Shown one piece after another: positions 1 through 63,634 of a DNA stretch of 63,634 nt; the first letter of the stretch is position 1; every line of letters starts with the position of its first letter. Below the pieces are notes generated by a model, which was given only the letters and a program-made list of their open reading frames with translations, made no database searches and had not been told where the DNA came from. The position numbers and the translations under genes are program-made. Source of the stretch: Eubacterium sp. CAG:841 (GTDB taxonomy: Bacteria > Bacillota > Clostridia > Oscillospirales > CAG-272); NCBI GenBank assembly GCA_000437375.1, contig FR898229.1, positions 45,697-109,330 on the forward strand. Direction: 5' to 3'.

Positions 1-22
1 CCGCTTTTGTTTTGTCATGAAA

Positions 23-253
23 TTATTCTACAATATAATCTTTAAGTTCTTCAAAAAGCTTTTCGCAATCATCGCCATAAGCCGTAAGCGTGATAGGACT
101 GAGAAGGTCAAGGCTGAATATACCCATTATCGACTTTGCGTCAACAACATATCTTCCGCTTGAGAGGTCAACCTCAGAATCGTATTTACGAACTATTTCA
201 ACGAAATCTCTTACCGCTTCAATTGAAGAAAGACGGATTTTAACTGTTTTCAT
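23..253 (-). CDS. HPr-fold (Crh-like) protein lacking the active-site His
   Basis: 76-aa ORF with ATG and an AAGGAG RBS. The 'VDAKSIMGIFSL' motif matches the HPr Ser46 region. There is no histidine anywhere in the protein. Confidence 0.6.
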   Translation of the reverse strand: MKTVKIRLSSIEAVRDFVEIVRKYDSEVDLSSGRYVVDAKSIMGIFSLDLLSPITLTAYGDDCEKLFEELKDYIVE

Positions 254-345
254 TTATAATCTCCTTTCGATACCGTTTTGATTGTTTTATGCTTATATAA
301 TATCAAAAAGCTGTTTACTTGTCAATATTTTAGATATAATAAAAT

Positions 346-867
346 TCAATTAACCACGAAAAGAGCAAAGGAAAAGCACAGCAAATATCCCTGCCACGCC
401 GAAAACAGCAAAAGACACAAGGACGGAAGCTTTCCAACACGCCTGACAAGCGGATAAAGCACAGATAAAAGCACAAGACATACGGCGCACGTCAATGCTG
501 ACGCAAAAAACGCCGTCGCCTTATATGTAAGCGGGATCCATATGTAAGTCAAAGCATAAACGCACGCATAAAGTATATATGCCGTCTGCATCGGCTTTCC
601 GCACAGGTGAAGCGGCGAGAAGAACGTGATCGAAAGCGATATCGCAAGCAAGCACAGCGCCAAAGCAAAAAATATGACAAGAATAACGGGGTGCAACGCC
701 CATACGGGAGTACATATCTCCTCCCAGGCTTCGCCGTCAATTCCGCCTATGGCAAAAAACACTCCTGTCACGACCGAAAGCACCATAGCGATTATCGTAA
801 CAGTCATATTTACGCAGGCAAGCTCTTTTTTTATATTTCGGCTTATCTCTTTTGAGGCAGTTTTCAT
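346..867 (-). CDS. Polytopic membrane protein (possibly TspO/MBR-like, tentative)
   Basis: Start chosen at the internal ATG at 867, preceded by GGAGGAAC. It has about 5 hydrophobic helices. The C-terminus 'FSAWQGYLLCFSFALFVVN' is weakly reminiscent of TspO. Confidence 0.5.
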   Translation of the reverse strand: MKTASKEISRNIKKELACVNMTVTIIAMVLSVVTGVFFAIGGIDGEAWEEICTPVWALHPVILVIFFALALCLLAISLSITFFSPLHLCGKPMQTAYILYACVYALTYIWIPLTYKATAFFASALTCAVCLVLLSVLYPLVRRVGKLPSLCLLLFSAWQGYLLCFSFALFVVN

Positions 868-982
868 AATGTTCCTCCACAAAGTAATATTGAAAACAAA
901 TTTTTGAAAATCCGCGCCGAGCGCACACCTTTTCATTCCTCTTTTTCTCTCTTTCACCCCATTCTATTCTTTTTTCAAACAA

Positions 983-1012
983 AATATGCCTTCGCAAAAG
1001 CGAAGGCATATT
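983..1012 (-). terminator. Rho-independent terminator downstream of the DUF378 gene
   Basis: Perfect 13-bp stem AATATGCCTTCGC/GCGAAGGCATATT with a 4-nt loop. On the minus strand it is followed by TTTTGTTTG. Confidence 0.7.
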
Positions 1013-1031
1013 AAGCGGGTAGAACAAAAAC

Positions 1032-1256
1032 TTATCTTCTTTCATCGCGGACAACTTCCGTCTCTTCTCTCGGACGGAAAAGAAGTGAAATGCACCATAT
1101 TCCGGCAAGTGCCACAAGCGTGTAGATAACGCGCGACACCGAAGCGTCCTGACCGCCGAATATCCATGCAACTATGTCAAACTTGAAAAGGCCTATACTT
1201 CCCCAATTGAGCGCGCCGATAATTGAAATTATAAGCGCAATTCTGTCGATTATCAT
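1032..1256 (-). CDS. DUF378-family small membrane protein
   Basis: 74 aa. The N-terminus 'IALIISIIGALNWGSIGLFKFDIVAWIFGG' is typical of DUF378/YuzA. AAGGAG RBS. Confidence 0.75.
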   Translation of the reverse strand: MIIDRIALIISIIGALNWGSIGLFKFDIVAWIFGGQDASVSRVIYTLVALAGIWCISLLFRPREETEVVRDERR

Positions 1257-1401
1257 AAATGATCAACTCCTTGTTTTTTACTTGACATTCCGTATTCTCT
1301 CCGTTTTTCGCCGCGATTATACATTATTTTTCATTTTATTGTTGCAATTATCGTCTCATAAGGTTAAAATATAAAAGTAATTTTGTTTTTAAGGATTTTT
1401 T

Positions 1402-2052
1402 ATGAGAGCAAGAAAACTGAAACATCGCGATGAGCGCCTGCTCGCCTGCGACAATATAATAACGGATGAATTCTCCTCCGATCCTCCCAAGCTTACCCTC
1501 ACGGAGCTTTTTCCCGACTATTCACGCTTCCGTCTTGAAATAGGTTGCGGAAAAGGAGGCTTTGTTCGCGGAGAAGCGAAAAATCATCCCGATACGGCTT
1601 ACATAGCCGTTGAACTGATAACCGACGTCATCGTTCAGGCGGCGGAAAGAACGCCTGAAAACGAATACAAAAATGTCGTTTTTCTCAATACCAATGCTTC
1701 AAGACTCGACAAGATCTTCCCTGCGGGAAGCTTTGAAAGAATTCACATAAACTTCTGCGATCCGTGGCCGAAAAAGCGCAATGCAAAACGACGCCTGACC
1801 TGCAGGACGTTCCTTTCGCTTTTCAAGCCCTTGCTCGCCGAAGGCGGATGCATAGCATTCAAAACCGACAACGCCGATCTTTTTGAATATTCCCTGCCCG
1901 AATTTGAAGCTGCGGGATACCGCACGGAAAAGGTCACGCATGACCTTCACGCCAGCGAATATTTCGGTTGCGATACCGAAACCGAATACGAAAAAGCCTT
2001 TTCGGAAAAAGGCACTCCCATATGCCGCCTTGAAGCATATCCGACAAAATAA
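1402..2052 (+). CDS. trmB: tRNA (guanine46-N7)-methyltransferase
   Basis: The SAM-binding 'LEIGCGKGGF' and 'INFCDPWPKKR' motifs are characteristic of TrmB. Confidence 0.9.
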   Translation: MRARKLKHRDERLLACDNIITDEFSSDPPKLTLTELFPDYSRFRLEIGCGKGGFVRGEAKNHPDTAYIAVELITDVIVQAAERTPENEYKNVVFLNTNASRLDKIFPAGSFERIHINFCDPWPKKRNAKRRLTCRTFLSLFKPLLAEGGCIAFKTDNADLFEYSLPEFEAAGYRTEKVTHDLHASEYFGCDTETEYEKAFSEKGTPICRLEAYPTK

Positions 2053-2096
2053 AGCGATATTTGATAAAACTTTTTTCAAAAAAAGAAAATTTACTA

Positions 2097-2125
2097 TTGA
2101 TTTTTCAAAAAACCCGTGATATAAT
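2097..2125 (+). promoter_or_regulatory. Sigma-A type promoter for rpmB
   Basis: TTGATT, a 17-nt spacer, then TATAAT with an extended-10 TG (TGATATAAT), about 90 nt upstream of rpmB. Confidence 0.55.
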
Positions 2126-2212
2126 AAACATCGCTGTATCTCTGTTAAACCGTAAGATGTGCTTTGCGCCTCTTACTTTACAGATATAAAAATAATAACA
2201 GGAGGTGTAAAT

Positions 2213-2398
2213 ATGGCAAAATGTGTATGTTGCGGTAAGGCGCTCGTTTTCGGAAACAACGTTTCCCACTCCAACCGCAAAACAAGCAGAACTTGGAAGC
2301 CCAATCTCAGAAAGGTAAGCGCAAATATCAACGGCACTCACAAGACAGTTACCGTTTGCTCTCGTTGCCTTCGCTCCGGCAAGGTAGAAAGAGCGTAA
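2213..2398 (+). CDS. rpmB: 50S ribosomal protein L28
   Basis: 'MAKCVCCGK...GNNVSHSNRKTSRTWKPNL' is canonical L28. The GGAGG RBS lies 7 nt upstream of the ATG at 2213. Confidence 0.95.
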   Translation: MAKCVCCGKALVFGNNVSHSNRKTSRTWKPNLRKVSANINGTHKTVTVCSRCLRSGKVERA

Positions 2399-2470
2399 CA
2401 CCTCGGATAAAAGCTTTACAGGACCCCTTCCGCAAGGAAGGGGATTTTGCGTAAAAAGGGAGGTTTGCCC

Positions 2471-3166
2471 GTGAATTTCATATTGGTATCCTCAGCACTT
2501 GAAAAAAACATGGCGAAAAAACTTTCGGATTTCGGCACCGTTGTGCCGCTTCCGCCGCTTCCGGCATTGCCTTCGCCCATCGCTTCGCATGCGGACACAC
2601 TGATAGCTTCCGTGGGCGATGAATTCTTTGTTTACGCAAATTATCCCGAAAGCGACAAGCTGTTTGCCGCACTCGATTTTCCCTGCACCGTAATAAAGCA
2701 AAATGCCGGAAACAAATATCCGCTCGACGCGGCGCTCAATTGCTTCACGGTCGGAGACAGACTCGTTTGCCGTGAAAAAAGCGTAGCGCCCGAAATACTT
2801 GATTTCGCAAAAAAACGCGGATACAAAACTATAAACGTAAAGCAGGGCTATGCACACTGCTCCTGTGCCGTAATAGGCGACGGAATCCTGACCTCAGATC
2901 GCGGCATTTTCCGCGTCGCCGAAAAAGAAGGCATAGATTCCGCGTTTGTCTCTTCAACCGGAATTGTCCTTCCGGGATATAAAGAGGGATTTATCGGCGG
3001 CGCGTGCGGATGCATAGGCAGAACCGTGATATTCTTCGGAGACGTCCGGCTTTTGCCAGACGGCGAAAAAGCCGAAGACTTTATAAAAAGCAAAGGCTAT
3101 GACCCATATTATCTTTCGGATAAACCTCCCGTCGATTTCGGTGGGATGGTCACGGCGGAAGTATAA
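2471..3166 (+). CDS. Conserved hypothetical protein (amidinotransferase/GME-fold-like, DUF6873-like by recollection)
   Basis: Long ORF. GTG start at 2471 with a GGGAGG RBS 7 nt upstream. The function call is only an impression from motifs (HADT, GYAHCS, FIGGACG). Confidence 0.5.
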   Translation: MNFILVSSALEKNMAKKLSDFGTVVPLPPLPALPSPIASHADTLIASVGDEFFVYANYPESDKLFAALDFPCTVIKQNAGNKYPLDAALNCFTVGDRLVCREKSVAPEILDFAKKRGYKTINVKQGYAHCSCAVIGDGILTSDRGIFRVAEKEGIDSAFVSSTGIVLPGYKEGFIGGACGCIGRTVIFFGDVRLLPDGEKAEDFIKSKGYDPYYLSDKPPVDFGGMVTAEV

Positions 3167-3178
3167 AGGAGACTATTT

Positions 3179-3979
3179 ATGATAATAGAAAAATTCAGTC
3201 TTTCGGAAACAAATCCGGCAGTGACGCTGACAGCGTACATCTCCGGTGAAATCAATAACGCATCGCGCCCCTCCGTGCTTATCTGTCCCGGCGGCGGATA
3301 CAGAATATGCGCCTTTCTCGAAGGCGAGCCGTATGCGCTCGAATTCTGTGCGCGCGGATATAACTGCTTTGTGCTTGAATATTCCGTTATGGGTGCGGCA
3401 CGATTCCCCACCCAGCTTATCGAAGCTTCGCTTGCTATGAAATTCATACGCGACAATGCCGAAAAATACGGAACGAATAAAGATGAAATATTCGTTATCG
3501 GCTCGTCGGCGGGCGGTCATCTTGCCGCAATGCTCGGAACCATGTGGCACAAGAACTTTATCTATGACGCGACAGATATGCCCTACGGCTACAACAAACC
3601 GACGGGTATGATCCTTTGCTACCCCGTTATTACATCGGACAAAAAATATGCGCATGAAGATTCATTCCGCAAGCTTCTCGGCAGCGACAGACTTTCGGAT
3701 GATTCCGCAAGAAAGAGCGTTTCCATAGAGCGCAACGTAACGAAAAAGACCGTTCCGGCGTTCATCTGGCACACAAGACCGGACAGCGGAGTAAACGTTA
3801 TGAATTCGCTTCTGCTTGCCGACGCGCTTTCAAAGAAAAACATTCCGTATGAGCTTCACATATATCCCGAAGGCGGACACGGAATGGGACTTTGCCAAAA
3901 AAATTTCGGCTCAGATAATGCGTACAATCATGATTGGATACGATGCGCCGAACATTGGATGCGCTCGTTTGACAAATAA
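3179..3979 (+). CDS. Alpha/beta-hydrolase (esterase/lipase family), paralog 1
   Basis: Oxyanion-type 'PGGGY' and nucleophile elbow 'GSSAGGH'. A C-terminal 'GGHG' His region is present. AAGGAG RBS. Confidence 0.8.
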   Translation: MIIEKFSLSETNPAVTLTAYISGEINNASRPSVLICPGGGYRICAFLEGEPYALEFCARGYNCFVLEYSVMGAARFPTQLIEASLAMKFIRDNAEKYGTNKDEIFVIGSSAGGHLAAMLGTMWHKNFIYDATDMPYGYNKPTGMILCYPVITSDKKYAHEDSFRKLLGSDRLSDDSARKSVSIERNVTKKTVPAFIWHTRPDSGVNVMNSLLLADALSKKNIPYELHIYPEGGHGMGLCQKNFGSDNAYNHDWIRCAEHWMRSFDK

Positions 3980-4018
3980 AATTTACATTAAAATATTTAT
4001 AAAGGCAGGAAAACATTT

Positions 4019-4822
4019 ATGGAAACAGAAGTTTTTCATCTTTCCGAAACAAATCCCGACGTCAGGATAACGGCTTACCTTGCAGGAACATATGAGCGTA
4101 TTCCCCACAACGAAAAACGTCCGGCAATACTTATTTTCCCCGGCGGCGGATATGCGTACTGCTCATCAAGAGAGGCAGAACCCATCGCACACGAGTTCAT
4201 CGCTCACGGCTACAATGCGTTCGTTTTCGACTATTCGGTAAACGGTGCTGCCGTATATCCCACTCAGCTTATCGAAGCTTCACTTGCTATGAAATTCCTC
4301 CGCGATAATGCGGAAAAGCTCCGCATCGATCCCGAAAGAATATTCACCATAGGCTTTTCGGCAGGCGGCCATCTTGCCGCAATGCTCGGAACCATGTGGC
4401 ACAAAAACTTTATCTATGACGCGATAGATATGCCCTACGGCTACAACAAACCGACAGGCATGATTCTCTGCTATCCCGTTATCACAAGCGGGAAATACGC
4501 ACACAGAGGTTCGTTCGACACGCTTCTCGGCGACGGCAAAAACGATAAAAAACTCCTGCGCGAAGTGTCTCTTGAATATGCGGTAACAAAAAAGACCGTC
4601 CCGACGTTCATCTGGCACACGCGTGCGGACAAAACCGTTCCCGTAATAAATTCCATTCTCTTTGCGGAGGCTCTCTCAAAGAAAAATATTCCGTACGAAC
4701 TTCACATATATCCCGATGGCTGGCACGGTATGACTCTCTGCCGCGAGTTTCTCGACGCCGAAAACGAATACATCGGCGATTGGGTTCGCTGCGCCGAACA
4801 TTGGATGAAAAACACAAAATAA
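4019..4822 (+). CDS. Alpha/beta-hydrolase (esterase/lipase family), paralog 2
   Basis: Same architecture as 3179-3979 ('PGGGY', 'GFSAGGH'). It is a tandem duplicate. Confidence 0.8.
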   Translation: METEVFHLSETNPDVRITAYLAGTYERIPHNEKRPAILIFPGGGYAYCSSREAEPIAHEFIAHGYNAFVFDYSVNGAAVYPTQLIEASLAMKFLRDNAEKLRIDPERIFTIGFSAGGHLAAMLGTMWHKNFIYDAIDMPYGYNKPTGMILCYPVITSGKYAHRGSFDTLLGDGKNDKKLLREVSLEYAVTKKTVPTFIWHTRADKTVPVINSILFAEALSKKNIPYELHIYPDGWHGMTLCREFLDAENEYIGDWVRCAEHWMKNTK

Positions 4823-4852
4823 AAAAACAGGGCACGCGCCCTGTTTTTTTTA
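4823..4852. terminator. Bidirectional rho-independent terminator
   Basis: A-run, then stem CAGGGC/GCCCTG with a 4-nt loop, then a T-run. It lies between convergent genes. Confidence 0.7.
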
Positions 4853-5311
4853 TTTTAATATTGAATGGAAGTTGTTTATTATTTTTTCGTCCGTACCCTT
4901 TGGAAGCCCTGTCATCTCGTCCATGTCCAGCATTGCAAAAAGAACGACGTCTCCTTCGTTTTCACATATTATCGTATCTGCCGATGTGCATATGTTCCAT
5001 ACAAGGTCACAGTTCTCGCGGAGAGTGTTTTTGAATTCTTCAACCTCAACGCTTCCGTCAAGCTTGAAAACATAAACTATAAACGGCAAAGCGTTTATTT
5101 TCGGTGCGGCAAACGCACCGGAGGCAATACCGTCAATCCGGCGGATATTGAAGCCAGCCATGTCGTTCCCGTTTGCCGAGCCGTAATAAAGACTGATCTC
5201 CGTCGTTCCGGAAACGGTTTTTTTCACTATTCCTCTGGCAGACGGAATTCCTCCGCACGAAACAAGAAATATGCTTGCGGCAACAAGCAAAACTGCGATA
5301 ATTCTTTTCAT
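4850..5311 (-). CDS. Putative lipoprotein
   Basis: The N-terminus 'MKRIIAVLLVAASIFLVSCGG' is a lipobox-type signal. The start overlaps the upstream stop (ATGA). Confidence 0.7.
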   Translation of the reverse strand: MKRIIAVLLVAASIFLVSCGGIPSARGIVKKTVSGTTEISLYYGSANGNDMAGFNIRRIDGIASGAFAAPKINALPFIVYVFKLDGSVEVEEFKNTLRENCDLVWNICTSADTIICENEGDVVLFAMLDMDEMTGLPKGTDEKIINNFHSILK

Positions 5312-6228
5312 CTCTCTTTACCTCTCTTTTTAATTTCTTTTGGTTTGAAAGTGCTGTCGCTTATATCCGCTTTGAAGCCCTCGCCTATAGTTTCCGTCGA
5401 ATCTCCGAGAACTATGAACGCATGCGGATCTATAGATTTTGCTATGGATTTGAGTAAAAATATTTCGTTTTTCTTCACCACGCAAAATACTATTTTCTTT
5501 TTTTCCTTTGTGTACCAACCCTCGCCGTCTATAAGCGTAACGCCTCTGCCCGCTTTTTCTGATATGGCAGAAGCTATCCTGTCGTATTCCGATGAGAATA
5601 TAAACGCCATTTTGGATTTTTCAAATCCGCCCGTGACTATTTCTATCGTAAGCGATGAAACGAGCACAGAAACAAGCGAATAAAATACCGAAAGGAAATT
5701 TTTCATAACTATCGCCGCACCGATGATAACAACGGCGTCAACTGCGGCAATAAGCTTTGCCGTCGATATATTTTTGGCTTTCAGCTTTATAAGCAGCGCG
5801 ACAAAGTCGGAGCCGCCGGTAGTAAATCCCCTGTAAAGCATAATTCCTATCGCCGCACCGAGCGTAAGTCCGCCGAATATCGCACACAGAAAAGCGTTTT
5901 CCTTAGGTTGCGGAAAAGCTGCCGGCAGAAATTTTATAAAATCTATGGCAAGCGATGTCACCGTTATCCCTATAAAGCTTTTTATTCCCGATCCGTAACC
6001 GTAAAACACACAAAAAAGAAGTGCCAGCGGAACGTTTATTGCTATTATCATAAGACCTGTGGGAAGTCCGAACAAAATGTTCAGCATTTCGGCAACGCCT
6101 CCGGCACCACCTATGAATATCTCTCCCGGTAAAAAGAACATATTGTAAGATACGGCAAAAAGAAATCCGCTCAGTATAAGTGCCCCCGCGTCAAGAAGAA
6201 GTTCCTGTAGCTTTTTGCTTTTTTTCAT
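5308..6228 (-). CDS. YitT-family membrane protein (DUF2179 C-terminal domain)
   Basis: 'SYNMFFLPGEIFIGGAGGVAEML' and the overall 5-TM + soluble C-domain layout fit the family. Start taken at the ATG at 6228 (MKKSKK), 9 nt after GGGAGGA. Confidence 0.75.
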   Translation of the reverse strand: MKKSKKLQELLLDAGALILSGFLFAVSYNMFFLPGEIFIGGAGGVAEMLNILFGLPTGLMIIAINVPLALLFCVFYGYGSGIKSFIGITVTSLAIDFIKFLPAAFPQPKENAFLCAIFGGLTLGAAIGIMLYRGFTTGGSDFVALLIKLKAKNISTAKLIAAVDAVVIIGAAIVMKNFLSVFYSLVSVLVSSLTIEIVTGGFEKSKMAFIFSSEYDRIASAISEKAGRGVTLIDGEGWYTKEKKKIVFCVVKKNEIFLLKSIAKSIDPHAFIVLGDSTETIGEGFKADISDSTFKPKEIKKRGKER

Positions 6229-6328
6229 CCATACGTTTCCTCCCATAAGTATTTTTTCTTATTTCACCGAATAGATTATATTGTCCGCATATTATTATAC
6301 ACGTAGTTTGGGAGAAAAACAACACTTT

Positions 6329-7876
6329 ATGTCCAGATTAAGCAAATTCGTAAAAAACGCACTGCTTTTAGGCGCAGTTTCTGTATTTATGAGAACAGTA
6401 AGCGTTGTATTCAACGCTTACATCGCCTCTCGCATAGGCGCGGGCGGAATGGGATTGTTCTCGCTTATAATGAGCGTTTATGTCTTCTCCGTAACGCTTG
6501 CAGGTTCGGGAATAAATCTTGCCGTAACGCGCCTTGTAGCCGAATCCATTGCAAAAAACTGCGACAGCGGAATAATCGGCGCGGTTAAAAAGTGTGTGCT
6601 TTATGCGCTGTGCTTCGGCGGAGGAGCGGCAATTCTTCTTTTTGCTTTTTCGGGAATACTCGCCGAAAAAGCAGTAGGCGAAGAAAACGTCGCAATGTGT
6701 TTTCGTGCGCTCGCGGCAGCGCTGCCGTTCATAGCCGTATCAAACGTTTTTTCGGGATATTTTTATGCCGTAAGGCGCTCGGCAAAGAGCGCCCTTTCGG
6801 GAGTTTTCGAGCAGTTTATAAAAATAGCCGTAACTGTGCTTTTCCTGAAAAAGCTTTGCCCGCTCGGCACAGAATACGCCTGTCTTGCGCTCGTTCTCGG
6901 AATGAGCATTTCGGAGGGACTTTCGTTTACCTATCTGCTTGCTTTTTACCTTGCCGACAGGAAAAAACATCTCCGCCCGTCCGCGCTCGAATGTGTTCCG
7001 CACGACACGACCCGCAAAATGATATCGATCGCCCTGCCGATAATGCTTTCCTCGTGTCTGCGTTCGGGGCTTGTGACGGTGGAACATATGCTTATCCCAA
7101 GAGGACTTGAAAGATACGGCGCCGACAGAACCGCCTCGCTTTCGGCATACGGAACGGTTTCCGGAATGGCGATGCCCGTTCTGCTGTTTCCGTCGGCTTT
7201 GTGCGCCGTGTTTTCCTCGCTTATAATTCCGGAACTTTCGGAGCTTTCCGCCAGATCGGAAAAGATAAAAAACGATACCGAGATATGCTATATGGTGCGC
7301 CGCGCATGCGGAGCCGCACTTCTCTTCGGAATAGGCACGGCAGGAATATTCGTCTGCTTTTCACAACCGCTCGGTCAGCTTGTTTATAAAAGCTCCGACG
7401 CCGCAAAATATATAGGAATTCTTGCTCCGCTCGTACCGCTGATGTATTTCGATATGACTGTGGACGGCATGCTGAAAGGACTCGGGCAACAGCTTTACTG
7501 CATGCGCGTAAATATTCTTGATGCCGCCGTAAGCATACTTTTAATATCCGTTCTCCTGCCCAAATACGGAATAACGGGATATATCACCTGTATATACATA
7601 ACCGAAACCATGAACGTCGCCCTTTCGTCGGGCAGACTTTTTTACATAACGGGTGCAAAATTTATGATCTTCAAAAGAATCTTTATGCCGCTCTTTTGTA
7701 TAGCCGGTGCCTGCTCGGTTTCAACTCTGCTTTTGCTTCCGGAAAAAGCTCCCGGAAAGACCTCCGTCGCCGGTATGATAATATCCGCTGCTCTTTATAT
7801 GTTTTTTCTGCTTGCCACATCCACCCTTTCCGGCGAAGACGCCGCATGGATAAAGAAACTTACCCGTATGCGATAA
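6329..7876 (+). CDS. spoVB: MOP-superfamily flippase, stage V sporulation protein B-like
   Basis: Polytopic protein of about 515 aa. The N-terminal 'RIGAGGMGLFSLIMSVY...GINLAVTRLVAE' resembles SpoVB/MurJ-type flippases. Confidence 0.65.
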   Translation: MSRLSKFVKNALLLGAVSVFMRTVSVVFNAYIASRIGAGGMGLFSLIMSVYVFSVTLAGSGINLAVTRLVAESIAKNCDSGIIGAVKKCVLYALCFGGGAAILLFAFSGILAEKAVGEENVAMCFRALAAALPFIAVSNVFSGYFYAVRRSAKSALSGVFEQFIKIAVTVLFLKKLCPLGTEYACLALVLGMSISEGLSFTYLLAFYLADRKKHLRPSALECVPHDTTRKMISIALPIMLSSCLRSGLVTVEHMLIPRGLERYGADRTASLSAYGTVSGMAMPVLLFPSALCAVFSSLIIPELSELSARSEKIKNDTEICYMVRRACGAALLFGIGTAGIFVCFSQPLGQLVYKSSDAAKYIGILAPLVPLMYFDMTVDGMLKGLGQQLYCMRVNILDAAVSILLISVLLPKYGITGYITCIYITETMNVALSSGRLFYITGAKFMIFKRIFMPLFCIAGACSVSTLLLLPEKAPGKTSVAGMIISAALYMFFLLATSTLSGEDAAWIKKLTRMR

Positions 7877-7949
7877 ATTCACAAAAAAATATTGATTTGC
7901 TTTTCTGTTTTGTGGTAAAATAATACATACTACCACAGCGGAGGCGTAT

Positions 7950-8402
7950 ATGAACAAAACAGATAAAATATTCGGCGTGATTTCAAAAATAATAAGCAGA
8001 ACGGGAACTTACTTTATGTTTCTCTTCCTGTTCGTATCGTTTATGGCAAAGCTGATAATTCCGGATCAGACGATATCCTATAACCTTTCTCTTTTTGCTT
8101 ATGTGCTGCTCTTTTCGTTTATAATGTCGCTTATAGATTTCATCCTGTCATTTAAGCAGCTCGGAATTTTCTTCGTCCGCGTAACGGTACATTATGTTCT
8201 TTCGATTACGGACTTTATCGTCGTGCTTTGCTGTCTTTCCAAAATCACGTCCGGAGGAAAACAGGTGCTTGCGCTTTCGCTATTCTTTACGCTTGTGTAC
8301 GCAATAGTTATGACGGTATACTGCTTATGCCGTTCGGCGAAGCTAAAACGCGAAAACAAGAATAAAGAATACAAAAACGAATTCACACCCGACCAACCTT
8401 GA
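7950..8402 (+). CDS. Hypothetical membrane protein
   Basis: 150 aa with 4 hydrophobic segments and a GGAGG RBS. Confidence 0.6.
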   Translation: MNKTDKIFGVISKIISRTGTYFMFLFLFVSFMAKLIIPDQTISYNLSLFAYVLLFSFIMSLIDFILSFKQLGIFFVRVTVHYVLSITDFIVVLCCLSKITSGGKQVLALSLFFTLVYAIVMTVYCLCRSAKLKRENKNKEYKNEFTPDQP

Positions 8403-8416
8403 TATTTGGAGGTAAT

Positions 8417-9205
8417 ATGAACAAAATACAGGATTTTGAGTGCGAAAGCTGCTCAAACGAACCAACCGACAGAATAAATATACAGCGCTTTTTTGCAAAG
8501 CTCGACGAGCTTTTCTCCCGCAACGACCTTCCCGCCGCAGGCAGACTTATGGACTATTGGGAACACGATGCAAGAGCATTGGGCGATGAGCGCGGTCTGC
8601 TTGAAGTGTTGAATGAGGAAACGGGATATTTCCGCCGCACGGGCGAAAAGGAAAAAGCCGAAAAAGCAATAAGCGAAGCGCTCGCTCTCACCGAAAAGCT
8701 CGGACTTTCCGAAACCGTTTCCGGTGCTACGATATATGTAAATTGCGCCACTACCATGAAAGCCTTCGGAGAAGCGGAAAAAGCGCTTCCCTATTATGAA
8801 AAAGCCCGCCTTGTATATGAGAAAAATCTTGAAAAAGGAGATTTTATGCTCGCAGCGCTGTATAACAATACCGCGCTCGCTCTGGCTGATCTCGGCAGAA
8901 CGGCTGAAGCCGAAGAACATTTTCTGCTCGCGATAGAAACGCTCAAAGCGGGCGGATCTCATAACGGCGAGATCGCCGTGAGCTATGTAAATCTCGCTCA
9001 GCTTTATTACGGCGCCGGCATAAATGAAAAAATACCCTCCGCACTTGAAAGCGGATGGGAATATCTTTCCTCCGAAAATAATCCGCACGACGGAAACTTT
9101 GCGTTTATCTGCTCAAAATGCGCGCCGGCATACAGAGATTTCGGTCAGATACAGCGCGCCGATATTCTTTTTAATACAGCAAAGGAGATCTATGAAAGGG
9201 CTTGA
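8417..9205 (+). CDS. Tetratricopeptide-repeat protein
   Basis: Repeated A/L/Y-rich 34-aa helical units (e.g. 'ALYNNTALALADLGRTAEAEEHFLLAIE'). GGAGG RBS before the ATG at 8417. Confidence 0.65.
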   Translation: MNKIQDFECESCSNEPTDRINIQRFFAKLDELFSRNDLPAAGRLMDYWEHDARALGDERGLLEVLNEETGYFRRTGEKEKAEKAISEALALTEKLGLSETVSGATIYVNCATTMKAFGEAEKALPYYEKARLVYEKNLEKGDFMLAALYNNTALALADLGRTAEAEEHFLLAIETLKAGGSHNGEIAVSYVNLAQLYYGAGINEKIPSALESGWEYLSSENNPHDGNFAFICSKCAPAYRDFGQIQRADILFNTAKEIYERA

Positions 9206-10118
9206 ACTGTCTCGCAGTTTTTTTGAAGAATACGGACGACAAATGATAGAGGACGAATTCAAAGACCAAAAGGACAGGATTGCCGCAGGACTTGTCGGTC
9301 ACGGCTCGGAATGCTTCGGCTTTGACGACGATATATCGCGCGATCACGATTTTTCGCCGTCTTTCTGCCTTTGGATAACGGATGAAGACGAACGGCGCTT
9401 CGGCTTTCATCTTTTCCGCGCATATGAAAAGCTTCCCAAAGAATACGGCGGGATATCGCCTTCAAAGAAAAGCTTTTTCGGCAGCGACGGCAAGGGCGTA
9501 TGCACAATAGAAACATTTTATAAAAATTATACGGGAAAGCCCGGAGCGCCGGAAACGCTTTACGATTGGCTCTACACTCCGTCGTTTTATCTTGCCGAAG
9601 CCACAAACGGCGAAGTCTTCTGCGATCCGCTCGGCAAATTTACGGAAATAAGAAACAAAATACTTTTCGGCATGCCCGAAGATATCCGACTGAAAAAGCT
9701 CGCCTCGTGCTGTTTTATCGCCGCTCAGGCAGGACAGTATAATTTTTCACGCTGTCTTGCTCACGGTGAAAAAGGTGCGGCGGCGCTTGCGCTTTCACGC
9801 TTCGCCGAAAAATATATCGAAGCCGCATTTCTCATAAACCGTCGCCATTGTCCTTACTATAAATGGGCTCTTCGCGCGATGAAATCGCTTGAAAAGCTCG
9901 GCGACTGCGCGGACACGCTTGACGCTTTGCTTTCGAACGGCATATCAGATGGCAAAGCTTCGGCTGAAACAGCAGAACGGCTTTGCGCCCGTATGATAAA
10001 AGAGCTTGTCTCGGAGGGACTTTGCCCGCCGTGCGGCGATTATCTTGAGCCTTACGCATATAAGCTGCGCGACAGAATATCGAGCGGCGAGCTTCGCAAT
10101 ATGCCCATAGTTATATGA
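9192..10118 (+). CDS. Nucleotidyltransferase-like protein (DUF4037-type)
   Basis: 'GLVGHGSECFGFDDDISRDHDF' resembles the GS...DxD pol-beta-type NTase signature. AAAGGAG RBS. The gene overlaps the TPR gene by 14 nt. Confidence 0.55.
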   Translation: MKGLELSRSFFEEYGRQMIEDEFKDQKDRIAAGLVGHGSECFGFDDDISRDHDFSPSFCLWITDEDERRFGFHLFRAYEKLPKEYGGISPSKKSFFGSDGKGVCTIETFYKNYTGKPGAPETLYDWLYTPSFYLAEATNGEVFCDPLGKFTEIRNKILFGMPEDIRLKKLASCCFIAAQAGQYNFSRCLAHGEKGAAALALSRFAEKYIEAAFLINRRHCPYYKWALRAMKSLEKLGDCADTLDALLSNGISDGKASAETAERLCARMIKELVSEGLCPPCGDYLEPYAYKLRDRISSGELRNMPIVI

Positions 10119-10120
10119 AT

Positions 10121-11080
10121 TCAATCCGGCAGGGAGAAATCCTCTGTCGGATTTTTCGCTTTATATTCGCCGTTCTCTCCTTTGCAGACATAACTGCGAT
10201 ATTTTGAAAGGAAATTCGTTATCGCATACATATCTATCCATATCTGATTTACGCCGTCTTTCTGGCACGGATCGAATATAAGCTGCATTCCTACATGCAG
10301 ATGCGGAACATTTATATTGTTTACATTCTTTTTTGTACTGTATCCCGTCATACCGAGATAACCTATTACCTGCCCCGCATATACGGTTTCACCTTCTTTT
10401 ATATCGCCGCAATACGGATGATCCTTACGCAGGTGAGCATAGTAATAATACCTAAGTCCGTCAAAGGAACGTATGCCTATTCTCCATCCTCCGTACATAT
10501 TCCAACCTACGGCTTCCACATAACCTGATTCCATCGCTATTATAGGCGTACCGACGCTGCCAAGCATATCGTGACCTAAATGCTGACGCCTGTATCCGTA
10601 TGAACGCGACACACCGAAATCGTCATAATCGCTGTAATAATATCCTCCGGCAATCGGTGAAAAAGCTTTTATGCCGTATTTTTTTATAAGACTGCCGTCC
10701 CCGCCGTGAACATAATATTCGCCGAGCCATCCGGAAAGCACCGCTCCATACGCCTGCCTGTAATAAGAATAATATTTTTCTTCGTCAAAAACGGAAGGAT
10801 CTGCCGAAAGTTTTGCAAATGCGTCCGAAAGATCGCTTTTTTTATACCGTGAAAAGTCGCCTCCGTATTTTGCCCCCAAATGAGCCAAAGCGTCTATCCA
10901 GCCGACGTGGCCGTCTTTTCCGTAACCGCCGATATCAAGCGCAGCCGCATCCGAAAGCGCCTGTGCCGTCACCTTGAAATCCACCCATTTTATATAGCTT
11001 TTATTCTCTGCCCCGACATAACTTGTAAACATACAAGCCGCGACTGTAAACATCACCGCCGCCTTAAACACTTTTCCCAC
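10121..11080 (-). CDS. M23-family metallopeptidase (peptidoglycan endopeptidase)
   Basis: 'HLGHDM', 'GYLGMTGYST' and 'PHLHVGMQ' are M23 zinc-site motifs. The GTG at 11080 follows a GGAGA RBS and yields a signal peptide. The ORF could extend to 11155 (TTG). Confidence 0.8.
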   Translation of the reverse strand: MGKVFKAAVMFTVAACMFTSYVGAENKSYIKWVDFKVTAQALSDAAALDIGGYGKDGHVGWIDALAHLGAKYGGDFSRYKKSDLSDAFAKLSADPSVFDEEKYYSYYRQAYGAVLSGWLGEYYVHGGDGSLIKKYGIKAFSPIAGGYYYSDYDDFGVSRSYGYRRQHLGHDMLGSVGTPIIAMESGYVEAVGWNMYGGWRIGIRSFDGLRYYYYAHLRKDHPYCGDIKEGETVYAGQVIGYLGMTGYSTKKNVNNINVPHLHVGMQLIFDPCQKDGVNQIWIDMYAITNFLSKYRSYVCKGENGEYKAKNPTEDFSLPD

Positions 11081-11209
11081 AATATTTTCTCCGTGCGATT
11101 TTTTATTTATTTTTCCTCTTAATTTGCCGCATATACGCACAATAAACACTTTCAAAAGGCATTTTTAAGCAAAGTTTTTTCACTTTGCCGACATTTTGAA
11201 AAAAATATA

Positions 11210-11238
11210 TTGACAAATTTGTTTTTGTGTGATAATAT
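11210..11238 (+). promoter_or_regulatory. Sigma-A type promoter for tRNA-Lys
   Basis: TTGACA, a 17-nt spacer, then TAATAT preceded by TGn. The tRNA 5' end lies about 20 nt downstream. Confidence 0.6.
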
Positions 11239-11257
11239 ACTTAGGCATGAAAAAATC

Positions 11258-11330
11258 GCCCCATTAGCTCAGAAGGTAGAGCACATGACTTTTAATCATG
11301 GTGTCCGGAGTTCGACTCTCCGATGGAGAC
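11258..11330 (+). tRNA. tRNA-Lys (anticodon UUU), 3' part supplied by the integrated element (attL)
   Basis: Hand-folded cloverleaf. D arm is GCTC/GAGC. Anticodon arm is CATGA-CTTTTAA-TCATG. T arm is CGGAG-TTCGACT-CTCCG. The acceptor GCCCCAT/ATGGAGA has 2 mismatches, and no CCA is encoded at this copy. Confidence 0.85.
11289..11328 (+). repeat. attL core: 40-bp direct repeat (tRNA-Lys positions 32-71)
   Basis: CTTTTAATCATGGTGTCCGGAGTTCGACTCTCCGATGGAG is identical to 19215-19254. Confidence 0.95.
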
Positions 11331-11355
11331 GGGCATTTTTACAGCGCAGAAAAAA

Positions 11356-12246
11356 TCATGGTGTCCGCTTTTTGCCTATCGAATTATCAAGCGGACTGTA
11401 TTCATCGAAGTTACGAAGGACATAAGCCGGCGCGAAATGAACGTAATGCTCAACCATCTGCAAAGATGTATGACCGAGTATGGTCTTCAGTGTGAGCATA
11501 TCGCCGGAATTGACGAGATAGCCGGTAGCAAACGTGTGCCGGAGCAGATGAGCGTGCAGACGTTCGATTCCGGTGATCTTCTTGAGCTTGCGGAACATAT
11601 TCTTGAGAGTATCGACAGTGACGGCGGATCCGTCAGCCTTGAGGAACACCTGCGGCAGATCTGACTGCGGTCTGATCTGCAGGTAAGCCTGCAGCCGTTC
11701 GGCTGCCAGAGCGCCGATAGGAACATAGCGCTGCTTGTTACCCTTGCCGGTTACGAGAGCATAGCCTTCGGCAAGGTGCAGGCAGCTTGTCCGGAGCGTT
11801 ATGACCTCTTCTCTGCGAAGTCCGCTTCCGAGCATAAGCGATAGCATGGCAGCGTTGCGCTTGCCTTCAAAGCTGTCGGGAAGCGCGGCAAACAGCTTTT
11901 CTATCTCTGCCGGAGTGAGAACGTCCTTTACGGTCGCTCTCGCTTTCGGCAGTCTGAGCTGCGTCGGAATACATTCCTTAACGCAGCCGTTATTATAAAG
12001 CCAATTCAGAAAGGCACGGAGTGCGCGGACATGATCCTGAACGGTCACGCTGTTCTTGCTTTCGTCCTCAGTCAGAGCGATGACATATTCACGACAGAGC
12101 CGAAGCGTTATCTTCCCGCACTCTATATTGCCGACAAAGGCTATAAAGCCGTCTATCGTCTGTCGGTAGTAGGTTATAGTGTGCGGCGAGGATCCTCGAC
12201 ACTTATGGTCAAGGATATAATCATCAAATGCGTTCTTTATCGTCAT
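11356..12246 (-). CDS. int: Tyrosine recombinase / phage integrase
   Basis: C-terminal catalytic motifs 'HLLRHTFAT' and 'LGHTSLQMVEHY' are present, plus an N-terminal SAM-like domain. The gene is adjacent to attL. Confidence 0.9.
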   Translation of the reverse strand: MTIKNAFDDYILDHKCRGSSPHTITYYRQTIDGFIAFVGNIECGKITLRLCREYVIALTEDESKNSVTVQDHVRALRAFLNWLYNNGCVKECIPTQLRLPKARATVKDVLTPAEIEKLFAALPDSFEGKRNAAMLSLMLGSGLRREEVITLRTSCLHLAEGYALVTGKGNKQRYVPIGALAAERLQAYLQIRPQSDLPQVFLKADGSAVTVDTLKNMFRKLKKITGIERLHAHLLRHTFATGYLVNSGDMLTLKTILGHTSLQMVEHYVHFAPAYVLRNFDEYSPLDNSIGKKRTP

Positions 12247-13106
12247 CTTCCAACCTCTGCGACTGCGTATCGCCGGAACATAAGATCCTGCTTAAGATCC
12301 GAAACATTGCCGGTGTACTCTGTCAGATCGAATACCTGCAGAGCTTCATCGAGCGAACGATATCGCTTGACGGCGAGATAGTCGTTTTCATAGTCCGGAA
12401 AAAATGCGTCTCTTATGCGTTCCTCGCGAATAATGAATTCGGCGCGCTTCAGACCTTTTGAGCAGTAATATAAATGCGCTCCAAGCTCTTTTATACTCTT
12501 TGCAAGATTTTTGCTTATGTATTTCATTACATAATTTGAAGCGGCTTCTTTGCTTCTTACAGGCTCGAGGATCGTATAGCCGAACTTGTCCGCAAACTGG
12601 ATCCAATTGAATACTTCTTGTCCCTCTCTGAGCTTATCGACTATATACTTCGGCAATTTATTCGGAAACTGAATTCTGAACGCTTCATATTCTCTCTCTG
12701 AAAGTCCTTTGATAAAGCCGTGCATGTGCCAGGCTCCGTCCTGATGTTGCTCCGGCACTAACATGTACTTGATCTGTAAGCCGTGATTATGATTGTAGTC
12801 CTTTATGAACCTTGCAAGATCCTTGCGGAATTTTTCAAGATTGTATCTGTCATACTTCTTTGGTGAAAGCGTGAGCGTTACGAAGAACTGCCAATCGTTA
12901 CACATTGCAAGCTCGAAGATCGTGCTTCTTGCCCTTGAAATGTTGTTTTCAAGCTTTTCGTCGTTTACGTTTTCCTCTTGTTTTTCCCTGTCCGGAAACT
13001 CAAAAACTTTGTCAGTTTTATACACAACGAGGCGGTAATATCCGTCCGTATATTTCTTGATTTCTGCGAAATTACTGTAAAAGTGCCGATTATCCTTGCG
13101 GTACAT
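12243..13106 (-). CDS. HUH-superfamily rolling-circle replication initiator (Rep)
   Basis: Motif I is 'FFVTLTL', motif II (HUH) is 'WHMHGFI' and motif III is 'NYVMKYISK' with the catalytic Tyr. The stop overlaps the int start (ATGA). Confidence 0.75.
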   Translation of the reverse strand: MYRKDNRHFYSNFAEIKKYTDGYYRLVVYKTDKVFEFPDREKQEENVNDEKLENNISRARSTIFELAMCNDWQFFVTLTLSPKKYDRYNLEKFRKDLARFIKDYNHNHGLQIKYMLVPEQHQDGAWHMHGFIKGLSEREYEAFRIQFPNKLPKYIVDKLREGQEVFNWIQFADKFGYTILEPVRSKEAASNYVMKYISKNLAKSIKELGAHLYYCSKGLKRAEFIIREERIRDAFFPDYENDYLAVKRYRSLDEALQVFDLTEYTGNVSDLKQDLMFRRYAVAEVGR

Positions 13107-13192
13107 AGGTTTTTGCCCCCTTGAAAGTGTTGAATAACGCGAAAAATGATACTAAGTCAAGTTTAGTCTTTATATATTATTAGATCTAATTT

Positions 13193-13291
13193 CGCGTGCG
13201 CACACGCGCACACGCACGCGAGGAGCTTTTATTGCAATTCTGTCGGCACTGCCGGGAGTGCCGGAGAGGGGGCTGCGCTCCCCCTCTCCGG
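13193..13291. promoter_or_regulatory. Candidate replication origin / packaging-signal region of the element
   Basis: There is a 28-nt perfectly alternating pyrimidine-purine tract (13193-13220). Two GC-rich hairpins follow: CGGCACT/AGTGCCG at 13244-13263 and a 12-bp stem CCGGAGAGGGGG/CCCCCTCTCCGG at 13261-13291. Confidence 0.4.
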
Positions 13292-14140
13292 ACTCTCCCA
13301 GGAAGCTTGCCCGAACATGTCCCGTTTGCACTCTTTGCGGACATCGAGAATGTATCTCGTCTTAAGCTTGTCCCACTTCCACCGGTCAGGTACGTCATGA
13401 GTGAAGCCAAGATCATATGCTTCGCTGTAAACCTTACTGTCGTAACGTTTTGTATATGGCATCCAAAAGAAGTAGGTGTTGAAGTCGTCCTTGCCTACGT
13501 CCTTTATGTTGACTATGTCGTTTGTGACGGAGATCTCTCTCCATTTCACCTTGCCAAAAGGCAGGAACAGACAGCGGTGAAGTCCGCGAAGCTCTATCAG
13601 AGCGTTGAAACGGCCTCTGATAGGCTTTGCTATGAAGTCTGAAGCCTGTTCGGTGAAATAGCAGTGTCCCGGTATCTCTGTGTCCATCCACTGCCTGTCA
13701 AAACGTATACTGACCTGCACGTTGTTTTTTACAGCAGGGATATCGAACTTATACTGATCACAGATCTGACCTACCTCGTCGATAAAGGTAATCGAATTTC
13801 TGTCTTTGAGCTTCTCGGCGAAAAGATGTTCCGTTGTCAGCACGTCTGACATTCTTTTGTTTCTGCGGTTGCCGAGCCTGATCGGTATGTTACTGTAAAC
13901 GTGCGGCTTGCTCTTTCTTTTGTCCTTTCGGAAAGGATGAAAGAAGCAGCTTCGGCGGTACACCGCATAGGCTTTCTTATACCATTTCACGACATGCATA
14001 ACTGCCATATAGGTCTTGCCGGATCCGAGTCCGCCGATAAAACAGGTGAGGTACTCCTGCGGTATCGGCTTGCTCAGGATGATCGAAACGACAAGCCAGA
14101 CTATGAACACGCCGGCGATTATTATCAATGCGGCTTTCAT
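13229..14140 (-). CDS. Zot/pI-like P-loop ATPase (filamentous-phage assembly protein)
   Basis: Walker A is 'GGLGSGKTY' and Walker B is 'ITFIDEVGQ'. The size and position downstream of the coat genes match inovirus gene I. It has an N-terminal TM helix. Confidence 0.65.
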   Translation of the reverse strand: MKAALIIIAGVFIVWLVVSIILSKPIPQEYLTCFIGGLGSGKTYMAVMHVVKWYKKAYAVYRRSCFFHPFRKDKRKSKPHVYSNIPIRLGNRRNKRMSDVLTTEHLFAEKLKDRNSITFIDEVGQICDQYKFDIPAVKNNVQVSIRFDRQWMDTEIPGHCYFTEQASDFIAKPIRGRFNALIELRGLHRCLFLPFGKVKWREISVTNDIVNIKDVGKDDFNTYFFWMPYTKRYDSKVYSEAYDLGFTHDVPDRWKWDKLKTRYILDVRKECKRDMFGQASWESPERGSAAPSPALPAVPTELQ

Positions 14141-14694
14141 CAGTAGCTGTACACCTCGCCTTCATAGATGTGGCGGATCTTCAAACGCTCGAAATAGTTG
14201 TGCAGAAACAACTTGTTTTCGTCAGATATACCGTAAGACTCGGCAGCGTCCTCAAGATTGTACATAAGGAACGACAGGTGCTGATAGCTCCAAGCAGAGT
14301 TCGGATCGTCCAAGAAGGCTTTGAAGCTCTTAAGGTTGAACTTTGTCCAAGTCTTCTTGAGGAAACTGTAATTTGCATTTATGTAGGCAAGCGAACTATC
14401 GTAAATCGCTTGGATCTTGGTAAGGTCATCTTCCGTTTGCTGTTCCGTTGAGAACGGCGAAAAAAGATTGTAAACGCTTGCAACGACTTTGTTTAACACA
14501 TTGGTAACATTGCCGCCGAACTTTATCACGCGGGCAAAGCTCATGCTGAGAAGCCCGGCATTTATATCACGGCATTCCGTAAGGTCAAGCTGCGGAGAAG
14601 TGGCATCGAACGTGTAATCATAGGAGGAAGCAAAGCCGAACAATACGGCAAGAATCACGCAACCTATAAGGAAAAAACAAAGCGCTTTATTCAT
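14140..14694 (-). CDS. Element-encoded membrane-anchored protein (pVI-position, unknown function)
   Basis: Start at the ATG at 14694 (MNKALCFFLIGCVILAVLFGF). One N-terminal TM segment. The stop overlaps the Zot start (TGATG). Confidence 0.55.
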   Translation of the reverse strand: MNKALCFFLIGCVILAVLFGFASSYDYTFDATSPQLDLTECRDINAGLLSMSFARVIKFGGNVTNVLNKVVASVYNLFSPFSTEQQTEDDLTKIQAIYDSSLAYINANYSFLKKTWTKFNLKSFKAFLDDPNSAWSYQHLSFLMYNLEDAAESYGISDENKLFLHNYFERLKIRHIYEGEVYSY

Positions 14695-14699
14695 AAAGA

Positions 14700-17024
14700 T
14701 CAACCGCCTTTCGAAACTTTCAGTATAATGATCACCGCACCGCCGATAGCTATAATGCCGATTATCGTAAGCAGCGTAACGCCGCCTACGGAAATGTTGG
14801 ATCCTACATAAAGCGCCGAGCCGGTGAACGCGCCGAGTATTTTTGTAACAAAATCGGCAACGCCGGAATCTGACGATTTATTTTTCTGATAATTTATGCC
14901 GGCTTGCTTGCCGGCTGTAAAACTTACGTCGTCATATGTATCGTTATCATTATCCACGACGTGGATCAGGCTGCAGGCTCCGGATCCGTTGCCTGCGGTA
15001 TAGCCGGCTGAATATGCCGAATCGTCATAGCCGTCGTTATTCTTATCCACGACGTGCGTGTCAAGGCAGACATCTATCTGTATTGTGTTACTGTATTTAT
15101 CGCCACTGTCGGTCGTTTCTACAAGTCTGAACTGTACCCACTTGCTGTTATGGGCTTTCTCGTAATTCCAATCATAACTGTCTATTTCCCAAAAGCCGTC
15201 CGTATAATCAGTAGAATTTGGAAGAGGCGTCCAACCGTCGTCTGTCAGATAGTCCTGATACGTCATATACTCTATATACACGGAGTTGCTGTCTTTTATT
15301 TTTCTCCAAGAAAGCTGTCCTTGCGAGTACGAAAGCAACGGCGATGCTGTGGAAGCTGTTGCAGCTCCACTGTTATACCCTGCTGTATAACTTGAGTCGT
15401 CATAGCCGTCGTTATTTGTGTCCGTAACGTGTGTTTTGTCACAAGCTCCGGCGGCAAGCGCAGCCTGATATTCAGCTTCGGTGTAATAGCGTATTGTCGG
15501 CATTGTATAGCCTGTCAATACTTGTTTGCTTTTAGAGCATATTATATCGTCGCAAGAATATATAAAATCCCCCCATGTATCAGGAGCATAAGGCGAAATT
15601 ACAGAAAGCGTACCGTTGCCATCGGTTGTATCATACAGACACAAAAAACTCTGTGATCCGGATGAAGTCGAACCGGATGAATCGGTCGTATACGAAAAGC
15701 AAACGCGAACAGTGACAAAAAACTTTTCGGGAGTATAAAAAGACCAACCAGTAACTGTATCAATGCTTGAACCAACCGGCGTAGTATTATCATAATTCTT
15801 TTTATCTGTTATATTAAAGAACGGCGCCAAGTCGGTAATCCTATTCGGTTGAATATCTTCAACAGGCGAAGTGTGCGAAAGCGAATAAACATCATAAACG
15901 CCGACACCGTTATTCTCATCAACATAAAACCGCCCGTAGCTTTTTGCAGAAGTGGATTTTACACTAAAATACGGAAAAGCGTTTTGCGTTATTTGTTGCA
16001 GTCCACTTGACTTCTCTATTTTGCAATAATCGAAATATGTAGCATCGCTATTTACCAAGAGCAGATGATAATAAGTATCATCGATAAAAATGCGAGAAGT
16101 TTTATAGATATAATAATCGTCAAAGTATTCATAACAAGGCAGATTAGAAACTTTGGTATATGAATTCAAATAGATTGTGGAAGTAGTGGACGAAGTGTTG
16201 GAAGAAAACGCATTGATAATAGCCGACATAGGCACCGAATAAGTATAAAGAGAGCTGGTTTTATGATAAGAAGTTGAATAACCATACTTTGAAGAGCTGT
16301 AATCAACTCCGTAAAAATACAAGCAAGAGTTATAATAAACAACGTCATTTACACCGAAATAGTATGATTTACCGGAAGTATGCTTCACATATATAATGTC
16401 ACGAGCCAAAGTAGTATCACCGACATGATAACGACCTATATAAAGAGTATCTTCGTCATAATCAAAATCCATTGAGACAAAGTAATAATAATCACCGTAT
16501 TTGAAAGAATAGTTTAAGTCGTTATACCAAGCGCCAGGGAAAAAGCTTGAAGTTCTTGTATATAAATTCAAGTTGGAAAGATTTTCGGGAGTTTCGGCAA
16601 GAGTAAGACGACCGCCAAGCACATATGAAGAAGACATCGAAGTAAAATAATATTTTGTTGTGGATGAAGAAGGGTATGAAGAACCAGCAGAATTAACTTG
16701 TGTAATCCCTATTGTGTGTTCTCCTGTGGTAAGCTTGTCGCAATACGCAAGTGTTCCTACGTATTCGGAAACAGGACCGACAATATCAACTTTGAAATTG
16801 TTTCCGACAATCTCGCCGTCAACTGTAAAATACAAACCAATACAAGAGCTATCCCAAGCCGTAACCTTTGCGGTAAGCTGTCCGTTTTGAGGAATAAATT
16901 CATATGAAACAGCCGTAGAAATAGGCTCTGATACCGCCGAAACCGTCAGACTGCCGGCTACGGTCAGAGCGAGGACAAGCACGGCGGTGATAAGCGCCGC
17001 AACCCTTTTATTTTTCTTTGACAT
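14700..17024 (-). CDS. Large secreted, C-terminally anchored protein (pIII-like adsorption/minor coat candidate)
   Basis: The ATG at 17024 sits 8 nt after GGAGG. It has a signal peptide 'VAALITAVLVLALTVAGSLTVSA' and a C-terminal TM 'VTLLTIIGIIAIGGAVIIIL' followed by KVSKGG. Three 'HV.D.NNDGYDD' repeats are present. Confidence 0.65.
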   Translation of the reverse strand: MSKKNKRVAALITAVLVLALTVAGSLTVSAVSEPISTAVSYEFIPQNGQLTAKVTAWDSSCIGLYFTVDGEIVGNNFKVDIVGPVSEYVGTLAYCDKLTTGEHTIGITQVNSAGSSYPSSSTTKYYFTSMSSSYVLGGRLTLAETPENLSNLNLYTRTSSFFPGAWYNDLNYSFKYGDYYYFVSMDFDYDEDTLYIGRYHVGDTTLARDIIYVKHTSGKSYYFGVNDVVYYNSCLYFYGVDYSSSKYGYSTSYHKTSSLYTYSVPMSAIINAFSSNTSSTTSTIYLNSYTKVSNLPCYEYFDDYYIYKTSRIFIDDTYYHLLLVNSDATYFDYCKIEKSSGLQQITQNAFPYFSVKSTSAKSYGRFYVDENNGVGVYDVYSLSHTSPVEDIQPNRITDLAPFFNITDKKNYDNTTPVGSSIDTVTGWSFYTPEKFFVTVRVCFSYTTDSSGSTSSGSQSFLCLYDTTDGNGTLSVISPYAPDTWGDFIYSCDDIICSKSKQVLTGYTMPTIRYYTEAEYQAALAAGACDKTHVTDTNNDGYDDSSYTAGYNSGAATASTASPLLSYSQGQLSWRKIKDSNSVYIEYMTYQDYLTDDGWTPLPNSTDYTDGFWEIDSYDWNYEKAHNSKWVQFRLVETTDSGDKYSNTIQIDVCLDTHVVDKNNDGYDDSAYSAGYTAGNGSGACSLIHVVDNDNDTYDDVSFTAGKQAGINYQKNKSSDSGVADFVTKILGAFTGSALYVGSNISVGGVTLLTIIGIIAIGGAVIIILKVSKGG

Positions 17025-17184
17025 GCAAAACACCTCCAAGCATTGATATAAGGAGCAGGATTATCGCAAGCGACATCCCATAGGTAAGAAGCTCCACTAC
17101 ATTTATACGCGCCATTACCTTTACGGCTGACGTCGCAATGTGCAGCGGAAGATCTACAAACAAAATTTTAAGCACGTTCATCAT
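17008..17184 (-). CDS. Small hydrophobic protein (minor coat candidate)
   Basis: 58 aa counted from the ATG at 17184, which overlaps the upstream stop (ATGA). It has one clear TM segment, 'GMSLAIILLLISMLGGV'. Confidence 0.45.
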   Translation of the reverse strand: MMNVLKILFVDLPLHIATSAVKVMARINVVELLTYGMSLAIILLLISMLGGVLHVKEK

Positions 17185-17486
17185 CGCCTTTTTGTCACCA
17201 CCCATACCACAAGGAATATAGGCAGGAACACCACAAGCGATGTTGTTGCCATTGTAAACAGCACGATAAGACTTGAATTGTCCCTGATAACGTCTGCCGG
17301 GAAGATATACGCCCAGCAGTCATAGATTATGCTGTATATATTGCTCGTCAGATCTGTCTCTGTCTCCGTCGCTTCGGCTGCCGTTTCTATCGGTTCGGAC
17401 ACATCCGTTCCACCGTCTGCGGCATATGCCGGAACACACATCAGAGCGAGGATCAGAACTGCGACAAGCGCCGTTTTTATTTTCAT
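17181..17486 (-). CDS. Coat-like protein: signal peptide, acidic N-terminus, TM, basic C-terminus (major coat candidate)
   Basis: Signal peptide 'MKIKTALVAVLILALMCVPAYA|ADGG'. The mature N-terminus is acidic and the C-terminus is 'VVFLPIFLVVWVVTKRR'. AGGAGG RBS. Confidence 0.6.
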   Translation of the reverse strand: MKIKTALVAVLILALMCVPAYAADGGTDVSEPIETAAEATETETDLTSNIYSIIYDCWAYIFPADVIRDNSSLIVLFTMATTSLVVFLPIFLVVWVVTKRR

Positions 17487-17506
17487 AATTACCTCCTGTT
17501 AGAACA

Positions 17507-17528
17507 AAAGCCCCGTTTCCGGGGCTTT
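17507..17528 (-). terminator. Intra-operon rho-independent terminator after the 183-aa coat-like gene
   Basis: On the minus strand: AAAGCCCCGGAAACGGGGCTTTTGTTCT. Confidence 0.65.
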
Positions 17529-17545
17529 ATTTGTTTTGATTTTTA

Positions 17546-18094
17546 TCAGCCTACTCTTGCACGTGACTTGATCCACTTCCATATGCCGAAGCCGGCACCG
17601 AGTATGATCGCAGTTATGATGAGTACGCCGAGTATTGAAAGCTCACCGGTATCCTTGTTGATAAAGATTACGTCGAATGTGCTTACTGCCGCGCCTGCTA
17701 CGGACGGAACGAACGATCCTACTCCGTCGCCGACTTCCGTCAGAATCTGCTTTATGAAGCCGTCTCCGGCTACCTGAAGCGAGATCATTGTGGAAGGTGC
17801 GCTCTTTGTGTAAGATGTAGCATTGCTTGCCGGCTTTGCTACTACCGTGACAAAGTATGTTCCGGATTTTACAAGATATCCGGAAAGGTCGACCGACGTG
17901 CCGGTTACCGTTGCTATAAGCGTATCGCCGGAATAAACGTCGTATGAAGCCGCATTTTCTACGGTCGTCCATGAAAGCGTTTTATCCGTAAGCGTTACGG
18001 TGGGTGCGGTAAGTGCAGACGCTGCGCTTACGCCGAGTATGGCAAAGCTGCAGATAACGAATGCGCAAAGGATAATTGCGAAAATCTTTTTCAT
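17546..18094 (-). CDS. Secreted Fn3/Ig-like domain protein with a pVIII-like C-terminal TM + basic tail
   Basis: The ATG at 18094 follows AAAGGAGG. Signal peptide 'MKKIFAIILCAFVICSFAILGVSAASA'. An 'LSWTTVENAASYDVY' Fn3-like module is present. The C-terminus is 'ILGVLIITAIILGAGFGIWKWIKSRARVG'. Confidence 0.65.
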   Translation of the reverse strand: MKKIFAIILCAFVICSFAILGVSAASALTAPTVTLTDKTLSWTTVENAASYDVYSGDTLIATVTGTSVDLSGYLVKSGTYFVTVVAKPASNATSYTKSAPSTMISLQVAGDGFIKQILTEVGDGVGSFVPSVAGAAVSTFDVIFINKDTGELSILGVLIITAIILGAGFGIWKWIKSRARVG

Positions 18095-18146
18095 TGAATT
18101 AACCTCCTTTCCTCGTTTGTTTATGTTAATTTCACGTGAAATCATA

Positions 18147-18437
18147 TTATGCCTTCTCCTTTCCCGGAAGAAGTCTGACTGCCGTAAGCTTCGGCTCTCT
18201 TACTCCGAACACCTGATATACAAGCTCGATCTCCTGATTGAGAAGATCCGAAAAGTTTTTTGTGCCTATAAGCGATTCTTCTTTGAAAGGCACCTTGACA
18301 GTGTCACAGAAAAATCCGTTTACCTCCGGCACTTCATTTGTGAAGACGTACAACTCTACGTTATCATACGTTACCTTGCGTCCGTCCTCCGATACGAAGT
18401 CGCCTTTCTTTCTTCTCCATCCCATTACTTTTATCAT
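18147..18437 (-). CDS. First gene of the structural operon, unknown function (gV-position; ssDNA-binding protein is only a positional guess)
   Basis: 96-aa soluble ORF with ATG and an AAGGA RBS. It lies directly upstream of the coat-like genes. Confidence 0.5.
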   Translation of the reverse strand: MIKVMGWRRKKGDFVSEDGRKVTYDNVELYVFTNEVPEVNGFFCDTVKVPFKEESLIGTKNFSDLLNQEIELVYQVFGVREPKLTAVRLLPGKEKA

Positions 18438-18492
18438 TGCTTTTCCTTTCTACCCGTGCGTTATGCTTTCGGGATTTTGTGTGTTATGATTT

Positions 18493-18566
18493 ATGACCTA
18501 TCGGTCATATCTGATATAATCATATTACTAATCAGTCATAATGTCAATATAATCTATCGGTCATAT
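18493..18566. promoter_or_regulatory. Divergent promoter/operator region of the element
   Basis: The 13-bp direct repeat CTATCGGTCATAT occurs at 18498-18510 and 18554-18566. The first copy lies within the palindrome ATGACC-N4-GGTCAT. On the plus strand there is TGATATAAT (18512-18520). On the minus strand there is TTGACA (18548-18543), an 18-nt spacer, then TATGAT. Confidence 0.5.
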
Positions 18567-18607
18567 GATAAAATTATTAGAATTAACAAAAACGGAGGAC
18601 GTTTATT

Positions 18608-18835
18608 GTGTACTATTACCAAAGATTGAAAGATTTAAGAGATGATGCGCACCTCAGACAAGATCAAATAGCGGTTATATTGAAAACTTGCCAGGAGCAG
18701 TACAGCAAGTACGAAAGAGGGGTGCAAGAGCTTCCCATGCATCACTTTATTACTCTTGCCAAGTTCTACAACGTATCGCTTGACTACCTTGCCGGACTTA
18801 TAGACGAGCCGCGCAAGCTGCACGATGAGAAATAA
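18608..18835 (+). CDS. XRE-family HTH regulator (prophage repressor candidate)
   Basis: GTG start 8 nt after GGAGG. 'QDQIAVILKTCQEQYSKYERG' is a typical Cro/CI HTH. It is divergent from the structural operon. Confidence 0.8.
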   Translation: MYYYQRLKDLRDDAHLRQDQIAVILKTCQEQYSKYERGVQELPMHHFITLAKFYNVSLDYLAGLIDEPRKLHDEK

Positions 18836-18865
18836 AAAAAGCGAAACGGAAGTTCCGTTTCGTTG
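18834..18865. terminator. Stem-loop after the repressor gene
   Basis: An A-run is followed by CGAAACGGAA/TTCCGTTTCG, a 10-bp inverted repeat with a minimal loop. The downstream T-run is weak. Confidence 0.45.
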
Positions 18866-19214
18866 GCCCGTGACCGGCTCTCTCCGGCGCACGCTCTGCG
18901 GAGCTTAGCTTCTCGATTCACTACAACCGCTACGGCGGGATTCTGAACGATCTGCGGATCGGGATAGTTCAAAGCAAAGCCAATTTACTCTGTTCAACAG
19001 GTCTTATCTCCATCTTGGGCGGGCGAACCTTATCGGCGGTTCTCCCTTGCCATCCCTCTCCCTCCGAGAACGCGATAACATTTGTGCCGATTTGAAGCGA
19101 ATACACGCGCTCTAAGCGTATTTTAAGACATAATCAAGCTGATTTGACATCCGATTAAGAAAGGGAGGCTTGTGGGGCTTCTAAACCCTCTGCGCCGACG
19201 GAAGCAAATTCAGG

Positions 19215-19254
19215 CTTTTAATCATGGTGTCCGGAGTTCGACTCTCCGATGGAG
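19215..19254 (+). repeat. attR core: 40-bp direct repeat, followed by the native tRNA 3' end (C-ACCA)
   Basis: Identical to 11289-11328. It continues as ...ATGGAG-CACCA and then a terminator. There is no tRNA 5' half upstream. Confidence 0.95.
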
Positions 19255-19258
19255 CACC

Positions 19259-19296
19259 AAAAAACCTCGCCCTTGTAAGGCGAGGTTTTTTATTTT
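19259..19296 (+). terminator. Native tRNA-Lys terminator
   Basis: Stem CCTCGCC/GGCGAGG with a 7-nt loop, followed by TTTTTTATTTT. Confidence 0.75.
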
Positions 19297-19345
19297 CCCG
19301 TACGGATAAAAACCCGGACGGGATTTTTTTGTTTAAATGCTTTTA

Positions 19346-19627
19346 TTACGGGGTAAACTGTGAAACAAGCTCTTTCAGTTCGGCTATTGCCTCACGCATG
19401 ATGTCACATTGACTGCCCAATTTCAAAATTTGCCTTTTCATATCTTGCAACACTTCATCTGCAGGCCAAGCTTTTTTCTGTTCCTCGGCAAAAGTCTCCG
19501 GAAGTTCCGCTTTGTCCAATCCAAGCATAGCAAGATCGACGTTAAGTCCGATAAAAAGTCCCATTATAGTCTGATCGGTTTCGTCGATTTCTGCAAAAAG
19601 TTTTTCAATTTCTTCTTTAATCTTCAT
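19346..19627 (-). CDS. Hypothetical protein (acidic, helical)
   Basis: 93-aa ORF, divergent from the XRE gene. No recognisable motif. Confidence 0.5.
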   Translation of the reverse strand: MKIKEEIEKLFAEIDETDQTIMGLFIGLNVDLAMLGLDKAELPETFAEEQKKAWPADEVLQDMKRQILKLGSQCDIMREAIAELKELVSQFTP

Positions 19628-19768
19628 ATAAGAATGCCTGCTTTACATATTTATGGTCTTATTATAACATACATAAATACGTAAATCAAGTACATACGAA
19701 CGTATGAATGATATAATTTTTCAAAATGTACGCAATTTATGCGGGAAGCGGTGAAAAGGAGCGGCTTT

Positions 19769-19996
19769 ATGCACTGTTATCAAAGGTTGCGCGACTTAAG
19801 GGAAGACAAGGATTTAAGTCAGGGAAAAATTTCACAGCTTTTGAAAATATCTCAGCAGCACTACTCAATGTATGAAATGGGCAAGCGTGAGCTTCCGATG
19901 CATCATTTCGTTACCCTTGCAAAATTCTATAACGTATCGCTTGATTATCTTGCGGGACTTACAAACGAGCCGCGCGAGCTTTATAAAGACGAGTAA
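19769..19996 (+). CDS. XRE-family HTH regulator, paralog of the prophage repressor
   Basis: The ATG at 19769 follows AAAGGAG. By manual alignment, 47 of 75 positions are identical to the 18608-18835 product. The C-terminal halves are nearly identical. Confidence 0.8.
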   Translation: MHCYQRLRDLREDKDLSQGKISQLLKISQQHYSMYEMGKRELPMHHFVTLAKFYNVSLDYLAGLTNEPRELYKDE

Positions 19997-20023
19997 AATC
20001 GCAGCGCTTATGCATTGCGATTT

Positions 20024-21022
20024 TTATTTTATCACAAGCGAAAGCAGATCGTCAAGCGAAGCCATGGCAAGACACTCCACCGTATCCGACGCACCGTAAT
20101 ATATTTTTACTTCGCCGTCGTCCTCAAGTATCATTCCTCCGGGAAAAATAACGTTTGTGCGACAGCCGTCGTCGGTTTCCCAATATGTCTCGGGCGCAAT
20201 AAGCGGAACATCCGACATTCCGATTATTTTTGACGGATCATAAAGATCGAGCAGCATTATTCCCGCGTGATAACATTTGGTCCATTGTGTTTCCCAGCCG
20301 TTTTTGCCTCGGGAGGGATCTCTCTGCACGGCGTGGAAAGTAGTAAGCCACCCCTTTTCGGTTTTTACAGGGGGCGCGCCGGGACCGATTTTATCGTTTG
20401 CGAACGGAACGTTTTCAACACCCATAACAAGGCGTGATTTTCCCCAGAAACGCATATCTGGCGATTCGGAAAGCCATATATCGAAGCGATCCTTTCCGCC
20501 GCGCGAATAAACAGGCATCGGTCTTTCAAGACGAACATAATTTCCGCCTATTCTTTCGGGGAAAAGCACCATATTTCTGTTATCCGGCACGGAAAGCGAA
20601 AGAATTTCTATATGTTCAAGATCGTCCGTAACCGCGACTCCTCCGCGCACTCCGTGTTTTGTATCTACGGCAAAGCAGATATAAAGTCTGCCTTCGATAA
20701 CCGTAAGTCGCGGGTCGTAAACCATTGTCACGTCGGAATCGTTCATCATTTCGCACGTCATAAACGGAGCGGGCCGAACATCCCATTTCTTTCCGTCGTC
20801 GCTTGTGGCAATGCCTATCACAGTATATTTTGTTCCGCCCCACGGGGTACGCTCATATCCGTCACGAAAAACCATTATATATTTTCCGTTGAATTTTGCA
20901 ACTCCGGCGTTGAAAACAAGATCCGCCGGATAAGGTATATCTTCTTTGGAAAGCACGGGCTTTCCGCCGTTATATCTGTGAATTACGGAACTTGAAAAAA
21001 CCTCCGGCTGCATTTTAGGCAT
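20024..21022 (-). CDS. Glycoside hydrolase family 130 (beta-mannoside phosphorylase-type)
   Basis: N-terminal 'DLVFNAGVAKFNGKYIMVFR', 'DPR', 'NVIFPGG' and 'IYYGASDT' are typical of GH130. Confidence 0.8.
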   Translation of the reverse strand: MPKMQPEVFSSSVIHRYNGGKPVLSKEDIPYPADLVFNAGVAKFNGKYIMVFRDGYERTPWGGTKYTVIGIATSDDGKKWDVRPAPFMTCEMMNDSDVTMVYDPRLTVIEGRLYICFAVDTKHGVRGGVAVTDDLEHIEILSLSVPDNRNMVLFPERIGGNYVRLERPMPVYSRGGKDRFDIWLSESPDMRFWGKSRLVMGVENVPFANDKIGPGAPPVKTEKGWLTTFHAVQRDPSRGKNGWETQWTKCYHAGIMLLDLYDPSKIIGMSDVPLIAPETYWETDDGCRTNVIFPGGMILEDDGEVKIYYGASDTVECLAMASLDDLLSLVIK

Positions 21023-21169
21023 AATAATCTCTCTCCATATGTTTTTGTTCCGGCTTGATTATATCAAACGCAAAATCAAAAGTCAACATATATTCAAGCA
21101 GTAAAAATCAAGTTTTATATGCAAAATCAATGAGTAAAATAAATAAATTCGTTTTTTTCGGAAAAACTC

Positions 21170-21198
21170 TTTACAAGTCATTTCCTTTATGATATAAT
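21170..21198 (+). promoter_or_regulatory. Sigma-A type promoter for rpsO
   Basis: TTTACA, a 17-nt spacer, then TATAAT with an extended-10 TG. Confidence 0.55.
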
Positions 21199-21314
21199 TT
21201 CATTTGCGAAAATTCGGCAGCGCAGCCTGCGGATATAAGGTTTTTACAAAAACACTTCACCCACCGCCCGCTTCGATGCCCGAACGCAAAAATATTTTTT
21301 TGAGGTGAAAAACA

Positions 21315-21578
21315 ATGCTTAAGGAACAGAAACAGCAGATCATTGCCGACAACTGCACTCACGAAGGCGACACAGGCTCGCCCGAAGTACAGATTGCCAT
21401 TCTCACAGCGAGAATCAACCATCTTAATGAGCATCTCAAGCTCAACAACAATGACCATCACAGCCGCAGAGGTCTTCTTAAAATGGTAGGTCAGAGAAGA
21501 AGTCTTCTCAGCTACCTCCAGAAGAAGGATATCAACCGCTACCGTGCAATCATTGAAAAGCTCGGCATAAGAAAATAA
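21315..21578 (+). CDS. rpsO: 30S ribosomal protein S15
   Basis: '[25 protein letters not shown]...[15 protein letters not shown]' is canonical S15. Confidence 0.95.
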
Positions 21579-21587
21579 GCTATTCTC

Positions 21588-21617
21588 CGAAAGGGGCGGA
21601 AATATCCGCCCCTTTCG
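21588..21617 (+). terminator. Stem-loop after rpsO (attenuating terminator candidate)
   Basis: Stem CGAAAGGGGCGG/CCGCCCCTTTCG. There is no strong T-run. Confidence 0.45.
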
Positions 21618-21665
21618 CAAATTCCGGACGTCTTTTACGCGGCGGAAGCGGATTTTGTATAGCAG

Positions 21666-21704
21666 TTAATCAAGGCTCGGAAAAAGCTTCCGGATTTTGA
21701 TTAA
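21666..21704 (+). promoter_or_regulatory. Long imperfect hairpin in the pnp leader
   Basis: TTAATCAA...TTGATTAA outer stem with an internal TCGGA/TCCGG-type pairing, about 60 nt upstream of pnp. Confidence 0.3.
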
Positions 21705-21761
21705 ATGCTAAACAAAAACCCCCGCCGCTTGAAGAATAAATAATAATTCAGGAGGCAAAAA

Positions 21762-23858
21762 ATGTTTGAAAACTACAAGGTATTCAATTACGAATACGCA
21801 GGCAGACCTCTTAAAGTAGAGGTGGGCAAGGTTGCAGGTCTTGCAAACGGCTCATGTATGATAAGCTATGGTGAAACCGTAATACTTGCATGTGCAACGG
21901 CATCTCCCAAGCCCCGTGACGGTATTGATTTTCTTCCCCTTTCCGTCGATTATGACGAAAAGCTTTATGCAGTAGGCAGAATTCCGGGAAGCTTTACAAG
22001 AAGAGAAGGCAGACCCGGCGAAAAGGCTATCCTTACAAGCCGTGTTATCGACCGTCCTATCCGTCCCCTTTTCCCGAAGGATCTCCGCAACGATGTTGCT
22101 CTTACCCTCACGGTAATGAGCGTTGATCCCGATTGTTCGCCCGAGATTACGGCTATGATCGGCGCGTCCATCGCCCTCTCCATTTCCGATATTCCGTGGA
22201 ACGGACCTATCGGCGGCGCATTCGTAGGTATGATCGGCGACAAGTTCATCATCAACCCCACAGCAGAAGAAAGAAAAGAAAGCGTACTTGAGCTTACCGT
22301 TGCGGCTTCCGAAAAGAAAGTCGTTATGATAGAAGCAGGAGCAAAGGAAGTATCCGACGAAGATATGTACAACGCCATTATGTACGCTCACGAAGAGATA
22401 AAGAAGCTCCTCGTATTTATTAACGAGATAATAGCAACTGTCGGCAAGCCTAAGTTCGATTATCCTTCCTGCGAGCTTGATCACGATATGTTCGATAAGA
22501 TCTTCGACTATTGCGAAAAGGCAGTTATGGAAGCTCTCGATACGGATGACAAAACCGTTCGTGACGCAAAGATGCAGCCCATTCAGGACGACATCCTTGA
22601 AAAGTTCTCCGAAGAATATCCGGATCTTCCCACAATTCTTCCCGAACTCATCTACAAAATTCAGAAGAAGATCGTTCGTCGTTGGCTCCTTGTTGACAAA
22701 AAACGTGTAGACGGCAGAAGAATGGATCAGATTCGTCCTCTCGCAAGCGAGGTCGGCATTCTTCCCAGAACACACGGCTCGGGTCTCTTTACAAGAGGTC
22801 AGACTCAGGTTCTTTCCGTCGTAACTCTCGGTCCGATGAGCGACGCTCAGATGCTCGACGGTCTTGACGACGAAAAAGAAAAACGTTATATGCACCATTA
22901 CAATATGCCCGGATATTCCACAGGCGAAGCAAAAGCGCTCCGCACTCCCGGACGCAGAGAGATAGGTCACGGCGCGCTCGCAGAGAGATCGCTCGTTCCC
23001 GTACTTCCCTCAAAGGAAGAGTTCCCCTATGCTATCCGCGTGGTAAGCGAAGTTGTTTCTTCCAACGGTTCAACTTCTCAGGGCTCGGTATGCGGCTCCA
23101 CTCTTGCACTTATGGACGCAGGCGTTCCGATAAAAGCTCCCGTTGCAGGTATCTCTTGCGGACTTATCACAGCTGAAGACGGTTCTTGGGACACAATGAT
23201 AGACATTCAGGGACTTGAAGACTTCTACGGCGATATGGACTTCAAGGTTGCCGGAACTCACAAGGGTATAACATCCATTCAGATGGACCTTAAGATTGAC
23301 GGTCTTACTCCCGAAATAATCAAAAACGCTCTTGAAACAACTCACAAAGGCAGAGATTATATCATAGACGAAGTAATTCTCAAGGCAATACCCGAACCCA
23401 GAGCAGATGTAGGCAAGTACGCTCCGAAGATGATCTCAATGAAGATCAATCCCGATAAGATAAGAGAAGTTATCGGCAAGGGCGGCGAAGTAATTCAGAA
23501 GATCACCGCCGAAACAAATACAAAGATAGACATCGAAGAGGACGGCTCGATCTTCATCCTCGCAGTAAACAAAGAGGACGCTTACGTTGCAAAAGGCATT
23601 ATCGACGCCATCGTATTCGAGCCTGTTGAAGGCTGTTGCTACACAGGCACGGTAACAAGAATAATTCCTATCGGCGCGTTTGTTGAAATCGCTCCCGGAA
23701 AAGAAGGACTCGTTCACATTTCAAAGCTCGACACAAAGAGAGTTGAAAACGTTGAGGATGTTGTTTCCGTAGGCGACAAGATAACCGTTAAATTCCTCGG
23801 TATGGACGAAAAGGGCAGAATAAATCTTTCCAGAAAAGACGCTCTTAAAGAAGACTGA
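21762..23858 (+). CDS. pnp: Polyribonucleotide nucleotidyltransferase (PNPase)
   Basis: 698 aa with two RNase PH domains followed by KH and S1 domains ('GTVTRIIPIGAFVEIAPGKEGLVHIS'). Confidence 0.95.
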   Translation: MFENYKVFNYEYAGRPLKVEVGKVAGLANGSCMISYGETVILACATASPKPRDGIDFLPLSVDYDEKLYAVGRIPGSFTRREGRPGEKAILTSRVIDRPIRPLFPKDLRNDVALTLTVMSVDPDCSPEITAMIGASIALSISDIPWNGPIGGAFVGMIGDKFIINPTAEERKESVLELTVAASEKKVVMIEAGAKEVSDEDMYNAIMYAHEEIKKLLVFINEIIATVGKPKFDYPSCELDHDMFDKIFDYCEKAVMEALDTDDKTVRDAKMQPIQDDILEKFSEEYPDLPTILPELIYKIQKKIVRRWLLVDKKRVDGRRMDQIRPLASEVGILPRTHGSGLFTRGQTQVLSVVTLGPMSDAQMLDGLDDEKEKRYMHHYNMPGYSTGEAKALRTPGRREIGHGALAERSLVPVLPSKEEFPYAIRVVSEVVSSNGSTSQGSVCGSTLALMDAGVPIKAPVAGISCGLITAEDGSWDTMIDIQGLEDFYGDMDFKVAGTHKGITSIQMDLKIDGLTPEIIKNALETTHKGRDYIIDEVILKAIPEPRADVGKYAPKMISMKINPDKIREVIGKGGEVIQKITAETNTKIDIEEDGSIFILAVNKEDAYVAKGIIDAIVFEPVEGCCYTGTVTRIIPIGAFVEIAPGKEGLVHISKLDTKRVENVEDVVSVGDKITVKFLGMDEKGRINLSRKDALKED

Positions 23859-23865
23859 GTACAGT

Positions 23866-23895
23866 AAAAAGCACCCTCGCAAAGGGTGCTTTTTT
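23866..23895 (+). terminator. Rho-independent terminator after pnp
   Basis: Stem GCACCCT/AGGGTGC with a 5-nt loop, then TTTTTT. Confidence 0.8.
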
Positions 23896-24033
23896 CAGTT
23901 GAGAGACAAAAGAAAAAATGTATATAAAATATTAAATTTTCGGGTTATGTATTGCAAAAAACGGAAAATCGGTATAAAATATAAATTGCAGAAATTTGAA
24001 TTGCCGCATTTGCGGCAGGAAAGGATTTTATAA

Positions 24034-24999
24034 ATGGCACTTGTAACAACAAAGGAAATGTTCAAAAAGGCTTATGCCGGCGGATATGCCGTAGGCGCCT
24101 TCAACATCAACAATATGGAGATCATTCAGGCTATAACGGAAGCTGCGGCCGAAGAAAAATCACCCGTTATTCTTCAGGTATCTGCAGGCGCAAGAAAATA
24201 TGCAAAACCCGCATATCTTATGGCTCTTGCAAAAGCAGCAGTTGAAGATACAGGCGTTGATTTCGCTCTTCATCTCGATCACGGCGCAGATTTCGATATC
24301 TGCAAAGCCTGCATTGACAGCGGCTTTACATCCGTTATGATCGACGGTTCAAAATATTCTTTTGAAGAGAACATCGCGCTCACAAAGAAAGTTGTTGATT
24401 ATGCTCACGCTCACGGCGTAGTTGTAGAAGGTGAGATCGGCAAGCTTGCAGGAATCGAAGACGACGTTCACGTCGCAGCTGAAGATTCTTCCTACACACG
24501 CCCCGAAGAAGTTGAAGAGTTCGTTTCCCGCACAGGAGTTGACTCTCTCGCTATCGCTATCGGCACTTCTCACGGCGCATATAAGTTCACACCCGCACAG
24601 TGCACACGCAATGCGGACGGCATCCTCGTTCCGCCCCCGCTCCGTTTCGATATTCTTGAAGAAATCGAAAAGAGACTTCCCGAATTCCCGATCGTTCTTC
24701 ACGGCGCTTCCAGCGTTGCTCAGGACTGCGTAAAAGAGATCAACGCTCTCGGAGGTCATATGCCCGACGCTATCGGTATTCCCGAAGAAGAGCTTCGTCA
24801 GGCTGCAAAAATGGCTGTCTGCAAGATAAACATCGACTCCGATATCCGTCTTGCAATGACGGCGGGAATCCGCAGAGTACTTGCAAATCAGCCCGAAGTA
24901 TTCGACCCCAGAACTTACCTCTCCGTAGGCAGAGACGAAGTAAAGAAGATGGTCAAGCACAAGATTGTCGACGTTCTCGGCTCAAACGGCAAAGCGTAA
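24034..24999 (+). CDS. fba: Class II fructose-1,6-bisphosphate aldolase
   Basis: 'GGYAVGAFNINNME', 'LHLDHG' and 'LVLHGASS'-type motifs are present. Confidence 0.9.
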   Translation: MALVTTKEMFKKAYAGGYAVGAFNINNMEIIQAITEAAAEEKSPVILQVSAGARKYAKPAYLMALAKAAVEDTGVDFALHLDHGADFDICKACIDSGFTSVMIDGSKYSFEENIALTKKVVDYAHAHGVVVEGEIGKLAGIEDDVHVAAEDSSYTRPEEVEEFVSRTGVDSLAIAIGTSHGAYKFTPAQCTRNADGILVPPPLRFDILEEIEKRLPEFPIVLHGASSVAQDCVKEINALGGHMPDAIGIPEEELRQAAKMAVCKINIDSDIRLAMTAGIRRVLANQPEVFDPRTYLSVGRDEVKKMVKHKIVDVLGSNGKA

Positions 25000-25013
25000 A
25001 CAAAATGTATTAT

Positions 25014-25047
25014 GCGGCAGAAGCAAAATTTGCTTCTGCCGTTTTTT
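25014..25047 (+). terminator. Rho-independent terminator after fba
   Basis: Stem GCGGCAGAAGCA/TGCTTCTGCCG followed by TTTTTT. Confidence 0.8.
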
Positions 25048-25146
25048 CATGCTGAAAAGCACGTCAATATTTTTATTGACATAGCCGCTCAAAGATTATA
25101 TAATTATTATAAGTAAATATTTTCGGGCAAAGGAGGAATACCGATT

Positions 25147-28100
25147 ATGGGCGAAATCAACTGGACGCCGTCGCAAAGAAAAGCAATAGACGCAAGCGGT
25201 ATTTCTCTTGCAGTAAGCGCCGCCGCAGGAAGCGGAAAAACCTCCGTTCTTACAAGGCGCATAACCGAGCGCGTATGCTCGGGAACTGCTGACGTTTCGC
25301 GGCTGCTCGTTGTAACGTTCACACGCGCCGCGCTGCTCGTGGTAACGTTCACACGCGCCGCCGCAGCCGAGCTTGTAACGAGAATAGAAAAAGCACTCAG
25401 CGAAGAAAGCGTTAAAAATCCTTCGGACAAACGACTCATTCGTCAGATGCTTCTTCTTCCCTCCGCAAAAATAAGCACGATAGACGGTTTTTGTCTTGAC
25501 CTTATCCGCGAAAACTTTCAGGATACAGGTATATCGGGGTTCGGCGTGCTTGACGCAGACGCCGAAAAAATAATGAAGCTCGATATAGCGGACGAGCTTA
25601 TTTCCGATTATTATGACGGAAACGTTTCAAAAGAAAACGAAATTTCGGATTTCCCGAAATTTTCGGATACACTCGGTTCTCCGTCATCCGACAATGCCCT
25701 CGCACCCGTAACAGTAAAGCTTCACGATTTTTACTCCGGCTGCGTAAACAGAGAAAAAGCGATAAAGGATCCGCCCGAAAACGCAGAATTTCATCTTTCT
25801 TTCTGGGGAAAAGCCATATACGGCATTGCAAGCGAGCTTGCAAGACATTATATGAATTTTTTCGGTGCCGCGCTGAAAACCATCCGTGCAAGCGAAGGCG
25901 CTTCGGGTTGGGAAGCCGCATTTGAAGCCGACTATGACCTGTGCAGGGTGCTTTATAACAAACTTTTTTTGGGCGCGCCATACGAAGATATAAGAGAATA
26001 TCTTTCTGATTTTGAATCGCGCTCCGTAAAATGCGGGCAGGTAAAGTCGCAGTTCAAAACTCCGGAGCTTGAATATTTCAAAAATATCCGCGACAAAAAA
26101 TTCAAAAAAGAGCTTGCTGAGCTTCGCAAAAACTTTTTCTCCTGCACCGGCGACATGCTGAAAAAGGCACTCTCGGAAACGGAAAGCCTCCAAAATGACC
26201 TTATAAAATTTTTCAGAGAATACGACCGTCGCCTTTCCGACGAAAAAAAGCGGCGACACATGCTCGGCTTTTCGGACATTGAACGTATTGCGCTCGATTT
26301 GCTGTATGATTCAGACAACGACTGTCCCACAGCGGCAGCAAAGGAAATATCGTCGCGATTCGACGAGGTTTACATAGATGAATATCAGGACACAAACGAG
26401 CTTCAGAACAAGATATTTACGCTTATCGCAAGAGAGGACAATCTTTTCACCGTAGGAGACATAAAACAAAGCATTTACGATTTTCGCGGCGCCGAGCCTT
26501 CGATATTCACCGCACAGCTTGACAGCCGAAAAAAATACGGAGAGCAAAACGGCGACAAAGCCGCAAAGTTTTTCCTTTCGGAAAATTTCCGTTCGGCAGA
26601 TAAAGTAATCAACCTTACAAACGCCGTTTTTTCGACAATTATGAATACGGACGGAAAAATCTCATACGGCGATGACGAAAAGCTTGTCTGCGGAAAAACA
26701 GAATTGATATCTCCCCTTCCCGAAATGCACATAGTATGTAAATCCGATGAAAACCCCTCGCTTACCGAAGCCGCCGTCGCAGCCGAAAAAATATCTGCGC
26801 TTATTTCATCGGGAGAAGTGAAAGCAGGCGATATCGCCGTGCTTATGCCTACGGGAGCATACGCTTCCGACATAGCCGCCGAGCTTGAAAAACGCGGCGT
26901 GCCTTGTCGCAACGGAACGGCAAAGGAATTTTTTCAAAGCCCCGAAGTGCTTCTTGCGCTCTCGCTTCTCAATACAATAGACAATCCGTCGCGCGATGTT
27001 TATCTCGCCGCAACGCTTAAAAGTCCGCTCTACGGTGTGACGCTTGACGAGCTGATATACATAAGGCGCTGCAAAAAAACAGGCTCGCTTTACTCCGCAC
27101 TGAAAGCATTTACGGAAAAAACGGGCTTTGCAAAAGGAAAAAGATTTCTGTCCGACCACGAGCAGTTCCGCAGTCGCGCCAAAATATGCACCTGCGGAGA
27201 GCTTGTCCGCGAAGTATATTCAAAGACAAAGATAACGGCGCTGTGCGGAGGCGACAAAACAGGCGTAAATACAAACCTACGCCGCCTTTACGATTATGCG
27301 CGCAGTTTTGAGAGCGGAGGAAGTCGCGGACTTTATACATTCATCTCGTTCATCGACGAGCTTATAGACACCGACTCAAAGGTCGATATGTCGGGCTTCG
27401 GCGGAGGAGCCGACGCCGTAAGAATAATGACGGTTCACGGCTCAAAAGGTCTTGAATTCGATACTGTGTTTTTCTGCGATACATCACGTGGCTTCAACCG
27501 CGATTCCGCAAAAGACAATGCCGTAGCCGTTCGCGGAATGCCGCTCGCGCCGAGAATATATGAAAACGCCAAGCGAATCGAAACTCCGATGCGCCGCGCG
27601 GCGACGGAAATTCAGTCCTCGCGCCAAAGCGAAGAAAAATGCAGACTGCTTTACGTTGCGCTCACCCGCGCCAAGCGACGTCTTGTGATAACAGGCAGCT
27701 GCGATGAAAAAAATGCAAAAAAATACGACTTCACGGATCCTTCCTCCGAATGTAGCCTGCGCAGGAGCATTTTCTCAGCATATGCTAGAAAAAAATGCAA
27801 ATCTATGCTCGATCTTATCTGCACAGGACTTTCGGAATGTCCCGAGCTTTGTTCAATTGACTTTATGACAGAGCTTGACACAACGGAAAAACCGCAGACA
27901 AAGACAGAAGAGAAAAACTCCGGTACATATGCCGAAGGACGCTATCTCGCCGAAAAAAGACTTGATTTTGTCTATCCGCACGAGCTTCTGAGCAGAATAC
28001 CTTCAAAGCTTTCGGTTTCAAAGCTGTTTCCGGACGTGCTTGACGAGAAAGACGACTCGGCGAAGACAGATGCTTTACCTGCTCCGTCCGAGCCGATTGT

Positions 28101-28668
28101 TCCCGTGTTTATAGCGGGCGAAAGTGACAGCGGTGCTTCACGCGGAACGGCGATGCATACGTTTATGCAGTTCTTTGATTTCGGCTATGTCGATAAATTC
28201 GGCGTAAAAGCGGAAATAAAGCGACTTGCCGAAAACAAATTCCTGTTTTCCGGCGACAGCGAAAAGCTGAACGTGCGAAAGCTGGAAAGGTTCTTTGCCT
28301 CGCCTTTGGCAGCTCTTATGCGCGACGCCGAAACACTTTACAGAGAAAAACGGTTTATAATCTTCTATCCTGCCGAAAGCTTTTCGGAGGATGAAAAGAC
28401 TAAAGAGGCACTTAAAGGCGAACGTCTTATGGTTCAGGGCGTTATCGACTGCGCGGCTAAAACCAAAAACGGCGAACTGATACTTATAGACTATAAAACC
28501 GATTTCTTCCCCGATGAAACAGGCGAGGATGAAATAAAAAAAATACTCGCAGAGCGTCACAGCCGCCAACTCGGCTATTACAAATATGCCTGCCGGGAGC
28601 TTTTCGGAAAAAGTCCTGACCACACATATATATACTCTTTTGCGCTCGACGGAACGGTCGAGATATGA
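25147..28668 (+). CDS. addA: ATP-dependent helicase/nuclease AddA (UvrD-like helicase + PD-(D/E)xK nuclease)
   Basis: Walker A is 'AAAGSGKTSVL'. Motif Ia is 'VVTFTRAAA'. 'YIDEYQDTN' is present, along with a C-terminal nuclease 'QGVIDCA...LIDYKTD'. Confidence 0.85.
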   Translation: MGEINWTPSQRKAIDASGISLAVSAAAGSGKTSVLTRRITERVCSGTADVSRLLVVTFTRAALLVVTFTRAAAAELVTRIEKALSEESVKNPSDKRLIRQMLLLPSAKISTIDGFCLDLIRENFQDTGISGFGVLDADAEKIMKLDIADELISDYYDGNVSKENEISDFPKFSDTLGSPSSDNALAPVTVKLHDFYSGCVNREKAIKDPPENAEFHLSFWGKAIYGIASELARHYMNFFGAALKTIRASEGASGWEAAFEADYDLCRVLYNKLFLGAPYEDIREYLSDFESRSVKCGQVKSQFKTPELEYFKNIRDKKFKKELAELRKNFFSCTGDMLKKALSETESLQNDLIKFFREYDRRLSDEKKRRHMLGFSDIERIALDLLYDSDNDCPTAAAKEISSRFDEVYIDEYQDTNELQNKIFTLIAREDNLFTVGDIKQSIYDFRGAEPSIFTAQLDSRKKYGEQNGDKAAKFFLSENFRSADKVINLTNAVFSTIMNTDGKISYGDDEKLVCGKTELISPLPEMHIVCKSDENPSLTEAAVAAEKISALISSGEVKAGDIAVLMPTGAYASDIAAELEKRGVPCRNGTAKEFFQSPEVLLALSLLNTIDNPSRDVYLAATLKSPLYGVTLDELIYIRRCKKTGSLYSALKAFTEKTGFAKGKRFLSDHEQFRSRAKICTCGELVREVYSKTKITALCGGDKTGVNTNLRRLYDYARSFESGGSRGLYTFISFIDELIDTDSKVDMSGFGGGADAVRIMTVHGSKGLEFDTVFFCDTSRGFNRDSAKDNAVAVRGMPLAPRIYENAKRIETPMRRAATEIQSSRQSEEKCRLLYVALTRAKRRLVITGSCDEKNAKKYDFTDPSSECSLRRSIFSAYARKKCKSMLDLICTGLSECPELCSIDFMTELDTTEKPQTKTEEKNSGTYAEGRYLAEKRLDFVYPHELLSRIPSKLSVSKLFPDVLDEKDDSAKTDALPAPSEPIVPVFIAGESDSGASRGTAMHTFMQFFDFGYVDKFGVKAEIKRLAENKFLFSGDSEKLNVRKLERFFASPLAALMRDAETLYREKRFIIFYPAESFSEDEKTKEALKGERLMVQGVIDCAAKTKNGELILIDYKTDFFPDETGEDEIKKILAERHSRQLGYYKYACRELFGKSPDHTYIYSFALDGTVEI
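25302..25361 (+). repeat. 30-bp x2 in-frame tandem duplication inside addA
   Basis: GCTGCTCGT(T/G)GTAACGTTCACACGCGCCGC occurs twice with 1 mismatch. It encodes LLVVTFTRAA twice. Confidence 0.95.
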
Positions 28669-29201
28669 AAGGAAACAAAATGAAAAAAGAAAAGAAATTC
28701 AATGTTGCATATCTTACGGCGCTTGTTCCGCTGGCATCGACAGTAATCTATATTGCATTGCTTATGCTGCCGGACAAGTTCATAAAGCTCGGCTCGATAG
28801 CGATATGGAATCCGATAGGTCAGCAAAACGTAAGCGAGCTTTCCCTGCTCAGCGTCCTTATAGTTGCCGGCGCAATATATGCGTGGGGAGCATGCGGCGC
28901 ATTCGCCGCAAAACATCGCGCAGGGATGCTCAGCGCAACGCTTGTAGCCCACATAATACCTATAATATCGCTTGCAGCATATACCGTACTCAAGCTTATC
29001 GCCGCTTTCGGCGGAGGAAGCTCGGCGGGAGACACAGCCGATGTATTTGCGCTAGGCTTCGGCGTATTCAACATAGTCGGCAGTGTTATTTATCAGATAG
29101 TGGCTGTAAACGTTGTGGAAGTGCTTGTTGACACCGCCGTAATGGCAGGAACATTTGTAATAGGTTACTCAATAGGAACAGAAAAAAAGAAAAATAAATA
29201 A
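28665..29201 (+). CDS. Hypothetical membrane protein
   Basis: 178 aa with 5 hydrophobic segments. The start overlaps the addA stop (ATGA). Confidence 0.6.
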   Translation: MKGNKMKKEKKFNVAYLTALVPLASTVIYIALLMLPDKFIKLGSIAIWNPIGQQNVSELSLLSVLIVAGAIYAWGACGAFAAKHRAGMLSATLVAHIIPIISLAAYTVLKLIAAFGGGSSAGDTADVFALGFGVFNIVGSVIYQIVAVNVVEVLVDTAVMAGTFVIGYSIGTEKKKNK

Positions 29202-29321
29202 TCCGGCACGTTTCGACAATATCCTCATAGAATAATATCAGACGGGGGAAATACTTAAAGCAACCTGTCTCACAGGATTATTATTCATATTTGCCGCAAA
29301 GCGGCGAAGGGAGGATATTTT

Positions 29322-29417
29322 ATGAACAACTGTCTTTGCAATCTTTTTGATGGCAACAACACCTGTCTGTGGGTTATTGTAATAGCTTGCGTAGTTCTTT
29401 GCTGCTGCAACAGATGA
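29322..29417 (+). CDS. 31-aa Cys-rich hydrophobic peptide (MNNCLCNLFDGNNTCLWVIVIACVVLCCCNR)
   Basis: It is absent from the ORF track because it is under 60 aa. A GGGAGGA RBS lies 7 nt upstream of the ATG. A stem-loop + T-run terminator follows 13 nt after the stop. Confidence 0.55.
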   Translation: MNNCLCNLFDGNNTCLWVIVIACVVLCCCNR

Positions 29418-29429
29418 CGGGATAAATTA

Positions 29430-29457
29430 CGATCCCCGCGCAAGCGGGGGTCGTTTT
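29430..29457 (+). terminator. Rho-independent terminator after the small ORF
   Basis: Stem CGATCCCCGC/GCGGGGGTCG followed by TTTT. Confidence 0.65.
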
Positions 29458-29518
29458 GCATATCGGCTTTGCCGAAGAAAAAATAAAAAAGATGTATAAA
29501 AACAAGGAGGAATACCAC

Positions 29519-29773
29519 ATGTCAGAGCAGACTCTTGATCCTAAGATTTTAGGCGAAGTAATTTCCGAGTATCGGAAAAAGAAGAATATGTCAATGGAAG
29601 TTCTGAGCGGCTTTGCCGTAGTAGGCAGAGCGCAGATAGTCCAGATAGAACGCGGGCTGAGAACGCCCTCAAAGGCAACTTTGAGAAACATCTGCTCCGC
29701 GCTTGACGTAAAAATGAGCGTTTTGACCGAAGAGGTCGAGCGCCGTATGAACGAAAACAAATCGGAGCAATGA
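29519..29773 (+). CDS. XRE-family HTH regulator
   Basis: The ATG at 29519 follows AAGGAGG. 'MEVLSGFAVVGRAQIVQIERGLRTPS' is an HTH_3-type motif. Confidence 0.75.
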   Translation: MSEQTLDPKILGEVISEYRKKKNMSMEVLSGFAVVGRAQIVQIERGLRTPSKATLRNICSALDVKMSVLTEEVERRMNENKSEQ

Positions 29774-29783
29774 TTATTTAAAC

Positions 29784-29828
29784 AAAACGGCAAAAGCGAA
29801 AAACGCTTTTGCCGTTTTGTTTTTATTT
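29784..29828. terminator. Bidirectional rho-independent terminator
   Basis: 15-bp stem AAAACGGCAAAAGCG/CGCTTTTGCCGTTTT with T-rich flanks, between convergent genes. Confidence 0.8.
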
Positions 29829-29835
29829 TCCGTAC

Positions 29836-30162
29836 TTAAATTTTTTCAAATTCGTCCACCGAAAGCGTGAACATTACAGCACCGCCTATCGTCACTTTTT
29901 CCTCAACGGAGTGATTGAGCATACTGCGTCCGAGCGCTTCGATCGAAGGATTCATCTTTTCGCGCGTTACACAGTATTTTTTCAGTATTTCCTTAAGCTC
30001 CGGCAGGCGTTCTTTTTCCGTGCCTATGAGAAGAGTTGTGTTTCCGACCATAAGAAAGCCTCCGGTTGTTGAAAGCTGCGTTACAAAAAAGTCTCTTCCC
30101 GTCAGTGCCGTTATAACCGTTCTGCTGTCGTCGTTGTTGATCACCGCAATTACAAGTTTCAT
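29836..30162 (-). CDS. darA: PII-like cyclic-di-AMP receptor (DarA/YaaQ family)
   Basis: 'MKLVIAVINNDDS...VTQLSTTGGFLMVGNTTLLIG...GGAVMFTLSVDEFEKI' is collinear with my recollection of B. subtilis DarA. Confidence 0.8.
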   Translation of the reverse strand: MKLVIAVINNDDSRTVITALTGRDFFVTQLSTTGGFLMVGNTTLLIGTEKERLPELKEILKKYCVTREKMNPSIEALGRSMLNHSVEEKVTIGGAVMFTLSVDEFEKI

Positions 30163-30172
30163 TGTTTTCCTC

Positions 30173-30661
30173 CTACATATCAAATTTCAAAAGATTCAGG
30201 CTGTCCTTGTCAAGCTTATGCACATCCTCTATCTCATAACGGTTGTCGTTTGAGTCGCGGACAAGTATTCGCCCGTCATACAGCGTTTTTATGTCTATGC
30301 TTGTGTTGAGTATCGAAAAACTGTGCCTGCCTCTGTCAGTATCCACAGTCCACGTTATGTTGCCGTACTTTTCCACTCTGGAAAGTATCTTCTTTATCTT
30401 CGGAACGATATAATACGATTCAAGACACTTTCTTACCGCTTCTGCGGAATCGGGCATAAGATGGTCAAGATCGCGTATTATCGCAACTTCTTTTCCGTTT
30501 TCATCTGTAAGAGATATGTATTTTGTAATGCCGGACACAGGAAAAAGTCTTATAGGCTCAAGATTTTCAAAGCATCTTCCGTCATACATTTCAAGTCTGA
30601 CGGTAGTATTTGCGGTTCTTGTTATGCGGGCTTCATCGCCGCTTATAAAAAATCCTATCAT
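30173..30661 (-). CDS. DUF1854-like protein (ABC-transporter associated)
   Basis: The ATG at 30661 follows GGAGGAGG. The family assignment comes from recollection of ABC-adjacent DUF1854 proteins and is tentative. Confidence 0.5.
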   Translation of the reverse strand: MIGFFISGDEARITRTANTTVRLEMYDGRCFENLEPIRLFPVSGITKYISLTDENGKEVAIIRDLDHLMPDSAEAVRKCLESYYIVPKIKKILSRVEKYGNITWTVDTDRGRHSFSILNTSIDIKTLYDGRILVRDSNDNRYEIEDVHKLDKDSLNLLKFDM

Positions 30662-30677
30662 CTTTATCCTCCTCCCG

Positions 30678-32948
30678 TCAATCAAAATGTTCTCTTTCCT
30701 TATCCAGCTTTACGCTCTCCGCCATAGACTGGATCTTTACAAGCTTATAATACTTGCCTTTCTTCGCCATAAGCTCGTCCGGCGTGCCGAATTCAAGTAT
30801 GCGACCTTTATCTATAACAACTATCTTGTCCGCCTGTTTAAGCGTGGAAAGCCTGTGAGCTATCATAAGCGTTGTTCTGCCTTTTACAAGGTTGTTTATC
30901 GCGTCCTGAATAAGCTTTTCCGTTTCCGAGTCCACAGCACTTGTCGCCTCGTCAAAAATAAGCACGCTGGGATTGTTGAGAATCGCTCTTGCAATCGATA
31001 TTCTCTGCCTTTCGCCGCCGGAAAGTCCCACGCCGCGCTCACCGAGCACCGTATCATATGCGTCCGGATGGCGAAGTATAAACTCGTGCGCGTTTGCTAT
31101 ATCGGCAGCCTTAAGCACTTCTTCTATGCCTGCGTTCGGTTTACCATACGCTATGTTGTTGAATATAGTGTCGGAAAACATCATCGCTTCCTGCTGAACA
31201 TATCCTATCTTCGAGCGGAACCAGCTCATATCGATTGATTTTATGTCTTTTCCGTCGAGCAGTATCTGTCCGTCGTAGTTATCATAAAACCGCATGAAAA
31301 GATTTATAAGCGTTGTTTTACCCGAACCCGTTGTTCCGACAATACCGACCGCCTCTCCCGGCTCTATGGTAAGATTTATATCGGAAAGCACGTTTTTTGT
31401 TTTATCGAAAGAAAAGCTTACATGGCGGAATTCGACCTTGCCGTTTATGCGCTCCGGCATATTGCCCTTACCGTCGTCATGCTCAGGTTCGGCATCGAGA
31501 ATATCCATAACTCTCTCAGCTGACGTAAGTGCGCTCTGGTACGAATCGTTGAGTCCCGCAAAGAAGTTTACAGGCCCATAAAACATTGAAGTATACGATA
31601 TGAACGACACAAGCAAACCGAGCGATATTCCGCTTTTGCCTTCAATAACTTCAAGTCCGCCGACATTCCATATTATAAGCGAACCGCAAACAACGACAAA
31701 AGACACCGCCGATGTGAAAATGCTTGACATTTTTCCTGCGCGGACGCTGACCTTAAGCCATTCGCGGTTTTGTTTTTCAAGCCTTTTTGAAGCGCGTTTT
31801 TCTCCCGAAAACGATTTTACAACTCTGATACACGGTATTGAATCCGTGAGAACAGAGGAGACAGCCGTCCATTTACGCCATATGCGGCGATAAAACGGAC
31901 GTATCTTTCTTCCGAACTTTTTTGACGCATATACCACAAACGGCACAGGAATAAGCGAAAGAAGCGAAAGCTTCCAATTCATCGTTATCATTATTATAAT
32001 AATACCCACAAGCAAGAACAGCTGAGTAATCACTTCCTGCGTAATACGGAGTATAAACGACTGAAGATTGCTTGTATCGTTGCTTATACGGTTTATTACA
32101 GAGCCTGTTGAGGTCTTATCGTAAAACTTCATCGGAAGGTGCTGCGCCTTTTCAAAAACATCATTTCGCAGATCGGCAACTATGCTGTCGCCCGCACGGC
32201 GCAGGAGCGCCCCTCTGATGGCGCCTATCAGATATTGCATAAGATACGTTCCGAACAGGAACGCAACTATAATATACAGCATCTTTTTATTTTTATTCGG
32301 AATAATGTCGTCAACCAGCATTTTTGTTACATAAGGCGGTACAAGACTAAGCGCCGTTATAACGACAGACATTATTACCGAAAGAATTATCGGTTTTATT
32401 TCGGGCTTTACATACTTTGCGAGCTTTGATACAAGCCTTCCCTTTGACGCACAGTTAAGACAGTCCGCGCCCGGACGGACAAGCTTCCTTCCGCATTTGG
32501 GACAAACGGTACAAAAACTGCGATAAGCTGTTTCAACGCCTTCAACGGCTTCGTCTATCGGTGTGCCGGCTATAATTTTATCGGCAAAAAGCACCGCCGC
32601 ATTGAAAAGCGCCGTAACCGCATATGTAGCTCTTACAAGCTCTGCTTTTTTTCCGCTCTTCATTATCGCAAGCAGGAATGCGTTTCCGTACATGCGTTTT
32701 ATCGAAAGTCCGTCAATTTCATCATATGAAACGGACAACGATTCGACTTCACCGCTTTCGCCGTGATATACTGCCGTTATCTTTTTGTCGGTAAATTCGA
32801 CCACCGAATCCCCGTAGTTTCCGTCGGGAGAAAGATCGGTTACAATTCTGAAAAGCTCGCGTTCCCCTTCCGAAAGCTTCGCCTGAAGCGTTTTCAGAAG
32901 TTTTTCATCGCTTGGTTTTTTATTTTCCAACGGTAAGATAAAATCCAT
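30678..32948 (-). CDS. ABC exporter (fused TMD-NBD) with an ~190-aa N-terminal extension containing a Zn-ribbon
   Basis: Walker A is 'GTTGSGKTT', the signature is 'LSGGERQR' and Walker B is 'LIFDEATS'. It has 6 TM segments. The N-terminal 'CPKCGRKL...CLNC' forms the Zn-ribbon. Confidence 0.85.
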   Translation of the reverse strand: MDFILPLENKKPSDEKLLKTLQAKLSEGERELFRIVTDLSPDGNYGDSVVEFTDKKITAVYHGESGEVESLSVSYDEIDGLSIKRMYGNAFLLAIMKSGKKAELVRATYAVTALFNAAVLFADKIIAGTPIDEAVEGVETAYRSFCTVCPKCGRKLVRPGADCLNCASKGRLVSKLAKYVKPEIKPIILSVIMSVVITALSLVPPYVTKMLVDDIIPNKNKKMLYIIVAFLFGTYLMQYLIGAIRGALLRRAGDSIVADLRNDVFEKAQHLPMKFYDKTSTGSVINRISNDTSNLQSFILRITQEVITQLFLLVGIIIIMITMNWKLSLLSLIPVPFVVYASKKFGRKIRPFYRRIWRKWTAVSSVLTDSIPCIRVVKSFSGEKRASKRLEKQNREWLKVSVRAGKMSSIFTSAVSFVVVCGSLIIWNVGGLEVIEGKSGISLGLLVSFISYTSMFYGPVNFFAGLNDSYQSALTSAERVMDILDAEPEHDDGKGNMPERINGKVEFRHVSFSFDKTKNVLSDINLTIEPGEAVGIVGTTGSGKTTLINLFMRFYDNYDGQILLDGKDIKSIDMSWFRSKIGYVQQEAMMFSDTIFNNIAYGKPNAGIEEVLKAADIANAHEFILRHPDAYDTVLGERGVGLSGGERQRISIARAILNNPSVLIFDEATSAVDSETEKLIQDAINNLVKGRTTLMIAHRLSTLKQADKIVVIDKGRILEFGTPDELMAKKGKYYKLVKIQSMAESVKLDKEREHFD

Positions 32949-33045
32949 ATAAGGTTCCTCTCTTTTTTGTTTCCGTTTTTAATAAAGTCACTGTATCATA
33001 TCACGGCAAAATCGCTTTGTCAACATCAAACGGGCTATTTTTGAA

Positions 33046-33092
33046 TATAAAAATGCTCCGGCAAATAATATTGCCGGAGCATTTTTTCTTTT
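33046..33092 (-). terminator. Rho-independent terminator after PFOR
   Basis: Stem ATGCTCCGGCAA/TTGCCGGAGCAT flanked by A/T runs. Confidence 0.75.
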
Positions 33093-33101
33093 TTTAACAG
33101 A

Positions 33102-36100
33102 TTATTCTTTCACTTCTGTTTCGTACATATTTTTAAGGTCAACAAGATGACGATACTTCTCTTTTGCAAGCTCGCTTGCTTCTGCGAAGAGCTTTTCTGC
33201 TCTTTCGGGGAAGGACTGAACAAGTCTGCTGTAACGTGTTTCGCTCTTGATGAACTCAATGTAGTCGGTTGTAGGCTCTTTGGAGTCTATTGTAAGAGGA
33301 TTCTTGCCCTCTGCAACGTTTGCGGGGTTGAAACGGAACATCTGCCAATAGCCTGCGTCAACAGCCTTCTTCATTTCGGACTGGCAGTTGCTCATGCCGC
33401 CCTTAAGGCCGTGCATTTCGCAAGGAGCGTAACCGATGATAAGTGAAGGACCGTTGTAAGCTTCTGCTTCCGCAATAGCCTTTACAGTCTGATTCATATC
33501 TGCGCCCATAGCAACCTGTGCAACGTAAACATAGCCGTAGCTCATAGCTATTTCCGCAAGGTTCTTCTTCTTTATAGCCTTACCTGCCGCTGCGAACTGT
33601 GCAACCTGACCTACCTGGCTTGCCTTTGATGCCTGACCGCCGGTATTAGAGTAAACTTCGGTATCGAATACCATAACGTTTACGTTTTCGCCGGAAGCGA
33701 GAACATGGTCAAGACCGCCAAAGCCTATATCATAAGCCCAGCCGTCGCCACCGAAGATCCATACGGACTTCTTAGCGAGCATATCCGCATTTGCAACAAC
33801 CTCTCTTGCGCGTGTGCAGGCTTCACATTCACAGCCGTCCACTATTGCGTCCGTGCAAGCGGAGACGAGCTTCTTGCCTGCTTCTGCGGAAGCGTCTGTA
33901 TCCATCTTTTCAAGCCATTCTGCGCCTGCTGCCTTGATATCGGCGTCGCAGTATTCAACGGCGATAAGCGCTTTTACAACGTCTGCAAGGTGTGCGCGAC
34001 GATGTTTAACGGCTGTAAGCATACCGAGACCGTGCTCTGCGTTATCTTCAAAAAGGGAGTTTGCCCATGCCGGACCGTGACCGCTCTCATTGTTTACCGT
34101 GTAAGGCGTTGAAGGAGCTGAGCCACCCCAGATAGAAGAACAACCCGTAGCGTTGGAGATATACATCTTCTCGCCGAAGAGCTGTGTGATAAGGCGTGCA
34201 TAAGTTGTTTCCGCACAACCTGCGCAAGAGCCTGAGAACTGAAGCAGCGGTTGATTGAACTGGCTTCCCTTAACCGTTGTATCGGCAAAAGGAGTAGCTT
34301 TCTTTGTTACGTTGTTTACAGCGTAATCGAAAGCGGGCTGCTGATCGAGCTGAGTCTCTGTGAGAACCATTTCGAGTGCTCTCTTCTCGGGCTTTGTGGG
34401 ACATACGTTCACGCAGAGCGAGCAACCCATACAGTCAAGAGGAGATACTGCGATGGTGAATTTATAATCTTCGCATCCCTTACCCATCATCTTAGCCGTG
34501 AACTTTGTGCAAGCGGGAGCCTTTGCGGCTTCGTCTGCGCTCATAGCGAAGGGACGGATAGCGGCGTGAGGACATACATAAGAACACTGGTTACACTGAA
34601 TACAATTTTCAGCGTGCCATACGGGAACTTTAACCGCAACGCCGCGCTTGTCGTAAGCGGACGCACCCTGCGGATATGTGCCGTCTGCACAATCCTTGAA
34701 TGCGGAAACGGGGAGAGAGTCGCCCTTCATTGCGTTTACGGGACGCGCAATGTTGTTTACAAAGTTTACAAGGTCTGCTCTGTTTCCTTCTGCGGGAGCC
34801 TTTGCAGCTTCTTTTTCTGCTGTTTTCCAGTCAACTGGAACATTTACCTTAACTGCTGCACCTGCGCCTGCGTCGATAGCTGCATAGTTGAGGTTTACGA
34901 TAGCTTCGCCCTTCTTTGAGTAGGACTTGTATGCCATCTTCTTCATGTATTCGATAGCTTCCTCTGCGGGGAGAACCTTTGCAAGAGAGAAGAATGCGGA
35001 CTGAAGCACCGTGTTCTTAACCTTAACGTTGCCAAGCTTCATAGCCGTGCCGGTAGCATCTATAACATAGAAGTTTACGTTGTTGTTTGCGATATAGGAC
35101 TTAACGGAGCCGGGAAGCTTTTCGTCAAGTTCGGCTTCTGTCCAGGGGCAGTCAAGAAGGAATACGCCGCCCGGTTTTACGTCGGACACCATATCATACT
35201 GCTCAAGGTAAGCGTGATTGTGGCAGGCAACAAAGTCAGCCTTTGTTATATAGTAAGGACTCTTTATGGGAGTATCGCCGAAGCGGAGGTGAGAAACCGT
35301 AAAGCCGCCTGTCTTCTTTGAGTCATACTGGAAGTATGCCTGAATGTATTTGTCGGTGTGGTCGCCGATGATCTTTATCGAGTTCTTGTTTGCGCCAACC
35401 GTGCCGTCGCCGCCAAGACCCCAGAACTTGCATGCGATAGTGCCTGCGGGAGCTGTGTCGGGAGCGGGCTTTTCTTCAAGGGAAAGTCCCGTAACGTCAT
35501 CGGTGATACCGATCGTAAAGCCGTTTTTGGGAGCATCTTTGGCGAGGTTTTCATAAACCGCAAAGATAGATGCGGGAGGCGTATCCTTTGAGCCGAGTCC
35601 GTAACGTCCGCCGACAACCTTTACAGTCTTTCCTGCCTGAGCAAGGGCTGTAACAACATCAAGATAAAGCGGCTCGCCAAGAGATCCGGGTTCCTTTGTT
35701 CTGTCGAGAACGGCGATCTTCTTGCATGTTTCGGGAATAGCCGCGATGAGCTTGTCCGCACGGAAAGGACGGTAAAGACGAACCTTTACAAGACCTACCT
35801 TTTCGCCGTGAGCGTTCATATAGTCTATAACTTCTTCTGCAACGTCGCATACAGAACCCATAGCTATGATAACTCTGTCTGCATCCGGAGCGCCGTAGTA
35901 GTTGAAGAGCTGATAGTTTGTACCGAGCTTTTCGTTTACCTTGCCCATGTATTCTTCAACAATATCGGGAAGAGCATTGTAATATTCGTTGCAGGCTTCT
36001 CTGTGCTGGAAGAATATATCGCCGTTTTCTGCCGAGCCGCGAAGAACGGGATGTTCGGGGTTGAGAGCGCGTGCGCGGAATGCTGCGAGAGCATCCTTGT

Positions 36101-36686
36101 CTATCATCGATTTGAGATCGTCATAATCCCATGCTTCGATTTTCTGGATTTCGTGAGAAGTTCTGAAACCGTCGAAGAAGTTGATAAACGGTACTCTGCC
36201 CTTGATTGTTGAAAGGTGAGCGACCGCGCCGAGATCCATTATTTCCTGAGGGTTGGATTCGGCAAGCATAGCGAAACCTGTCTGACGGCAGGCATACACG
36301 TCGGAGTGATCACCGAAAATGTTGAGTGCGTGAGAAGCAACGCAACGTGCGGAAACGTGGATAACGCAGGGGAGAAGCTCTCCGGCGATTTTGTACATAT
36401 TGGGGATCATAAGGAGAAGTCCCTGTGAAGCCGTATAAGTCGTTGTAAGAGCGCCTGCAGCGAGTGAGCCGTGTACGGCGCCTGCCGCACCTGCTTCAGA
36501 CTGCATCTCGACAACTTTTACCTTGTCTCCGAAAATGTTTTTGAGTCCGCCCGCAGACCATGTGTCCGTGTTTTCAGCCATAGGACTTGAGGGCGTGATG
36601 GGATAGATTGCGGCAACTTCCGTAAACGCATACGAAACGTGTGCGGCAGCGGTGTTACCGTCCATGGAAATCATTTTTCTTGCCAT
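33102..36686 (-). CDS. nifJ: Pyruvate:ferredoxin (flavodoxin) oxidoreductase
   Basis: About 1194 aa. 'MDGNTAAAHVSYAFTEVAAIYPITPSS' is present, with two 4Fe-4S motifs (CIQCNQCSYVCPH and CMGCSLCVNVCP) and a TPP domain 'GGDGWAYDIG'. Confidence 0.95.
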   Translation of the reverse strand: MARKMISMDGNTAAAHVSYAFTEVAAIYPITPSSPMAENTDTWSAGGLKNIFGDKVKVVEMQSEAGAAGAVHGSLAAGALTTTYTASQGLLLMIPNMYKIAGELLPCVIHVSARCVASHALNIFGDHSDVYACRQTGFAMLAESNPQEIMDLGAVAHLSTIKGRVPFINFFDGFRTSHEIQKIEAWDYDDLKSMIDKDALAAFRARALNPEHPVLRGSAENGDIFFQHREACNEYYNALPDIVEEYMGKVNEKLGTNYQLFNYYGAPDADRVIIAMGSVCDVAEEVIDYMNAHGEKVGLVKVRLYRPFRADKLIAAIPETCKKIAVLDRTKEPGSLGEPLYLDVVTALAQAGKTVKVVGGRYGLGSKDTPPASIFAVYENLAKDAPKNGFTIGITDDVTGLSLEEKPAPDTAPAGTIACKFWGLGGDGTVGANKNSIKIIGDHTDKYIQAYFQYDSKKTGGFTVSHLRFGDTPIKSPYYITKADFVACHNHAYLEQYDMVSDVKPGGVFLLDCPWTEAELDEKLPGSVKSYIANNNVNFYVIDATGTAMKLGNVKVKNTVLQSAFFSLAKVLPAEEAIEYMKKMAYKSYSKKGEAIVNLNYAAIDAGAGAAVKVNVPVDWKTAEKEAAKAPAEGNRADLVNFVNNIARPVNAMKGDSLPVSAFKDCADGTYPQGASAYDKRGVAVKVPVWHAENCIQCNQCSYVCPHAAIRPFAMSADEAAKAPACTKFTAKMMGKGCEDYKFTIAVSPLDCMGCSLCVNVCPTKPEKRALEMVLTETQLDQQPAFDYAVNNVTKKATPFADTTVKGSQFNQPLLQFSGSCAGCAETTYARLITQLFGEKMYISNATGCSSIWGGSAPSTPYTVNNESGHGPAWANSLFEDNAEHGLGMLTAVKHRRAHLADVVKALIAVEYCDADIKAAGAEWLEKMDTDASAEAGKKLVSACTDAIVDGCECEACTRAREVVANADMLAKKSVWIFGGDGWAYDIGFGGLDHVLASGENVNVMVFDTEVYSNTGGQASKASQVGQVAQFAAAGKAIKKKNLAEIAMSYGYVYVAQVAMGADMNQTVKAIAEAEAYNGPSLIIGYAPCEMHGLKGGMSNCQSEMKKAVDAGYWQMFRFNPANVAEGKNPLTIDSKEPTTDYIEFIKSETRYSRLVQSFPERAEKLFAEASELAKEKYRHLVDLKNMYETEVKE

Positions 36687-36823
36687 GTTTTTTCCTCCGT
36701 TTTTTATTTGCATATAATAAAAATTATATATATTTTGCATTAACTATTATAATAGCACGTTTATTTTGAAAAGTAAACAAATTTATTGTAAAAAATATTC
36801 CGCGCTTGAAACTTTTTTGGTCG

Positions 36824-37300
36824 TCAACCGTTATTCGACGTCGCAAGGCAGGCGTCTATGACAATAAGCGCGCAAAGCGCCGTAAGTACGTCGCCGTCGT
36901 TCATTACGCGCAGACGATAAGCGTCTCCGAACGTAAACCACTCCTTCGATACCGTTGCGACTACGCCGTCTTCGTTTGTAATTTCGTATTCGTGACTCAA
37001 AAATTCGCCCTCTATCCGCCAGCCGAGTTCTTCTACCGTATAAGACGGATATATAAACGTTATTTTTTTGCTTATCGTCACGTCGCACCCGTCTGCGGAA
37101 ACATCATATTTTACGGGAAAAGAGAAAAGCCTTCGCGAGATCTCCGCGACTTCGTTTCCGGCGGCGTCGCTTATATGAAATGTTTTAGGCAGCGAAAACA
37201 CTTCGCCCTCGACATAAAATCTTTCGCTTCCGTCTTCGCCGTAAACGGTGAACCTTTCACCTATCGTAAAAACGTGCTGTTTTATATAAAGGTCTGTCAT
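36824..37300 (-). CDS. LURP-one-related / YxjI-family (tubby-like fold) protein
   Basis: 'LYIKQHVFTIGERFTVYGEDG' and the repeated beta-strand pattern are typical of DUF567/YxjI. Confidence 0.6.
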   Translation of the reverse strand: MTDLYIKQHVFTIGERFTVYGEDGSERFYVEGEVFSLPKTFHISDAAGNEVAEISRRLFSFPVKYDVSADGCDVTISKKITFIYPSYTVEELGWRIEGEFLSHEYEITNEDGVVATVSKEWFTFGDAYRLRVMNDGDVLTALCALIVIDACLATSNNG

Positions 37301-37304
37301 ATTT

Positions 37305-39044
37305 TCATCCTTTCGGTTTTGCGGGATTTACATACGCCGTATAGTAATCGGTATAAAGAACATGCCCCGGAGCCGAGCCGGACGGTTTTTTCACGAACTT
37401 CACCCTCGTATAATCCACCGCAACATTTGAAGAAGCCCTTTCGTCGGAAAAATATGCCGCCGCCTGAGCCGCTTCCGTAAAATCTCTTGCGTCGGGATCT
37501 TCGTCCGCTTCACAGCGCATTATAACGTGCGATCCCGCGCCGCCCTTGACATGAAACCACCAATCGTTTTTTTCGGCAAACTTTGTGGAAAGAAAATCAT
37601 TCTGAGTATTGTTTTTTCCGCAGATTATCTCCCTGCCGAGAGAGGTGTGAAAATACATCGGCTCCGTTTTCTTCGGCTTCTGCCCTTTCACCTGTACGGG
37701 ACGGCGCAAATAACCCGTTTTCACCAGCTCTTCTCTTATTTCGGAAACATCGGCGGCACATTCGCAAAGCGAAAGCGAAGCTTCGACGGTTTTCAGATAT
37801 TCAAGCTCTGCGCGCGCCTTTTCCGCCTGCTCTGAGGCAATCACCCTCGCCGTTTTCAGCTTGTTGTATTTTTTATAGTATCTTGCGGCGTTTTGTGACG
37901 CCGTAAGCTTTTCATCAAGCGGAATTTTTACTTTTTCCGGAGGATCGGAATAATAATTTTCGACCTCCGCAAATTTCGCCTTGCCGGAAAGTCTGTAAAG
38001 CGATCCCGTTATAAGCTCGCCCCACAGCCTGAATTTGTCCGCATCCCCGCACTCCGCAAGCTCTTCGGAAATAACGTCAAGCTTTTTTGTAAGACGTTTT
38101 TTTGCCGTCTGCAAAAGTGCTTCCGTCGCACCGATTCGGTTTTTCAGCGCTTCGGCTTCCGCTTTTTCGCCGTAAAACGCCGAAAGAAGCTCCGAAAAGC
38201 TTTCATATCTCTTACCCGCTCCGGGTAGATACGTTATCTCCGTGTACGAAAACTCCTCAGGCTCTCCGCCAAGTCCCAGTGCCATATAAGGCACAAACAC
38301 CCTGTTCCTTACGTTTTCCATAAGCGCCGAAAACGCACGGTAAAGCTTTTCCGGGTTCGTTTCGGAGGCACACCTGCCGACAGCGCCTGCTCTGCATACA
38401 AGCTCACGCGCCACAGTGGGAGAAAATCCAAGATAAGTATCAATAAAGAATCTGTCCGCATCCTTTCCGGCAGGATAGTTTTCAAATCGCGAAATAAAGC
38501 CTTCGTAAGTTTCTTTAAGCGGATCAAGCTTCTCCTGCGGAGGCGGAGCCTCATATATCATTCCCGGCAAAACCTGGCGCACGCGGCTGGTTGTGAAGTC
38601 GACCGGCTTTGTCACGCCGAGAATTTTCATTTTTCCGCCGTCGTCACCCGCAAAAATAATGTTGCTGTACTTACCCATTATCTCCGCTATGATATACCTT
38701 CTGCACTCAAAGCCGAGCTCGTCGTGACAGGAAAAGGTTATCTTTATCGCACGTTCAAAGCCGACCGTACCGATTTCTTCTATCAGCGCGCCCGAAAGAT
38801 GCTTTCGCAAAAGCATACACAGCATTGGCGGCACCGCCGGATTTTCTGCCTGAGAATCGGTAAAGCATACCCTTGCCGACGATGGGCAAGCCGAAATTAT
38901 CAGCTTTTTCGTTTCCCTGCCCACACGGCAGAAAAGCAGTATTTCTTCCTTCGACGGCTGATAGACCTTCTCTATCCTTGCTCCGCGCAAAACAGAGTCA
39001 AGCTCGTGCGCGACAGCCGTCGCAAATATAACGTCAAACGCCAT
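37305..39044 (-). CDS. rqcH: Ribosome quality-control protein RqcH (NFACT / FbpA family)
   Basis: N-terminal NFACT-N 'MAFDVIFATAVAHEL...IEKVYQP' and a C-terminal DUF814 region 'WWFHVKGGAGSHVI'. Confidence 0.85.
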   Translation of the reverse strand: MAFDVIFATAVAHELDSVLRGARIEKVYQPSKEEILLFCRVGRETKKLIISACPSSARVCFTDSQAENPAVPPMLCMLLRKHLSGALIEEIGTVGFERAIKITFSCHDELGFECRRYIIAEIMGKYSNIIFAGDDGGKMKILGVTKPVDFTTSRVRQVLPGMIYEAPPPQEKLDPLKETYEGFISRFENYPAGKDADRFFIDTYLGFSPTVARELVCRAGAVGRCASETNPEKLYRAFSALMENVRNRVFVPYMALGLGGEPEEFSYTEITYLPGAGKRYESFSELLSAFYGEKAEAEALKNRIGATEALLQTAKKRLTKKLDVISEELAECGDADKFRLWGELITGSLYRLSGKAKFAEVENYYSDPPEKVKIPLDEKLTASQNAARYYKKYNKLKTARVIASEQAEKARAELEYLKTVEASLSLCECAADVSEIREELVKTGYLRRPVQVKGQKPKKTEPMYFHTSLGREIICGKNNTQNDFLSTKFAEKNDWWFHVKGGAGSHVIMRCEADEDPDARDFTEAAQAAAYFSDERASSNVAVDYTRVKFVKKPSGSAPGHVLYTDYYTAYVNPAKPKG

Positions 39045-39104
39045 TTTGTCCTCTTTCATCAAAAACGAATCGGGAAAGTTTCCTCCCCCGATTTGCTTGC
39101 TTTT

Positions 39105-42100
39105 TTATTTGTTTTCTTCCGTATTTTCGGAATTTTCAACCGCCGTTTCTTCCGTTTCGGCAGTTGTACTTTCGGGTTCTGTCGGTTCTTCTATCATTCC
39201 GGCAAGCGGAGATATCTCCTCCGAAACATCCGGCTCGTCAGGAACGTTTTCCGTCGGGAATATCATATCGCCGGAAACTCCGTAAGGAACATATTTCTTT
39301 CCGAGCTTGGCATAAACAAAGCGTCTTACTTTTTCAACCTTTACAAATATGATAAAGCATATCATAAGCAGTGCCGAAATAACGGTAAGAATTATAGCCG
39401 CAATATAGCCTTTGGGCATATATCTGAACTCTATATCGTGATATCCGGCAGTTGACTTTACTGCAAGAAGCGAATCACATACCATAAGCGTTTCGGCTTT
39501 TTCTCCGTCGATATATACGTTCCAGCCTGCATCGTAAGGGATGGACGTAAAGATAAGCTCCTGACCTGTGGGCTGATCTATCGTGCCTTTGAGATAATCG
39601 TTTCCGTAATCCTCTATAAGCATTTCGGCGGATGAAAGCTGGTCGAACGCCTCTGTCAATGCCGTGTAGTCTATATAACAGAAGAAATATTTTGATTCTT
39701 TTGAAATATAAAGCGCGTCATCATTGAGTCTGAGCTCAACCGTTACCGTATCTCCCTTTTTGAAATCGCCGAGCTTCATTATGCAGGAGGTCTCAAGTCC
39801 GAAATAGTCGGAAACAAACTTTGCTGATTCGTTGTTCTTCTTTACATACACTTTGAAAGTCTTGCCGAAGTTTGCCGCCGTGAAGTGGAAATACACGGGA
39901 CCGTCCGCAGGCATCGTAAAGTCAAGCAGAGCTTTTCCGCCGTCCTGCTTTTTCTCAAAGCAGTAGTAGGGATTCTGAATTTCTTTTTCCTCGCCGTCAA
40001 CCGTGAATTTATGCGTCTGGTTGAAGGTCGAGCGCGTGCAGTTTTCGGAGCTCATCGAAGCGGTTATTCCTTTAAGAACTTCGCCCGAAACACCGCTTTC
40101 GGAAAGCATGGATTTAAGAAGTCTGTCCTGATAATCTATGCCAGAAATATAAGGCGGATAGGTAAGCTCGTTCATATCGCTTATAACGTTTTCGCTTACA
40201 CCGTAGGCTACGGAAAGTGCCTTTGTGTTCTGCATTGCGTAGATAATATTGTCGGACTTGACTATCTGATAGCCCTCTTCGCCCTGCGCCGCTATTTTGA
40301 AAATGTTTCCGTCGAGCGTATCATTCTTTGTTATAACGTATTTTATTCCGAGAAGTGCGTCCGAAACGGGCGTTCCGCCGAGATATTTTGTCCAATGCGA
40401 ATCTGAGGAATAGCCCATTCTCGCCATCATTCTTATAATATTTGCGTTAAGGGTTGAAGTAGAATGTGAAATTCCGTTGAAGCCGTATGCCATAGGCTCG
40501 TTTACGCCGCCGTTTTTACGGTAAACGGTGCTTTCCATACGGTAGAAGGTCTTATCGCTTTCAAGAATCTTGTCCACAACGTTCTGAATTCTCTGTACGC
40601 TTCCGTTATAGGAGCTGTAAACCTCCTGGCCGTTTGAATCAAGATAGTTATTGTACTTTGTAACGCCTACTTCGTTCTGAACGCCGACAACGCTGAGAAG
40701 CGACGCCACGAACATCTCCACACATACGACGGCAGCAAGCACGAATGCCGCAGCTTCTGTAGTCTTTTTGTCACGTATGAACTTGAGTATTACCGTATAG
40801 AGCGCTATAACTATAAGCGAAAACATAATACAGCCTGCCGAAGAGAGCGGTACGCTCTTGTCTCCCTGCTGGAAGTTGATGTGCAGCTTCTGTATTATAA
40901 GAACAAGTACGGAGAACGAAACTCCGGTAACCACAATATGAGAAAGTTTTATCTTTCCGAGTCCCTTTATGGCATCGGCAGCCATAGTAAGTATGAAGAA
41001 AGAGAAAACATAAGAATATCTGTAATTGAGCCAGTTAGGCGTTGAAAATCCGTGCCATACAAGGTCGACCGTGTTTACGGTAAAGCTTATGACAAGCGCC
41101 GCGAGCATAGCCGTTGCGGCTATCTTCTGGCGTTTGGGTATCGATTTTGAAAGATAGAACAGCGGCAGGCACATAAGCGCGAGCGCACCGCAGTATATCA
41201 TAGGCTCTCCGGCACGGTTTACCGAGTCGTAAGTGCCGGGCAAAAGCTTTATCACAAGGTCGAGATAATCAAATCTGAGCGAGAGCGAAAAGTCGGTCGA
41301 GGCAAAGCCTATCTTACCGAATCCGAGCGAATACCACGCTCCGTAAAGCATAAATGCCGATATTCCGAGCGCAAGCACCGTGCTGAGCACAAAACGCATA
41401 AACGTCTTAAAGCCGGCAGTACGGAAAAATCTTTTTTCACCCTTATATATTTCGGGACGGATCGTGTAGTAATAATAACAGAAATAAAGGAATGTAAAAA
41501 TTCCGCACATATAGCCCATATAGTAGTTTGAAATGAATATGAGCGAAAGCGAAATTATATAAAGGACTACTTTCTTTTTGCGGATGAGCGATTCCGTGCC
41601 GAGAATAAGAAGCGGCAGGAATACAAGCGCATCAAGCCACATGGGATCTATCGTCTGAACAACGGAATATGCGCAAAGTGCATACATCATGGAAAGCGCA
41701 AGCGTTCTCATCTGTCCAAGCTTACGCGTTTTGTGCAGATATATTCCGAAGTTGAGCCCCATCGTGCCTATTTTGCAAAGCTGAATGAACGTTACGGCGT
41801 CAACAATGTTCTTCTTGGGGAAGAGTGCCAGAAGCAGATTGAACGGACTGCCCATGTAATACGCCACAATTCCCATAAACTCGCCGCCAAGCGTGCGCTT
41901 CCATGAATAGAGCCAGCTTCCGCCGTGAACGAGCAGATTCCGTATCTCTTCATAGTAATAAATGTACTGCGCCTGGAAGTCCAGCGTAAGTATCGAGCTG
42001 TTGCCGAAAGGATGAAATTCCATGCAGGCAAAAACTCCTGCCATTATAACAAACGGAAGAAGAAATGCTGCGGCAAGATACGTGTACTCGCTCGTCTTTA

Positions 42101-42164
42101 TGCGGAGCCATGTCCGCAGAAAGAAATTCTTGTTTTCTTTTATGGTATTCTGTTCAATGCTCAT
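39105..42164 (-). CDS. yfhO: YfhO-family polytopic membrane glycosyltransferase-like protein
   Basis: 1019 aa with about 13 TM segments in the N-terminal half and a large extracytoplasmic C-domain. It has an acidic C-terminal tail. Confidence 0.7.
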   Translation of the reverse strand: MSIEQNTIKENKNFFLRTWLRIKTSEYTYLAAAFLLPFVIMAGVFACMEFHPFGNSSILTLDFQAQYIYYYEEIRNLLVHGGSWLYSWKRTLGGEFMGIVAYYMGSPFNLLLALFPKKNIVDAVTFIQLCKIGTMGLNFGIYLHKTRKLGQMRTLALSMMYALCAYSVVQTIDPMWLDALVFLPLLILGTESLIRKKKVVLYIISLSLIFISNYYMGYMCGIFTFLYFCYYYYTIRPEIYKGEKRFFRTAGFKTFMRFVLSTVLALGISAFMLYGAWYSLGFGKIGFASTDFSLSLRFDYLDLVIKLLPGTYDSVNRAGEPMIYCGALALMCLPLFYLSKSIPKRQKIAATAMLAALVISFTVNTVDLVWHGFSTPNWLNYRYSYVFSFFILTMAADAIKGLGKIKLSHIVVTGVSFSVLVLIIQKLHINFQQGDKSVPLSSAGCIMFSLIVIALYTVILKFIRDKKTTEAAAFVLAAVVCVEMFVASLLSVVGVQNEVGVTKYNNYLDSNGQEVYSSYNGSVQRIQNVVDKILESDKTFYRMESTVYRKNGGVNEPMAYGFNGISHSTSTLNANIIRMMARMGYSSDSHWTKYLGGTPVSDALLGIKYVITKNDTLDGNIFKIAAQGEEGYQIVKSDNIIYAMQNTKALSVAYGVSENVISDMNELTYPPYISGIDYQDRLLKSMLSESGVSGEVLKGITASMSSENCTRSTFNQTHKFTVDGEEKEIQNPYYCFEKKQDGGKALLDFTMPADGPVYFHFTAANFGKTFKVYVKKNNESAKFVSDYFGLETSCIMKLGDFKKGDTVTVELRLNDDALYISKESKYFFCYIDYTALTEAFDQLSSAEMLIEDYGNDYLKGTIDQPTGQELIFTSIPYDAGWNVYIDGEKAETLMVCDSLLAVKSTAGYHDIEFRYMPKGYIAAIILTVISALLMICFIIFVKVEKVRRFVYAKLGKKYVPYGVSGDMIFPTENVPDEPDVSEEISPLAGMIEEPTEPESTTAETEETAVENSENTEENK

Positions 42165-42356
42165 TTTTTACCTCGCAAAAATAGTTTATATGATATTAGT
42201 CGAATTCGATAATATAAAATCTCACAGATGTACTGATATTTTACCATCAGTTTCATAAATAATAAAGAGTATTTTTGAAAATCGGTCGAATTTTTGAATT
42301 TTTCTTTGTTTTTTATATAAAATTATGGTATTATAAAATAAAGAGAGGTGAAAATT

Positions 42357-42680
42357 ATGTCCCTTTTCAAACGCAAAAAACCGGAGGAGAAACTTTCCTT
42401 CAAGCTTGAAATGGCTGAAAAAATGATCCGCAACCGATTGCGTTACGCTACCGAGCGCGACGGAGATACCGATTCCGTGATAGGCAAAAACGGCGGATTC
42501 AACGTCCGTGACGGTCAGCTTATAGTTTCTGCGGATAACCGCGTTATTTTCCGCTGCAATATAGAAGAGATGTCTGTATCCGAGCTTATGTCGCTTGAAG
42601 GCGTTATAATCACCGCCCCCGACATCGAAAGCGGAGGAAAAGTACGAACGATAATATGTTATTACGTATATTACAGATAG
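42357..42680 (+). CDS. Hypothetical protein
   Basis: The ATG at 42357 follows AGAGAGGTG. 107 aa with no recognised motif. Confidence 0.45.
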   Translation: MSLFKRKKPEEKLSFKLEMAEKMIRNRLRYATERDGDTDSVIGKNGGFNVRDGQLIVSADNRVIFRCNIEEMSVSELMSLEGVIITAPDIESGGKVRTIICYYVYYR

Positions 42681-42681
42681 G

Positions 42682-43422
42682 TCAAAGAATAAATCCGCCG
42701 TCAACACAGAGCGTCTGCCCTGTGATAAATGTATTTTCAAGCGATAAAAATCTTACAGCACACGCCACATCGCAAGGCTCGCCGAGCCTTCCGAGCGGCG
42801 TTCTTTTTTTCAGCTCATCCATAGTCTGATCGTCATAGCATGAATTCATATCAGTATTTATAACGCCCGGCGCTATGCAATTTACAAGTATCTTTTCAGG
42901 AGCAAGCTCCTTTGCAAGCGATTTTGTAAGATTGATCACAGCCGCTTTCGACGCCGAATATACGGCTTCGCCCGACGCACCGCATATTCCCCACATAGAG
43001 GAAATATTGACTATCGAGCCGCCGCACCCAGAATTTATCATTTCACGAGCCGCCGCGCGGGTGCAGAAAAACGTCCCGTAAAAGTTTGTTTTCATAACTC
43101 TTTCAATCTCTTCGTCGTCCGTATCAAGCAGCGTTCCGGGACTTGAAACTCCGGCATTGTTTACAAGTATATCTATTCTGCCAAACTCCATTATCGCCTT
43201 TGAGATAAGTCGCCTTGCCTCCGAAGATTGTGAAATATCGGCACAGAAAGGTATCGCCCTGCCATAACCCTCAGCCTCTGTTTCACGACAAAGCGTTTCG
43301 GCTTTTTCCGAAGACGATCTGTAATTTGCAATAACGTCGCATCCTGCGCGGCAAAGCTCGCGCACAATCTCTGCGCCTATTCCGCGGGAACCTCCCGTAA
43401 CAACGGCATATTTCTTTTCCAT
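42682..43422 (-). CDS. Short-chain dehydrogenase/reductase (FabG-like)
   Basis: 'VVTGGSRGIG', 'NNAG' and the catalytic 'YSASK' are present. The ATG at 43422 follows GGAGG. Confidence 0.85.
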   Translation of the reverse strand: MEKKYAVVTGGSRGIGAEIVRELCRAGCDVIANYRSSSEKAETLCRETEAEGYGRAIPFCADISQSSEARRLISKAIMEFGRIDILVNNAGVSSPGTLLDTDDEEIERVMKTNFYGTFFCTRAAAREMINSGCGGSIVNISSMWGICGASGEAVYSASKAAVINLTKSLAKELAPEKILVNCIAPGVINTDMNSCYDDQTMDELKKRTPLGRLGEPCDVACAVRFLSLENTFITGQTLCVDGGFIL

Positions 43423-43550
43423 AAAAACCTCCGAAATGAAGATTGTCAGACAGTAATGTAAAACAGTTAAGCTTCGCCGAGAAGAGGGCGGCATCACGGC
43501 TTGCCGTGACGGAGAGGGCTTTATAAAGTCTGCACATCGCTGCCGATAAT

Positions 43551-43688
43551 CAAAGTTTCTTTTGCTTTTTTTAATATCTGTCTTTGCAGTTACTAAAAAA
43601 TCTGTATATCACCAATCAATAACTGAAGTTTCTTTTGCCTACTTTTCTTTTCAAAGAAAAGTAGGGTTTCTTTTCAAAGAAAAGTACG
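43551..43688 (-). repeat. Intergenic repeat element, copy A (hairpin + ~74-bp unit)
   Basis: The reverse complement matches 54308-54420. This includes an identical 28-nt palindrome CCTACTTTTCTTTGAAAAGAAAAGTAGG (43638-43665) plus a degenerate second hairpin. Confidence 0.85.
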
Positions 43689-43689
43689 G

Positions 43690-44970
43690 TCAGTCGACGA
43701 AATCGAATTCAAGGTCATAGAGGTCGACAACATCGCCGTCTGCAATGCCAAGCTCGCGCATTTTATCATAGATGCCGTTCTGACGAAGCGTCCTGTCGAA
43801 ATAATTCATCGATTCGCGGTCGTCAAGATTGATACCCTCCATAAGTCTGCGGAGCCACGCGCCCTCAACAAACCATACACCGTCCTCCTTGCGGGCGGTA
43901 ATATCCGTCGGTATAAGCTCCCCTGCGGCTTCCTCTTCATATTCCGGCTCGTAAACCGTAACGGGAGGAAGCGTCTGCAATTTGTCATAAACCTTATGCA
44001 AAAGCTCGGTTATACCCTCGCCCGTAGCGGCACTGATGTAAACTATCTCATGGCCGTGATCGGCACAGAATTTTTCGAATTTGACAACATCGACAAGCTC
44101 TCGGTCGAGAATATCGCACTTGTTTGCCGCAATTATCTGCGGACGTGAAGCAAGATCGGCGCTGTATTTTTCAAGCTCGGTGTTTATCGTTATAAGATCG
44201 TCCGTAGGATCGCGTCCTTCGGAAGCCGAGATATCGACAACGTGAACAAGTAAACGGCATCTGTCTACATGGCGAAGAAAATCAAAGCCGAGACCGAGCC
44301 CTTCGGACGCACCTTCTATAAGACCGGGAATGTCCGCCGCAACAAAACCTTTCCCTTCGCCGACGGAAACAACTCCGAGCATGGGAGAAAGCGTTGTGAA
44401 GTGATACGCCGCGATCTTCGGTCTTGCCGCGCTGATAACCGAAAGCAAAGTGGATTTTCCCACGCTCGGAAGTCCGACAAAACCGACATCGGCAAGCATT
44501 TTGAGCTCAAGCAAAACCTCGCGCTCCTCGCCCTCGCGCCCCGTTTTCGCAAAGCGCGGAGCCTGACGGGTAGACGTGGCAAAATGACGGTTCCCCCATC
44601 CGCCGCGTCCGCCTTTGCAAAGCACGAACGGCTCGCAACAGCTCATATCTTTTATTATTTTTCCGGTTTTTGCGTCTTTTACGACAGTTCCCTCCGGAAC
44701 GGGAATTATAAGATCGGGAGCGTTAGCTCCGTGAAATTTCGATTTCATACCGTCGCCGCCGTTCGCAGCGACGTATTTTTTTCTGTTACGGAAGTCAAGC
44801 AAGGTGTTCTTGCCCTTTTCTATAACAAGAACTATATTGCCGCCGTTGCCGCCGTCGCCGCCGTCGGGACCTCCGTGCGAAATATATTTTTCCCTGTGAA
44901 AAGAAATACAGCCGTTACCGCCGTTGCCGGCTTTTACGTATATCTTCACATGATCATAAAAATCTGCCAT
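43690..44970 (-). CDS. obg: GTPase Obg
   Basis: Gly-rich N-terminal Obg fold 'GGNGCISFHREKY...GGPDGGDGGNGG' and G-domain 'GLPSVGKST'. Confidence 0.95.
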   Translation of the reverse strand: MADFYDHVKIYVKAGNGGNGCISFHREKYISHGGPDGGDGGNGGNIVLVIEKGKNTLLDFRNRKKYVAANGGDGMKSKFHGANAPDLIIPVPEGTVVKDAKTGKIIKDMSCCEPFVLCKGGRGGWGNRHFATSTRQAPRFAKTGREGEEREVLLELKMLADVGFVGLPSVGKSTLLSVISAARPKIAAYHFTTLSPMLGVVSVGEGKGFVAADIPGLIEGASEGLGLGFDFLRHVDRCRLLVHVVDISASEGRDPTDDLITINTELEKYSADLASRPQIIAANKCDILDRELVDVVKFEKFCADHGHEIVYISAATGEGITELLHKVYDKLQTLPPVTVYEPEYEEEAAGELIPTDITARKEDGVWFVEGAWLRRLMEGINLDDRESMNYFDRTLRQNGIYDKMRELGIADGDVVDLYDLEFDFVD

Positions 44971-44990
44971 ATGTTCATCCTTTCTGCCGT

Positions 44991-47021
<2,031 letters not shown>

Positions 47022-47159
47022 TCACATTTTTAAGTATATCACAAAACTTTTTTATTTAACAGATTTATTTTGAAATTTATGTTGAATATTTTTTCAATAT
47101 ATAATATAATGATATTCGGCAAAATGCTTAAATGAAAGCGTTGCAGAAGGAGGTATTTT

Positions 47160-47402
47160 GTGAAAGTTACTGTTGACAGGATTGAAGAAGGCTTCTTTGT
47201 GTGCATAAACGACGGAGGGGACGTGATAAACGTGCCCGTACACGATATCCCGTTTGAAGTGAATGAATGTGACATTCTTGACATAACGATTTCGGACGGC
47301 AAGGTAACGGACGCCCGCTACCTCGCAGATGAAACAGAAGCACAGCGACTGCGCGCGAAAAGCGTTATGGACAGACTGAGAAATAAATTCCGCAAAAACT
47401 GA
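47160..47402 (+). CDS. DUF3006-family protein
   Basis: 'VTVDRIEEGFFVCINDGGDVINVP' is typical of the family. GTG start 6 nt after GAAGGAGG. Confidence 0.65.
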   Translation: MKVTVDRIEEGFFVCINDGGDVINVPVHDIPFEVNECDILDITISDGKVTDARYLADETEAQRLRAKSVMDRLRNKFRKN

Positions 47403-47474
47403 AAACCAAATTGTCCGACGCATCCGGCGGTATGCTCGGAGACAAAAATACAAACCGCCGGGAAAGAGAACGCA

Positions 47475-48737
47475 ATGATAACAAAGGCTGTAAGACTTTA
47501 CGGAGTAAACGATTTAAGGCTCGAGGAATTCGAGCTTCCCGAAATAAAGGACGACGAAATACTCGCCCACATCATATCGGACAGCATCTGTATGTCCACT
47601 CACAAAGCGGCTGAGCAAGGGACTGCGCACAAGCGCGTTCCGGATGATATCGCCGAAAATCCCGTTATAGTAGGTCATGAATTCTGCGGCGAAATAGTAG
47701 AAGTCGGCGCAAAATGGCAGGACAAATATAAAGCCGGAGACAAATTCGTTATTCAGCCGGCGCTCAACTACAAGGGCAGTCTCGCCGCGCCGGGATATTC
47801 ATATAAATATATAGGCGGAGATGCCACTTATATCGTTATCCCGCACGAGGTAATGGAGCTTGACTGTCTGCTTCCTTACAGCAGCGAGGCATATTTTTAC
47901 GGCTCTCTTTCCGAGCCGGTTTCGTGCATAGTCGGAGGATTTCACGCAAACTATCACACAAAAGCGGGAAGCTATGTTCACGAAATGGGAATAAAAGAAG
48001 GCGGAAAGACCGCCATTCTCGCCGGTGTGGGTCCCATGGGCCTCGGCGCAATAGATTATGCCATCCACTGTGACAGAAAACCGTCGCTTCTCGTTGTCAC
48101 TGATATAGACTCCGCGCGCCTTGCCCGTGCGGAAAGCATACTCACCACCGAAGAAGCCGCAAAAAACGGCGTAAAGCTCATATATCTGAACACAGCCGAC
48201 TGCGAAGATCCCGTAAAGACTCTCAGAGAGCTTTCCGGCGGTGACGGTTACGATGATGTTTTCGTTTTCGCTCCCGTAAAGCCGGTCGTCGAACAGGGCG
48301 ATGCCATTCTCGGGAGAGACGGATGTCTCAACTTCTTTGCCGGACCTACAAGCACGGCATTTTCCGCAAACTTCAATTTTTATAACGTACATTACGCGTC
48401 CACGCACATTGTCGGAACATCGGGCGGAAACGTTGACGATATGAAAGAATCCATTGCGATGATGTCCTGCGGAAAAATGAATCCCGCCGTTATGATAACG
48501 CACGTCGGAGGACTTGACAGCGTTATTGACACAACGCTTAATCTTCACAAAATTCCGGGCGGAAAGAAGCTTGTTTATACAAATATATCAATGCCAATGA
48601 CGGCGATCGCCGATTTTGCCGAGCTTGGTAAAACGGACGCAAAATTCGCCGAGCTCGCTGAAATAGTCGATCGCCACAACGGGCTGTGGTGTGCGGAAGC
48701 GGAAAAATATCTGCTTGCGCATTCAGATAAAATATAA
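47475..48737 (+). CDS. Zn-dependent medium-chain dehydrogenase/reductase (polyol/sugar dehydrogenase-like, long form)
   Basis: Zn ligand context 'SDSICMSTH' and 'GHEFCGEIVEVG', with a Rossmann 'LAGVGPMGLG'. Confidence 0.75.
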   Translation: MITKAVRLYGVNDLRLEEFELPEIKDDEILAHIISDSICMSTHKAAEQGTAHKRVPDDIAENPVIVGHEFCGEIVEVGAKWQDKYKAGDKFVIQPALNYKGSLAAPGYSYKYIGGDATYIVIPHEVMELDCLLPYSSEAYFYGSLSEPVSCIVGGFHANYHTKAGSYVHEMGIKEGGKTAILAGVGPMGLGAIDYAIHCDRKPSLLVVTDIDSARLARAESILTTEEAAKNGVKLIYLNTADCEDPVKTLRELSGGDGYDDVFVFAPVKPVVEQGDAILGRDGCLNFFAGPTSTAFSANFNFYNVHYASTHIVGTSGGNVDDMKESIAMMSCGKMNPAVMITHVGGLDSVIDTTLNLHKIPGGKKLVYTNISMPMTAIADFAELGKTDAKFAELAEIVDRHNGLWCAEAEKYLLAHSDKI

Positions 48738-48755
48738 TTACGGGGAGAACTGAAA

Positions 48756-50729
48756 ATGAGCATTGAAAAAGATATAAAATCACTTGTCGGAATGTCGAAC
48801 AAATACGGCGCAGACGCGGAATTCGTTCTCGCCGGCGGAGGAAACACCTCTTATAAAACCGATGATACGCTTTATATAAAAGGCTCCGGCACATCGCTTG
48901 CAACGATAACCGAAGAAGGATTTGTAAAGATCGACCGCGCCGAGCTTGAGAAAATCTGGAACGCGAAATTTTCGGACGTTGAAGCCGAAAGAGAAGCTCA
49001 GGTTCTCTCGATGATGATGGACTCGCGCAAAAAGGGCGAAGAAGGCAAACGTCCCAGCGTTGAAACGCTCCTGCACGACCTTCTGCCGCAGAAATTCGTG
49101 CTTCACGTTCATCCCGCACTTGTAAACGGAATTACGTGCTCTGTTAATGGCGAAAAGATTGCAGAAGAGCTTTTCCCCGACGCCGTATGGGTTCCTTCAA
49201 CAAAACCGGGATACATTCTCGCAGCGCTCTGCCGCGAGAAGCTCGGCGAATACGAAAAAGCTCACGGAAAAGCTCCGCAGATAATATTCCTTGAAAATCA
49301 CGGAATTTTCTATGCCGCAGACACAACCGAAGAAATAGACGCGCTTACAGCCGAAGTTTCCGAAAAAATAAAGAAAAAAATACTGTTCTTCCCGTGCAAA
49401 GACGAGGTTGAATGTGACAAAACGCTTGCGCAGACTCTCGCTCCCGAAATACGTATGCTTTATTCGGCAGAAGGAAGATCGGTCGTTAAATATACGGCGT
49501 ACCACGATATAATCGCTTTCGCCCGTGACAGAGCGGCGTTTGCTCCGCTCGCAGACAGCTTCTCTCCGGACCATATAGTTTACTGCAAGGCGCATCCGCT
49601 TTATGTTGAAAACAAAGGTGAAGAAACCGCTTGCGAGCTTGAAAAAGCTTTCCGTGAATATACCGGAAAGAACGGCTTTATGCCCAAGATAATTTTTGTT
49701 CAGGGCGTGGGTATGTTCGCCTGCGGAAAGACGAAAAAAGAAGCCGATACCGCCTCCGTCGTGTTCGAGGATGCAGTAAAAATAGCAACTTACGCTATGT
49801 CGTTCGGCGGAGCAAAACATATGAGCGAGGAACTGACCTCGTTCATAGCAAATTGGGAGGTTGAAAGCTATCGTGCGAAGGTAGCGCTTTCCGGCGCAAC
49901 CGAAAAACGCCTTGCCGGAAAAATTTCAATAGTCACAGGCTCGGCGCAGGGCTTCGGTGCGGGAATCGCAGAAGCTATGATACGCGAGGGCGCATATGTG
50001 GCCATCGCGGACATGAATTTTGAAGGCGCGGAAAATATGGCAAAGTCCCTCTGCGAAAAATACGGCAAAGGCACTGCGTTCCCCGTTTATGTAAACGTTA
50101 CGGACGAAGAATCCGTAAAGGAAATGATCAAAAAGACCGTGCTTGAATACGGCGGCCTTGACGTATTTGTGAACAACGCGGGAATCGTACGCGCAGGCTC
50201 GCTTGAAGAAATGACTAAACAGAATTTCGAGCTTGTAACGTCAATTGACTACACGGCGTTCTTCGTCTGTACGAAATATGCCGTCGTGCCGATGAAAATC
50301 CAGAGAAAATATTCACCGGATTATATGTCTGACGTTATCGGAATAAACTCAAAATCGGGACTTGAAGGCAGCAACAAGAACTTTGCATATGCCGGAGCAA
50401 AATTCGGCGGCATAGGTCTTACGCAGAGCTTTGCGCTCGAGCTTGCTCCATACGGCATAAAGTGCAATTCCATATGTCCCGGAAACTACCTTGACGGACC
50501 GCTGTGGTCAGACCCCGTGCGCGGACTTTTCGTCCAGTACCTCAATGCCGGAAAAGTTCCCGGCGCAAAAACGGTAGAGGACGTCCGCCGCTATTACGAA
50601 AGCAAGGTCCCGCTCGGCAGAGGCTGTCTGCCCGAAGATATTGCAAAGGCGTTGTTCTATATAGTCGAACAGAAATACGAAACAGGTCAGGCTGTTCCCG
50701 TCACCGGCGGACAGACCATGCTCAACTGA
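48756..50729 (+). CDS. Bifunctional class II aldolase/adducin-domain + SDR protein (YuxG/RhaEW-like)
   Basis: The N-terminal half is aldolase-like ('VLHVHP'). The C-terminal half is an SDR ('VTGSAQGFG', 'NNAG', 'YAGAK'). Confidence 0.75.
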   Translation: MSIEKDIKSLVGMSNKYGADAEFVLAGGGNTSYKTDDTLYIKGSGTSLATITEEGFVKIDRAELEKIWNAKFSDVEAEREAQVLSMMMDSRKKGEEGKRPSVETLLHDLLPQKFVLHVHPALVNGITCSVNGEKIAEELFPDAVWVPSTKPGYILAALCREKLGEYEKAHGKAPQIIFLENHGIFYAADTTEEIDALTAEVSEKIKKKILFFPCKDEVECDKTLAQTLAPEIRMLYSAEGRSVVKYTAYHDIIAFARDRAAFAPLADSFSPDHIVYCKAHPLYVENKGEETACELEKAFREYTGKNGFMPKIIFVQGVGMFACGKTKKEADTASVVFEDAVKIATYAMSFGGAKHMSEELTSFIANWEVESYRAKVALSGATEKRLAGKISIVTGSAQGFGAGIAEAMIREGAYVAIADMNFEGAENMAKSLCEKYGKGTAFPVYVNVTDEESVKEMIKKTVLEYGGLDVFVNNAGIVRAGSLEEMTKQNFELVTSIDYTAFFVCTKYAVVPMKIQRKYSPDYMSDVIGINSKSGLEGSNKNFAYAGAKFGGIGLTQSFALELAPYGIKCNSICPGNYLDGPLWSDPVRGLFVQYLNAGKVPGAKTVEDVRRYYESKVPLGRGCLPEDIAKALFYIVEQKYETGQAVPVTGGQTMLN

Positions 50730-50744
50730 CGGGAGGTGCGGGAA

Positions 50745-52031
50745 GTGAATACCGATAAACTGATATCCATCCTTAACGCACCGAACAGATACACACGTCT
50801 CGATGTGCTGGCGGAGCTCAAAATGCTTACCGACGGAGGACTTCTTCCGGAGCCGAAAAAAACGGGACTTGTGAATAATCACATTCATACAAATTACTCG
50901 TTTTCGCCGTATTCTCCCACCAAAGCCGTTTATATGGCATGGCAAAGCGGGCTTGCAACGGCGGGAATAATGGATCACGATTCGCTCTCGGGAGCTGAGG
51001 AATTTCTTCGTGCCGCAGCGCTTGTGGGCATGCCGGCGACAGTCGGAATGGAGTGCCGTGCCTCGATGAAGAACACCGCGCTTGACGAAAAAAGGATAAA
51101 CAACCCCGACCAGAAATCAGTAGCTTACGTAGCGCTTCACGGAATACCGAATCAGAGCATAAATCTGCTCAACGACTACTTTGCATATTATCGTTTCCGT
51201 CGCGGCGAACGCAACCGCAAAATGTGCGATAATATAAACGAGCTTGTCGGAAATTACGGCCTTTTCCTTGATTATGACAATGACGTTCTGCCAATCTCTA
51301 TGGCGCACGAAGGCGGTTCGGTAACCGAGCGTCATATACTTTTCGCCCTTGCAAAAAAAATAACGGCGCGCTTCGACGAGCCGGAAAAAGTCATCGACTT
51401 CCTTGAAAAAGAAATGAAGCTCGATATCTCTCCGAAAGTAAAAAAACAGATACTTTCCGGAAGAGAGACTCCGGATTATTATGAATACGACATTCTCGGT
51501 GCGCTGAAAAGCAATATGGTTGAAAAATTCTATATTCCCGCCACCTATGAATGTCCCGATATATTTGAACTGCAAAAGGTATGCTCGGCTTGCGGAGCGG
51601 TATTCGCATATGCATATCTCGGAGACGTGGGCGATTCCGTAACGGGCGACAAAAAAGCACAGAAATTCGAAGATGATTATCTTGAGCTTCTCTTTTACGA
51701 GCTTGACAGGATAGGATTTGACGCCGTAACCTATATGCCCAGCCGCAATACGGAAGCACAGCTCCGCCGTATAATGGAGCTTTGCGAAAAGCATCGCTTC
51801 TTCCAGATAAGCGGCGAAGATATAAACTCTCCGCGTCAGAGCTTTCTCTGCAACGCTATGGAAAACGAAATGTTCTCTCACCTTTCGGACGCCGCCTATG
51901 CGCTCATCGGGCATGAACGCCGCGCAACAAAGGGCATTGAAAGAGCGATGTTCTCCGAAAAGGCAAAGGATATGTTCCCCGACATGCACACAAGGATAGA
52001 GCATTATAAGAAAATAGTAAAAAAAGACTGA
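50745..52031 (+). CDS. PHP-domain (polymerase/histidinol-phosphatase-like) metal-dependent phosphoesterase
   Basis: 'NNHIHTNYSFSPY' and 'GIMDHDS' are PHP motifs. GTG start 8 nt after GGGAGG. Confidence 0.6.
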   Translation: MNTDKLISILNAPNRYTRLDVLAELKMLTDGGLLPEPKKTGLVNNHIHTNYSFSPYSPTKAVYMAWQSGLATAGIMDHDSLSGAEEFLRAAALVGMPATVGMECRASMKNTALDEKRINNPDQKSVAYVALHGIPNQSINLLNDYFAYYRFRRGERNRKMCDNINELVGNYGLFLDYDNDVLPISMAHEGGSVTERHILFALAKKITARFDEPEKVIDFLEKEMKLDISPKVKKQILSGRETPDYYEYDILGALKSNMVEKFYIPATYECPDIFELQKVCSACGAVFAYAYLGDVGDSVTGDKKAQKFEDDYLELLFYELDRIGFDAVTYMPSRNTEAQLRRIMELCEKHRFFQISGEDINSPRQSFLCNAMENEMFSHLSDAAYALIGHERRATKGIERAMFSEKAKDMFPDMHTRIEHYKKIVKKD

Positions 52032-52034
52032 ACA

Positions 52035-52070
52035 TAAAAAATACGGATTGCTGTTGCAATCCGTATTTTT
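52035..52070. terminator. Bidirectional rho-independent terminator
   Basis: Stem ATACGGATTGC/GCAATCCGTAT flanked by A- and T-runs, between convergent genes. Confidence 0.8.
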
Positions 52071-52073
52071 GTT

Positions 52074-52838
52074 TTAAGGCTGTACCCACAGTCCGTCACG
52101 CCGGAGAAGGTCCCAATTCGGTCTCAGCACCGAAATTTTTTTGCCTTTTTCGTCAAGCATTGTGGATTTGTAAACATATCCGTCTCTCATCATCTGGTCA
52201 AGCGCGCTTTTTATCGAACGCCTGTCCACCCTGCCCTGCTTTGAAACACGCTCCGTTATCTTCTCAGGAGAACCGCTTTTTACAAACTCCCTGTGAACCG
52301 TAAGATAGTTGAAAGTATCTACTATAAGCTTATAATAAGTTCTGTAAATTTCAGAATCGGACGGAAGCTCGCGGCACCATGACGCGCTTGCTTTAAGCTG
52401 ACTGCTTGTCGCTCCGGTTATACCGTATATACCGACTTTCTTGCGGCACTGATTAATTATAAACCGCACTACGGACGTAAAATGTCCGTCCCCTGTAAAA
52501 ATAATGAATGTGTCGATATTCTTTTTCGTCATTGCCCGCTGATAAATATAATCGAGCATAATGAAGTCCGTAAAATCTTTTTTATAATGTTCACTTTGGT
52601 TTTTTGTATCTATTATAATATTGGTAACATTGCGTATTTTCTCAAGCTCGCCGCGAAGTCCCGTATTTGAAAAATCGGCAAAGATCGCAATTTCTTCAAC
52701 ATCATAATTTTTGCGTAGCTCTTCAGCCCACGCTTTTACATCCGGCTTTACCGAATACATACGTTCAAGCGATATATACCAATGCTCAAAATCCACAAAT
52801 GCGACAGCACGCGGCAGCGAATGTTTTTTTCCGAACAT
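52074..52838 (-). CDS. NYN/LabA-like (PIN-related) domain protein
   Basis: 'AVAFVDFEHWYISL', 'IAIFADFS' and 'FIIFTGDGHFTSVV' match the NYN acidic-residue pattern. The C-terminus is winged-helix-like. Confidence 0.6.
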   Translation of the reverse strand: MFGKKHSLPRAVAFVDFEHWYISLERMYSVKPDVKAWAEELRKNYDVEEIAIFADFSNTGLRGELEKIRNVTNIIIDTKNQSEHYKKDFTDFIMLDYIYQRAMTKKNIDTFIIFTGDGHFTSVVRFIINQCRKKVGIYGITGATSSQLKASASWCRELPSDSEIYRTYYKLIVDTFNYLTVHREFVKSGSPEKITERVSKQGRVDRRSIKSALDQMMRDGYVYKSTMLDEKGKKISVLRPNWDLLRRDGLWVQP

Positions 52839-52960
52839 AGCTTTTTACTGCACCTCCTTTCCTAAAAATATATTTTACAATACGGCGGGAATAAAGTCAA
52901 TATTTTTTATACCCGCCGCATATGATTTGTTTTCTGTTTTTCGACATTTGTCCGAAAAGT

Positions 52961-52996
52961 AAAAATATCCGCCCGAATTTCGGGCGGATATTTTTT
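52961..52996. terminator. Rho-independent terminator after the aminotransferase gene
   Basis: Stem ATATCCGCCCG/CGGGCGGATAT with flanking A/T runs. Confidence 0.8.
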
Positions 52997-52997
52997 A

Positions 52998-54200
52998 TCA
53001 GACAAAATCTTCTTTAAGCAATTCATCTATTGCCTTCACCGCACCGGAAAGCTGCTCGGGCGACGGCAGAAGCACCATCCTGAAATGGTTCGGAGAATTA
53101 TAATTGAAGCCGCTTCCCGGAACAAGCAGAATATGCTTTTCACGGAGAAGCCTTGCCGCGAAATCGTGATCGTCACGGACCTTGAATCTGTTGTCGATGC
53201 GAGGAAACATATAAAGCGCGCCGTCATTTTTAAGGCACGAAAGCGAATCAACGCTCTCAAGCGCTTCCCACGCCGCGCGGCGACGTTCGTAAAGTGTGCC
53301 TCCGGGAGCAATCTCGGCTTTAGTGCTTTCGGTATCGGCAAGCGCTGCGGGAATTATAAGCTGAGGAATTGCGCCTGCGCAAAGCCGGAGCGACATCAGC
53401 TTTTCAACATTGAGCCTGAAGCTTTCGAAGCCTTTTTCCGGACCGCAGAGCGTCATCCAGCCGGAGCGGTATCCGCAAACATTGTGCGATTTTGAAAGAC
53501 CGTTATATGTTACTACAAAAACATCGGGAGCTACTGTCGCCATAGGCGTATGGATCTTGCCGTCAAAAACAAGGCGGTCATATATCTCATCGGAAAAGAT
53601 CATAAGGTTGTGCTCTCTTGCAACGTCGGCTATTCCGGAAAGAATTTCATTCGGATAAAGCGCGCCTGTGGGATTATTCGGGTTTATAACTACTATTGCT
53701 TTTGTCTTCTTCGTTACTTTTTTGCGGATATCGTCCACGTCCGGATACCACTTTGCGCTTTCGTCGCAATTGTAAAATACGGGAACTCCTCCCACCTTCA
53801 CGGTACAGTTCGACCAAAGCGGATAGCACGGTGTTGGAACAAGCACCTCGTCGCCCGGATCAAGTATGGATGTAAGAGAAATATCCGCAAGCTCGCTTAC
53901 GCCGTTTCCTACATAAATATCCGTATCGCGGACGCCGCAGACGCCTTTTTCAAGATAATAATCGCGAATCGCTTCTCTTGCCGCTTTCATACCGCGAAAA
54001 TCGCAGTACGGAACAGCTTTATCTATATTTTCTATTATGGCTTTTTTCACGCTTTCGGGACCTTTATGCCCGAATATAGCGGGATTTCCCGAGTTCAGCT
54101 TGAGTATTTTTGTGCCTTCGGCTTCCATTTTGGTGGCTTCCACATACAGCGGTCCCCTTATATCGGAATGAACCGCTTCCATCTTTTTTGCACACTTCAT
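52998..54200 (-). CDS. PLP-dependent class I/II aminotransferase (AlaA-like)
   Basis: 'DIRGPLY', 'NPNNPTG' and the PLP-Lys context 'YNGLSKSHNVCGYRSGW' are present. Confidence 0.85.
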   Translation of the reverse strand: MKCAKKMEAVHSDIRGPLYVEATKMEAEGTKILKLNSGNPAIFGHKGPESVKKAIIENIDKAVPYCDFRGMKAAREAIRDYYLEKGVCGVRDTDIYVGNGVSELADISLTSILDPGDEVLVPTPCYPLWSNCTVKVGGVPVFYNCDESAKWYPDVDDIRKKVTKKTKAIVVINPNNPTGALYPNEILSGIADVAREHNLMIFSDEIYDRLVFDGKIHTPMATVAPDVFVVTYNGLSKSHNVCGYRSGWMTLCGPEKGFESFRLNVEKLMSLRLCAGAIPQLIIPAALADTESTKAEIAPGGTLYERRRAAWEALESVDSLSCLKNDGALYMFPRIDNRFKVRDDHDFAARLLREKHILLVPGSGFNYNSPNHFRMVLLPSPEQLSGAVKAIDELLKEDFV

Positions 54201-54307
54201 TTTGCCATCCTCCGTTTTTATATGGTCTTTTACGGTATTTTCTGAATCGTGCGCGGAAAATCAAGCCGCGCAATTGTATATTGTATCACTTTTTCGACAT
54301 TTGTCAA

Positions 54308-54497
54308 CCTACTTTTCTTTGAAAAGAAAAGTAGGCAAAAGAAACTTTAGCTATTGGCAGGTGATATACAGATTTTTTATAACTGTGCAAGCAGGACTTT
54401 CCAAAAAAGCAAAAGAAACTTTAGCTATTGGCAGGTGATATACAGATTTTTTAGCAACTGCAAAGACAGGTATTGCAGAAAAGCAAAAAACTTCAGG
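54308..54497 (+). repeat. Intergenic repeat element, copy B: 28-nt palindrome + 74-bp unit in ~2.2 tandem copies
   Basis: Units start at 54335, 54409 and 54483 (GCAAAAGAAACTTTAGCTATTGGCAGGTGATATACAGATTTTTTA...). Copy B is in inverted orientation relative to 43551-43688. Confidence 0.9.
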
Positions 54498-54540
54498 TAA
54501 ATTGTTTTGTACCACCTCTTTTGCGTTGAAGCCTCAATGA

Positions 54541-54568
54541 AAAAATCCCCGCTTTCGCGGGGATTTTT
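54541..54568 (-). terminator. Rho-independent terminator after hpt
   Basis: Stem ATCCCCGC/GCGGGGAT flanked by A/T runs. Confidence 0.75.
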
Positions 54569-55110
54569 CATTTCTCATATACTTCTCTTTTCAGTATCGC
54601 AACATAAGGAAGCGCTCTGTACTTTTCATCGTAATCGAGCCCATAGCCGACAACAAATTCGTCCGGTATCTGCTTGCCCACATAATCGGGAACGAATTCA
54701 ACCTCGCGACGCGACGGCTTGTCAAGCATAGTGCAGGTCTTTACGCTTCTTGCGCCTTTATCGCGCAGATACTTTGCAAGATACGAAAGTGTTCTTCCCG
54801 AATCGATGATATCTTCAACTATAAGGATATCACAATCAGCAAGATTTTTTCTTCTTATATCAAGAATAATGTCAACGTGTCCGGACGATACTGTTCCCGT
54901 GCCGTAAGAGGAAACCTTCATAAAATCTATCTGCACGGGAATTGAAAGCCTTTTCATAAGGTCGCCCATAAAAACGACCGAACCTTTTAGAATTCCCAAA
55001 AGCACAAGATTTTTTCCTTCGTAATCTCGGCTTATCTCGTCTGCCATACGGCGTACCGTTTTATCTATTTCTTCCTCAGTCACGAGGATCTGTGAAAAAT
55101 CGTTCTGCAT
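54568..55110 (-). CDS. hpt: Hypoxanthine phosphoribosyltransferase
   Basis: PRPP-binding 'ILIVEDIIDSGRTL' and 'VVGYGLDYDEKYR'. The ATG at 55110 follows GAGGTGG. Confidence 0.95.
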   Translation of the reverse strand: MQNDFSQILVTEEEIDKTVRRMADEISRDYEGKNLVLLGILKGSVVFMGDLMKRLSIPVQIDFMKVSSYGTGTVSSGHVDIILDIRRKNLADCDILIVEDIIDSGRTLSYLAKYLRDKGARSVKTCTMLDKPSRREVEFVPDYVGKQIPDEFVVGYGLDYDEKYRALPYVAILKREVYEK

Positions 55111-55120
55111 ATTGCCCACC

Positions 55121-56428
55121 TCATTTGTTTACTTTGTAATATTTTATCTTTATCTTTCCCTCTCCTGCGATATCCTCGCTCGGAAATCCGGGAAGCCATA
55201 TAACTTTTTCATCGGCACAGATTACAGGCCTGTATTTTTTAGCATCCGGGTCAAAGCCGCCCGTCATCTTTTTAAGCTTACGGGTCATCTTCCAGAAGCG
55301 GTATTTGTCCGACGCGCGACGACTTCTCGCCGTAAGCTTCGCTTCCGGCGGTGCATATCCTTCGCCTACAAGCTCATAACCTTCGGGCATTGACCCGTTG
55401 TCGTTTCCCACCGCTATGCAAAAGCCGTACTGCGAAAAGTTAAGCCCTTCGGAAAGCACCATTTCGTATTCGGGACGAATTTCCTTTTCGCCGTCCGAAA
55501 AAAAGAAGCTACTGCCGTCGCTTTCGGCATATTTCCCTTCGGGAACGGATAGCTTTCCGCCGCATGGCGACTTTATCATCGCAAGAATGTTCTGCTGATG
55601 TTCAAAATCAAGCGTTACGGGAGAAAGCATCGAAATCGCTCTCAATGCAAGTGCGGGGTGACAGTCCGCAAGCTCTGAAACCGGCATTTTGCCTTCCTTT
55701 ACTTTTTTAAGCAGTTTCTCCGCCTCGCGCGTGATATAATCATAGTCAAGCGTAGCGGAGAAATTCATGTTTCCTATGGCTTTTTCCGCCTGCGGAAATA
55801 TTTTTTTCAGCTCCGGCACAATATTTGCGCGTATAAAATTGCGCGTATAATGCGTATCGAAATTTGTTTTGTCCGTAACGAACGAAAGTCTGTTTTCACG
55901 GACAAAGCCTTCTATATCCTCTCTTGTGCAGTCGATAAGCGGTCTGATTATCATTGCTTTTCCGCACGGACGCGAAAAAGGTATTCCTCTCATTCCCGCC
56001 GTACCGCTTCCCCTGCAAAGATTGAAAATCACGGTTTCTGTATTGTCGCTCGCCGTGTGCGCAAGCGCTATATATTTTGCGCCCGCACTTTCCGCTTCGG
56101 AGGAAAGTACTTCGTAGCGCGCGTTCCTCGCCGTTTCTTCAACGGCGCTGTCTCCGCACATTGCGCGGACATCTACCCTGCGGCAGACAAACTCCACGCC
56201 GTGAGCCTGAGCGAATTCACGGCAGAAGTTCTCGTCGGAATCCGCGTCATCGCCGCGAAGCATATGATTTATATGCACAGCTGTAAGCTTATCGGCTCCG
56301 AGCAGCTTTATAAGCACTGTCAAAAGCACTGTGGAATCCGCTCCGCCCGAAAAACCGACGACTGTTTTTCCGTCGATGGTTTTAAGTCTATCCGCCGCGC
56401 GCGCAATTACTTTTTCTGTATAATTCAT
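55121..56428 (-). CDS. tilS: tRNA(Ile)-lysidine synthetase
   Basis: PP-loop 'VVGFSGGADSTVLL' followed by 'HINHMLRG'. Confidence 0.9.
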   Translation of the reverse strand: MNYTEKVIARAADRLKTIDGKTVVGFSGGADSTVLLTVLIKLLGADKLTAVHINHMLRGDDADSDENFCREFAQAHGVEFVCRRVDVRAMCGDSAVEETARNARYEVLSSEAESAGAKYIALAHTASDNTETVIFNLCRGSGTAGMRGIPFSRPCGKAMIIRPLIDCTREDIEGFVRENRLSFVTDKTNFDTHYTRNFIRANIVPELKKIFPQAEKAIGNMNFSATLDYDYITREAEKLLKKVKEGKMPVSELADCHPALALRAISMLSPVTLDFEHQQNILAMIKSPCGGKLSVPEGKYAESDGSSFFFSDGEKEIRPEYEMVLSEGLNFSQYGFCIAVGNDNGSMPEGYELVGEGYAPPEAKLTARSRRASDKYRFWKMTRKLKKMTGGFDPDAKKYRPVICADEKVIWLPGFPSEDIAGEGKIKIKYYKVNK

Positions 56429-56430
56429 AA

Positions 56431-57771
56431 TCAGTTACCGCCGGAATCTTCCTGGGCAGCTGTTACAAATTTCGTATATTGCCCTATCCAGCCGAGTTTT
56501 ATCGTTCCTGCCGAACCGTGACGGTTTTTCGCTATGATAAGCTCCGCTTCGGTTGACGCTGAATCCGCTTTTGCATAGTCGCCGTGAAGGAACATAACTA
56601 TATCGGCATCCTGCTCTATCTGTCCCGATTCGCGAAGATCCGAAAGTCCGGGCTTTGCGTTTTCGCCCGTTCTCGATGTCGGAGCACGCGAAAGCTGAGC
56701 ACAGCATATAACCGGAATCCCGAGATCTTTTGCAAGAAGCTTGAGTCCTCTCGATATTTCACCAACCTCGTTTACTCGGTTTTCGGCTTTTTTATCGCCC
56801 TGCATAAGCTGAAGATAGTCTATTACAACAAGTCCGAGATTTTTCATTCTGCGGAGCTTGGCTTTTATCTGCGTAACCGTTATTGCGGCTGTATCGTCAA
56901 TCTGTATGTCGCACGATGAAAGATCGGCTGCCGCCTTTGCAAGATGATCGTAATCCGAGCCCGAAATCTTTCCCGAGCGGATAGCATAACTGTCAACAAA
57001 CGCTTCGCTCGAAAGCATTCTCGAAGCGAGCTGAGTCGTCGTCATCTCAAGGGAGAACACGCATACCGTCTTCTTTGTGGATTTTGCGATATTCGTCGCT
57101 ATATTCATCGCAAACGAAGTTTTACCCATACCCGGTCTTGCGCCTATGATGACCATATCTCCCGGAGTAAGTCCGACTATGCACCTGTCAAGATCGGCGT
57201 AACCGGTTTTCACGCCTGCGGCGGCTTCGGGATCTTTTCTCACCTTGTCAAGCTGGTTGAAGGCTTCAACAAGCGCTTCTTTTATAGAAACAAAGTTCTT
57301 TATATCCGATGTGCGCGAAAGATTGAATATCTTCTGCTCGGCATCGTCAAGGATATATTTCACCTCGCCTCTTGCAGCATAAGCGTTATCCGTTATCTCT
57401 TCGGAAGCGTCTATCAGCGCACGGAGAACAGCCTTGTCGTGTACTATCCGCGCGTAGTCCTTTACATTCGACGCGGAAGGAACGACGTCCGCTATAACCC
57501 CGACGTATTTCTTACATTCGTCGGCAGAATAAACGCCGCGCTCGGTAAGAATGTTTATAAGCGTTACAATATCTATATTGCGGTTCTTGTTAAAGAGCTC
57601 GCACATGGCATCGAATATCTCGCCGTGCTCGGGAATATAAAAATCCGCCGCCGAAATTATGTCTATCAGTCCCGTTATACATTCGGGATCTATAAGCACC
57701 GAGCCGAGAACCGACTGCTCCGCTTCAACCGAAAAGGGTTTTGTTTTCTGAATGTCTGCCAAAACCGGCAC
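56431..57771 (-). CDS. dnaB: Replicative DNA helicase
   Basis: 'SVEAEQSVLGSVLID', Walker A 'GARPGMGKTSF' and 'VVIDYLQLM' are present. The start is either the GTG at 57771 or the TTG at 57762, the latter 8 nt after GGAGG. Confidence 0.95.
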   Translation of the reverse strand: MPVLADIQKTKPFSVEAEQSVLGSVLIDPECITGLIDIISAADFYIPEHGEIFDAMCELFNKNRNIDIVTLINILTERGVYSADECKKYVGVIADVVPSASNVKDYARIVHDKAVLRALIDASEEITDNAYAARGEVKYILDDAEQKIFNLSRTSDIKNFVSIKEALVEAFNQLDKVRKDPEAAAGVKTGYADLDRCIVGLTPGDMVIIGARPGMGKTSFAMNIATNIAKSTKKTVCVFSLEMTTTQLASRMLSSEAFVDSYAIRSGKISGSDYDHLAKAAADLSSCDIQIDDTAAITVTQIKAKLRRMKNLGLVVIDYLQLMQGDKKAENRVNEVGEISRGLKLLAKDLGIPVICCAQLSRAPTSRTGENAKPGLSDLRESGQIEQDADIVMFLHGDYAKADSASTEAELIIAKNRHGSAGTIKLGWIGQYTKFVTAAQEDSGGN

Positions 57772-57783
57772 CTCCGTGATTTT

Positions 57784-58233
57784 TTATTTGCCCGACTGAG
57801 TAACCACTACGTTAATTTTTCCCGTTATTTCGGGGAAAAGCTTTATTTCGGGAGTATAGCTTCCGAAAGCCTTTATCGCATCCATTGAGATCTTTCTCTT
57901 GTCGACCTCTATCCCGTGCTGAGAAAGAAGCGCATCCGCTACGTCCTTTGCAGTTACCGCACCGTAAAGACGGTCGCCCTCTCCCGCCGACACCTTTATT
58001 ATTACCTGTACGCTTTCAAGCTTTGCCTTTGTTTCAAGGGCGGCTGCTTTTTCAAGTTCTATCTGGCGGAGTCTCTTTTCTTCCTTGCCTTTTATTTCGT
58101 TCATAACTTTGTTGTCCGCAACAATAGCGAGCTTCTTCGGGAAAAGGAAGTTGCGCGCATATCCTTCTGAAACGTCTATTACCTGATCTTTTTTTCCCTG
58201 ACCTCTTACGTCAGCCAAAAGAACTACTTTCAT
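57784..58233 (-). CDS. rplI: 50S ribosomal protein L9
   Basis: 'MKVVLLADVRGQGKKDQVIDVSEGYARNFLFPKKLA' is canonical L9. Confidence 0.95.
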   Translation of the reverse strand: MKVVLLADVRGQGKKDQVIDVSEGYARNFLFPKKLAIVADNKVMNEIKGKEEKRLRQIELEKAAALETKAKLESVQVIIKVSAGEGDRLYGAVTAKDVADALLSQHGIEVDKRKISMDAIKAFGSYTPEIKLFPEITGKINVVVTQSGK

Positions 58234-58504
58234 ATTTTTACCTCCTGCCGCGCTGCGGCACCGTTGATTTTTATAAGTATTCCGGTAAAATAAATGGTAT
58301 CATATAATTTACTTCAAGTCAATAATATAAAATAATTTTAGGCTGATATTTACAAACGCGAAGGAAAATATTCGTCATTCAAGTCAATTGCATTGCGCTT
58401 TGATTTATGCTATACTTTATTCTGCAAAGAAATTTTGAAATATCAGACGGAAAAGCGTCGTCTTAACAGGCGAAATACTTTTCCCCGAAAGGAATCAAAC
58501 GACG

Positions 58505-60433
58505 ATGAAAAATTTTCTGTGTCTGTTTTTGGCTTTTATAATTTGCTTTGCCGTCACAGCCTGCTCCGCAAGTAACGGAAAGGAAACAACGGCGGATACC
58601 AAAACAACCGAATCGACAACAAAACCCGACGCTCCTCCGGAGCCGTCTGACAAACCCGGAGAGAATAAAATGATAACGCAAAAAGCCGGAAAATATGCTT
58701 CGATCGTTTACAATCCGGCGTACTGCTCCGTCTCTGCAGAGATCAGAAAGGGCGTCGGCTCAAAGGAAGAAATAACTCTGCGGATAAAAATGTTCGGCGG
58801 ATATTCCTTTGACGGCTGGTCACAGATATCGGCGCTTCCGAACGAAAACGCTACGGTCTATGTCAGTGACGCCGCAGGAAAAAGAGCTGCAAAAAAGCTC
58901 GCGGAGCTTGTCGGCGGAACGCTTCTGCTTTCAAATGAAGCCGAATACACCTTCACCGCTTCAAAAGATATCAACGTATATGCAAATTACAGCGTATCGG
59001 TAATATATAATGCGAACGGAGGCACGGCAAAGGACGGCGGAGAACTGTACACGCAAAAGTATTCCGTAGTTATGTATAAATGTCCGAACACTCTTCCGGA
59101 CAAGGGATATTTCGTCCGTGACGGATACACTCTCGTCGAATACAATACAAAAGCCGACGGCAGCGGCACAGCCGTAGGACTCGGTTCAAGAATCGCCACG
59201 GGCGGCGAAAGCTCGATGGAGCTTTACTGTATATGGAAAAAACAATCGCCGTCCTCCGATTTTGAATATACTTCGGGCGACAGCGGAATAAGCATCTCCA
59301 AATATACGGGAAAAGACAAAAACATTGTAATTCCCGAAATTATAGACGGCAAAAACGTTTATAAAATAGAAAAAAGCGCGTTTGCAGGTTCGGATATCGA
59401 ATACGTCGTTATACCGAAAACAGTGACAAAAGCAGAGGACGGAGCTTTTTCCGATTGCAGCTCGCTTGAAACGCTCGTCATTTTCGATACGCTGACAAAT
59501 GTCTCCGACGAAAGCTTTGAAAACTGCGGAAAGCTCAAAAATCTCCGCATAAACGCCGCGCTCGACCATTATGCCTCCGTAACCGACGGCAATAACAAGA
59601 TCGACCGCGTCATCTGGGCTAAGACCACGGGCAAAAAGCTTATCGTCATCGTCGGAGGTTCAGGCTCGATAAACGGCTTCGACAGCGCTGCGATATCCGA
59701 AAAATACGGCGACGAATACGTTATAATAAATCTCGGCACGAATGCAAACATATCGGCAACGATATATTTTGAATATCTCTCCTCCGTTCTTGATAAGGAC
59801 GATATCATACTGTGGGCGCCCGAAGCGGGAGAATATGTTCTCGGCTACACGGCAATGCACATAAGAGCATGGGAATTTCAGTCAGGACATTACGATATTT
59901 TCAGAAGCGTCGATATTTCAAAATATACAAAGGTATTCTCGTCCTTTGCATCCTACGCCAGGGCGCACAAATCCTCCGAAGAGCCGTTTGACGCATTTAT
60001 GCTCTCCTCGTCAGACTATAAGATCCCGTATTACAACGAATACGGCGATGCGATCGAACCGAGAGCTCATCAGGAAAAGTCCTACAAAGGCGAATACAGC
60101 TATTCGTTTGAAAAATGCGGTTCGGGCTTTGAAAAAGGTGCGTACGACTATATGGCGTCCGTTATAGAAAGCATGACGTCGCGCGATATAAAAGTGTGGC
60201 TGGTATATGCTGCGATGGATAAAGAAGCCGAAAAATCATTTGACGACTTTATGGACAAATTTACAGCTGCCGTAAAGGAAAAATACAAAGGCACAGAGGT
60301 AATCTCCGATTATCACAATATCCTTATGGAGGATAAATACATGTCGGACTCGGCATGGCATTTGACACTTGAAGGCGCGGCAAAGCGCACGAAGACCGTC
60401 ATTTCGGACTTAAACAAAAAACTCGGAAAATAA
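58505..60433 (+). CDS. Surface lipoprotein: Listeria-Bacteroides-type repeat + BspA-type LRR + C-terminal domain paralogous to 62166-63605
   Basis: Lipobox 'FAVTACSAS'. 'GYTLVEYNTKADGSG...LYCIWKK' is a Flg_new-like repeat. 'VIPKTVTKAEDGAFSDCSSLETLVI' is the LRR. The C-terminal 'LIVIVGGSGSINGFDS...WAPEAG' aligns to 'IIVIGGSSVPFGVDS...IAPETD' in the 62166-63605 product. Confidence 0.6.
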   Translation: MKNFLCLFLAFIICFAVTACSASNGKETTADTKTTESTTKPDAPPEPSDKPGENKMITQKAGKYASIVYNPAYCSVSAEIRKGVGSKEEITLRIKMFGGYSFDGWSQISALPNENATVYVSDAAGKRAAKKLAELVGGTLLLSNEAEYTFTASKDINVYANYSVSVIYNANGGTAKDGGELYTQKYSVVMYKCPNTLPDKGYFVRDGYTLVEYNTKADGSGTAVGLGSRIATGGESSMELYCIWKKQSPSSDFEYTSGDSGISISKYTGKDKNIVIPEIIDGKNVYKIEKSAFAGSDIEYVVIPKTVTKAEDGAFSDCSSLETLVIFDTLTNVSDESFENCGKLKNLRINAALDHYASVTDGNNKIDRVIWAKTTGKKLIVIVGGSGSINGFDSAAISEKYGDEYVIINLGTNANISATIYFEYLSSVLDKDDIILWAPEAGEYVLGYTAMHIRAWEFQSGHYDIFRSVDISKYTKVFSSFASYARAHKSSEEPFDAFMLSSSDYKIPYYNEYGDAIEPRAHQEKSYKGEYSYSFEKCGSGFEKGAYDYMASVIESMTSRDIKVWLVYAAMDKEAEKSFDDFMDKFTAAVKEKYKGTEVISDYHNILMEDKYMSDSAWHLTLEGAAKRTKTVISDLNKKLGK

Positions 60434-60443
60434 GGGGGAAAAT

Positions 60444-60701
60444 ATGTTTCCGGAAAACGACATCATTTTTACTTCCGTCTGGCCCTGGATACTGATAGCG
60501 GTATCCGTCGGGCTTACGGTACTTGAAGCGCTTATGAAAAAACGAGCGATATTTGCGCTTGTCTCCGCCGTGTTCACGGCGGCGTCGACTGTGGTGCTGC
60601 TCATTCTCGGCGGAAGCCTTTGCGATATGCTTCTGCTTGTAATTGCAACACTCGCCGTGCGACTGCTTTTTGAAATAATAGAAAGGAGACGCGCCAAATG
60701 A
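60444..60701 (+). CDS. Small 3-TM membrane protein
   Basis: 85 aa with an AAGGGGG RBS. The stop overlaps the MBOAT start. Confidence 0.55.
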   Translation: MFPENDIIFTSVWPWILIAVSVGLTVLEALMKKRAIFALVSAVFTAASTVVLLILGGSLCDMLLLVIATLAVRLLFEIIERRRAK

Positions 60702-62149
60702 CATTCAACTCGTGGGAATTTCTCGTATTCTATCCGATAACGCTCCTTCTGTATTTTCTTCTGCCGAAAAAATGGAGCAGAATAAGCCTGCTCTTTATGA
60801 GCGCAATATTCTACCTTGCATGGAACTACAAACTTATAGTGCTTATAATGTTCACAACGGCGGTATCGTACTTCTGTGCAAGAATAATTGAAAAAACGGA
60901 GAAAAAAGCCGTCAAAAAGCTGTGTATAGTGGTCACGCTGATAGCGTGTCTCGGTGTGCTTTTCTTCTTCAAATATTATAACTTCATAGCGGAAACGCTG
61001 GGATGGGCGATAGCAGCGGCAGGCGGCGGAACATACGATTTCACGCTTAACCTCGTTCTGCCCGTAGGCATTTCGTTCTACACCTTCCAGACTCTTTCCT
61101 ACGCGATAGACGTTTACAGAGGCACCGAAAAGGCTGAAAGGGACTTTGCGCTTTACTGTCTTTTCGTCACGTTCTTCCCGCAGCTCGTTGCGGGACCTAT
61201 CGAACGTCCCGGAAACCTCATCCCTCAGCTTCGCGAAAAAAACAAGCTGACGGCTGACAACGCCCGCGCGGGACTTTGGAAAATGGGTGTCGGTTTCTTC
61301 AAAAAAATAGTCGTCGCCGACCTCATAGCCGAGTATGTAAACGCCGTATTCAACTCTCCCGAAACGGCGACCGGCTTCGGCGTGGCAATAGGCTCAATGC
61401 TTTTTGCCGCACAGATCTACTGCGATTTCTCAGGCTATACGGACATAGCCATAGGTTGCTCCCGCGTTATGGGCATACGCCTTATGAAAAACTTTGACCG
61501 TCCGTATACGTCGCAAACGATAAAGGAATTCTGGAACAGATGGCACATAAGCCTTTCAACATGGCTGCGCGACTATCTCTACTTCCCTCTCGGCGGAAGC
61601 AGATGCTCAAAACCGCGCCATATGTTCAATATATTTGTTGTGTTCCTTGCGAGCGGACTCTGGCACGGCGCCAATTGGACGTTCGTTCTCTGGGGAATAC
61701 TGCACGGAATTTACAGAATAGTCGGCGAGCTTACATATCCCACACGCGAAAAACTGTGGGCAAAGCTCGGAGTAAATACAAAATCCGCTCCGATTGTAAT
61801 ACTGCGCCGGATAAATACTTTTATTCTCGTATGTTTCTCATGGATACTTTTCCGCGCAAATTCGCTTTCCGATCTCCGTGTGCTGCTTACAAAGCTCTTC
61901 ACGTCATGGGGAAGCCTGCCTGAAACGCTTTCCGCAATGGGACTCGGAGCCGCAGCAATAATCGTAACAATACTTTCTATTATCGTGCTTGACGAATTCG
62001 ATATTCTCACAGGATATGAAAGTGACGGGCTTGCCGTATGCAAGCGCGGCAAAACAAGCGTGGTATGGTGCGTATGGGCTGTCGCCGTAGCATGGATAAT
62101 GCTTCTTTCCGTAGGCGGAGCAAGCTCATTCATCTATTTCCAATTCTGA
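60698..62149 (+). CDS. MBOAT-family membrane O-acyltransferase (DltB/AlgI-like)
   Basis: 'FYTFQTLSYAIDVYRG', 'FFPQLVAGPIERP' and the catalytic-His context 'FWNRWHISLSTWLRDYLYFPLGG...GLWHG' are present. Confidence 0.9.
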   Translation: MTFNSWEFLVFYPITLLLYFLLPKKWSRISLLFMSAIFYLAWNYKLIVLIMFTTAVSYFCARIIEKTEKKAVKKLCIVVTLIACLGVLFFFKYYNFIAETLGWAIAAAGGGTYDFTLNLVLPVGISFYTFQTLSYAIDVYRGTEKAERDFALYCLFVTFFPQLVAGPIERPGNLIPQLREKNKLTADNARAGLWKMGVGFFKKIVVADLIAEYVNAVFNSPETATGFGVAIGSMLFAAQIYCDFSGYTDIAIGCSRVMGIRLMKNFDRPYTSQTIKEFWNRWHISLSTWLRDYLYFPLGGSRCSKPRHMFNIFVVFLASGLWHGANWTFVLWGILHGIYRIVGELTYPTREKLWAKLGVNTKSAPIVILRRINTFILVCFSWILFRANSLSDLRVLLTKLFTSWGSLPETLSAMGLGAAAIIVTILSIIVLDEFDILTGYESDGLAVCKRGKTSVVWCVWAVAVAWIMLLSVGGASSFIYFQF

Positions 62150-62165
62150 TCGGAGGTAACAGTAT

Positions 62166-63605
62166 ATGAAAAAAGCATGGATATGTTTTATCTGCCTTTT
62201 GCTTTGCGTACTGATTCCGTTCGGAACAGTCGCGGCAATAGGCTTCGGCTTGCCGTCGCAATTCGGGAATACATTTCTCGGCGAGCTTGAAAACAAAGTA
62301 AATCGTCTTTATTCGATAGATAAACCGAAAATAATAGTGATCGGCGGAAGCAGCGTTCCGTTCGGCGTGGATTCAAAGCTTATGGAAAAAGCTCTCGGTA
62401 TGCCGTGTGTAAATTTCGGTCTTTACGCAACGCTCGGAACAAAGCTGATGCTCGATCTTTCAAAGGGCGCGATAAAGGAAGGCGACATTATAATCATCGC
62501 GCCGGAAACCGACGCTCAAACCTATTCCCTGTATTTCAATGCGGAATCGGCATGGCAGGCATGCGACAGCGACTTTTCGATCCTCACAAAAATGTCCCGC
62601 AAGGATTTTGCCGCAATGCTCGGCGGTTTCTGGAAATATTCCGCACAAAAGCTAAAATACTATCGCGCAGACTCACCGCTCGATCCTTCGGGAGTTTACA
62701 ACAAAAAATCCTTTGACGAATACGGGGATATCGTCTTCAAGCGCGAATACAACATCATGGCCGACGGTCACGACAGCTCCTCCGTAATAAAATTTTCAAA
62801 GGATATAATCAGCTCCGACTTTATTGATTACGTAAACGATTACACCGCTTACGCAAAGAAAAAGGGCGCGACGGTATATTTTTCGTTTGCCCCCGCCAAT
62901 GAGGACGCAATAGATCCCGATACGACGCTTGAAAGCCTTGAAGAATTCACAAAATTCATAAGCGACAATTTTGACTGTCAGGTGATAAGCGATCCCAACA
63001 ATTATCTTTATCGCAGCGGATATTTCTATGACAGCAACTTTCATATGAACGACGCCGGAATGATACTTCATACCGCGACGCTCGCAGGCGATATAGCAAA
63101 GGCTATGGGAAAAGAGCTTCTCTGCGAGATCGAAATCCCCGAAGTTCCCGTAAAGCCCGACGACGATGACGATGATTACGATGTAAGCTATGATGAGAAC
63201 TCAAAATACTTCACATACGAAGAAAGCAAAGCAGGATATATAATCACCGGAACAACGGACGAGGCAAAGGGTATGAGCTCGCTCACAACGCCAAGAGCCT
63301 ATAACGGAAAGCGCGTATTCTCAATAGCGCGCGGCGCCTTTGACGGTTGCTCCTCTCTTACGGATATATACGTTACAACAGGAATATCTCAGATAGGCGA
63401 CGGAGCGTTCTCCGGTGCGCCGAGTCTCAAAAAGATTCACATCCTGAATACCGATCCTGACAAAACGACCGTAAACAACGTAACGCAGGGACTTACCGAC
63501 GGCATGGCAAAAGGAGCAATGTTCTATGTTCCCACAGGCTGCTCGGGAGAATTCTCCGCAAACTATTTCTGGGGTCCGTATGCGGATTATATAACAGAAG
63601 AATAA
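62166..63605 (+). CDS. Membrane-anchored MBOAT partner-like protein (DltD/SGNH-like impression) with a C-terminal BspA-type LRR
   Basis: It has an N-terminal TM segment. 'IIVIGGSSVPFGVDS' and 'FHMNDAG' motifs are present. An acidic linker DDDDDDYD precedes the C-terminal LRR 'ARGAFDGCSSLTDIYV...IGDGAFSG'. Confidence 0.55.
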   Translation: MKKAWICFICLLLCVLIPFGTVAAIGFGLPSQFGNTFLGELENKVNRLYSIDKPKIIVIGGSSVPFGVDSKLMEKALGMPCVNFGLYATLGTKLMLDLSKGAIKEGDIIIIAPETDAQTYSLYFNAESAWQACDSDFSILTKMSRKDFAAMLGGFWKYSAQKLKYYRADSPLDPSGVYNKKSFDEYGDIVFKREYNIMADGHDSSSVIKFSKDIISSDFIDYVNDYTAYAKKKGATVYFSFAPANEDAIDPDTTLESLEEFTKFISDNFDCQVISDPNNYLYRSGYFYDSNFHMNDAGMILHTATLAGDIAKAMGKELLCEIEIPEVPVKPDDDDDDYDVSYDENSKYFTYEESKAGYIITGTTDEAKGMSSLTTPRAYNGKRVFSIARGAFDGCSSLTDIYVTTGISQIGDGAFSGAPSLKKIHILNTDPDKTTVNNVTQGLTDGMAKGAMFYVPTGCSGEFSANYFWGPYADYITEE

Positions 63606-63634
63606 CAAAATAAAAAATCAGCCGCACTTTTGAG

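Follow-up and report, generated by a model that had tools for sequence, protein, structure and literature searches.

The interval that occupies the tRNA-Lys(UUU) gene in the 63,634-nucleotide stretch analysed here (the window) is very probably a temperate inovirus (a filamentous phage of the Tubulavirales) that entered the 3' half of that gene by means of its own Xer-like integrase; the host is an uncultured Clostridia bacterium from the human gut. The element is about 8 kb in size, and its cargo appears to be that of a complete temperate inovirus. Its attP brings along the tRNA sequence between the anticodon loop and the CCA, so that upon integration a rebuilt tRNA stands at attL and the native 3' end is shifted to attR.

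The borders are marked by a direct repeat, CTTTTAATCATGGTGTCCGGAGTTCGACTCTCCGATGGAG, that occurs exactly twice on the plus strand, at 11289-11328 (attL) and 19215-19254 (attR), just as the earlier note had reported. A third match was absent from the window even at 3 mismatches, and 100 shuffles gave an expectation of 0. The two copies are spaced 7926 bp apart, the length that had been predicted for the circular form. ARAGORN and Rfam (RF00005) find a single tRNA in the window, tRNA-Lys(UUU) at 11258-11330 (+), composed of a host 5' half and an element-supplied 3' half. Its putative promoter (11210-11238, +; TTGACA-17-TAATAT with a TG extension, 10/12 match in a consensus scan) is kept in both empty and occupied sites. 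The attL repeat begins at the anticodon loop and extends 3'-ward to tRNA position 71. At attR no tRNA is called and no tRNA 5' half lies upstream; the repeat runs on into CACCA and then a perfect 13-bp-stem terminator (19259-19291), which bears out the earlier description of this end. The displaced native tRNA 3' end with its host terminator (19255-19292, +) is identical to the post-tRNA sequence of all empty sites. On its element side attR adjoins the non-coding attR-proximal arm of attP (18836-19214), inside which a terminator scan places a minus-strand terminator at 18862-18842. At the opposite end, 27 nt separate the attL core from the near end of the tyrosine integrase gene (11356-12246, -; PF00589, E 1e-34), again as first noticed.

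Empty and occupied sites

The comparison set comprised 24 further assemblies assigned to this species (24 contigs), 7 displayed loci representing 22 of them. The site is empty in 22 of the 24 contigs, and the element occupies the same place in the other 2; the empty sites exclude an interval common to every strain of the species. Each empty site consists of the tRNA 5' half, the core, CACCA, and the host terminator, with nothing between, and equals the window's attL-left, core, and attR-right joined base-for-base. The comparison with insert-free genomes proposed in the earlier note thus has the outcome predicted there, a precise attB, and shows a clean insertion that some members of the population have and others lack. 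Six more loci (L010-L015) hold a pI protein identical to that of the window: L010-L012 are long contigs with the element at the same site, while L013-L015 are element-sized Logan contigs whose ends fall inside the repeat; these merely break there, and cross no attP junction.

Four relatives, with pI identities of 94-30%, have border repeats of 48-100 bp, each beginning in the anticodon loop of a tRNA and reaching the CCA, as in intact copies of the window element: two lie in tRNA-Lys (52 bp each), one in tRNA-Ser (100 bp), and one in tRNA-Pro (48 bp). Integrase identity follows the target: it is 53% where this is tRNA-Lys and about 23% where it is tRNA-Ser or tRNA-Pro. The ends of locus L031 join each other across an attP-like tRNA-Ser 3' half. 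Together with the precise, polymorphic empty sites and the recombinase beside attL, these relatives in tRNA genes uphold the earlier claim of site-specific integration into a tRNA 3' end. Nine species-representative genomes carry a relative of the window pI, with Enterocloster absent among them; a conserved-peptide scan of IMG/VR retrieved none.

Element copies differ by 2-3.6% and their host flanks by 0.3-0.9%. This 4-8 times greater divergence, along with differing immunity modules, argues for repeated independent acquisitions, and hence against a prophage remnant, fixed and defective, that has lost excision and particle formation and whose repeats are old integration scars. We consider such a remnant unlikely. 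It would agree with searches of IMG/VR and of the JGI metagenome contigs, in which neither a circular contig of the element nor its attP junction was found, with the lack of a recognised excisionase among the element's genes (Pfam, PHROG, and NCBIfam searches), and with the 40-bp loss at attL in the window copy, which took away P'-side DNA and part of the reconstituted tRNA. That deletion, however, is private to one assembly, and a fixed remnant is hard to reconcile with precise empty sites and with an element that just 2 of the 24 conspecific contigs contain. Moreover, the ORFs are intact in every copy (with intact lengths in >10 assemblies) and dN/dS is 0.11-0.20 across all genes, the integrase included (0.09-0.23 for that gene): the genes of the element are under purifying selection. 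A recent lock-in is possible for the window copy alone.

Gene content and proposed life cycle

Nine genes share the minus strand as one operon, and the repressor gene alone is divergent. The integrase (296 aa) is Xer-like, with a SAM-like N-domain and a match to phrog_1 integrase but without an arm-binding domain; the XerC, XerA, and XerD models match it below their cut-offs. Next comes a rolling-circle replication initiator of 287 aa (12243-13106, -; PF23343 REP_ORF2-G2P, E 1.6e-12; phrog_3419), in which the HUH motif reads HMH (127-129) and the tyrosine motif YVMKY (192-196). The adjoining intergenic region (13107-13228) holds a GC-rich imperfect palindrome and is a candidate origin; its ssDNA fold is no better than shuffles (z -0.81), that of the 18836-19214 arm is not significant (z -0.29), and neither has a conspicuous hairpin that would suggest a packaging signal or origin.

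The pI/Zot-like morphogenesis ATPase (303 aa; 13229-14140, -) has an N-terminal membrane helix (1-28) followed by a Walker A motif, GGLGSGKT (36-43). Its homologues at E 1e-31 to 1e-43 bear PF05707 Zot, and the top PDB fold match of its AF2 model (pLDDT 78.7) is 2R2A, the Zot N-domain, at E 5e-6, albeit with a modest TM of 0.47-0.49 normalised to 2R2A. The BFVD match is the Zot of Inoviridae, and tblastn finds circular Inoviridae genomes. The window protein itself gives no direct Pfam Zot match, and reaches PHROG Zot at E 1e-3 only.

Beside it, five proteins, small or large, show in hydropathy analysis the signal/TM/basic-tail layout of inovirus coat proteins; none has a firm family match in Pfam, PHROG, or NCBIfam. 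These are p187 (187 aa; 14140-14703, -), a membrane protein with an N-terminal TM in a pVI-like position, conserved in loci L016-L018 and L021; p779 (779 aa; 14700-17039, -), with a signal peptide and a C-terminal TM, a presumed pIII-like adsorption protein; p65 (65 aa; 17008-17205, -), a minor-coat-like protein with a single TM (34-64), conserved in L016-L018; p101 (101 aa; 17181-17486, -), the candidate major coat protein, with a signal peptide, an acidic N-terminal part, a TM, and a basic tail (TKRR), its C-terminal half being conserved as far as L021; and p199 (199 aa; 17546-18145, -), a second coat-like protein with a signal peptide, an extracellular domain, a C-terminal TM, and a basic tail, weakly matching phrog_7440 and conserved among relatives at its C-terminus. 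The p779 gene is the most variable of the element (dN/dS 0.16-0.33), and the protein is without any match in these three collections; among relatives, too, only its C-terminus is conserved. The operon opens with p96 (96 aa; 18147-18437, -), soluble and all-beta by prediction (AF2 pLDDT 50, low confidence), with two population alleles (100% / 69% aa); by position it is a putative ssDNA-binding protein.

This gene content bears on whether the interval might be a non-viral integrative element, such as a rolling-circle plasmid that has integrated or a mobilisable island encoding membrane proteins, moving as DNA without filamentous virions. The Rep and integrase alone would suit an integrative rolling-circle plasmid, the coat-like proteins lack family matches, and Pfam offers no direct pI match. 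Yet sequence chaining, fold, and tblastn all place the P-loop protein in the Zot/pI clade; a block of short signal/TM/basic-tail proteins beside pI is the inovirus signature of Roux 2019 (PMC6813254); the repressor is RstR-like; and relaxase, coupling protein, and conjugation genes are all absent in Pfam and PHROG searches. A non-viral origin therefore seems very improbable.

The repressor (XRE/RstR-like, 75 aa; 18608-18835, +; PF01381/PF12844) scores 42 bits against NCBIfam phage_RstR, under the cut-off of 80. The regulatory region (18438-18607) contains the minus-strand operon promoter, TTGACA (18547-18542)-17-TATGAT (18524-18519), an 11/12 match, and three predicted operators at 18492-18509, 18523-18540, and 18548-18565; their motif occurs nowhere outside it, against 0.07 occurrences expected. 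The repressor has four alleles, every one paired with a distinct operator triplet, and operators co-vary with the allele across copies; such swapping of repressor/operator modules among sister copies would amount to heteroimmunity.

For a temperate inovirus we propose the following cycle. In the lysogen, the repressor would bind the three palindromic operators that bracket the near-consensus promoter and silence the single nine-gene operon, from p96 to int. Upon derepression the integrase would recombine attL with attR into a circle of roughly 7.9 kb, which the HUH Rep would nick for rolling-circle ssDNA synthesis. The Zot/pI-like ATPase, held in the membrane by its N-terminus, would then extrude the ssDNA, which p96 may coat, and on its way out the DNA would acquire the membrane-inserted coat proteins p101, p65, p199, p187, and p779; in a single-membrane host a secretin would be dispensable.

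The attL junction of the window copy

The earlier note had placed the first repeat within a complete tRNA-Lys. The gene is tRNA-Lys(UUU), but its 3' end is damaged: after ...GATGGAG it reads ACGGGC where CACCA is expected. This leaves a G1:A72 mismatch and puts a C at the discriminator position, normally A73; neither CCA nor a terminator is encoded. In the RF00005 alignment the 1:72 and 3:70 pairs are non-canonical, and the score is 52.6 bits, whereas L010, with its attL tRNA intact, reaches 64.8 bits. All other sequenced attL junctions (11/11) have a 52-bp repeat, the core plus CACCAAAAAACC, and there the element supplies CACCA and its own terminator; beyond the CCA, intact copies have 7 additional bases and this phage-borne terminator. 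The incomplete tRNA and the 40-bp repeat length are both due to a 40-bp deletion private to this assembly (junction at 11327-11329, from alignment to L006/L007), so that the 40-bp core once proposed is exact for the window but is not the natural length. The lost segment, gCACCAAAAAACC plus the element-borne terminator GCCTATACGGCGG-T7, took with it tRNA positions 72-76. The deletion has probably weakened the tRNA and opened int to antisense transcription from the tRNA promoter, and it may impair excision of the window copy.

Over 20.9 kb the deletion is the sole difference between the window and L010; L026 and L027, undeleted at attL, are otherwise 100% identical to the window, which may therefore stem from the same or a near-identical sample. 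That identity, the hairpin in the deleted segment, and the finding of the junction in no other contig could point to an assembly artefact in the repeat or in its 40-bp difference, but we regard this as extremely unlikely, since the insertion and repeats recur in >10 independent assemblies from different assemblers, which clears the element itself, and the shared endpoint (about 2 nt, GA) and hairpin arms (about 11 nt) are too short to cause a mis-join in a de Bruijn graph. The deletion is thus probably real, having arisen either in vivo or as a minority variant.

Comparison with known systems

The anticodon-loop class of tRNA integration sites was reportedly described by Williams in 2002 (Nucleic Acids Res 30:866). 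As in that class, the identity block runs from the 5' side of the anticodon loop through the tRNA 3' end, and the element therefore restores the gene; the window copy departs from this pattern only in its private deletion of 40 bp at the restored 3' end.

CTXphi of Vibrio cholerae is not known to encode an integrase and relies on the XerCD of its host, at dif. The window element resembles it in the Zot-type assembly ATPase, in the small divergent HTH repressor of the RstR family (a sub-threshold match here), and in a swappable repressor and operator module that, like rstR/ig-2 heteroimmunity, separates otherwise near-identical phages. It differs in encoding its own tyrosine integrase, in targeting a tRNA gene, and in a monoderm host with no secretin involved. 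Propionibacterium phage B5 and Clostridium phage CAK1 are small filamentous ssDNA phages of monoderm hosts and are not known to carry a secretin gene. The window element, as a probable inovirus, shares the small filamentous-phage genome, the monoderm host, and the lack of a secretin gene; no DNA or protein match to either was found in the GenBank phage collection, where the only matches are the bajarodino viruses at 23-27% identity. These circular Inoviridae from rodent faeces (PQ006120-PQ006181; 4.7-7.7 kb) are the closest deposited phage genomes: their Zot-annotated pI covers 79-89% of the protein at that identity, and some have a homologous Rep and a repressor. They are nonetheless very distant and deposited as free circles, and the two records inspected carry no integrase annotation.

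Filamentous particles in Clostridium are the subject of reference 25 as cited in Roux 2019 (PMC6813254), which itself reports 582 prophages in isolate genomes that have such features as the window element: a pI-like ATPase, adjoining short single-TM coat-like proteins, a small genome, and a tyrosine integrase, the direct repeats lying in a tRNA. The window pI is unlike theirs in being short (303 aa), in its N-terminal membrane helix, and in lacking a Pfam Zot match. The Enterocloster and Hungatella gut inoviruses of Burckhardt 2023 (PMC10061712), experimentally shown to be secreted, are prophages of 6.5-8.5 kb with a pI/Zot homologue, 10-16 ORFs, and direct-repeat flanks; tRNA target and integrase have 0 occurrences in the main text of that paper. 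The window element is alike in gut Clostridia host, prophage size, pI/Zot homologue, and flanking repeats, but belongs to a different, uncultured host lineage. Evidently, both tRNA-integrated inoviruses and inoviruses of gut Clostridia had already been described (PMC6813254, PMC10061712).

Gene content of the element

The cargo of the element is a temperate inovirus. Its nine minus-strand genes form a single block that runs from p96 to the integrase gene, and one HTH gene (18608-18835, plus strand) is divergent from it. The integrase (11356-12246, minus strand) matches PF00589 (E 1e-34), has a SAM-like N-terminal domain, and is Xer-like according to NCBIfam; the replication protein Rep scores 48 bits (cut-off 27.8; E 1.6e-12) against PF23343 (REP_ORF2-G2P), the family of inovirus/plectrovirus initiators, and carries the motifs HMH (HUH) and YVMKY. 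The 303-aa Zot-like ATPase pI (13229-14140) gave no direct match in the Pfam search of the element's ORFs and only a PHROG Zot match at E 1e-3; its homologues at E 1e-31 to 1e-43 contain the Zot domain PF05707. The best PDB fold match of its AlphaFold model (pLDDT 78.7) is the N-domain of Neisseria Zot (2R2A, E 5e-6), its best named BFVD matches are Zot proteins of Inoviridae (E 1e-9), and the tblastn matches (23-27% identity) were all to Zot genes of bajarodino viruses, which are circular Inoviridae genomes; our literature search found no paper on these viruses. A match of pI to the SRP receptor (profile against PDB sequences) was discarded as spurious, being driven by the transmembrane (TM) segment and the P-loop. 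In canonical pI/Zot proteins the membrane helix follows the ATPase domain, whereas the sole hydrophobic segment of the pI in the window is N-terminal (residues 1-28), before Walker A, and not central.

Between pI and the promoter lie the genes for p187, p779, p65, p101 and p199, all with a signal sequence and/or a single TM segment and with basic tails. As read from their sequences, these five predicted membrane proteins resemble inovirus coat and adsorption proteins in their layout; a cluster of short single-TM proteins near pI is an inovirus criterion in Roux et al. 2019 (PMC6813254). The position of p96 is right for an ssDNA-binding protein of the gene-V type: it is predicted to be all-beta (AF2 pLDDT 50), has only four close homologues, and matches no family in Pfam, PHROG or NCBIfam. 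No gene for a secretin, lysis (holin/endolysin) or conjugation was found among the element's ORFs, and a search for a packaging-signal or origin hairpin yielded ssDNA folds no better than those of shuffled sequences at 18836-19214 (z -0.29) and 13100-13235 (z -0.81).

Integration into tRNA-Lys(UUU) and the damaged attL

The 40-mer on which the earlier note based its element occurs exactly twice, at 11289-11328 (attL) and 19215-19254 (attR), with no third match at up to three mismatches and 0 expected by chance; all coordinates in that note proved correct. The sole tRNA in the 63.6-kb window, by both ARAGORN and Rfam, is tRNA-Lys(UUU) at 11258-11330, and the first repeat does lie inside it, spanning the 5' side of the anticodon loop to tRNA position 71. 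Two of the earlier statements need amendment: the tRNA is not complete, its 3' end being damaged in the window copy, and 40 bp is the repeat length in the window and not the natural one, which is 52 bp (core + CACCAAAAAACC) in every other copy. As had also been noticed, the second 40-mer has no tRNA 5' half in front and runs into CACCA and a perfect terminator with a 13-bp stem, and the integrase ORF, its assignment borne out by PF00589, ends 27 nt from the attL core. An identity block extending from the anticodon loop to the tRNA 3' end is the classical geometry of tRNA integration, and the element matches it.

Same-species contigs were gathered by exact protein match to the right-flank GH130 gene in public assemblies, giving 24 long contigs with host flanks 99.1-99.7% identical to the window; an exact-protein match to the left-flank M23 peptidase (with its assigned TTG start) was not found in public assemblies. 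The site is empty in seven displayed loci that represent 22 of the 24 contigs, and there the 93-aa ORF, the tRNA and the M23 peptidase gene are direct neighbours. The empty site, expected in the form tRNA + CACCAAAAAACCTCGCCC, reads tRNA 5' half + core + CACCAAAAAACC + host terminator, base for base as in the left side of attL and the right side of attR in the window. The comparison with related genomes proposed in the earlier note therefore yields attB as attL-left plus one repeat plus attR-right, which supports site-specific integration. The element sits at the same site in two of the 24 contigs (L006 and L007). The exact pI protein of the window was found in six more loci (L010-L015): the same site is occupied in the long contigs L010-L012, and the Logan contigs L013-L015 end inside the repeat.

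The 52-bp copies compared were those of L006, L007, L010-L012, L016 (a sister species) and L026, plus the ends of L013-L015 and L027. At attL of these other copies the 52-bp repeat precedes a terminator carried by the element, GCCTATACGGCGG-T7, and CACCA plus terminator are present in L006, L007, L010-L012, L016 and L026; the phage thus normally restores the full tRNA 3' end. The window is short by exactly 40 bp at attL, so that tRNA positions 72-76 and the terminator are gone; the tRNA there has a G1:A72 mismatch, a C at the A73 discriminator and neither an encoded CCA nor a terminator, and scores 52.6 bits against RF00005 versus 64.8 bits for the intact version. These 40 bp are the sole difference between the window and L010 (GCA_900525305.1), which is 100% identical over 8,060 + 12,813 bp; contigs of the human-gut run ERR209578 are 100% identical to the window with attL intact, and the deletion junction (GATGGAG/ACGGGC, the slash marking the break) had 0 matches in JGI metagenome contigs. 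The deletion endpoints share only ca. 2 nt and the hairpin arms measure ca. 11 nt, which makes a k-mer mis-join unlikely. The 40-bp loss may have happened recently in vivo, may mark a minority variant or may be artefactual; were it real, the tRNA promoter (11210-11238) would read antisense into the integrase gene with no insulating terminator in between.

Apart from this damage, the acceptor stem of the native tRNA-Lys(UUU) (11258-11264 with 11323-11329) has a C3:A70 mismatch, seen in every strain (L001-L012), site empty or occupied, and also in the sister species L016; the target tRNA-Lys of L018, a more distant relative, has a perfectly paired acceptor stem (GATCCAT/ATGGATC). The C3:A70 mismatch might go back to an ancient exchange of the tRNA 3' half for a phage copy. 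Sub-threshold Rfam matches at attR (rnk leader, OrzO-P, Thr leader) were dismissed as terminator look-alikes.

Immunity modules, probable circulation and host flanks

The 170-bp gap between p96 and the HTH gene holds a near-consensus minus-strand promoter (TTGACA-17-TATGAT) and three copies of TATDAYY-WATC-RGTCATA: one overlapping the promoter spacer, one upstream of the -35, and one downstream of the -10. This operator motif is absent from the rest of the window (0.07 matches expected); the pattern TATGACN5GTCATA, also tried, has the wrong spacing and gave no relevant match. The HTH protein scores 42 bits against the NCBIfam model phage_RstR (the CTXphi repressor family), below the cut-off of 80. 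Copies of the element that are otherwise 96-99% identical differ in their repressor allele, and every allele is paired with an operator triplet of its own. The repressor of L006 is identical to that of the window and its operators are the same; the L007 repressor is 52% identical and accompanied by operators of the AACACC-N6-GGTGTT type; that of L012 is 76% identical, with operators of the AAATCC-N6-GGATTT type; and L011 has two HTH genes and operators of the TAAACA-N7-TGTTTA type. The swapped module has a fixed start point in the leader and runs into the conserved repressor C-terminus, where it ends. This co-variation is good evidence for the assignment of the predicted repressor and operators to each other, and for what would be heteroimmune variants; the module is analogous to rstR/ig-2 of CTXphi. 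The neighbouring p96 (18147-18437) has two population alleles (100% versus 68.8% aa identity among the window, L006, L007 and L012) in elements that are 97-99% identical elsewhere, and these alleles assort independently of the repressor/immunity types. Just inside the attR end, past the repressor gene, lies a minus-strand terminator (18842-18862) that could shield the phage operon from read-in off the host 93-aa gene.

Between copies dN/dS is 0.11-0.20 overall and below 0.35 in each gene with enough changes, the integrase included; the element's ORFs are intact in all assemblies, and the elements diverge by 2-3.6% versus 0.3-0.9% for the host flanks. Selection, intact ORFs, divergence and the assortment of modules fit a circulating phage that was acquired repeatedly, rather than one old insertion. 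The excised circle is expected to have the attP junction GCAAATTCAGG + core + CACCAAAAAACCGCC if derived from an intact copy, or + ACGGGC if from the deleted one. The attR-left + core pattern had 0 matches in IMG/VR, as had the 52-bp-type attP junction in JGI metagenome contigs. L013-L015 are element-sized and were considered as circles, but rejected: their ends are the first and last element-unique 31-mers, so that the assembly graph simply broke at the 52-bp repeat, which makes them uninformative on the circle. The two ends of the more distant L031 (46% pI identity) overlap by 30 nt (k-1), and the locus closes in the order integrase, terminator, 3' part of tRNA-Ser(GGA), repressor side, which is the expected attP anatomy; its cut coincides with the att boundary, hence this closure is suggestive only.

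The gene content of the host flanks (AddA-type helicase, DarA, YitT, RqcH/FbpA, and a DltB-like protein) points to a monoderm host among the gut Clostridia. In every strain, empty sites included, attB adjoins a chromosomal XRE gene (19739-19996, plus strand), which is paired divergently with the 93-aa ORF (19346-19627, minus strand). The XRE product, XRE85, shows 63% identity to the phage repressor and has the conserved C-terminus in common with it; this may be an immunity gene, domesticated or left as a relic. The idea that the whole flank 19255-20023 (93-aa ORF plus XRE85) is the relic of an older copy was rejected: p96 and the 93-aa protein are unrelated, DNA similarity past the 52-bp repeat comes from terminator T-runs only, and upstream of XRE85 there is one palindrome (19693-19706) and not triple operators, leaving the 63% XRE paralogy alone. 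Elsewhere in the flanks, L008 has an extra three-gene insert (6001-7123, corresponding to window ca. 23860-24030) between the aldolase and PNPase genes, encoding a 195-aa protein, a 54-aa HTH_17 protein and an 87-aa XRE protein; neither the window nor the other strains compared contain it. The contig of L016 (CAVKJG010000002.1) is labelled Sphaerochaetaceae, yet its flanks share 88-91% identity with the window, where the gene content looks Bacillota/Clostridia-like; mislabelling or misbinning of this MAG contig is probable.

The wider family and its meaning

A profile search with pI retrieved 511 clusters (50% identity) among 1.84 billion representatives, 353 of them at E <= 1e-10. Of the 511, the best 150 are almost all 270-340 aa long and aligned from the N-terminus, and almost all have the N-terminal-helix architecture; from these lengths and alignments, a short pI with an N-terminal membrane helix appears typical of the clade. 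That standard Zot models miss such a protein suggests that profile-based virus detection under-counts the clade; a peptide-pattern scan of IMG/VR found no pI relatives. Nine species-representative genomes have a pI relative, and wherever a tRNA is in reach the relatives have border repeats beginning in the anticodon loop: in tRNA-Lys for L016 (52-bp repeats spaced 8,106 bp apart) and L018 (52 bp; 7,518 bp), in tRNA-Ser(GGA) for L021 (100 bp; 6,527 bp), and in tRNA-Pro(GGG) for L024 (48 bp; 6,947 bp). These four have their structural genes in common, and integrase identity tracks the target tRNA (53% for Lys, ca. 23% for Ser and Pro). L030, L031 and L032 (46-55% pI identity) have a Rep_trans (PF02486) initiator and not one of the G2P type, and in L030 the integrase is of the DDE (rve) and not the tyrosine type, and the gene order is permuted with respect to the prophage; this indicates an exchange of replication and integration modules, as already described for inoviruses.

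Hundreds of inovirus prophages from many phyla, with direct repeats in a tRNA or beside the integrase, were reported by Roux et al. 2019 (PMC6813254), and gut Enterocloster/Hungatella carry repeat-flanked inovirus prophages of 6.5-8.5 kb that are secreted in vitro and in vivo (Burckhardt et al. 2023, PMC10061712). The element, known here from its sequence, is of the same kind, and its host belongs to another, uncultured Clostridia lineage. Its integration is unlike that of CTXphi-like phages, which have no phage integrase and use host XerCD at dif: the element encodes an integrase of its own and targets a tRNA gene. Current concepts are unchanged, since tyrosine-integrase tRNA integration and Clostridia inovirus prophages are both established.

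That we are dealing with an uncatalogued Clostridia inovirus clade missed by Zot models, and in the window with a fresh prophage lock-in that damaged the tRNA, seems to us rather improbable. If there were such a clade, it would number ca. 500 clusters at 50% identity with a short, N-terminally anchored pI, and would diversify through swappable repressor/operator and integrase/tRNA-target modules. If the lock-in were true, the 40-bp deletion would be a natural first step towards it at the cost of a tRNA gene, crippling the rebuilt tRNA-Lys and removing the terminator that shields the integrase gene from the tRNA promoter. Filamentous phages of gut commensals are little studied, although in vivo secretion is known for those of Enterocloster; exact borders, attB, population frequency and regulatory anatomy are now available for a filamentous prophage in an uncultured Clostridia species of the human gut, and its near-identical copies with four repressor/operator modules offer a ready-made heteroimmunity system for Gram-positive inoviruses.

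Follow-up and report, generated by a model that had tools for sequence, protein, structure and literature searches.

The question raised by this locus, situated in a 63,634-nucleotide stretch of DNA (hereafter the window), is whether a compact run of small genes adjoining an integrase represents a filamentous prophage, as proposed in a preliminary description, or a virus or mobile element of some other kind. The segment from 11329 to 19254 is very probably an integrated temperate filamentous phage (Tubulavirales, inovirus-like) of an uncultured gut Clostridia bacterium. As judged from sequence, it encodes an integrase, an XRE repressor, a two-tyrosine HUH Rep, a Zot/pI-family ATPase, a large protein that is secreted and anchored at its C-terminus, and three small coat-like proteins with a single TM each. 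The ORFs listed earlier are all present in their places on the minus strand, and the reported overlaps between them (ATGA at 12243-12246, TGATG at 14138-14142 and ATGA at 17181-17184) are real.

The limits of the element are marked by two perfect 40-nt direct repeats (11289-11328 and 19215-19254) of the 3' end of a tRNA-Lys(UUU) gene (11258-11330, plus strand; identified by ARAGORN, with 52.6 bits for the Rfam tRNA family), which is the integration target. The first repeat, the attL core, is the 3' part of the tRNA itself, and the second, the attR core (plus strand), is a copy of this end to which the original CACCA and then the host terminator adjoin. Between the repeats are nine tightly packed genes on the same strand and one divergent repressor gene, and the 7,926 nt separating them agree exactly with the 7.9 kb given earlier. 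The att repeats, the tRNA-Lys gene and the divergent XRE repressor gene with its two operators were missed in the first reading. An empty site is seen in L030-L035, L037 and L038, the alignment being base-for-base (L030, for example, consists of the left flank, the tRNA and the right flank), and the site is occupied in L010, L036 and L039. Since the majority of the metagenome contigs from the same species carry the empty site, this insertion of 7,926 nt varies from strain to strain. The relatives L003, L004, L006, L008 and L021 share the gene order of the element, as does L005 if its contig is read as a circle. An attP junction is present in one relative, viz. L006, which has two tandem copies that are 100% identical. 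The 7,974-nt contig L015 was considered as a circular form and rejected, as its ends are de Bruijn branch points.

If the element were a cryptic or defective filamentous prophage, then its genes would be kept, but neither excision nor particles would occur and it would persist as a passenger or domesticated island. In keeping with this, 38 nt found in the relatives are missing at attL of the window, a loss that takes away the 3' end of the tRNA (GCACCA), the terminator borne by the element and core-adjacent sequence; this deletion is confined to the window copy among L010, L013, L014 and L015, and because of it the acceptor 3' strand of the tRNA is damaged. Further, no attP pattern or circular form of the window lineage was found by pattern search of the JGI metagenomes, and no relative in the IMG/VR pattern scan. 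However, none of the nine ORFs is truncated, each having the length of its counterpart in 98-99% identical copies from several independent samples, both copies of the 40-nt core are intact, and a minority of strains carry the element, as expected for a recent acquisition. In addition, dN/dS relative to a 75%-identical relative is 0.07-0.25 for the seven genes where it is computable (dS being saturated for those of the 184-aa and 774-aa proteins); these seven genes are under purifying selection, and the ORFs of the element are therefore real genes. In view of these observations, it is unlikely that the prophage is defective.

The 296-aa protein encoded at 11356-12246 (minus strand) is a Xer-like tyrosine integrase (PF00589, 1e-34; phrog_1 integrase, 3e-50), which also gives an XerC/XerA-like NCBIfam match that falls below the curated cut-offs. 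The use of its own integrase had been regarded as non-canonical. However, element-encoded tyrosine recombinases with tRNA att sites, together with several types of RCR Rep, are among the inovirus modules listed by Roux 2019 (PMC6813254). The adjoining gene (12243-13106, minus strand) encodes a 287-aa HUH rolling-circle replication initiator (PF23343 REP_ORF2-G2P, 1.6e-12; phrog_3419, 2e-13), whose motifs FFVTLTL, HMH (residues 127-129) and YVMKY (192-196) identify it as a predicted two-tyrosine initiator of the PF23343 type, and its best matches are the Rep proteins of circular Inoviridae genomes (tblastn, 1e-38). The intergenic region between the ATPase and Rep genes (13107-13228, minus strand), a candidate (+) origin, contains a GC-rich hairpin (about 13193-13220) and the palindrome TTAGATCTAA (about 13180-13189), 3' of which are found a promoter-like TTGACT and then an SD for rep. 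The fold of the hairpin is not significant (z -0.8); the hairpin-palindrome core of roughly 50 nt is unchanged in L008, L016 and L017 except for a single gap of 2 nt, while in these relatives the flanking genes are 73-80% identical. This conserved hairpin and palindrome upstream of rep is probably the nicking origin. The location of Rep downstream of the ATPase should also not be interpreted as a departure from the canonical layout, as was done earlier: when the element is circularised, the order is ATPase, intergenic region, Rep and, further along, SSB and coats, as in Ff, and Zot is likewise followed by Rep in the circular Dulem virus 70.

The 303-aa protein encoded at 13229-14140 (minus strand) is identified by its Walker motifs and the families of its homologues as a Zot/pI-like morphogenesis ATPase. 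Both motifs noted earlier were found, viz. Walker A GGLGSGKT(Y) from residue 36 and Walker B ITFIDE at residues 117-122, and Walker A is preceded by an N-terminal TM helix (residues 2-22). When used alone, the protein shows no Pfam Zot match at E<=1 and an E value of only 1e-3 with phrog_197, its hhalign alignments to M13 pI and B5 ORF8 are weak, and its Foldseek matches in the PDB are mostly RecA/RAD51, with the Zot N-domain 2r2a at rank 32. Of its 21 close homologues, the most distant ones carry PF05707 (Zot), and within the family as a whole (507 clusters) this domain is matched by 60 of 141 representatives (best 5e-11), other matches being to generic AAA (16) and PhoH (15). The only GenBank phage matches (tblastn) are to circular gut Inoviridae genomes, where the protein is annotated as Zot (down to 8e-15), and with the relative P0019 as query the Zot proteins of circular Inoviridae genomes are matched down to 3e-26. 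Inoviridae Zot proteins also occupy ranks 5, 7 and 8 in a BFVD Foldseek search, the rest of the top five being unnamed or uncultured. It had been proposed earlier that an ATPase grouping with conjugative or plasmid partition families, together with small proteins devoid of coat-like properties, would argue against a phage. What was found is that grouping with Zot/pI is supported by the family matches, rather than with conjugative or partition ATPases, and that the small proteins are coat-like, in agreement with an inovirus-like prophage of a monoderm host.

The protein earlier described as a 183-aa signal-peptide/TM protein is present, but its length is 182 aa (17546-18094, minus strand), counted from the ATG at 18094 (SD AAAGGAGG) within a 199-aa ORF (17546-18145, minus strand). 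It consists of a signal peptide, an FN3 domain (phmmer match to the chitinase A1 FnIII domain, 1k85, 9e-5) and a coat module of roughly 75 aa, and over its C-terminal 60 aa it shares 50% identity with a 76-aa stand-alone protein of L003 (E 9e-17). In an HMM census, this module, with its acidic part, hydrophobic part and basic tail, was seen in three forms, viz. proteins of 73-77 aa on their own, a procoat with a signal peptide, and the SP-FN3 fusion. Directly 3' of the gene is an intrinsic-terminator hairpin (17507-17528, minus strand), and a hairpin with a T-run, differing in sequence, is seen at the equivalent position in L003, L004, L005 and L008. Because relatives have the module as a separate protein and this conserved terminator comes after it, the module is a candidate for the major coat, and the signal-peptide/FN3/coat-module protein appears to be the best candidate for this role. 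Two further coat-like proteins follow: one of 101 aa (17181-17486, minus strand), for which hydropathy indicates a signal peptide and a TM and which has an acidic N-part and a KRR tail, with orthologues of 54-104 aa sharing the motif W..IFPADVI.DN, and a 58-aa single-TM protein (17008-17184, minus strand; hydropathy), a minor or major coat, with 55-58-aa orthologues in L003, L004, L005 and L008 and a dN/dS of 0.25. The signal-peptide and TM patterns reported earlier hold on hydropathy analysis.

The 774-aa protein (14700-17024, minus strand) has a signal peptide, a C-terminal TM and three D-x-N-x-D-G-Y-D-D repeats. In L013/L014 (752 aa) another sequence takes the place of its central segment, and other relatives have 385-442 aa. 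The protein, whose central part is variable, is a candidate for the adsorption (pIII-like) role. The 184-aa protein (14140-14694, minus strand), anchored by one N-terminal TM, occupies the position of Ff gVI, and in L003, L004, L005 and L008 the gene immediately upstream of the ATPase encodes an orthologue of 189-235 aa; no family was matched in Pfam, PHROG or NCBIfam. The soluble, beta-rich 96-aa protein (18147-18437, minus strand) is a candidate gene-V-like ssDNA-binding protein. Its AF2 model is all-beta (pLDDT 50), and all of the top 15 Foldseek matches in the PDB are Ff gene V protein, at a non-significant E of 0.15, so that this resemblance is only suggestive. The coat, SSB and adsorption proteins matched no known family in searches including Pfam, PHROG and NCBIfam. 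As noted earlier, no secretin, capsid, portal or tail family was matched either; the only PHROG matches of this sort, weak and at domain level, link the P-loop to terminase (E 0.008) and the FN3 region to tail proteins. Of the parallel drawn previously with Ff gV-gVIII-gIII-gVI-gI, the cyclic order stands, and the gVIII, gIII and gVI assignments are positional analogies only.

A 75-aa XRE-family repressor (HTH_19, 2e-9; HTH_3, 1.4e-8; phrog_8) is encoded on the plus strand at 18608-18835. In the divergent promoter region (18492-18566; fold z -2.97) are two palindromic operators, TATGACCTATCGGTCATAT at 18492-18510 and a near copy at 18548-18566, and the structural-operon promoter TTGACA-17-TATGAT (18547-18519). 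The operator region and the N-terminal half of the repressor are swapped as one in L010 and L036, and repressor and operators co-vary as three immunity types; as read from these sequences, repressor-operator cassettes are exchanged among near-identical prophages. Further, a non-coding block at 18968-19068 (minus strand) is 81-88% identical to L006 and L008, where the genes are 70-75% identical. This block, for which no Rfam family or significant fold was found, is a candidate cis-acting element (packaging signal, (-) origin or Int arm sites).

If these genes act as their assignments suggest, then upon loss of the repressor Int would excise a circle and Rep would nick the origin, probably the hairpin and palindrome described above. 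Rolling-circle replication would yield a strand with the sense of the genes, which the 96-aa protein would coat. At the membrane this protein would be exchanged for membrane-inserted coat proteins by the ATPase with its N-terminal anchor, perhaps assisted by the 184-aa protein. The filament would be extruded across the single membrane, no secretin being involved, and would be capped by the 774-aa protein, which would also bind the receptor.

The core of pleolipoviruses comprises a spike with a signal peptide and C-terminal anchor, small membrane proteins, an NTPase and an RCR Rep. The gene set of the element fits this core too, and it could then be read as a pleomorphic, membrane-enveloped budding virus (plasmavirus- or pleolipovirus-like) having the 774-aa protein as spike, small TM envelope proteins and the ATPase as the conserved NTPase; further, a 37.2-kDa protein of Acholeplasma phage L2 is at rank 6 in BFVD (E 1.5e-5). 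However, the ATPase family overlaps Pfam Zot and its best named fold matches are Inoviridae Zot, the coat module has the pattern of inovirus coats, the candidate SSB resembles gene V protein (by the non-significant fold match), and filaments from related Clostridia prophages were seen by EM (PMC10061712), which makes a budding virus highly improbable.

An integrase, an RCR Rep, a membrane ATPase, small membrane proteins and a tRNA site also make up the layout of AICEs. It is least probable of all that the element is a non-viral IME/AICE-type element, replicating by rolling circle and moved between cells by a single membrane-anchored P-loop translocase with the small membrane proteins as spread or transfer factors, for although relatives have Rep_trans (PF02486) in place of PF23343 and Zot is placed within the FtsK-HerA superfamily (PMC6813254), the ATPase family matches Zot and not FtsK/TraB, the ATPase has no match among 72,556 plasmids, no relaxase, coupling protein or VirB4 was matched in Pfam, PHROG or NCBIfam, homologous pairs of Zot and Rep occur in small circular genomes from animal faeces that were deposited as complete, and a role in the capsid would suit the procoat-like proteins, both those that have a signal peptide and those that lack one.

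The cyclic order of the filamentous prophage, viz. Rep, SSB, small coats, large adsorption protein, membrane protein, ATPase and intergenic origin, is that of Ff (M13, fd, f1), with which it also shares genes all on one strand and a terminator after the (candidate) major coat gene. Unlike Ff, it has no gIV secretin and possesses an integrase and a repressor, Ff neither integrating nor encoding a repressor. In Ff pI, Walker A is at residue 8 with no such N-terminal anchor, and the TM segment lies C-terminal to the ATPase domain, whereas the window ATPase has no C-terminal TM or periplasmic domain. The Ff coats are unrelated in sequence, pVIII having no folded domain. Pf-type and CTXphi-type inoviruses resemble the element in being temperate, in having a repressor and in integrating at tRNA or dif sites, and CTXphi is the classic case of tandem prophage arrays such as that of L006; however, their hosts are diderm, they use their own or a host secretin, and no sequence similarity is detectable beyond the P-loop family. 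The only GenBank phage records matching the ATPase and Rep are circular faecal Inoviridae of mammals (bajarodino viruses PQ006120-PQ006181, Dulem viruses PP511337-PP511726 and Inovirus sp. MT135295), with genomes of 4.7-8.8 kb and 23-37% identity to the window proteins. The Zot proteins (224-293 aa) of bajarodino 5, 31 and 71 and a porcine virus have, like the window ATPase, an N-terminal TM before Walker A; unlike the window element, the four records examined have no annotated integrase.

The element belongs to a known kind, since inovirus prophages of gut Clostridia have been published (Roux 2019; Burckhardt 2023). Gut Enterocloster prophages of this kind secrete virions (PMC10061712). By their published descriptions, the Enterocloster/Hungatella inoviruses (Burckhardt 2023, PMC10061712) and the candidate families associated with monoderms in Roux 2019 (PMC6813254) share a size of 6.5-8.5 kb, direct repeats, gut Clostridia as hosts and the lack of a secretin, with 10-16 short ORFs and a pI-like ATPase as the only conserved marker. 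The window element differs in that its ATPase alone fails Pfam Zot and the IMG/VR scan gave no relative, and in the portions of these papers that were consulted no mention was found of an FN3-coat fusion or an N-terminal ATPase anchor. The sole unusual trait of the element is a coat-like protein with an extra fibronectin-type domain, and if this protein is the major coat, then the FN3 domain would be displayed on the surface of the filament.

The genes of the element are bracketed by a perfect 40-nt direct repeat, attL (11289-11328) on the integrase side and attR (19215-19254) on the repressor side, whose sequence lies within a tRNA-Lys(UUU) gene (11258-11330, by ARAGORN) adjoining the integrase gene. 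Because an empty site (L030), consisting of the left flank of the window, the tRNA and the right flank, aligns base for base with the window, the limits of the prophage can be set at 11329-19254, a span of 7,926 nt with 10 genes and 90% coding content. When the 93-aa host protein encoded just outside attR was used to look up long metagenome contigs of the same species (98-99% identity), 22 of the 24 contigs read showed the prophage-free neighbourhood GH130 / HTH / 93-aa protein / tRNA-Lys / M23 peptidase, and the element was present in two (L036 and L039). The insertion is discrete and strain-variable; samples with the element include ERZ894299, ERZ28641663, ERZ19289384 and SRR36242139. In the chromosome just outside attR (19346-19996), the 93-aa ORF (-) is divergent from an 85-aa XRE gene (+), whose product is 63% identical to the prophage repressor; this pair next to attB is also present in prophage-free strains, it has a counterpart in the lineage of the relatives L006 and L008, and it may have been left behind by an older element or may serve as a resident immunity gene.

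In four near-identical copies of the prophage (L010, L013, L014 and L015), the attL side runs from the tRNA through GATGGAGCACCA into an element-borne terminator and then the integrase gene; therefore, the phage normally restores the 3' end of the tRNA. The window copy is without 38 nt at attL 11320-11335 (viz. GCACCA, the element-borne terminator and CTTTTCT), which are kept in L010 (12815-12892), L013, L014 and L015. After this loss the tRNA-Lys(UUU) of the window has the mismatches G1-A72 and C3-A70 in its acceptor stem and its CCA is not encoded. In this strain the tRNA may have lost its function; alternatively, the 38-nt gap may be an assembly error. A related, 75%-identical prophage in L006 (5362-20394; ENA scaffold LOKM19-1 ... 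scaffold_497) is found as two tandem copies, 100% identical over 7,541 nt and with a period of 7,492 nt, with an attP-type junction between them. Such a pattern would arise from a genuine tandem array or from circular DNA that was co-assembled, and in both cases that relative would be active; an artefact of assembly is also conceivable. A scan of JGI metagenomes for the exact attP pattern of the window lineage was negative, and terminal overlaps were not found in the related loci L003-L005. A 7,974-nt Logan contig (L015) was considered as an excised circle, but its ends are the last k-1 bases common to the chromosomal att contexts, and therefore it carries no information on circularity. A non-coding block inside the element near attR (18968-19068) shows 81-88% identity to L006 and L008, versus 70-75% in their genes; no Rfam family and no significant fold were found for it, and the tRNA was the sole match in an Rfam scan of the whole element.

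Within these limits, the minus strand carries nine tandem ORFs (11356-18437) with products of 96, 182 (from an ORF of 199), 101, 58, 774, 184, 303, 287 and 296 aa, and the tenth gene, for a 75-aa XRE-family repressor (18608-18835, +), is divergent from them. The ORFs, sites and gene order given in the preliminary description were found in the sequence as it had them, including the start/stop overlaps ATGA at 12243-12246, TGATG at 14138-14142 and ATGA at 17181-17184. For the second gene, the existence of the gene stands, whereas the length of 183 aa ascribed to its product does not, the protein being most likely of 182 aa and starting at the ATG at 18094 behind AAAGGAGG. In comparison with the orthologues from L008, a 75%-identical relative located at the equivalent tRNA-Lys of a sister lineage, dN/dS ranged from 0.07 to 0.25, with dS near saturation, for the seven genes where it could be computed (dS was too saturated for the 184-aa and 774-aa proteins), and therefore the small ORFs are real genes. 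Based on a hydropathy heuristic, rather than TMHMM or SignalP, the 182-, 101- and 774-aa proteins have a signal peptide and a C-terminal TM segment, the 58-aa protein has a single TM segment, the 184-aa protein and the ATPase have one N-terminal TM segment apiece, and the 96-aa protein, Rep and the integrase have none. Searches of the small proteins and their orthologues against Pfam, PHROGs and NCBIfam gave no family, and structural products of this kind without a family are usual for inovirus coat proteins.

The ATPase (13229-14140) has a Walker A motif (GGLGSGKT) from residue 36 and a Walker B motif (ITFIDE). The window protein gave no match to Zot (PF05707) in Pfam at E<=1, and its best match to the PHROG 'Zot-like toxin' had an E-value of 1e-3. 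However, a word-indexed search retrieved 21 relatives of the ATPase, of which the three least similar (identity of 36-39%, E from 1e-43 to 1e-31) bear PF05707. When a profile of the family was compared with 1.84 billion cluster representatives, 507 matches were obtained at E<=1e-3, of which 146 had E<=1e-30; among the best 141 representatives, Zot was found in 60 (best 5e-11), generic AAA in 16 and PhoH in 15. In tblastn searches of GenBank phages, the ATPase matched only six circular 'bajarodino virus' genomes (Inoviridae, annotated Zot; best 8e-15), and with P0019, an ATPase relative, as the query the same set and a porcine Inovirus sp. were recovered (best 3e-26). No match was seen among 72,556 plasmids. 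In a fold search of BFVD the top match was unnamed (E 2e-11, TM 0.58/0.65), an uncultured-virus protein ranked 4, Acholeplasma phage L2 ranked 6, and 'Zonular occludens toxin [Inoviridae sp.]' ranked 5, 7 and 8. A Foldseek search of the AF2 model (pLDDT 66) against PDB was not discriminating, as it gave generic RecA/RAD51 folds and the Zot N-domain (2r2a) ranked only 32; this domain was not reached by sequence with a profile of 18 close relatives, the 18- and 141-sequence profiles gave matches only at the P-loop level among PDB sequences, hhalign of the family against the single sequences of M13 pI and phage B5 ORF8 gave probabilities of 17-33%, and nothing was found when IMG/VR was scanned with the ATPase alignment. 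Reached transitively through its homologues, the window ATPase is clearly predicted to be pI/Zot-like, and the grouping with non-Zot families that the preliminary description had named as evidence against its reading was not observed, in view of the share of Zot among the best representatives, the phage matches confined to Zot proteins of Inoviridae, and the lack of plasmid matches.

The topology of this ATPase differs from that of Ff pI, in which the ATPase domain is N-terminal and cytoplasmic, and a TM segment connects it to a C-domain outside the cytoplasm. In the window protein the TM helix (residues 2-22) is located ahead of the P-loop and no later TM segment is present, whereas M13 pI has its Walker A motif at residue 8 and no N-terminal anchor. 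The same N-terminal TM layout is seen in the Zot proteins that were checked, viz. those of bajarodino 5, 31 and 71 and of the porcine Inovirus sp.

The Rep protein (12243-13106) matches PF23343 (REP_ORF2-G2P) with 48 bits, the cut-off being 27.8, and has the motifs FFVTLTL, HMH and YVMKY, the last being a two-tyrosine motif like that of phiX174 gpA. In the databases it is closest to the Rep proteins of circular Inoviridae genomes (1e-38), and by its family score, motif 1, HUH motif and catalytic Tyr it is predicted to be an HUH rolling-circle initiator. The ATPase and rep genes are separated by 122 nt containing a GC-rich hairpin and the palindrome TTAGATCTAA. This hairpin-palindrome core is invariant, but for a single 2-nt gap, in relatives that show 73-80% identity in the flanking genes, and it is a candidate origin. 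Folding of the non-coding DNA upstream of rep and near the att site gave z-scores of -0.8 to -1.0, which are not significant. The integrase (11356-12246) is a Xer-like tyrosine recombinase.

The order repressor (-), SSB-like protein, coat module, a protein of ~100 aa, one of ~58 aa, a large anchored protein, a protein of ~190-235 aa, ATPase, Rep and recombinase is common to L003, L004, L006, L008 and L021, and also to L005 when it is read as a circle. The location of Rep downstream of the ATPase had been regarded as a non-canonical layout. However, on the excised circle the ATPase is followed by the intergenic region, Rep and, further on, the SSB and coat genes, which is the Ff order minus gIV, and in the circular Dulem virus 70 genome Zot is likewise followed by Rep; therefore, that remark falls. 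The modules for replication and integration are exchangeable: the same structural module is combined with a Rep_trans (PF02486) Rep in L004 (5877-6860) and L005, and L005 has an IS30-like transposase (HTH_38+rve) and not a tyrosine integrase, the L005 genes concerned being located at 1592-2626 and 3411-4454. Between the window and L008, Rep and the integrase are 92% and 87% identical, respectively, versus 37-75% for the structural proteins, which points to mosaicism. In L003 (414-911) and L004 (350-847), a DUF2726 (PF10881) gene, absent from the window element, is located beside the repressor; it may be an accessory or moron gene.

No FtsK/TraB-type translocase, T4SS ATPase or relaxase was detected in Pfam, PHROGs or NCBIfam, and a match of the 101-aa protein to the TrbC/VirB2 pilin (E 0.003, below the cut-off) covers its signal peptide only. 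The absence of capsid, portal, terminase and tail genes also holds, as the PHROG matches of these kinds are weak, viz. a domain-level match of an FN3 region in the 182-aa protein to tail proteins (E 7.5e-4) and a P-loop match to terminase (E 0.008). The small proteins are coat-like, as had been suggested: the 58-aa protein, the 101-aa protein (~79 aa after its signal peptide) and the 73-77-aa coat module of the relatives are all, by hydropathy, short proteins with one TM segment, in the range of 30-90 aa. The 96-aa protein showed no sequence match to any known family. However, its predicted all-beta model, which is of low confidence (pLDDT 50), had as its best 15 matches among 350,542 PDB chains only Ff gene V protein (E 0.15-0.66, TM 0.42-0.48), the PriB and SSB folds coming next and E being at least 0.15 throughout; this model-based likeness is suggestive of a candidate gene V-like ssDNA-binding protein.

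The 182-aa protein (17546-18094, -), referred to here as the FN3-coat protein, combines two modules. A match to the chitinase A1 FnIII domain (1k85; E 9e-5) covers residues 27-101, and the last 60 residues share 50% identity (E 9e-17) with a free-standing protein of 76 aa encoded at the same position in L003 and are also similar to proteins of 77 aa (L004) and 73 aa (L005). With an HMM of this coat module, it was found in a bare form of 73-77 aa (L003, L004, L005, L018 and L019), in a form with only a signal peptide (L021, mature protein of ~76 aa) and in a form with both a signal peptide and FN3 (the window lineage, L006, L008, L016 and L017), so FN3 seems to have been added recently as a module. 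The coat module starts with an acidic or amphipathic stretch, continues with a hydrophobic helix of ~20 residues and ends in a tail containing 4-5 basic residues. A signal peptide is present in the M13 procoat and absent from the Pf3 coat, and the occurrence of the module with or without a signal peptide mirrors this difference. The FN3-coat gene is second in the operon, and directly 3' of it is a hairpin with a T-run, which resembles the terminator after Ff gene VIII; four relatives also have a hairpin with a T-run at this position, unrelated in sequence. Because of the forms of the module, its coat-like pattern, the operon position and the conserved terminator, we favour the FN3-coat protein as the major coat. 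A fair alternative for this role is the 101-aa family, with its signal peptide, acidic N-terminal part, TM segment and KRR tail. If the FN3-coat protein is the major capsid protein, an FN3 domain would be carried on every subunit of the filament and cover its shaft, which is a possible but rather doubtful arrangement. A shaft decorated in this manner may be possible because a monoderm host has no secretin pore; it would amount to a natural polyvalent 'phage display' and might serve in adhesion to gut mucus or polysaccharide.

The 774-aa protein begins with a signal peptide, contains three D-x-N-x-D-G-Y-D-D repeats and is anchored at its C-terminus, and its counterparts in the relatives are of 385-442 aa only. 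Its central part (window 15491-16588) is replaced by unrelated sequence in a 752-aa version in L013 (1351-2385) and L014, which are 98%-identical prophages. This variability fits a receptor-binding protein, and the central replacement suggests an exchange of receptor-binding domains. Variation of another kind is seen at the repressor. The gap between the repressor and the structural operon contains a promoter close to consensus (TTGACA-17-TATGAT) and a 19-nt palindrome in two copies (18492-18510 and 18548-18566), and among prophages that are otherwise 98-99% identical the N-terminal half of the repressor occurs in three versions, each paired with its own operator region (window 18495-18748; L010 5406-5646; L036 6797-7197), while the C-terminal half and the downstream leader are unchanged. 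This co-variation, which supports the repressor-operator assignment, is the hallmark of heteroimmune temperate phages. The repressor region of the L010 prophage also has a patch similar to the chromosomal XRE/93-aa region beside attB.

The host genes in the window (PFOR, RqcH/EfbA-like, DltB-like and others) fit an anaerobic Firmicute, and the relatives in species-representative genomes are in MAGs titled Clostridia, Clostridiales or Eubacteriales, except for one 'Sphaerochaetaceae' bin (L016, CAVKJG010000002.1). This bin shows the host synteny of the window at 82-89% identity and carries the same prophage with a 94% identical ATPase, and its label, being probably wrong, was set aside. Among the features used for inovirus detection by Roux et al. 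[quoted passage not shown] The same work describes four candidate families on monoderm or wall-less hosts, integration modules based on Y-recombinases, S-recombinases or transposases, and several RCR types. Burckhardt et al. 2023 (PMC10061712) describe inovirus prophages of 6.5-8.5 kb with direct-repeat flanks in gut Enterocloster and Hungatella, for which DNase-protected DNA and filaments were shown. Inovirus prophages of gut Clostridia have thus been described before. Based on the ATPase family, Rep, the coat-like proteins and the att sites, the element is very probably an inovirus-like prophage (Tubulavirales), in agreement with the preliminary description.

The element represents a well-delimited filamentous prophage of an abundant, uncultured human-gut Clostridia species, with defined att sites, an empty site and three immunity types, and the features that merit the attention of specialists are the FN3-coat fusion, the short Zot clade with an N-terminal anchor and the heteroimmunity cassettes. 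Should the FN3-coat protein prove to be the major coat, it would provide a natural template for the high-density display of domains on filaments and a candidate mediator of phage-mucus or phage-glycan interaction. The ATPase relatives expose an extensive clade (507 clusters at 50% identity) of Zot-like ATPases that are short and anchored at the N-terminus, and this clade is largely missed by standard Pfam annotation. As more than half of the representatives scanned, and also the window protein, lack a Pfam Zot match, the inoviruses of monoderm gut bacteria may be under-counted.

Follow-up and report, generated by a model that had tools for sequence, protein, structure and literature searches.

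A pIII-position protein of an inovirus-type prophage joins an exchangeable head to a conserved stalk of putative Ca2+-binding repeats

The window analyzed here is a 63,634-nucleotide stretch of contig FR898229.1 from Eubacterium sp. CAG:841, and all positions refer to it. Within this window, an inovirus-type prophage of 7.9 kb, integrated at a tRNA-Lys gene, carries the gene for a 774-aa protein. The prophage lies between two perfect 40-nt att cores that are 7.9 kb apart and comprises the following features.

11289-11328, plus strand: attL, a 40-nt core inside the tRNA-Lys(UUU) gene (11258-11330)
11356-12246, minus strand: tyrosine integrase (Pfam Phage_integrase, 9.8e-35)
12243-13106, minus strand: rolling-circle replication initiator (Pfam REP_ORF2-G2P, 1.6e-12; PHROG 3419, 2.1e-13)
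13229-14140, minus strand: pI/Zot-like assembly ATPase of 303 aa with an N-terminal transmembrane (TM) segment and the Walker A motif GGLGSGKT
14140-14703, minus strand: 187-aa protein with an N-terminal TM segment, at the pVI position; its start and stop overlap both neighbors
14700-17024, minus strand: the 774-aa pIII-position protein, whole gene including the stop codon (from the ORF list and translation)
17008-18437, minus strand: upstream genes for small proteins of 96, 199, 101, and 65 aa (from ORFs and sequences)
17546-18145, minus strand: the 199-aa protein among these, with a signal peptide, an FN3-like part, and a TM segment
18492-18835, plus strand: immunity region with 19-nt palindromes (18492-18510 and 18548-18566) and an XRE repressor gene (18608-18835)
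19215-19254, plus strand: attR, an identical copy of the 40-nt core; after it come the original 3' end of the tRNA (CACCA) and a terminator

Host genes in the window include those for an AddA-type helicase, YfhO, NFACT, and PFOR.

The phage genes run from the small membrane proteins through the 774-aa protein, the 187-aa protein, and the pI/Zot ATPase to Rep and the integrase, and this gene order places the 774-aa gene at the pIII position, as the original prediction had proposed. The ATPase matches annotated Zot genes of circular Inoviridae genomes (tblastn, E down to 8e-15) as well as the PHROG Zot-like family (1.1e-3). Together with this ATPase, a rolling-circle Rep, a small genome, and a cluster of coat-like membrane proteins identify the element as a Tubulavirales prophage. 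The 187-aa protein has a homolog at the equivalent position in another locus, L008 (E 1.6e-10). Searches of Pfam, PHROG, and NCBIfam found no families for the four small upstream proteins. The 101-aa protein resembles a major coat protein in having a signal peptide, an acidic N terminus, a TM segment, and a basic TKRR end, and it has a homolog in locus L010 (3.2e-8); the 65-aa protein also carries a TM segment. The 199-aa protein, with its signal peptide, FN3-like part, and TM segment, could share or take over an adsorption role. Comparison of this protein with the 774-aa protein as a possible paralog was not significant (E 0.69).

A search of 1.84 billion representative proteins brought up only 31 relatives of the 774-aa protein. 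Wherever a relative has sufficient flanking sequence, a pI homolog lies next to it, and the gene order of the window is kept around relatives in loci L005, L008, L009, L010, and L012. Metagenome loci that encode a motif-bearing protein with a C-terminal TM segment follow the same pattern, with a pI homolog in all nine that have longer flanks. Neither the whole protein nor its isolated modules gave a significant family in Pfam, NCBIfam, or PHROGs, the sole library match being PHROG 27357 (E 0.0075), whose function is unassigned. Nothing meaningful was found among PDB sequences (phmmer and profile searches) for the whole protein or its C-terminal part, tblastn with the C-terminal 269 aa gave no match in 50,697 phage records, and IMG/VR yielded neither relatives nor instances of the repeat motif described below. 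Over its entire length, the protein matches no adhesin family from outside phages, and its whole-protein homologs occur in inovirus-like gene clusters. We read the 774-aa protein, with reasonable though not full confidence, as the adsorption or tip protein of this integrated filamentous phage, a functional analogue of Ff pIII.

An alternative TTG start would extend the ORF to 14700-17039 on the minus strand, but we favor the ATG at 17024, which yields 774 aa, because a GGAGG sequence lies 8 nt 5' of it. From this start, the protein divides into the following modules, all on the minus strand.

16935-17024, minus strand: Sec-type signal peptide, aa 1-30 (n-region SKKNKR, hydrophobic core, cleavage-type site TVSA/VS)
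16605-16934, minus strand: Ig-like β domain, aa 31-140 (AF2 pLDDT 70-89, all-β)
15510-16604, minus strand: hypervariable, Tyr/Ser/Thr-rich and β-rich head, aa 141-505, the proposed receptor-binding region
15444-15509, minus strand: conserved junction helix (R)YYTEAEYQAALAAG, aa 506-527, the recombination boundary (AF2 helix)
15366-15443, minus strand: repeat 1, CDKTHVTDTNNDGYDDSSYTAGYNSG, aa 528-553
15069-15347, minus strand: FN3-like β-sandwich between repeats 1 and 2, aa 560-652 (AF2 pLDDT 71-93)
14991-15068, minus strand: repeat 2, CLDTHVVDKNNDGYDDSAYSAGYTAG, aa 653-678
14898-14975, minus strand: repeat 3, CSLIHVVDNDNDTYDDVSFTAGKQAG, aa 684-709, the copy kept in most distant relatives
14790-14879, minus strand: conserved pre-anchor helix ..GVADFVTKILGAFTGSALYVGSNIS.., aa 716-745 (AF2 helix, pLDDT 72-88)
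14700-14789, minus strand: C-terminal TM anchor, aa 746-768, followed by KVSKGG and the stop codon (single TM by hydropathy; AF2 helix)

Hydropathy analysis places an N-terminal hydrophobic stretch at aa 5-33, with the cleavage-type site, and bears out the earlier reading of a pIII-like topology in which a signal peptide is paired with one C-terminal TM segment and a KVSKGG tail. The signal peptide is 77-100% identical in all homologs, and the pre-anchor helix is common to the distant relatives P0015-P0038. Such a topology suits surface anchoring equally well, and the repeat is present in non-phage marine secreted proteins; the protein might thus stay out of the virion and serve the lysogen as a cell-surface adhesin or superinfection-exclusion factor held by its C-terminal helix. 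We think this improbable. The gene lies inside a structural and assembly operon with overlapping starts and stops, which extends from the coat-like genes to the pVI-position gene and pI, and this placement is constant in every relative examined. Moreover, an 8-kb inovirus requires an adsorption protein, for which the prophage offers no better candidate gene, and variation in the anchor tracks the phage backbone whereas the head is shuffled, as for a receptor-binding protein attached to a virion.

Ser, Tyr, and Thr make up 14.0, 10.6, and 10.4%, respectively, of residues 1-500. Both this composition and the family searches agree with the original description of the N-terminal ≈500 aa as Tyr/Ser/Thr-rich and outside known families; for the head (aa 141-505), neither a family nor a fold could be assigned with Pfam, AF2, Foldseek, or hhalign. 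The full-length AF2 model is poor (pLDDT 53), and its Foldseek matches, at a TM-score of ≈0.1, convey a vague β-propeller and FN3 theme. A β-propeller was rejected for the Tyr-rich region after an hhalign self-comparison gave no significant internal repeat (probability 0.2%), and Foldseek against viral models returned generic FN3-like matches only.

Comparison with eleven homologs reveals that the modules are conserved to very different degrees. Head sequences of nine share just 15-28% identity with the window protein, compared with 82-98% in P0001 and P0002; these nine nonetheless retain 64-97% identity in the stalk and mostly 85-100% in the C-terminal anchor. Identity in the Ig-like domain is 96-97% in P0001 and P0003, 91% in P0007, 51-65% in P0002, P0004, P0006, P0008, and P0011, and 20-21% in P0005, P0009, and P0010, so this domain shuffles independently. 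P0003 is 97% identical to the window protein in the signal peptide and the Ig-like domain, 96% in the stalk, and 100% in the anchor, versus 27% in the head. P0007, whose backbone is that of a different phage, combines a 91% identical Ig-like domain with an anchor of 28% identity.

The same exchange is visible at the DNA level. Window positions 15486-16934 have no DNA similarity in the prophages of loci L003 and L004, which are otherwise 97-98% identical to the one described here; L003 also matches the window at 99% identity in the host DNA downstream of attR. In these prophages, unrelated DNA has replaced the Tyr-rich head (aa 31-513), whereas the stalk and anchor remain 90-100% identical; the immunity region is likewise heterologous in both. 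The columns of the junction helix are invariant or nearly so, and DNA similarity to L001 and L003 resumes at this junction. Phage-only contigs of 7.2-7.7 kb, 97-98% identical, are found in other samples; in a circularity check, two of them (L002 and L004) end inside the att core, with an overlap of 8 nt or none. Because the head is swapped while the stalk and anchor are conserved, it is probably the head (aa 31-513), and not the repeats, that determines host range. The original suggestion of a host-range role is thus strongly favored for the head, but it does not extend to the repeats, which form a conserved stalk and lie outside the variable part of the protein.

This stalk carries three copies of C-x3-H-V-x-D-x-[ND]-N-D-[GT]-Y-D-D-x-x-[YF]-[ST]-A-G, mirrored in the DNA by a 61-nt repeat family of 67-75% identity. 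Smith-Waterman comparison of copy 1 with the rest of the protein scores 106 against a shuffle maximum of 54 (mean 34, sd 4.6), so the repetition is far beyond chance, and the three Cys-anchored repeats first noticed in the sequence alone are confirmed. Repeat 1 is missing from P0007-P0010, and AF2 assigns the repeats a pLDDT below 50. The FN3-like module said to be flanked by copies 1 and 2 is supported at the level of the fold: Foldseek returns FN3 matches with a probability of up to 1.0, although with E of at least 3.5e-3, an rmsd of 4-6 Å, and target-normalized TM-scores of 0.4-0.56. Pfam fn3 does not match aa 560-652.

We derived motif statistics from 36 instances drawn from diverse relatives. 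Counted from the first Asp, D1, [ND]3, D5, D9, and G15 are invariant, as is the aromatic character of position 12 (Tyr or Phe, 36 of 36), followed by D8 (34), S11 (33), G19 (28), and Gly6 (26). The Dx[DN]xDG pattern is matched by copy 1 (DTNNDG), copy 2 (DKNNDG), and 26 of the 36 family instances. As defined in PMC3123361, such a loop needs side-chain ligands from residues 1, 3, and 5, the carbonyl of the residue that follows the Gly, and an acidic residue further on; the metal-binding examples given there all had Gly at the motif position. The later acidic residue can be supplied by D8 (34/36) or D9 (36/36), judging by their conservation. Copy 3 (DNDNDT) has Thr in place of the Gly, which is absent from 10 of the 36 instances. 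When the PDB was searched with the repeat profile, nearly all matches were EF-hand loops or engineered lanthanide-binding tags (YIDTNNDGW/Y), none of them individually significant (E 0.015-7). Pfam models for TSP_3, dockerin, and EF-hand gave no match to the repeats, even for isolated repeats at E≤10. With Asp at position 8 and Tyr or Phe at position 12, the unit falls outside the canonical EF-hand definition, and the aromatic residue at position 12, with no model match, sets it apart from dockerin type I and TSP type 3. What survives of the proposed TSP3- or dockerin-like calcium loop is therefore the generic Dx[DN]xDG/EF-hand-loop pattern, but not a Pfam match or a position-12 acid. Non-phage marine secreted pentapeptide-repeat/Ig-like proteins also carry the motif, which is hence not phage-specific.

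On this pattern of conserved residues, the repeats are probably undescribed Ca2+-binding loops of the Dx[DN]xDG type. Filamentous-phage tip proteins and marine secreted proteins have in common the 17-residue unit D-x-[ND]-x-D-G-Y-D-D-x-S-[YF]-x-A-G, which may represent an unrecognized extracellular Ca2+-binding module; in its succession of strand, loop, and G-x3-G helix, the Dx[DN]xDG loop may have a new structural setting. A competing view dispenses with the metal: the repeats would be spacers or structural and oligomerization elements whose G-x3-G helices pack copies of the tip protein, and the Asp-rich loop would be merely a solubility or turn motif. G15 and G19 do form a G-x3-G pattern, and distant relatives and the pIII-position proteins of bajarodino viruses have extended G-[YF]-x-x-G-x3-G tracts, of which some lack a DGYDD loop altogether and one matches Pfam Yae1_N (deca-GX3) at 2.2e-5, below threshold. 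The substitution of Gly6 in 10 of 36 instances also fits this view. Yet the invariance of D1, [ND]3, D5, and D9 in very divergent proteins is hard to account for without a ligand-binding role, and calcium and lanthanide loops head the PDB matches. We judge a purely metal-free role unlikely, though its probability is not negligible; structural and metal-binding roles can, moreover, coexist.

A simple Ca2+ model leaves unexplained the Cys-x3-His that precedes 13 of the 36 repeats. Here Cys and His stand together at positions -7 and -3 relative to D1, including in all three window copies, and often where a globular domain is followed by its first repeat, as might be expected if they joined the Asp residues in a transition-metal (e.g., Zn2+) clasp or a redox or disulfide switch in place of a Ca2+ loop. 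A single such Cys is all that many relatives have, which speaks against an obligatory disulfide between repeats. However, the other 23 instances keep the Asp pattern with no Cys/His, the Cys offset differs in the marine proteins, and no metal-site family was matched in Pfam or by the PDB profile; we give this alternative little credence.

Taking the protein as a tip protein with Ca2+-binding repeats, we propose the following mechanism. Sec would export the protein, with the C-terminal helix keeping it in the membrane until, during assembly, the conserved pre-anchor helix and TM segment would incorporate it at the filament end. Binding of a host receptor would fall to the distal Ig-like domain together with the Tyr-rich head (aa 31-513), and phages would retarget by trading this region as a cassette. 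Between head and anchor, the stalk is predicted to comprise a helix and then three units of strand, D-x-N-x-D-G-Y-D-D loop, and G-x3-G helix, with the FN3-like spacer separating units 1 and 2. Outside the cell, Ca2+-bound loops would stiffen this stalk, replacing the Gly-rich linkers of Ff pIII. If the Ca2+ module is real, the phage stalk may be rigid in a Ca2+-dependent manner, or Ca2+ may act as a trigger for infection.

To our knowledge, receptor-binding proteins of filamentous phages are understood only for a few Gram-negative models (Ff and CTXphi), and we know of many gut and environmental inoviruses whose adsorption protein lacks any annotation. A well-bounded locus with a conserved anchor and stalk and an exchanged head provides a natural system for host-range mapping and phage retargeting. 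The conserved repeat is new to the family libraries, with no match in Pfam, PHROG, or NCBIfam, and because it nearly matches lanthanide-binding tags, metal binding is directly testable by Tb3+ luminescence. Were binding confirmed, the motif would constitute a new Dx[DN]xDG context and a sequence signature for the tip proteins of uncultured inoviruses.

The 774-aa protein resembles Ff pIII in plan. In both, the gene follows the coat genes and precedes the pVI-position gene and pI, a Sec signal peptide leads into modular N-terminal domains parted by repeated linkers, and a conserved C-terminal region closes with one TM helix followed by a short basic tail; a role in adsorption and filament termination is presumed for the 774-aa protein. 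It differs in length (774 versus 424 aa), in its linkers, which are DGYDD loop/G-x3-G units and an FN3-like domain rather than Gly-rich (GGGS), and in its head of Ig-like and Tyr-rich β domains with no assigned fold. Homology to M13 g3p was rejected (hhalign probability 0.4%, with no Pfam g3p or PDB sequence match). Other known systems of similar design are the gut and fecal inoviruses, namely, the Enterocloster prophages (PMC10061712) and bajarodino viruses (PQ006122 and PQ006164), which resemble the window prophage in genome size (5-8.5 kb), in encoding a pI/Zot homolog (E to 8e-15), and in prophages bounded by direct repeats. The bajarodino pIII-position proteins share an N-terminal hydrophobic segment, a Tyr-rich variable part, G-Y-x-x-G tracts, and a conserved C-terminal TM segment, but they lack DGYDD loops and give no phmmer match to the 774-aa protein.

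For the repeats themselves, the nearest known systems are calcium loops. Rigden et al. 2011 (PMC3123361) place Dx[DN]xDG loops in the EF-hand and in no fewer than 15 further structural contexts, and copies 1 and 2 share with them the D-x-N-x-D-G core followed by acidic residues, as well as the extracellular location of most non-EF-hand contexts (PMC3123361). EF-hand loops, however, have Ile, Leu, or Val at position 8 and Glu or Asp at position 12 within a helix-loop-helix, whereas the window unit is predicted to be strand-loop-short helix. Dockerin type I (PF00404) and TSP3 (PF02412) repeats likewise pair an Asp/Asn-rich D-x-[ND]-x-D-G loop with a following helix but differ in having a position-12 acidic residue and, in TSP3, a Cys pattern after the loop that the window repeats lack. 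The marine secreted pentapeptide-repeat/Bact_surface_Ig-like proteins have other domains, another Cys offset, and neither a TM anchor nor a pI neighbor, and outside the motif they are not homologous to the 774-aa protein. Yet they carry the identical D-x-[ND]-x-D-G-Y-D-D-x-S-[YF]-x-A-G unit as an inter-domain element, and in them it directly precedes a dockerin-like C-terminal segment, itself a match below threshold (E 0.0062, 17.2 bits versus a cut-off of 22.9).

Two perfect copies of a 40-nt direct repeat lie at 11289-11328 and 19215-19254, with no other copy within the window and none expected by chance. The first copy (attL) is the 3′ half of a tRNA-Lys(UUU) gene spanning 11258-11330. After the second (attR) come CACCA and a terminator hairpin, the original end of the tRNA. 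Every gene between the repeats lies on the minus strand except that of the repressor.

Genes between the 40-nt repeats, in order of transcription
First, minus strand: ORF for a 96-aa protein
Second, 17546-18145, minus strand: 199-aa protein with a signal peptide, an FN3-like LSW...Y stretch, a C-terminal transmembrane (TM) helix, and a basic tail
Third, minus strand: 101-aa protein with a signal peptide, acidic N terminus, TM helix, and basic TKRR end
Fourth, minus strand: 65-aa protein with a TM helix
Fifth, 14700-17024, minus strand: 774-aa target protein
Sixth, minus strand: 187-aa protein with an N-terminal TM helix
Seventh, 13229-14140, minus strand: 303-aa Walker-A protein (pI/Zot homolog)
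Eighth, minus strand: 287-aa Rep (Pfam REP_ORF2-G2P, 1.6e-12)
Ninth, minus strand: 296-aa tyrosine integrase (Pfam match, 9.8e-35)
18608-18835, divergent from the rest: gene for an XRE repressor; the intergenic region contains two 19-nt palindromes

Among circular Inoviridae genomes from rodent feces, the 303-aa protein matches genes annotated as Zot (pI), with E down to 8e-15; it also weakly matches the PHROG Zot-like family. Together, the att repeats, gene order, and Zot match identify the element as a 7.9-kb inovirus-type prophage and place the target in the pIII position, in agreement with the original prediction: the coat-like genes precede it, and pI is the second gene after it. At attL (11258-11340), the rebuilt tRNA-Lys ends ...GATGGAGAC, with neither CCA nor a terminator; because the phage-only contigs L002 and L004 have about 40 more bases at this junction (GCACC and a terminator hairpin), the window prophage seems to carry a small deletion beside attL. 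The 199-aa protein is perhaps another minor virion protein exposed at the surface; its one PHROG match, to "major tail protein" (7.5e-4), is weak, and it does not resemble the target significantly (E 0.69).

The target ORF ends at 14700 and starts at 17039 (TTG) or 17024 (ATG), of which the ATG, giving 774 residues, is the likely start because GGAGG lies 8 nt 5′ of it. Hydropathy bore out the predicted signal peptide and single C-terminal TM helix: the basic SKKNKR precedes a hydrophobic segment ending TVSA|VS, and one hydrophobic helix at residues ≈746 to 768 is followed by KVSKGG. The N-terminal 500 residues are rich in Ser (14%), Tyr (10.6%), and Thr (10.4%), as had been noted.

A word-indexed search for relatives returned only 11 clusters. 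When an HMMER profile was run exhaustively against 1.84 billion representative proteins, 31 matched at E ≤ 1e-3. Searches of Pfam, NCBIfam, and PDB sequences with the target and its modules gave no match, nor did tblastn against 50,697 phage records or IMG/VR; PHROGs gave only one family of unknown function (E 0.0075). The target family is rare and without annotation. Membership in the Ff pIII family was not borne out. We retrieved genomic contexts for close and distant relatives (loci L001-L005, L008-L010, and L012), and all share a layout of small ORFs, the relative, and a membrane protein of 184 to 316 aa (438 aa in L010), with a pI homolog adjoining the membrane-protein gene or a few genes later (phmmer E 1e-15 to 3e-53) and often Rep and an integrase next. 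Homologs confined to DNA outside mobile elements would have counted against the original prediction; the loci examined all have this inovirus-like layout.

Region-wise identities to the window protein reveal a modular pattern. The relative P0003 is 97% identical in the signal peptide, 97% in the Ig-like domain, 27% in the Tyr-rich head, 96% in the stalk, and 100% in the anchor; the corresponding values are 100, 20, 15, 95, and 100% for P0005 and 77, 91, 28, 64, and 28% for P0007. At locus L003, the host flank downstream of attR is 99% identical to the window and the prophage 96.6 to 98% identical, with no detectable DNA similarity to window positions 15486-16934 (residues 31-513) and with repeat 1 deleted. 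L001 has the same swap pattern, whose boundaries are the end of the signal peptide and a conserved helix, YYTEAEYQAAL. An exported, membrane-anchored protein might alternatively act on the surface of the lysogen rather than in the virion; swapping the distal part while keeping a backbone-matched anchor is what a receptor-binding virion protein would be expected to do. Mainly on this indirect evidence, we assign the target as a putative inovirus adsorption protein of an unannotated family. The proposed host-range role holds as probable, and because the head is swapped and the stalk kept, its determinant would lie in the head rather than in the repeats.

P0007 (889 aa) is the tip protein of L005 (contig k141_109756, 4408-14213), which has a different inovirus-like backbone with a 339-aa protein faintly matching RNA_helicase, many ORFs of 70 to 120 aa, and a pI homolog at 13233-14213. 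Its Ig-like domain, 91% identical to that of the window with an anchor only 28% identical, indicates that distinct phages exchange single domains.

The immunity region (18485-19026), comprising the XRE gene and 19-nt palindromic operator-like sites at 18492-18510 and 18548-18566 (TATGACCTATCGGTCATAT), is also replaced in L003. Its DNA has no match in L003 or L004, whose prophages are otherwise 97 to 98% identical and carry a different 90-aa HTH gene; together with the window prophage, they appear to be one phage in hetero-immune variants. Just outside attR (19346-19996) lie a 93-aa ORF (19346-19627, minus strand) and an 85-aa XRE gene (19739-19996, plus strand), both conserved in L001 and L003. 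This XRE gene is a paralog of the prophage XRE; at the DNA level, the prophage XRE and the outside copy of L003 share 77% identity. The pair could be what remains of an earlier related element, or an immunity gene that has been kept.

The full-length AlphaFold2 (AF2) model was poor (mean pLDDT 53) and uninformative in Foldseek, with some confidence in an all-β Ig-like domain at residues ≈33 to 135 (pLDDT 70-89) and a module at residues 560 to 650. A second AF2 model of residues 506 to 774, built from a 23-sequence alignment, contains a sandwich at residues 560 to 655 (pLDDT 71-93), helices at 699-714 and 721-743, and a TM helix at 751-771; all three repeats fall below pLDDT 50. Foldseek matched the sandwich to FN3 domains with probabilities up to 1.0 and target-normalized TM-scores of 0.4 to 0.56 at weak E-values, so that "FN3-like" is a reasonable description of the predicted fold, as originally proposed. 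A β-propeller for the Tyr-rich head, suggested by a first Foldseek list, gained no support from self-comparison and was rejected.

The three Cys-anchored repeats were confirmed by a regular-expression scan, which places C-x3-HV-x-D-x-[ND]ND-x-YDD at residues 528, 653, and 684, and form a 61-nt direct-repeat family of 67 to 75% identity in the DNA. Local alignment of copy 1 with the remaining protein scores 106, beyond chance (500 shuffles: mean 34, SD 4.6, maximum 54). Among 36 instances gathered from the target family, loop positions 1, 5, and 9 are always Asp, position 3 Asn or Asp, position 12 aromatic, and position 15 Gly. Conservation is nearly as high for Asp at position 8 (34/36), Tyr or Phe at 7 and Ser at 11 (33/36 each), and Ala at 14 (30/36), followed by Gly at 19 (28/36) and Gly at 6 (26/36; otherwise Thr, Leu, Asp, or Asn, with Thr in copy 3).

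The unit conforms to the linear Dx[DN]xDG motif and has further acidic residues later on, a pattern known from at least 16 unrelated calcium-binding contexts, mostly extracellular (Rigden et al., PMC3123361). Matches of the repeat profile to PDB sequences (E 0.015-7) are nearly all EF-hand loops (calsensin, polcalcins, CDPK) or engineered lanthanide-binding tags (YIDTNNDGW/Y), none significant singly yet coherent as a set. The canonical EF-hand pattern differs, however, as the repeat has Asp at position 8 and an aromatic residue instead of Glu at position 12, and the Pfam EF-hand, dockerin, and TSP3 models gave no match even at E ≤ 10. Membership in the TSP3 or dockerin families was not borne out. 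Cys at −7 and His at −3 occur together in 13 of the 36 instances, the residues on which a rival Cys/His/Asp transition-metal site would draw. A metal-free linker or oligomerization element is a further alternative: the unit tail, S-[YF]-x-A-G-x3-G, follows a G-x3-G pattern, extended in distant relatives into long G-Y-x-x-G-x3-G tracts (one weakly like the Yae1 deca-GX3 motif; 2.2e-5, below threshold). Relatives have from 0 to 6 copies, with domains inserted between them, which is how a linker or stalk element behaves. The stalk repeat, which lacks a Pfam, PHROG, or NCBIfam match, is probably of a calcium-binding type; that the repeats of this stalk actually bind Ca2+ we consider an even call.

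A back-translated motif pattern had no match in IMG/VR and hit 72 loci in metagenome contigs. About 16 of these encode target-family proteins with a signal peptide and C-terminal TM helix, and a pI homolog (E 1e-62 to 1e-129) lies on each of the nine with longer DNA. The other ≈50 are short, mostly marine-looking contigs (including L014, L017, L043, L048, L049, L051, L054, L059, and L079) encoding secreted proteins in which pentapeptide repeats (PF00805) accompany a Bact_surface_Ig-like domain (PF16403), with neither a TM helix nor a pI neighbor. In these, a DGYDDxS[YF]xAG unit lies between domains, immediately ahead of a C-terminal SGDLNLDGxxNVLDVVxLVNxILNP segment, one of which approaches Dockerin_1 (E 0.0062, below threshold). 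The label "dockerin-like" thus finds an indirect echo beside the unit and no support as family membership. Occurrence in marine secreted proteins makes the repeat a general extracellular inter-domain element rather than a phage invention.

The flanks of L001 (CAVKJG010000002.1) are 87 to 89% identical to those of the window and syntenic at the same tRNA-Lys site; among the genes that flank the prophage in the window are those of an AddA-type helicase, YfhO, an NFACT protein, and PFOR. L001 belongs to a MAG labeled Sphaerochaetaceae bacterium, a family in the phylum Spirochaetota. For Spirochaetes, the inovirus contigs of Roux et al. (2019; PMC6813254) were all short and lacked flanks, and these authors termed presence in the phylum uncertain, so a host-anchored prophage would be of some extra interest, provided the label is right. 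The pI/Zot homolog combines a single N-terminal TM helix with a Walker-A domain and lacks an extracytoplasmic C-terminal domain, and no secretin gene is encoded among the prophage ORFs, which bears on particle exit from a diderm host.

Taken as a whole, the assignment of the target as tip adhesin of an inovirus-type filamentous phage strikes us as fairly probable. After export, the C-terminal helix would anchor the protein in the membrane; it would then be built into the end of the filament by way of the conserved pre-anchor helix and TM segment, with the 187-aa neighbor perhaps in the pVI role; the head would bind a receptor and the repeats would bind Ca2+ and stiffen the stalk. In size, direct repeats, and pI marker, the element agrees with inovirus prophages of gut Enterocloster (PMC10061712), and pIII-position proteins of bajarodino viruses have similar G-Y-x-x-G-x3-G tracts. 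Compared with Ff pIII, the predicted Ca2+ repeats would take the place of the Gly-rich linkers.
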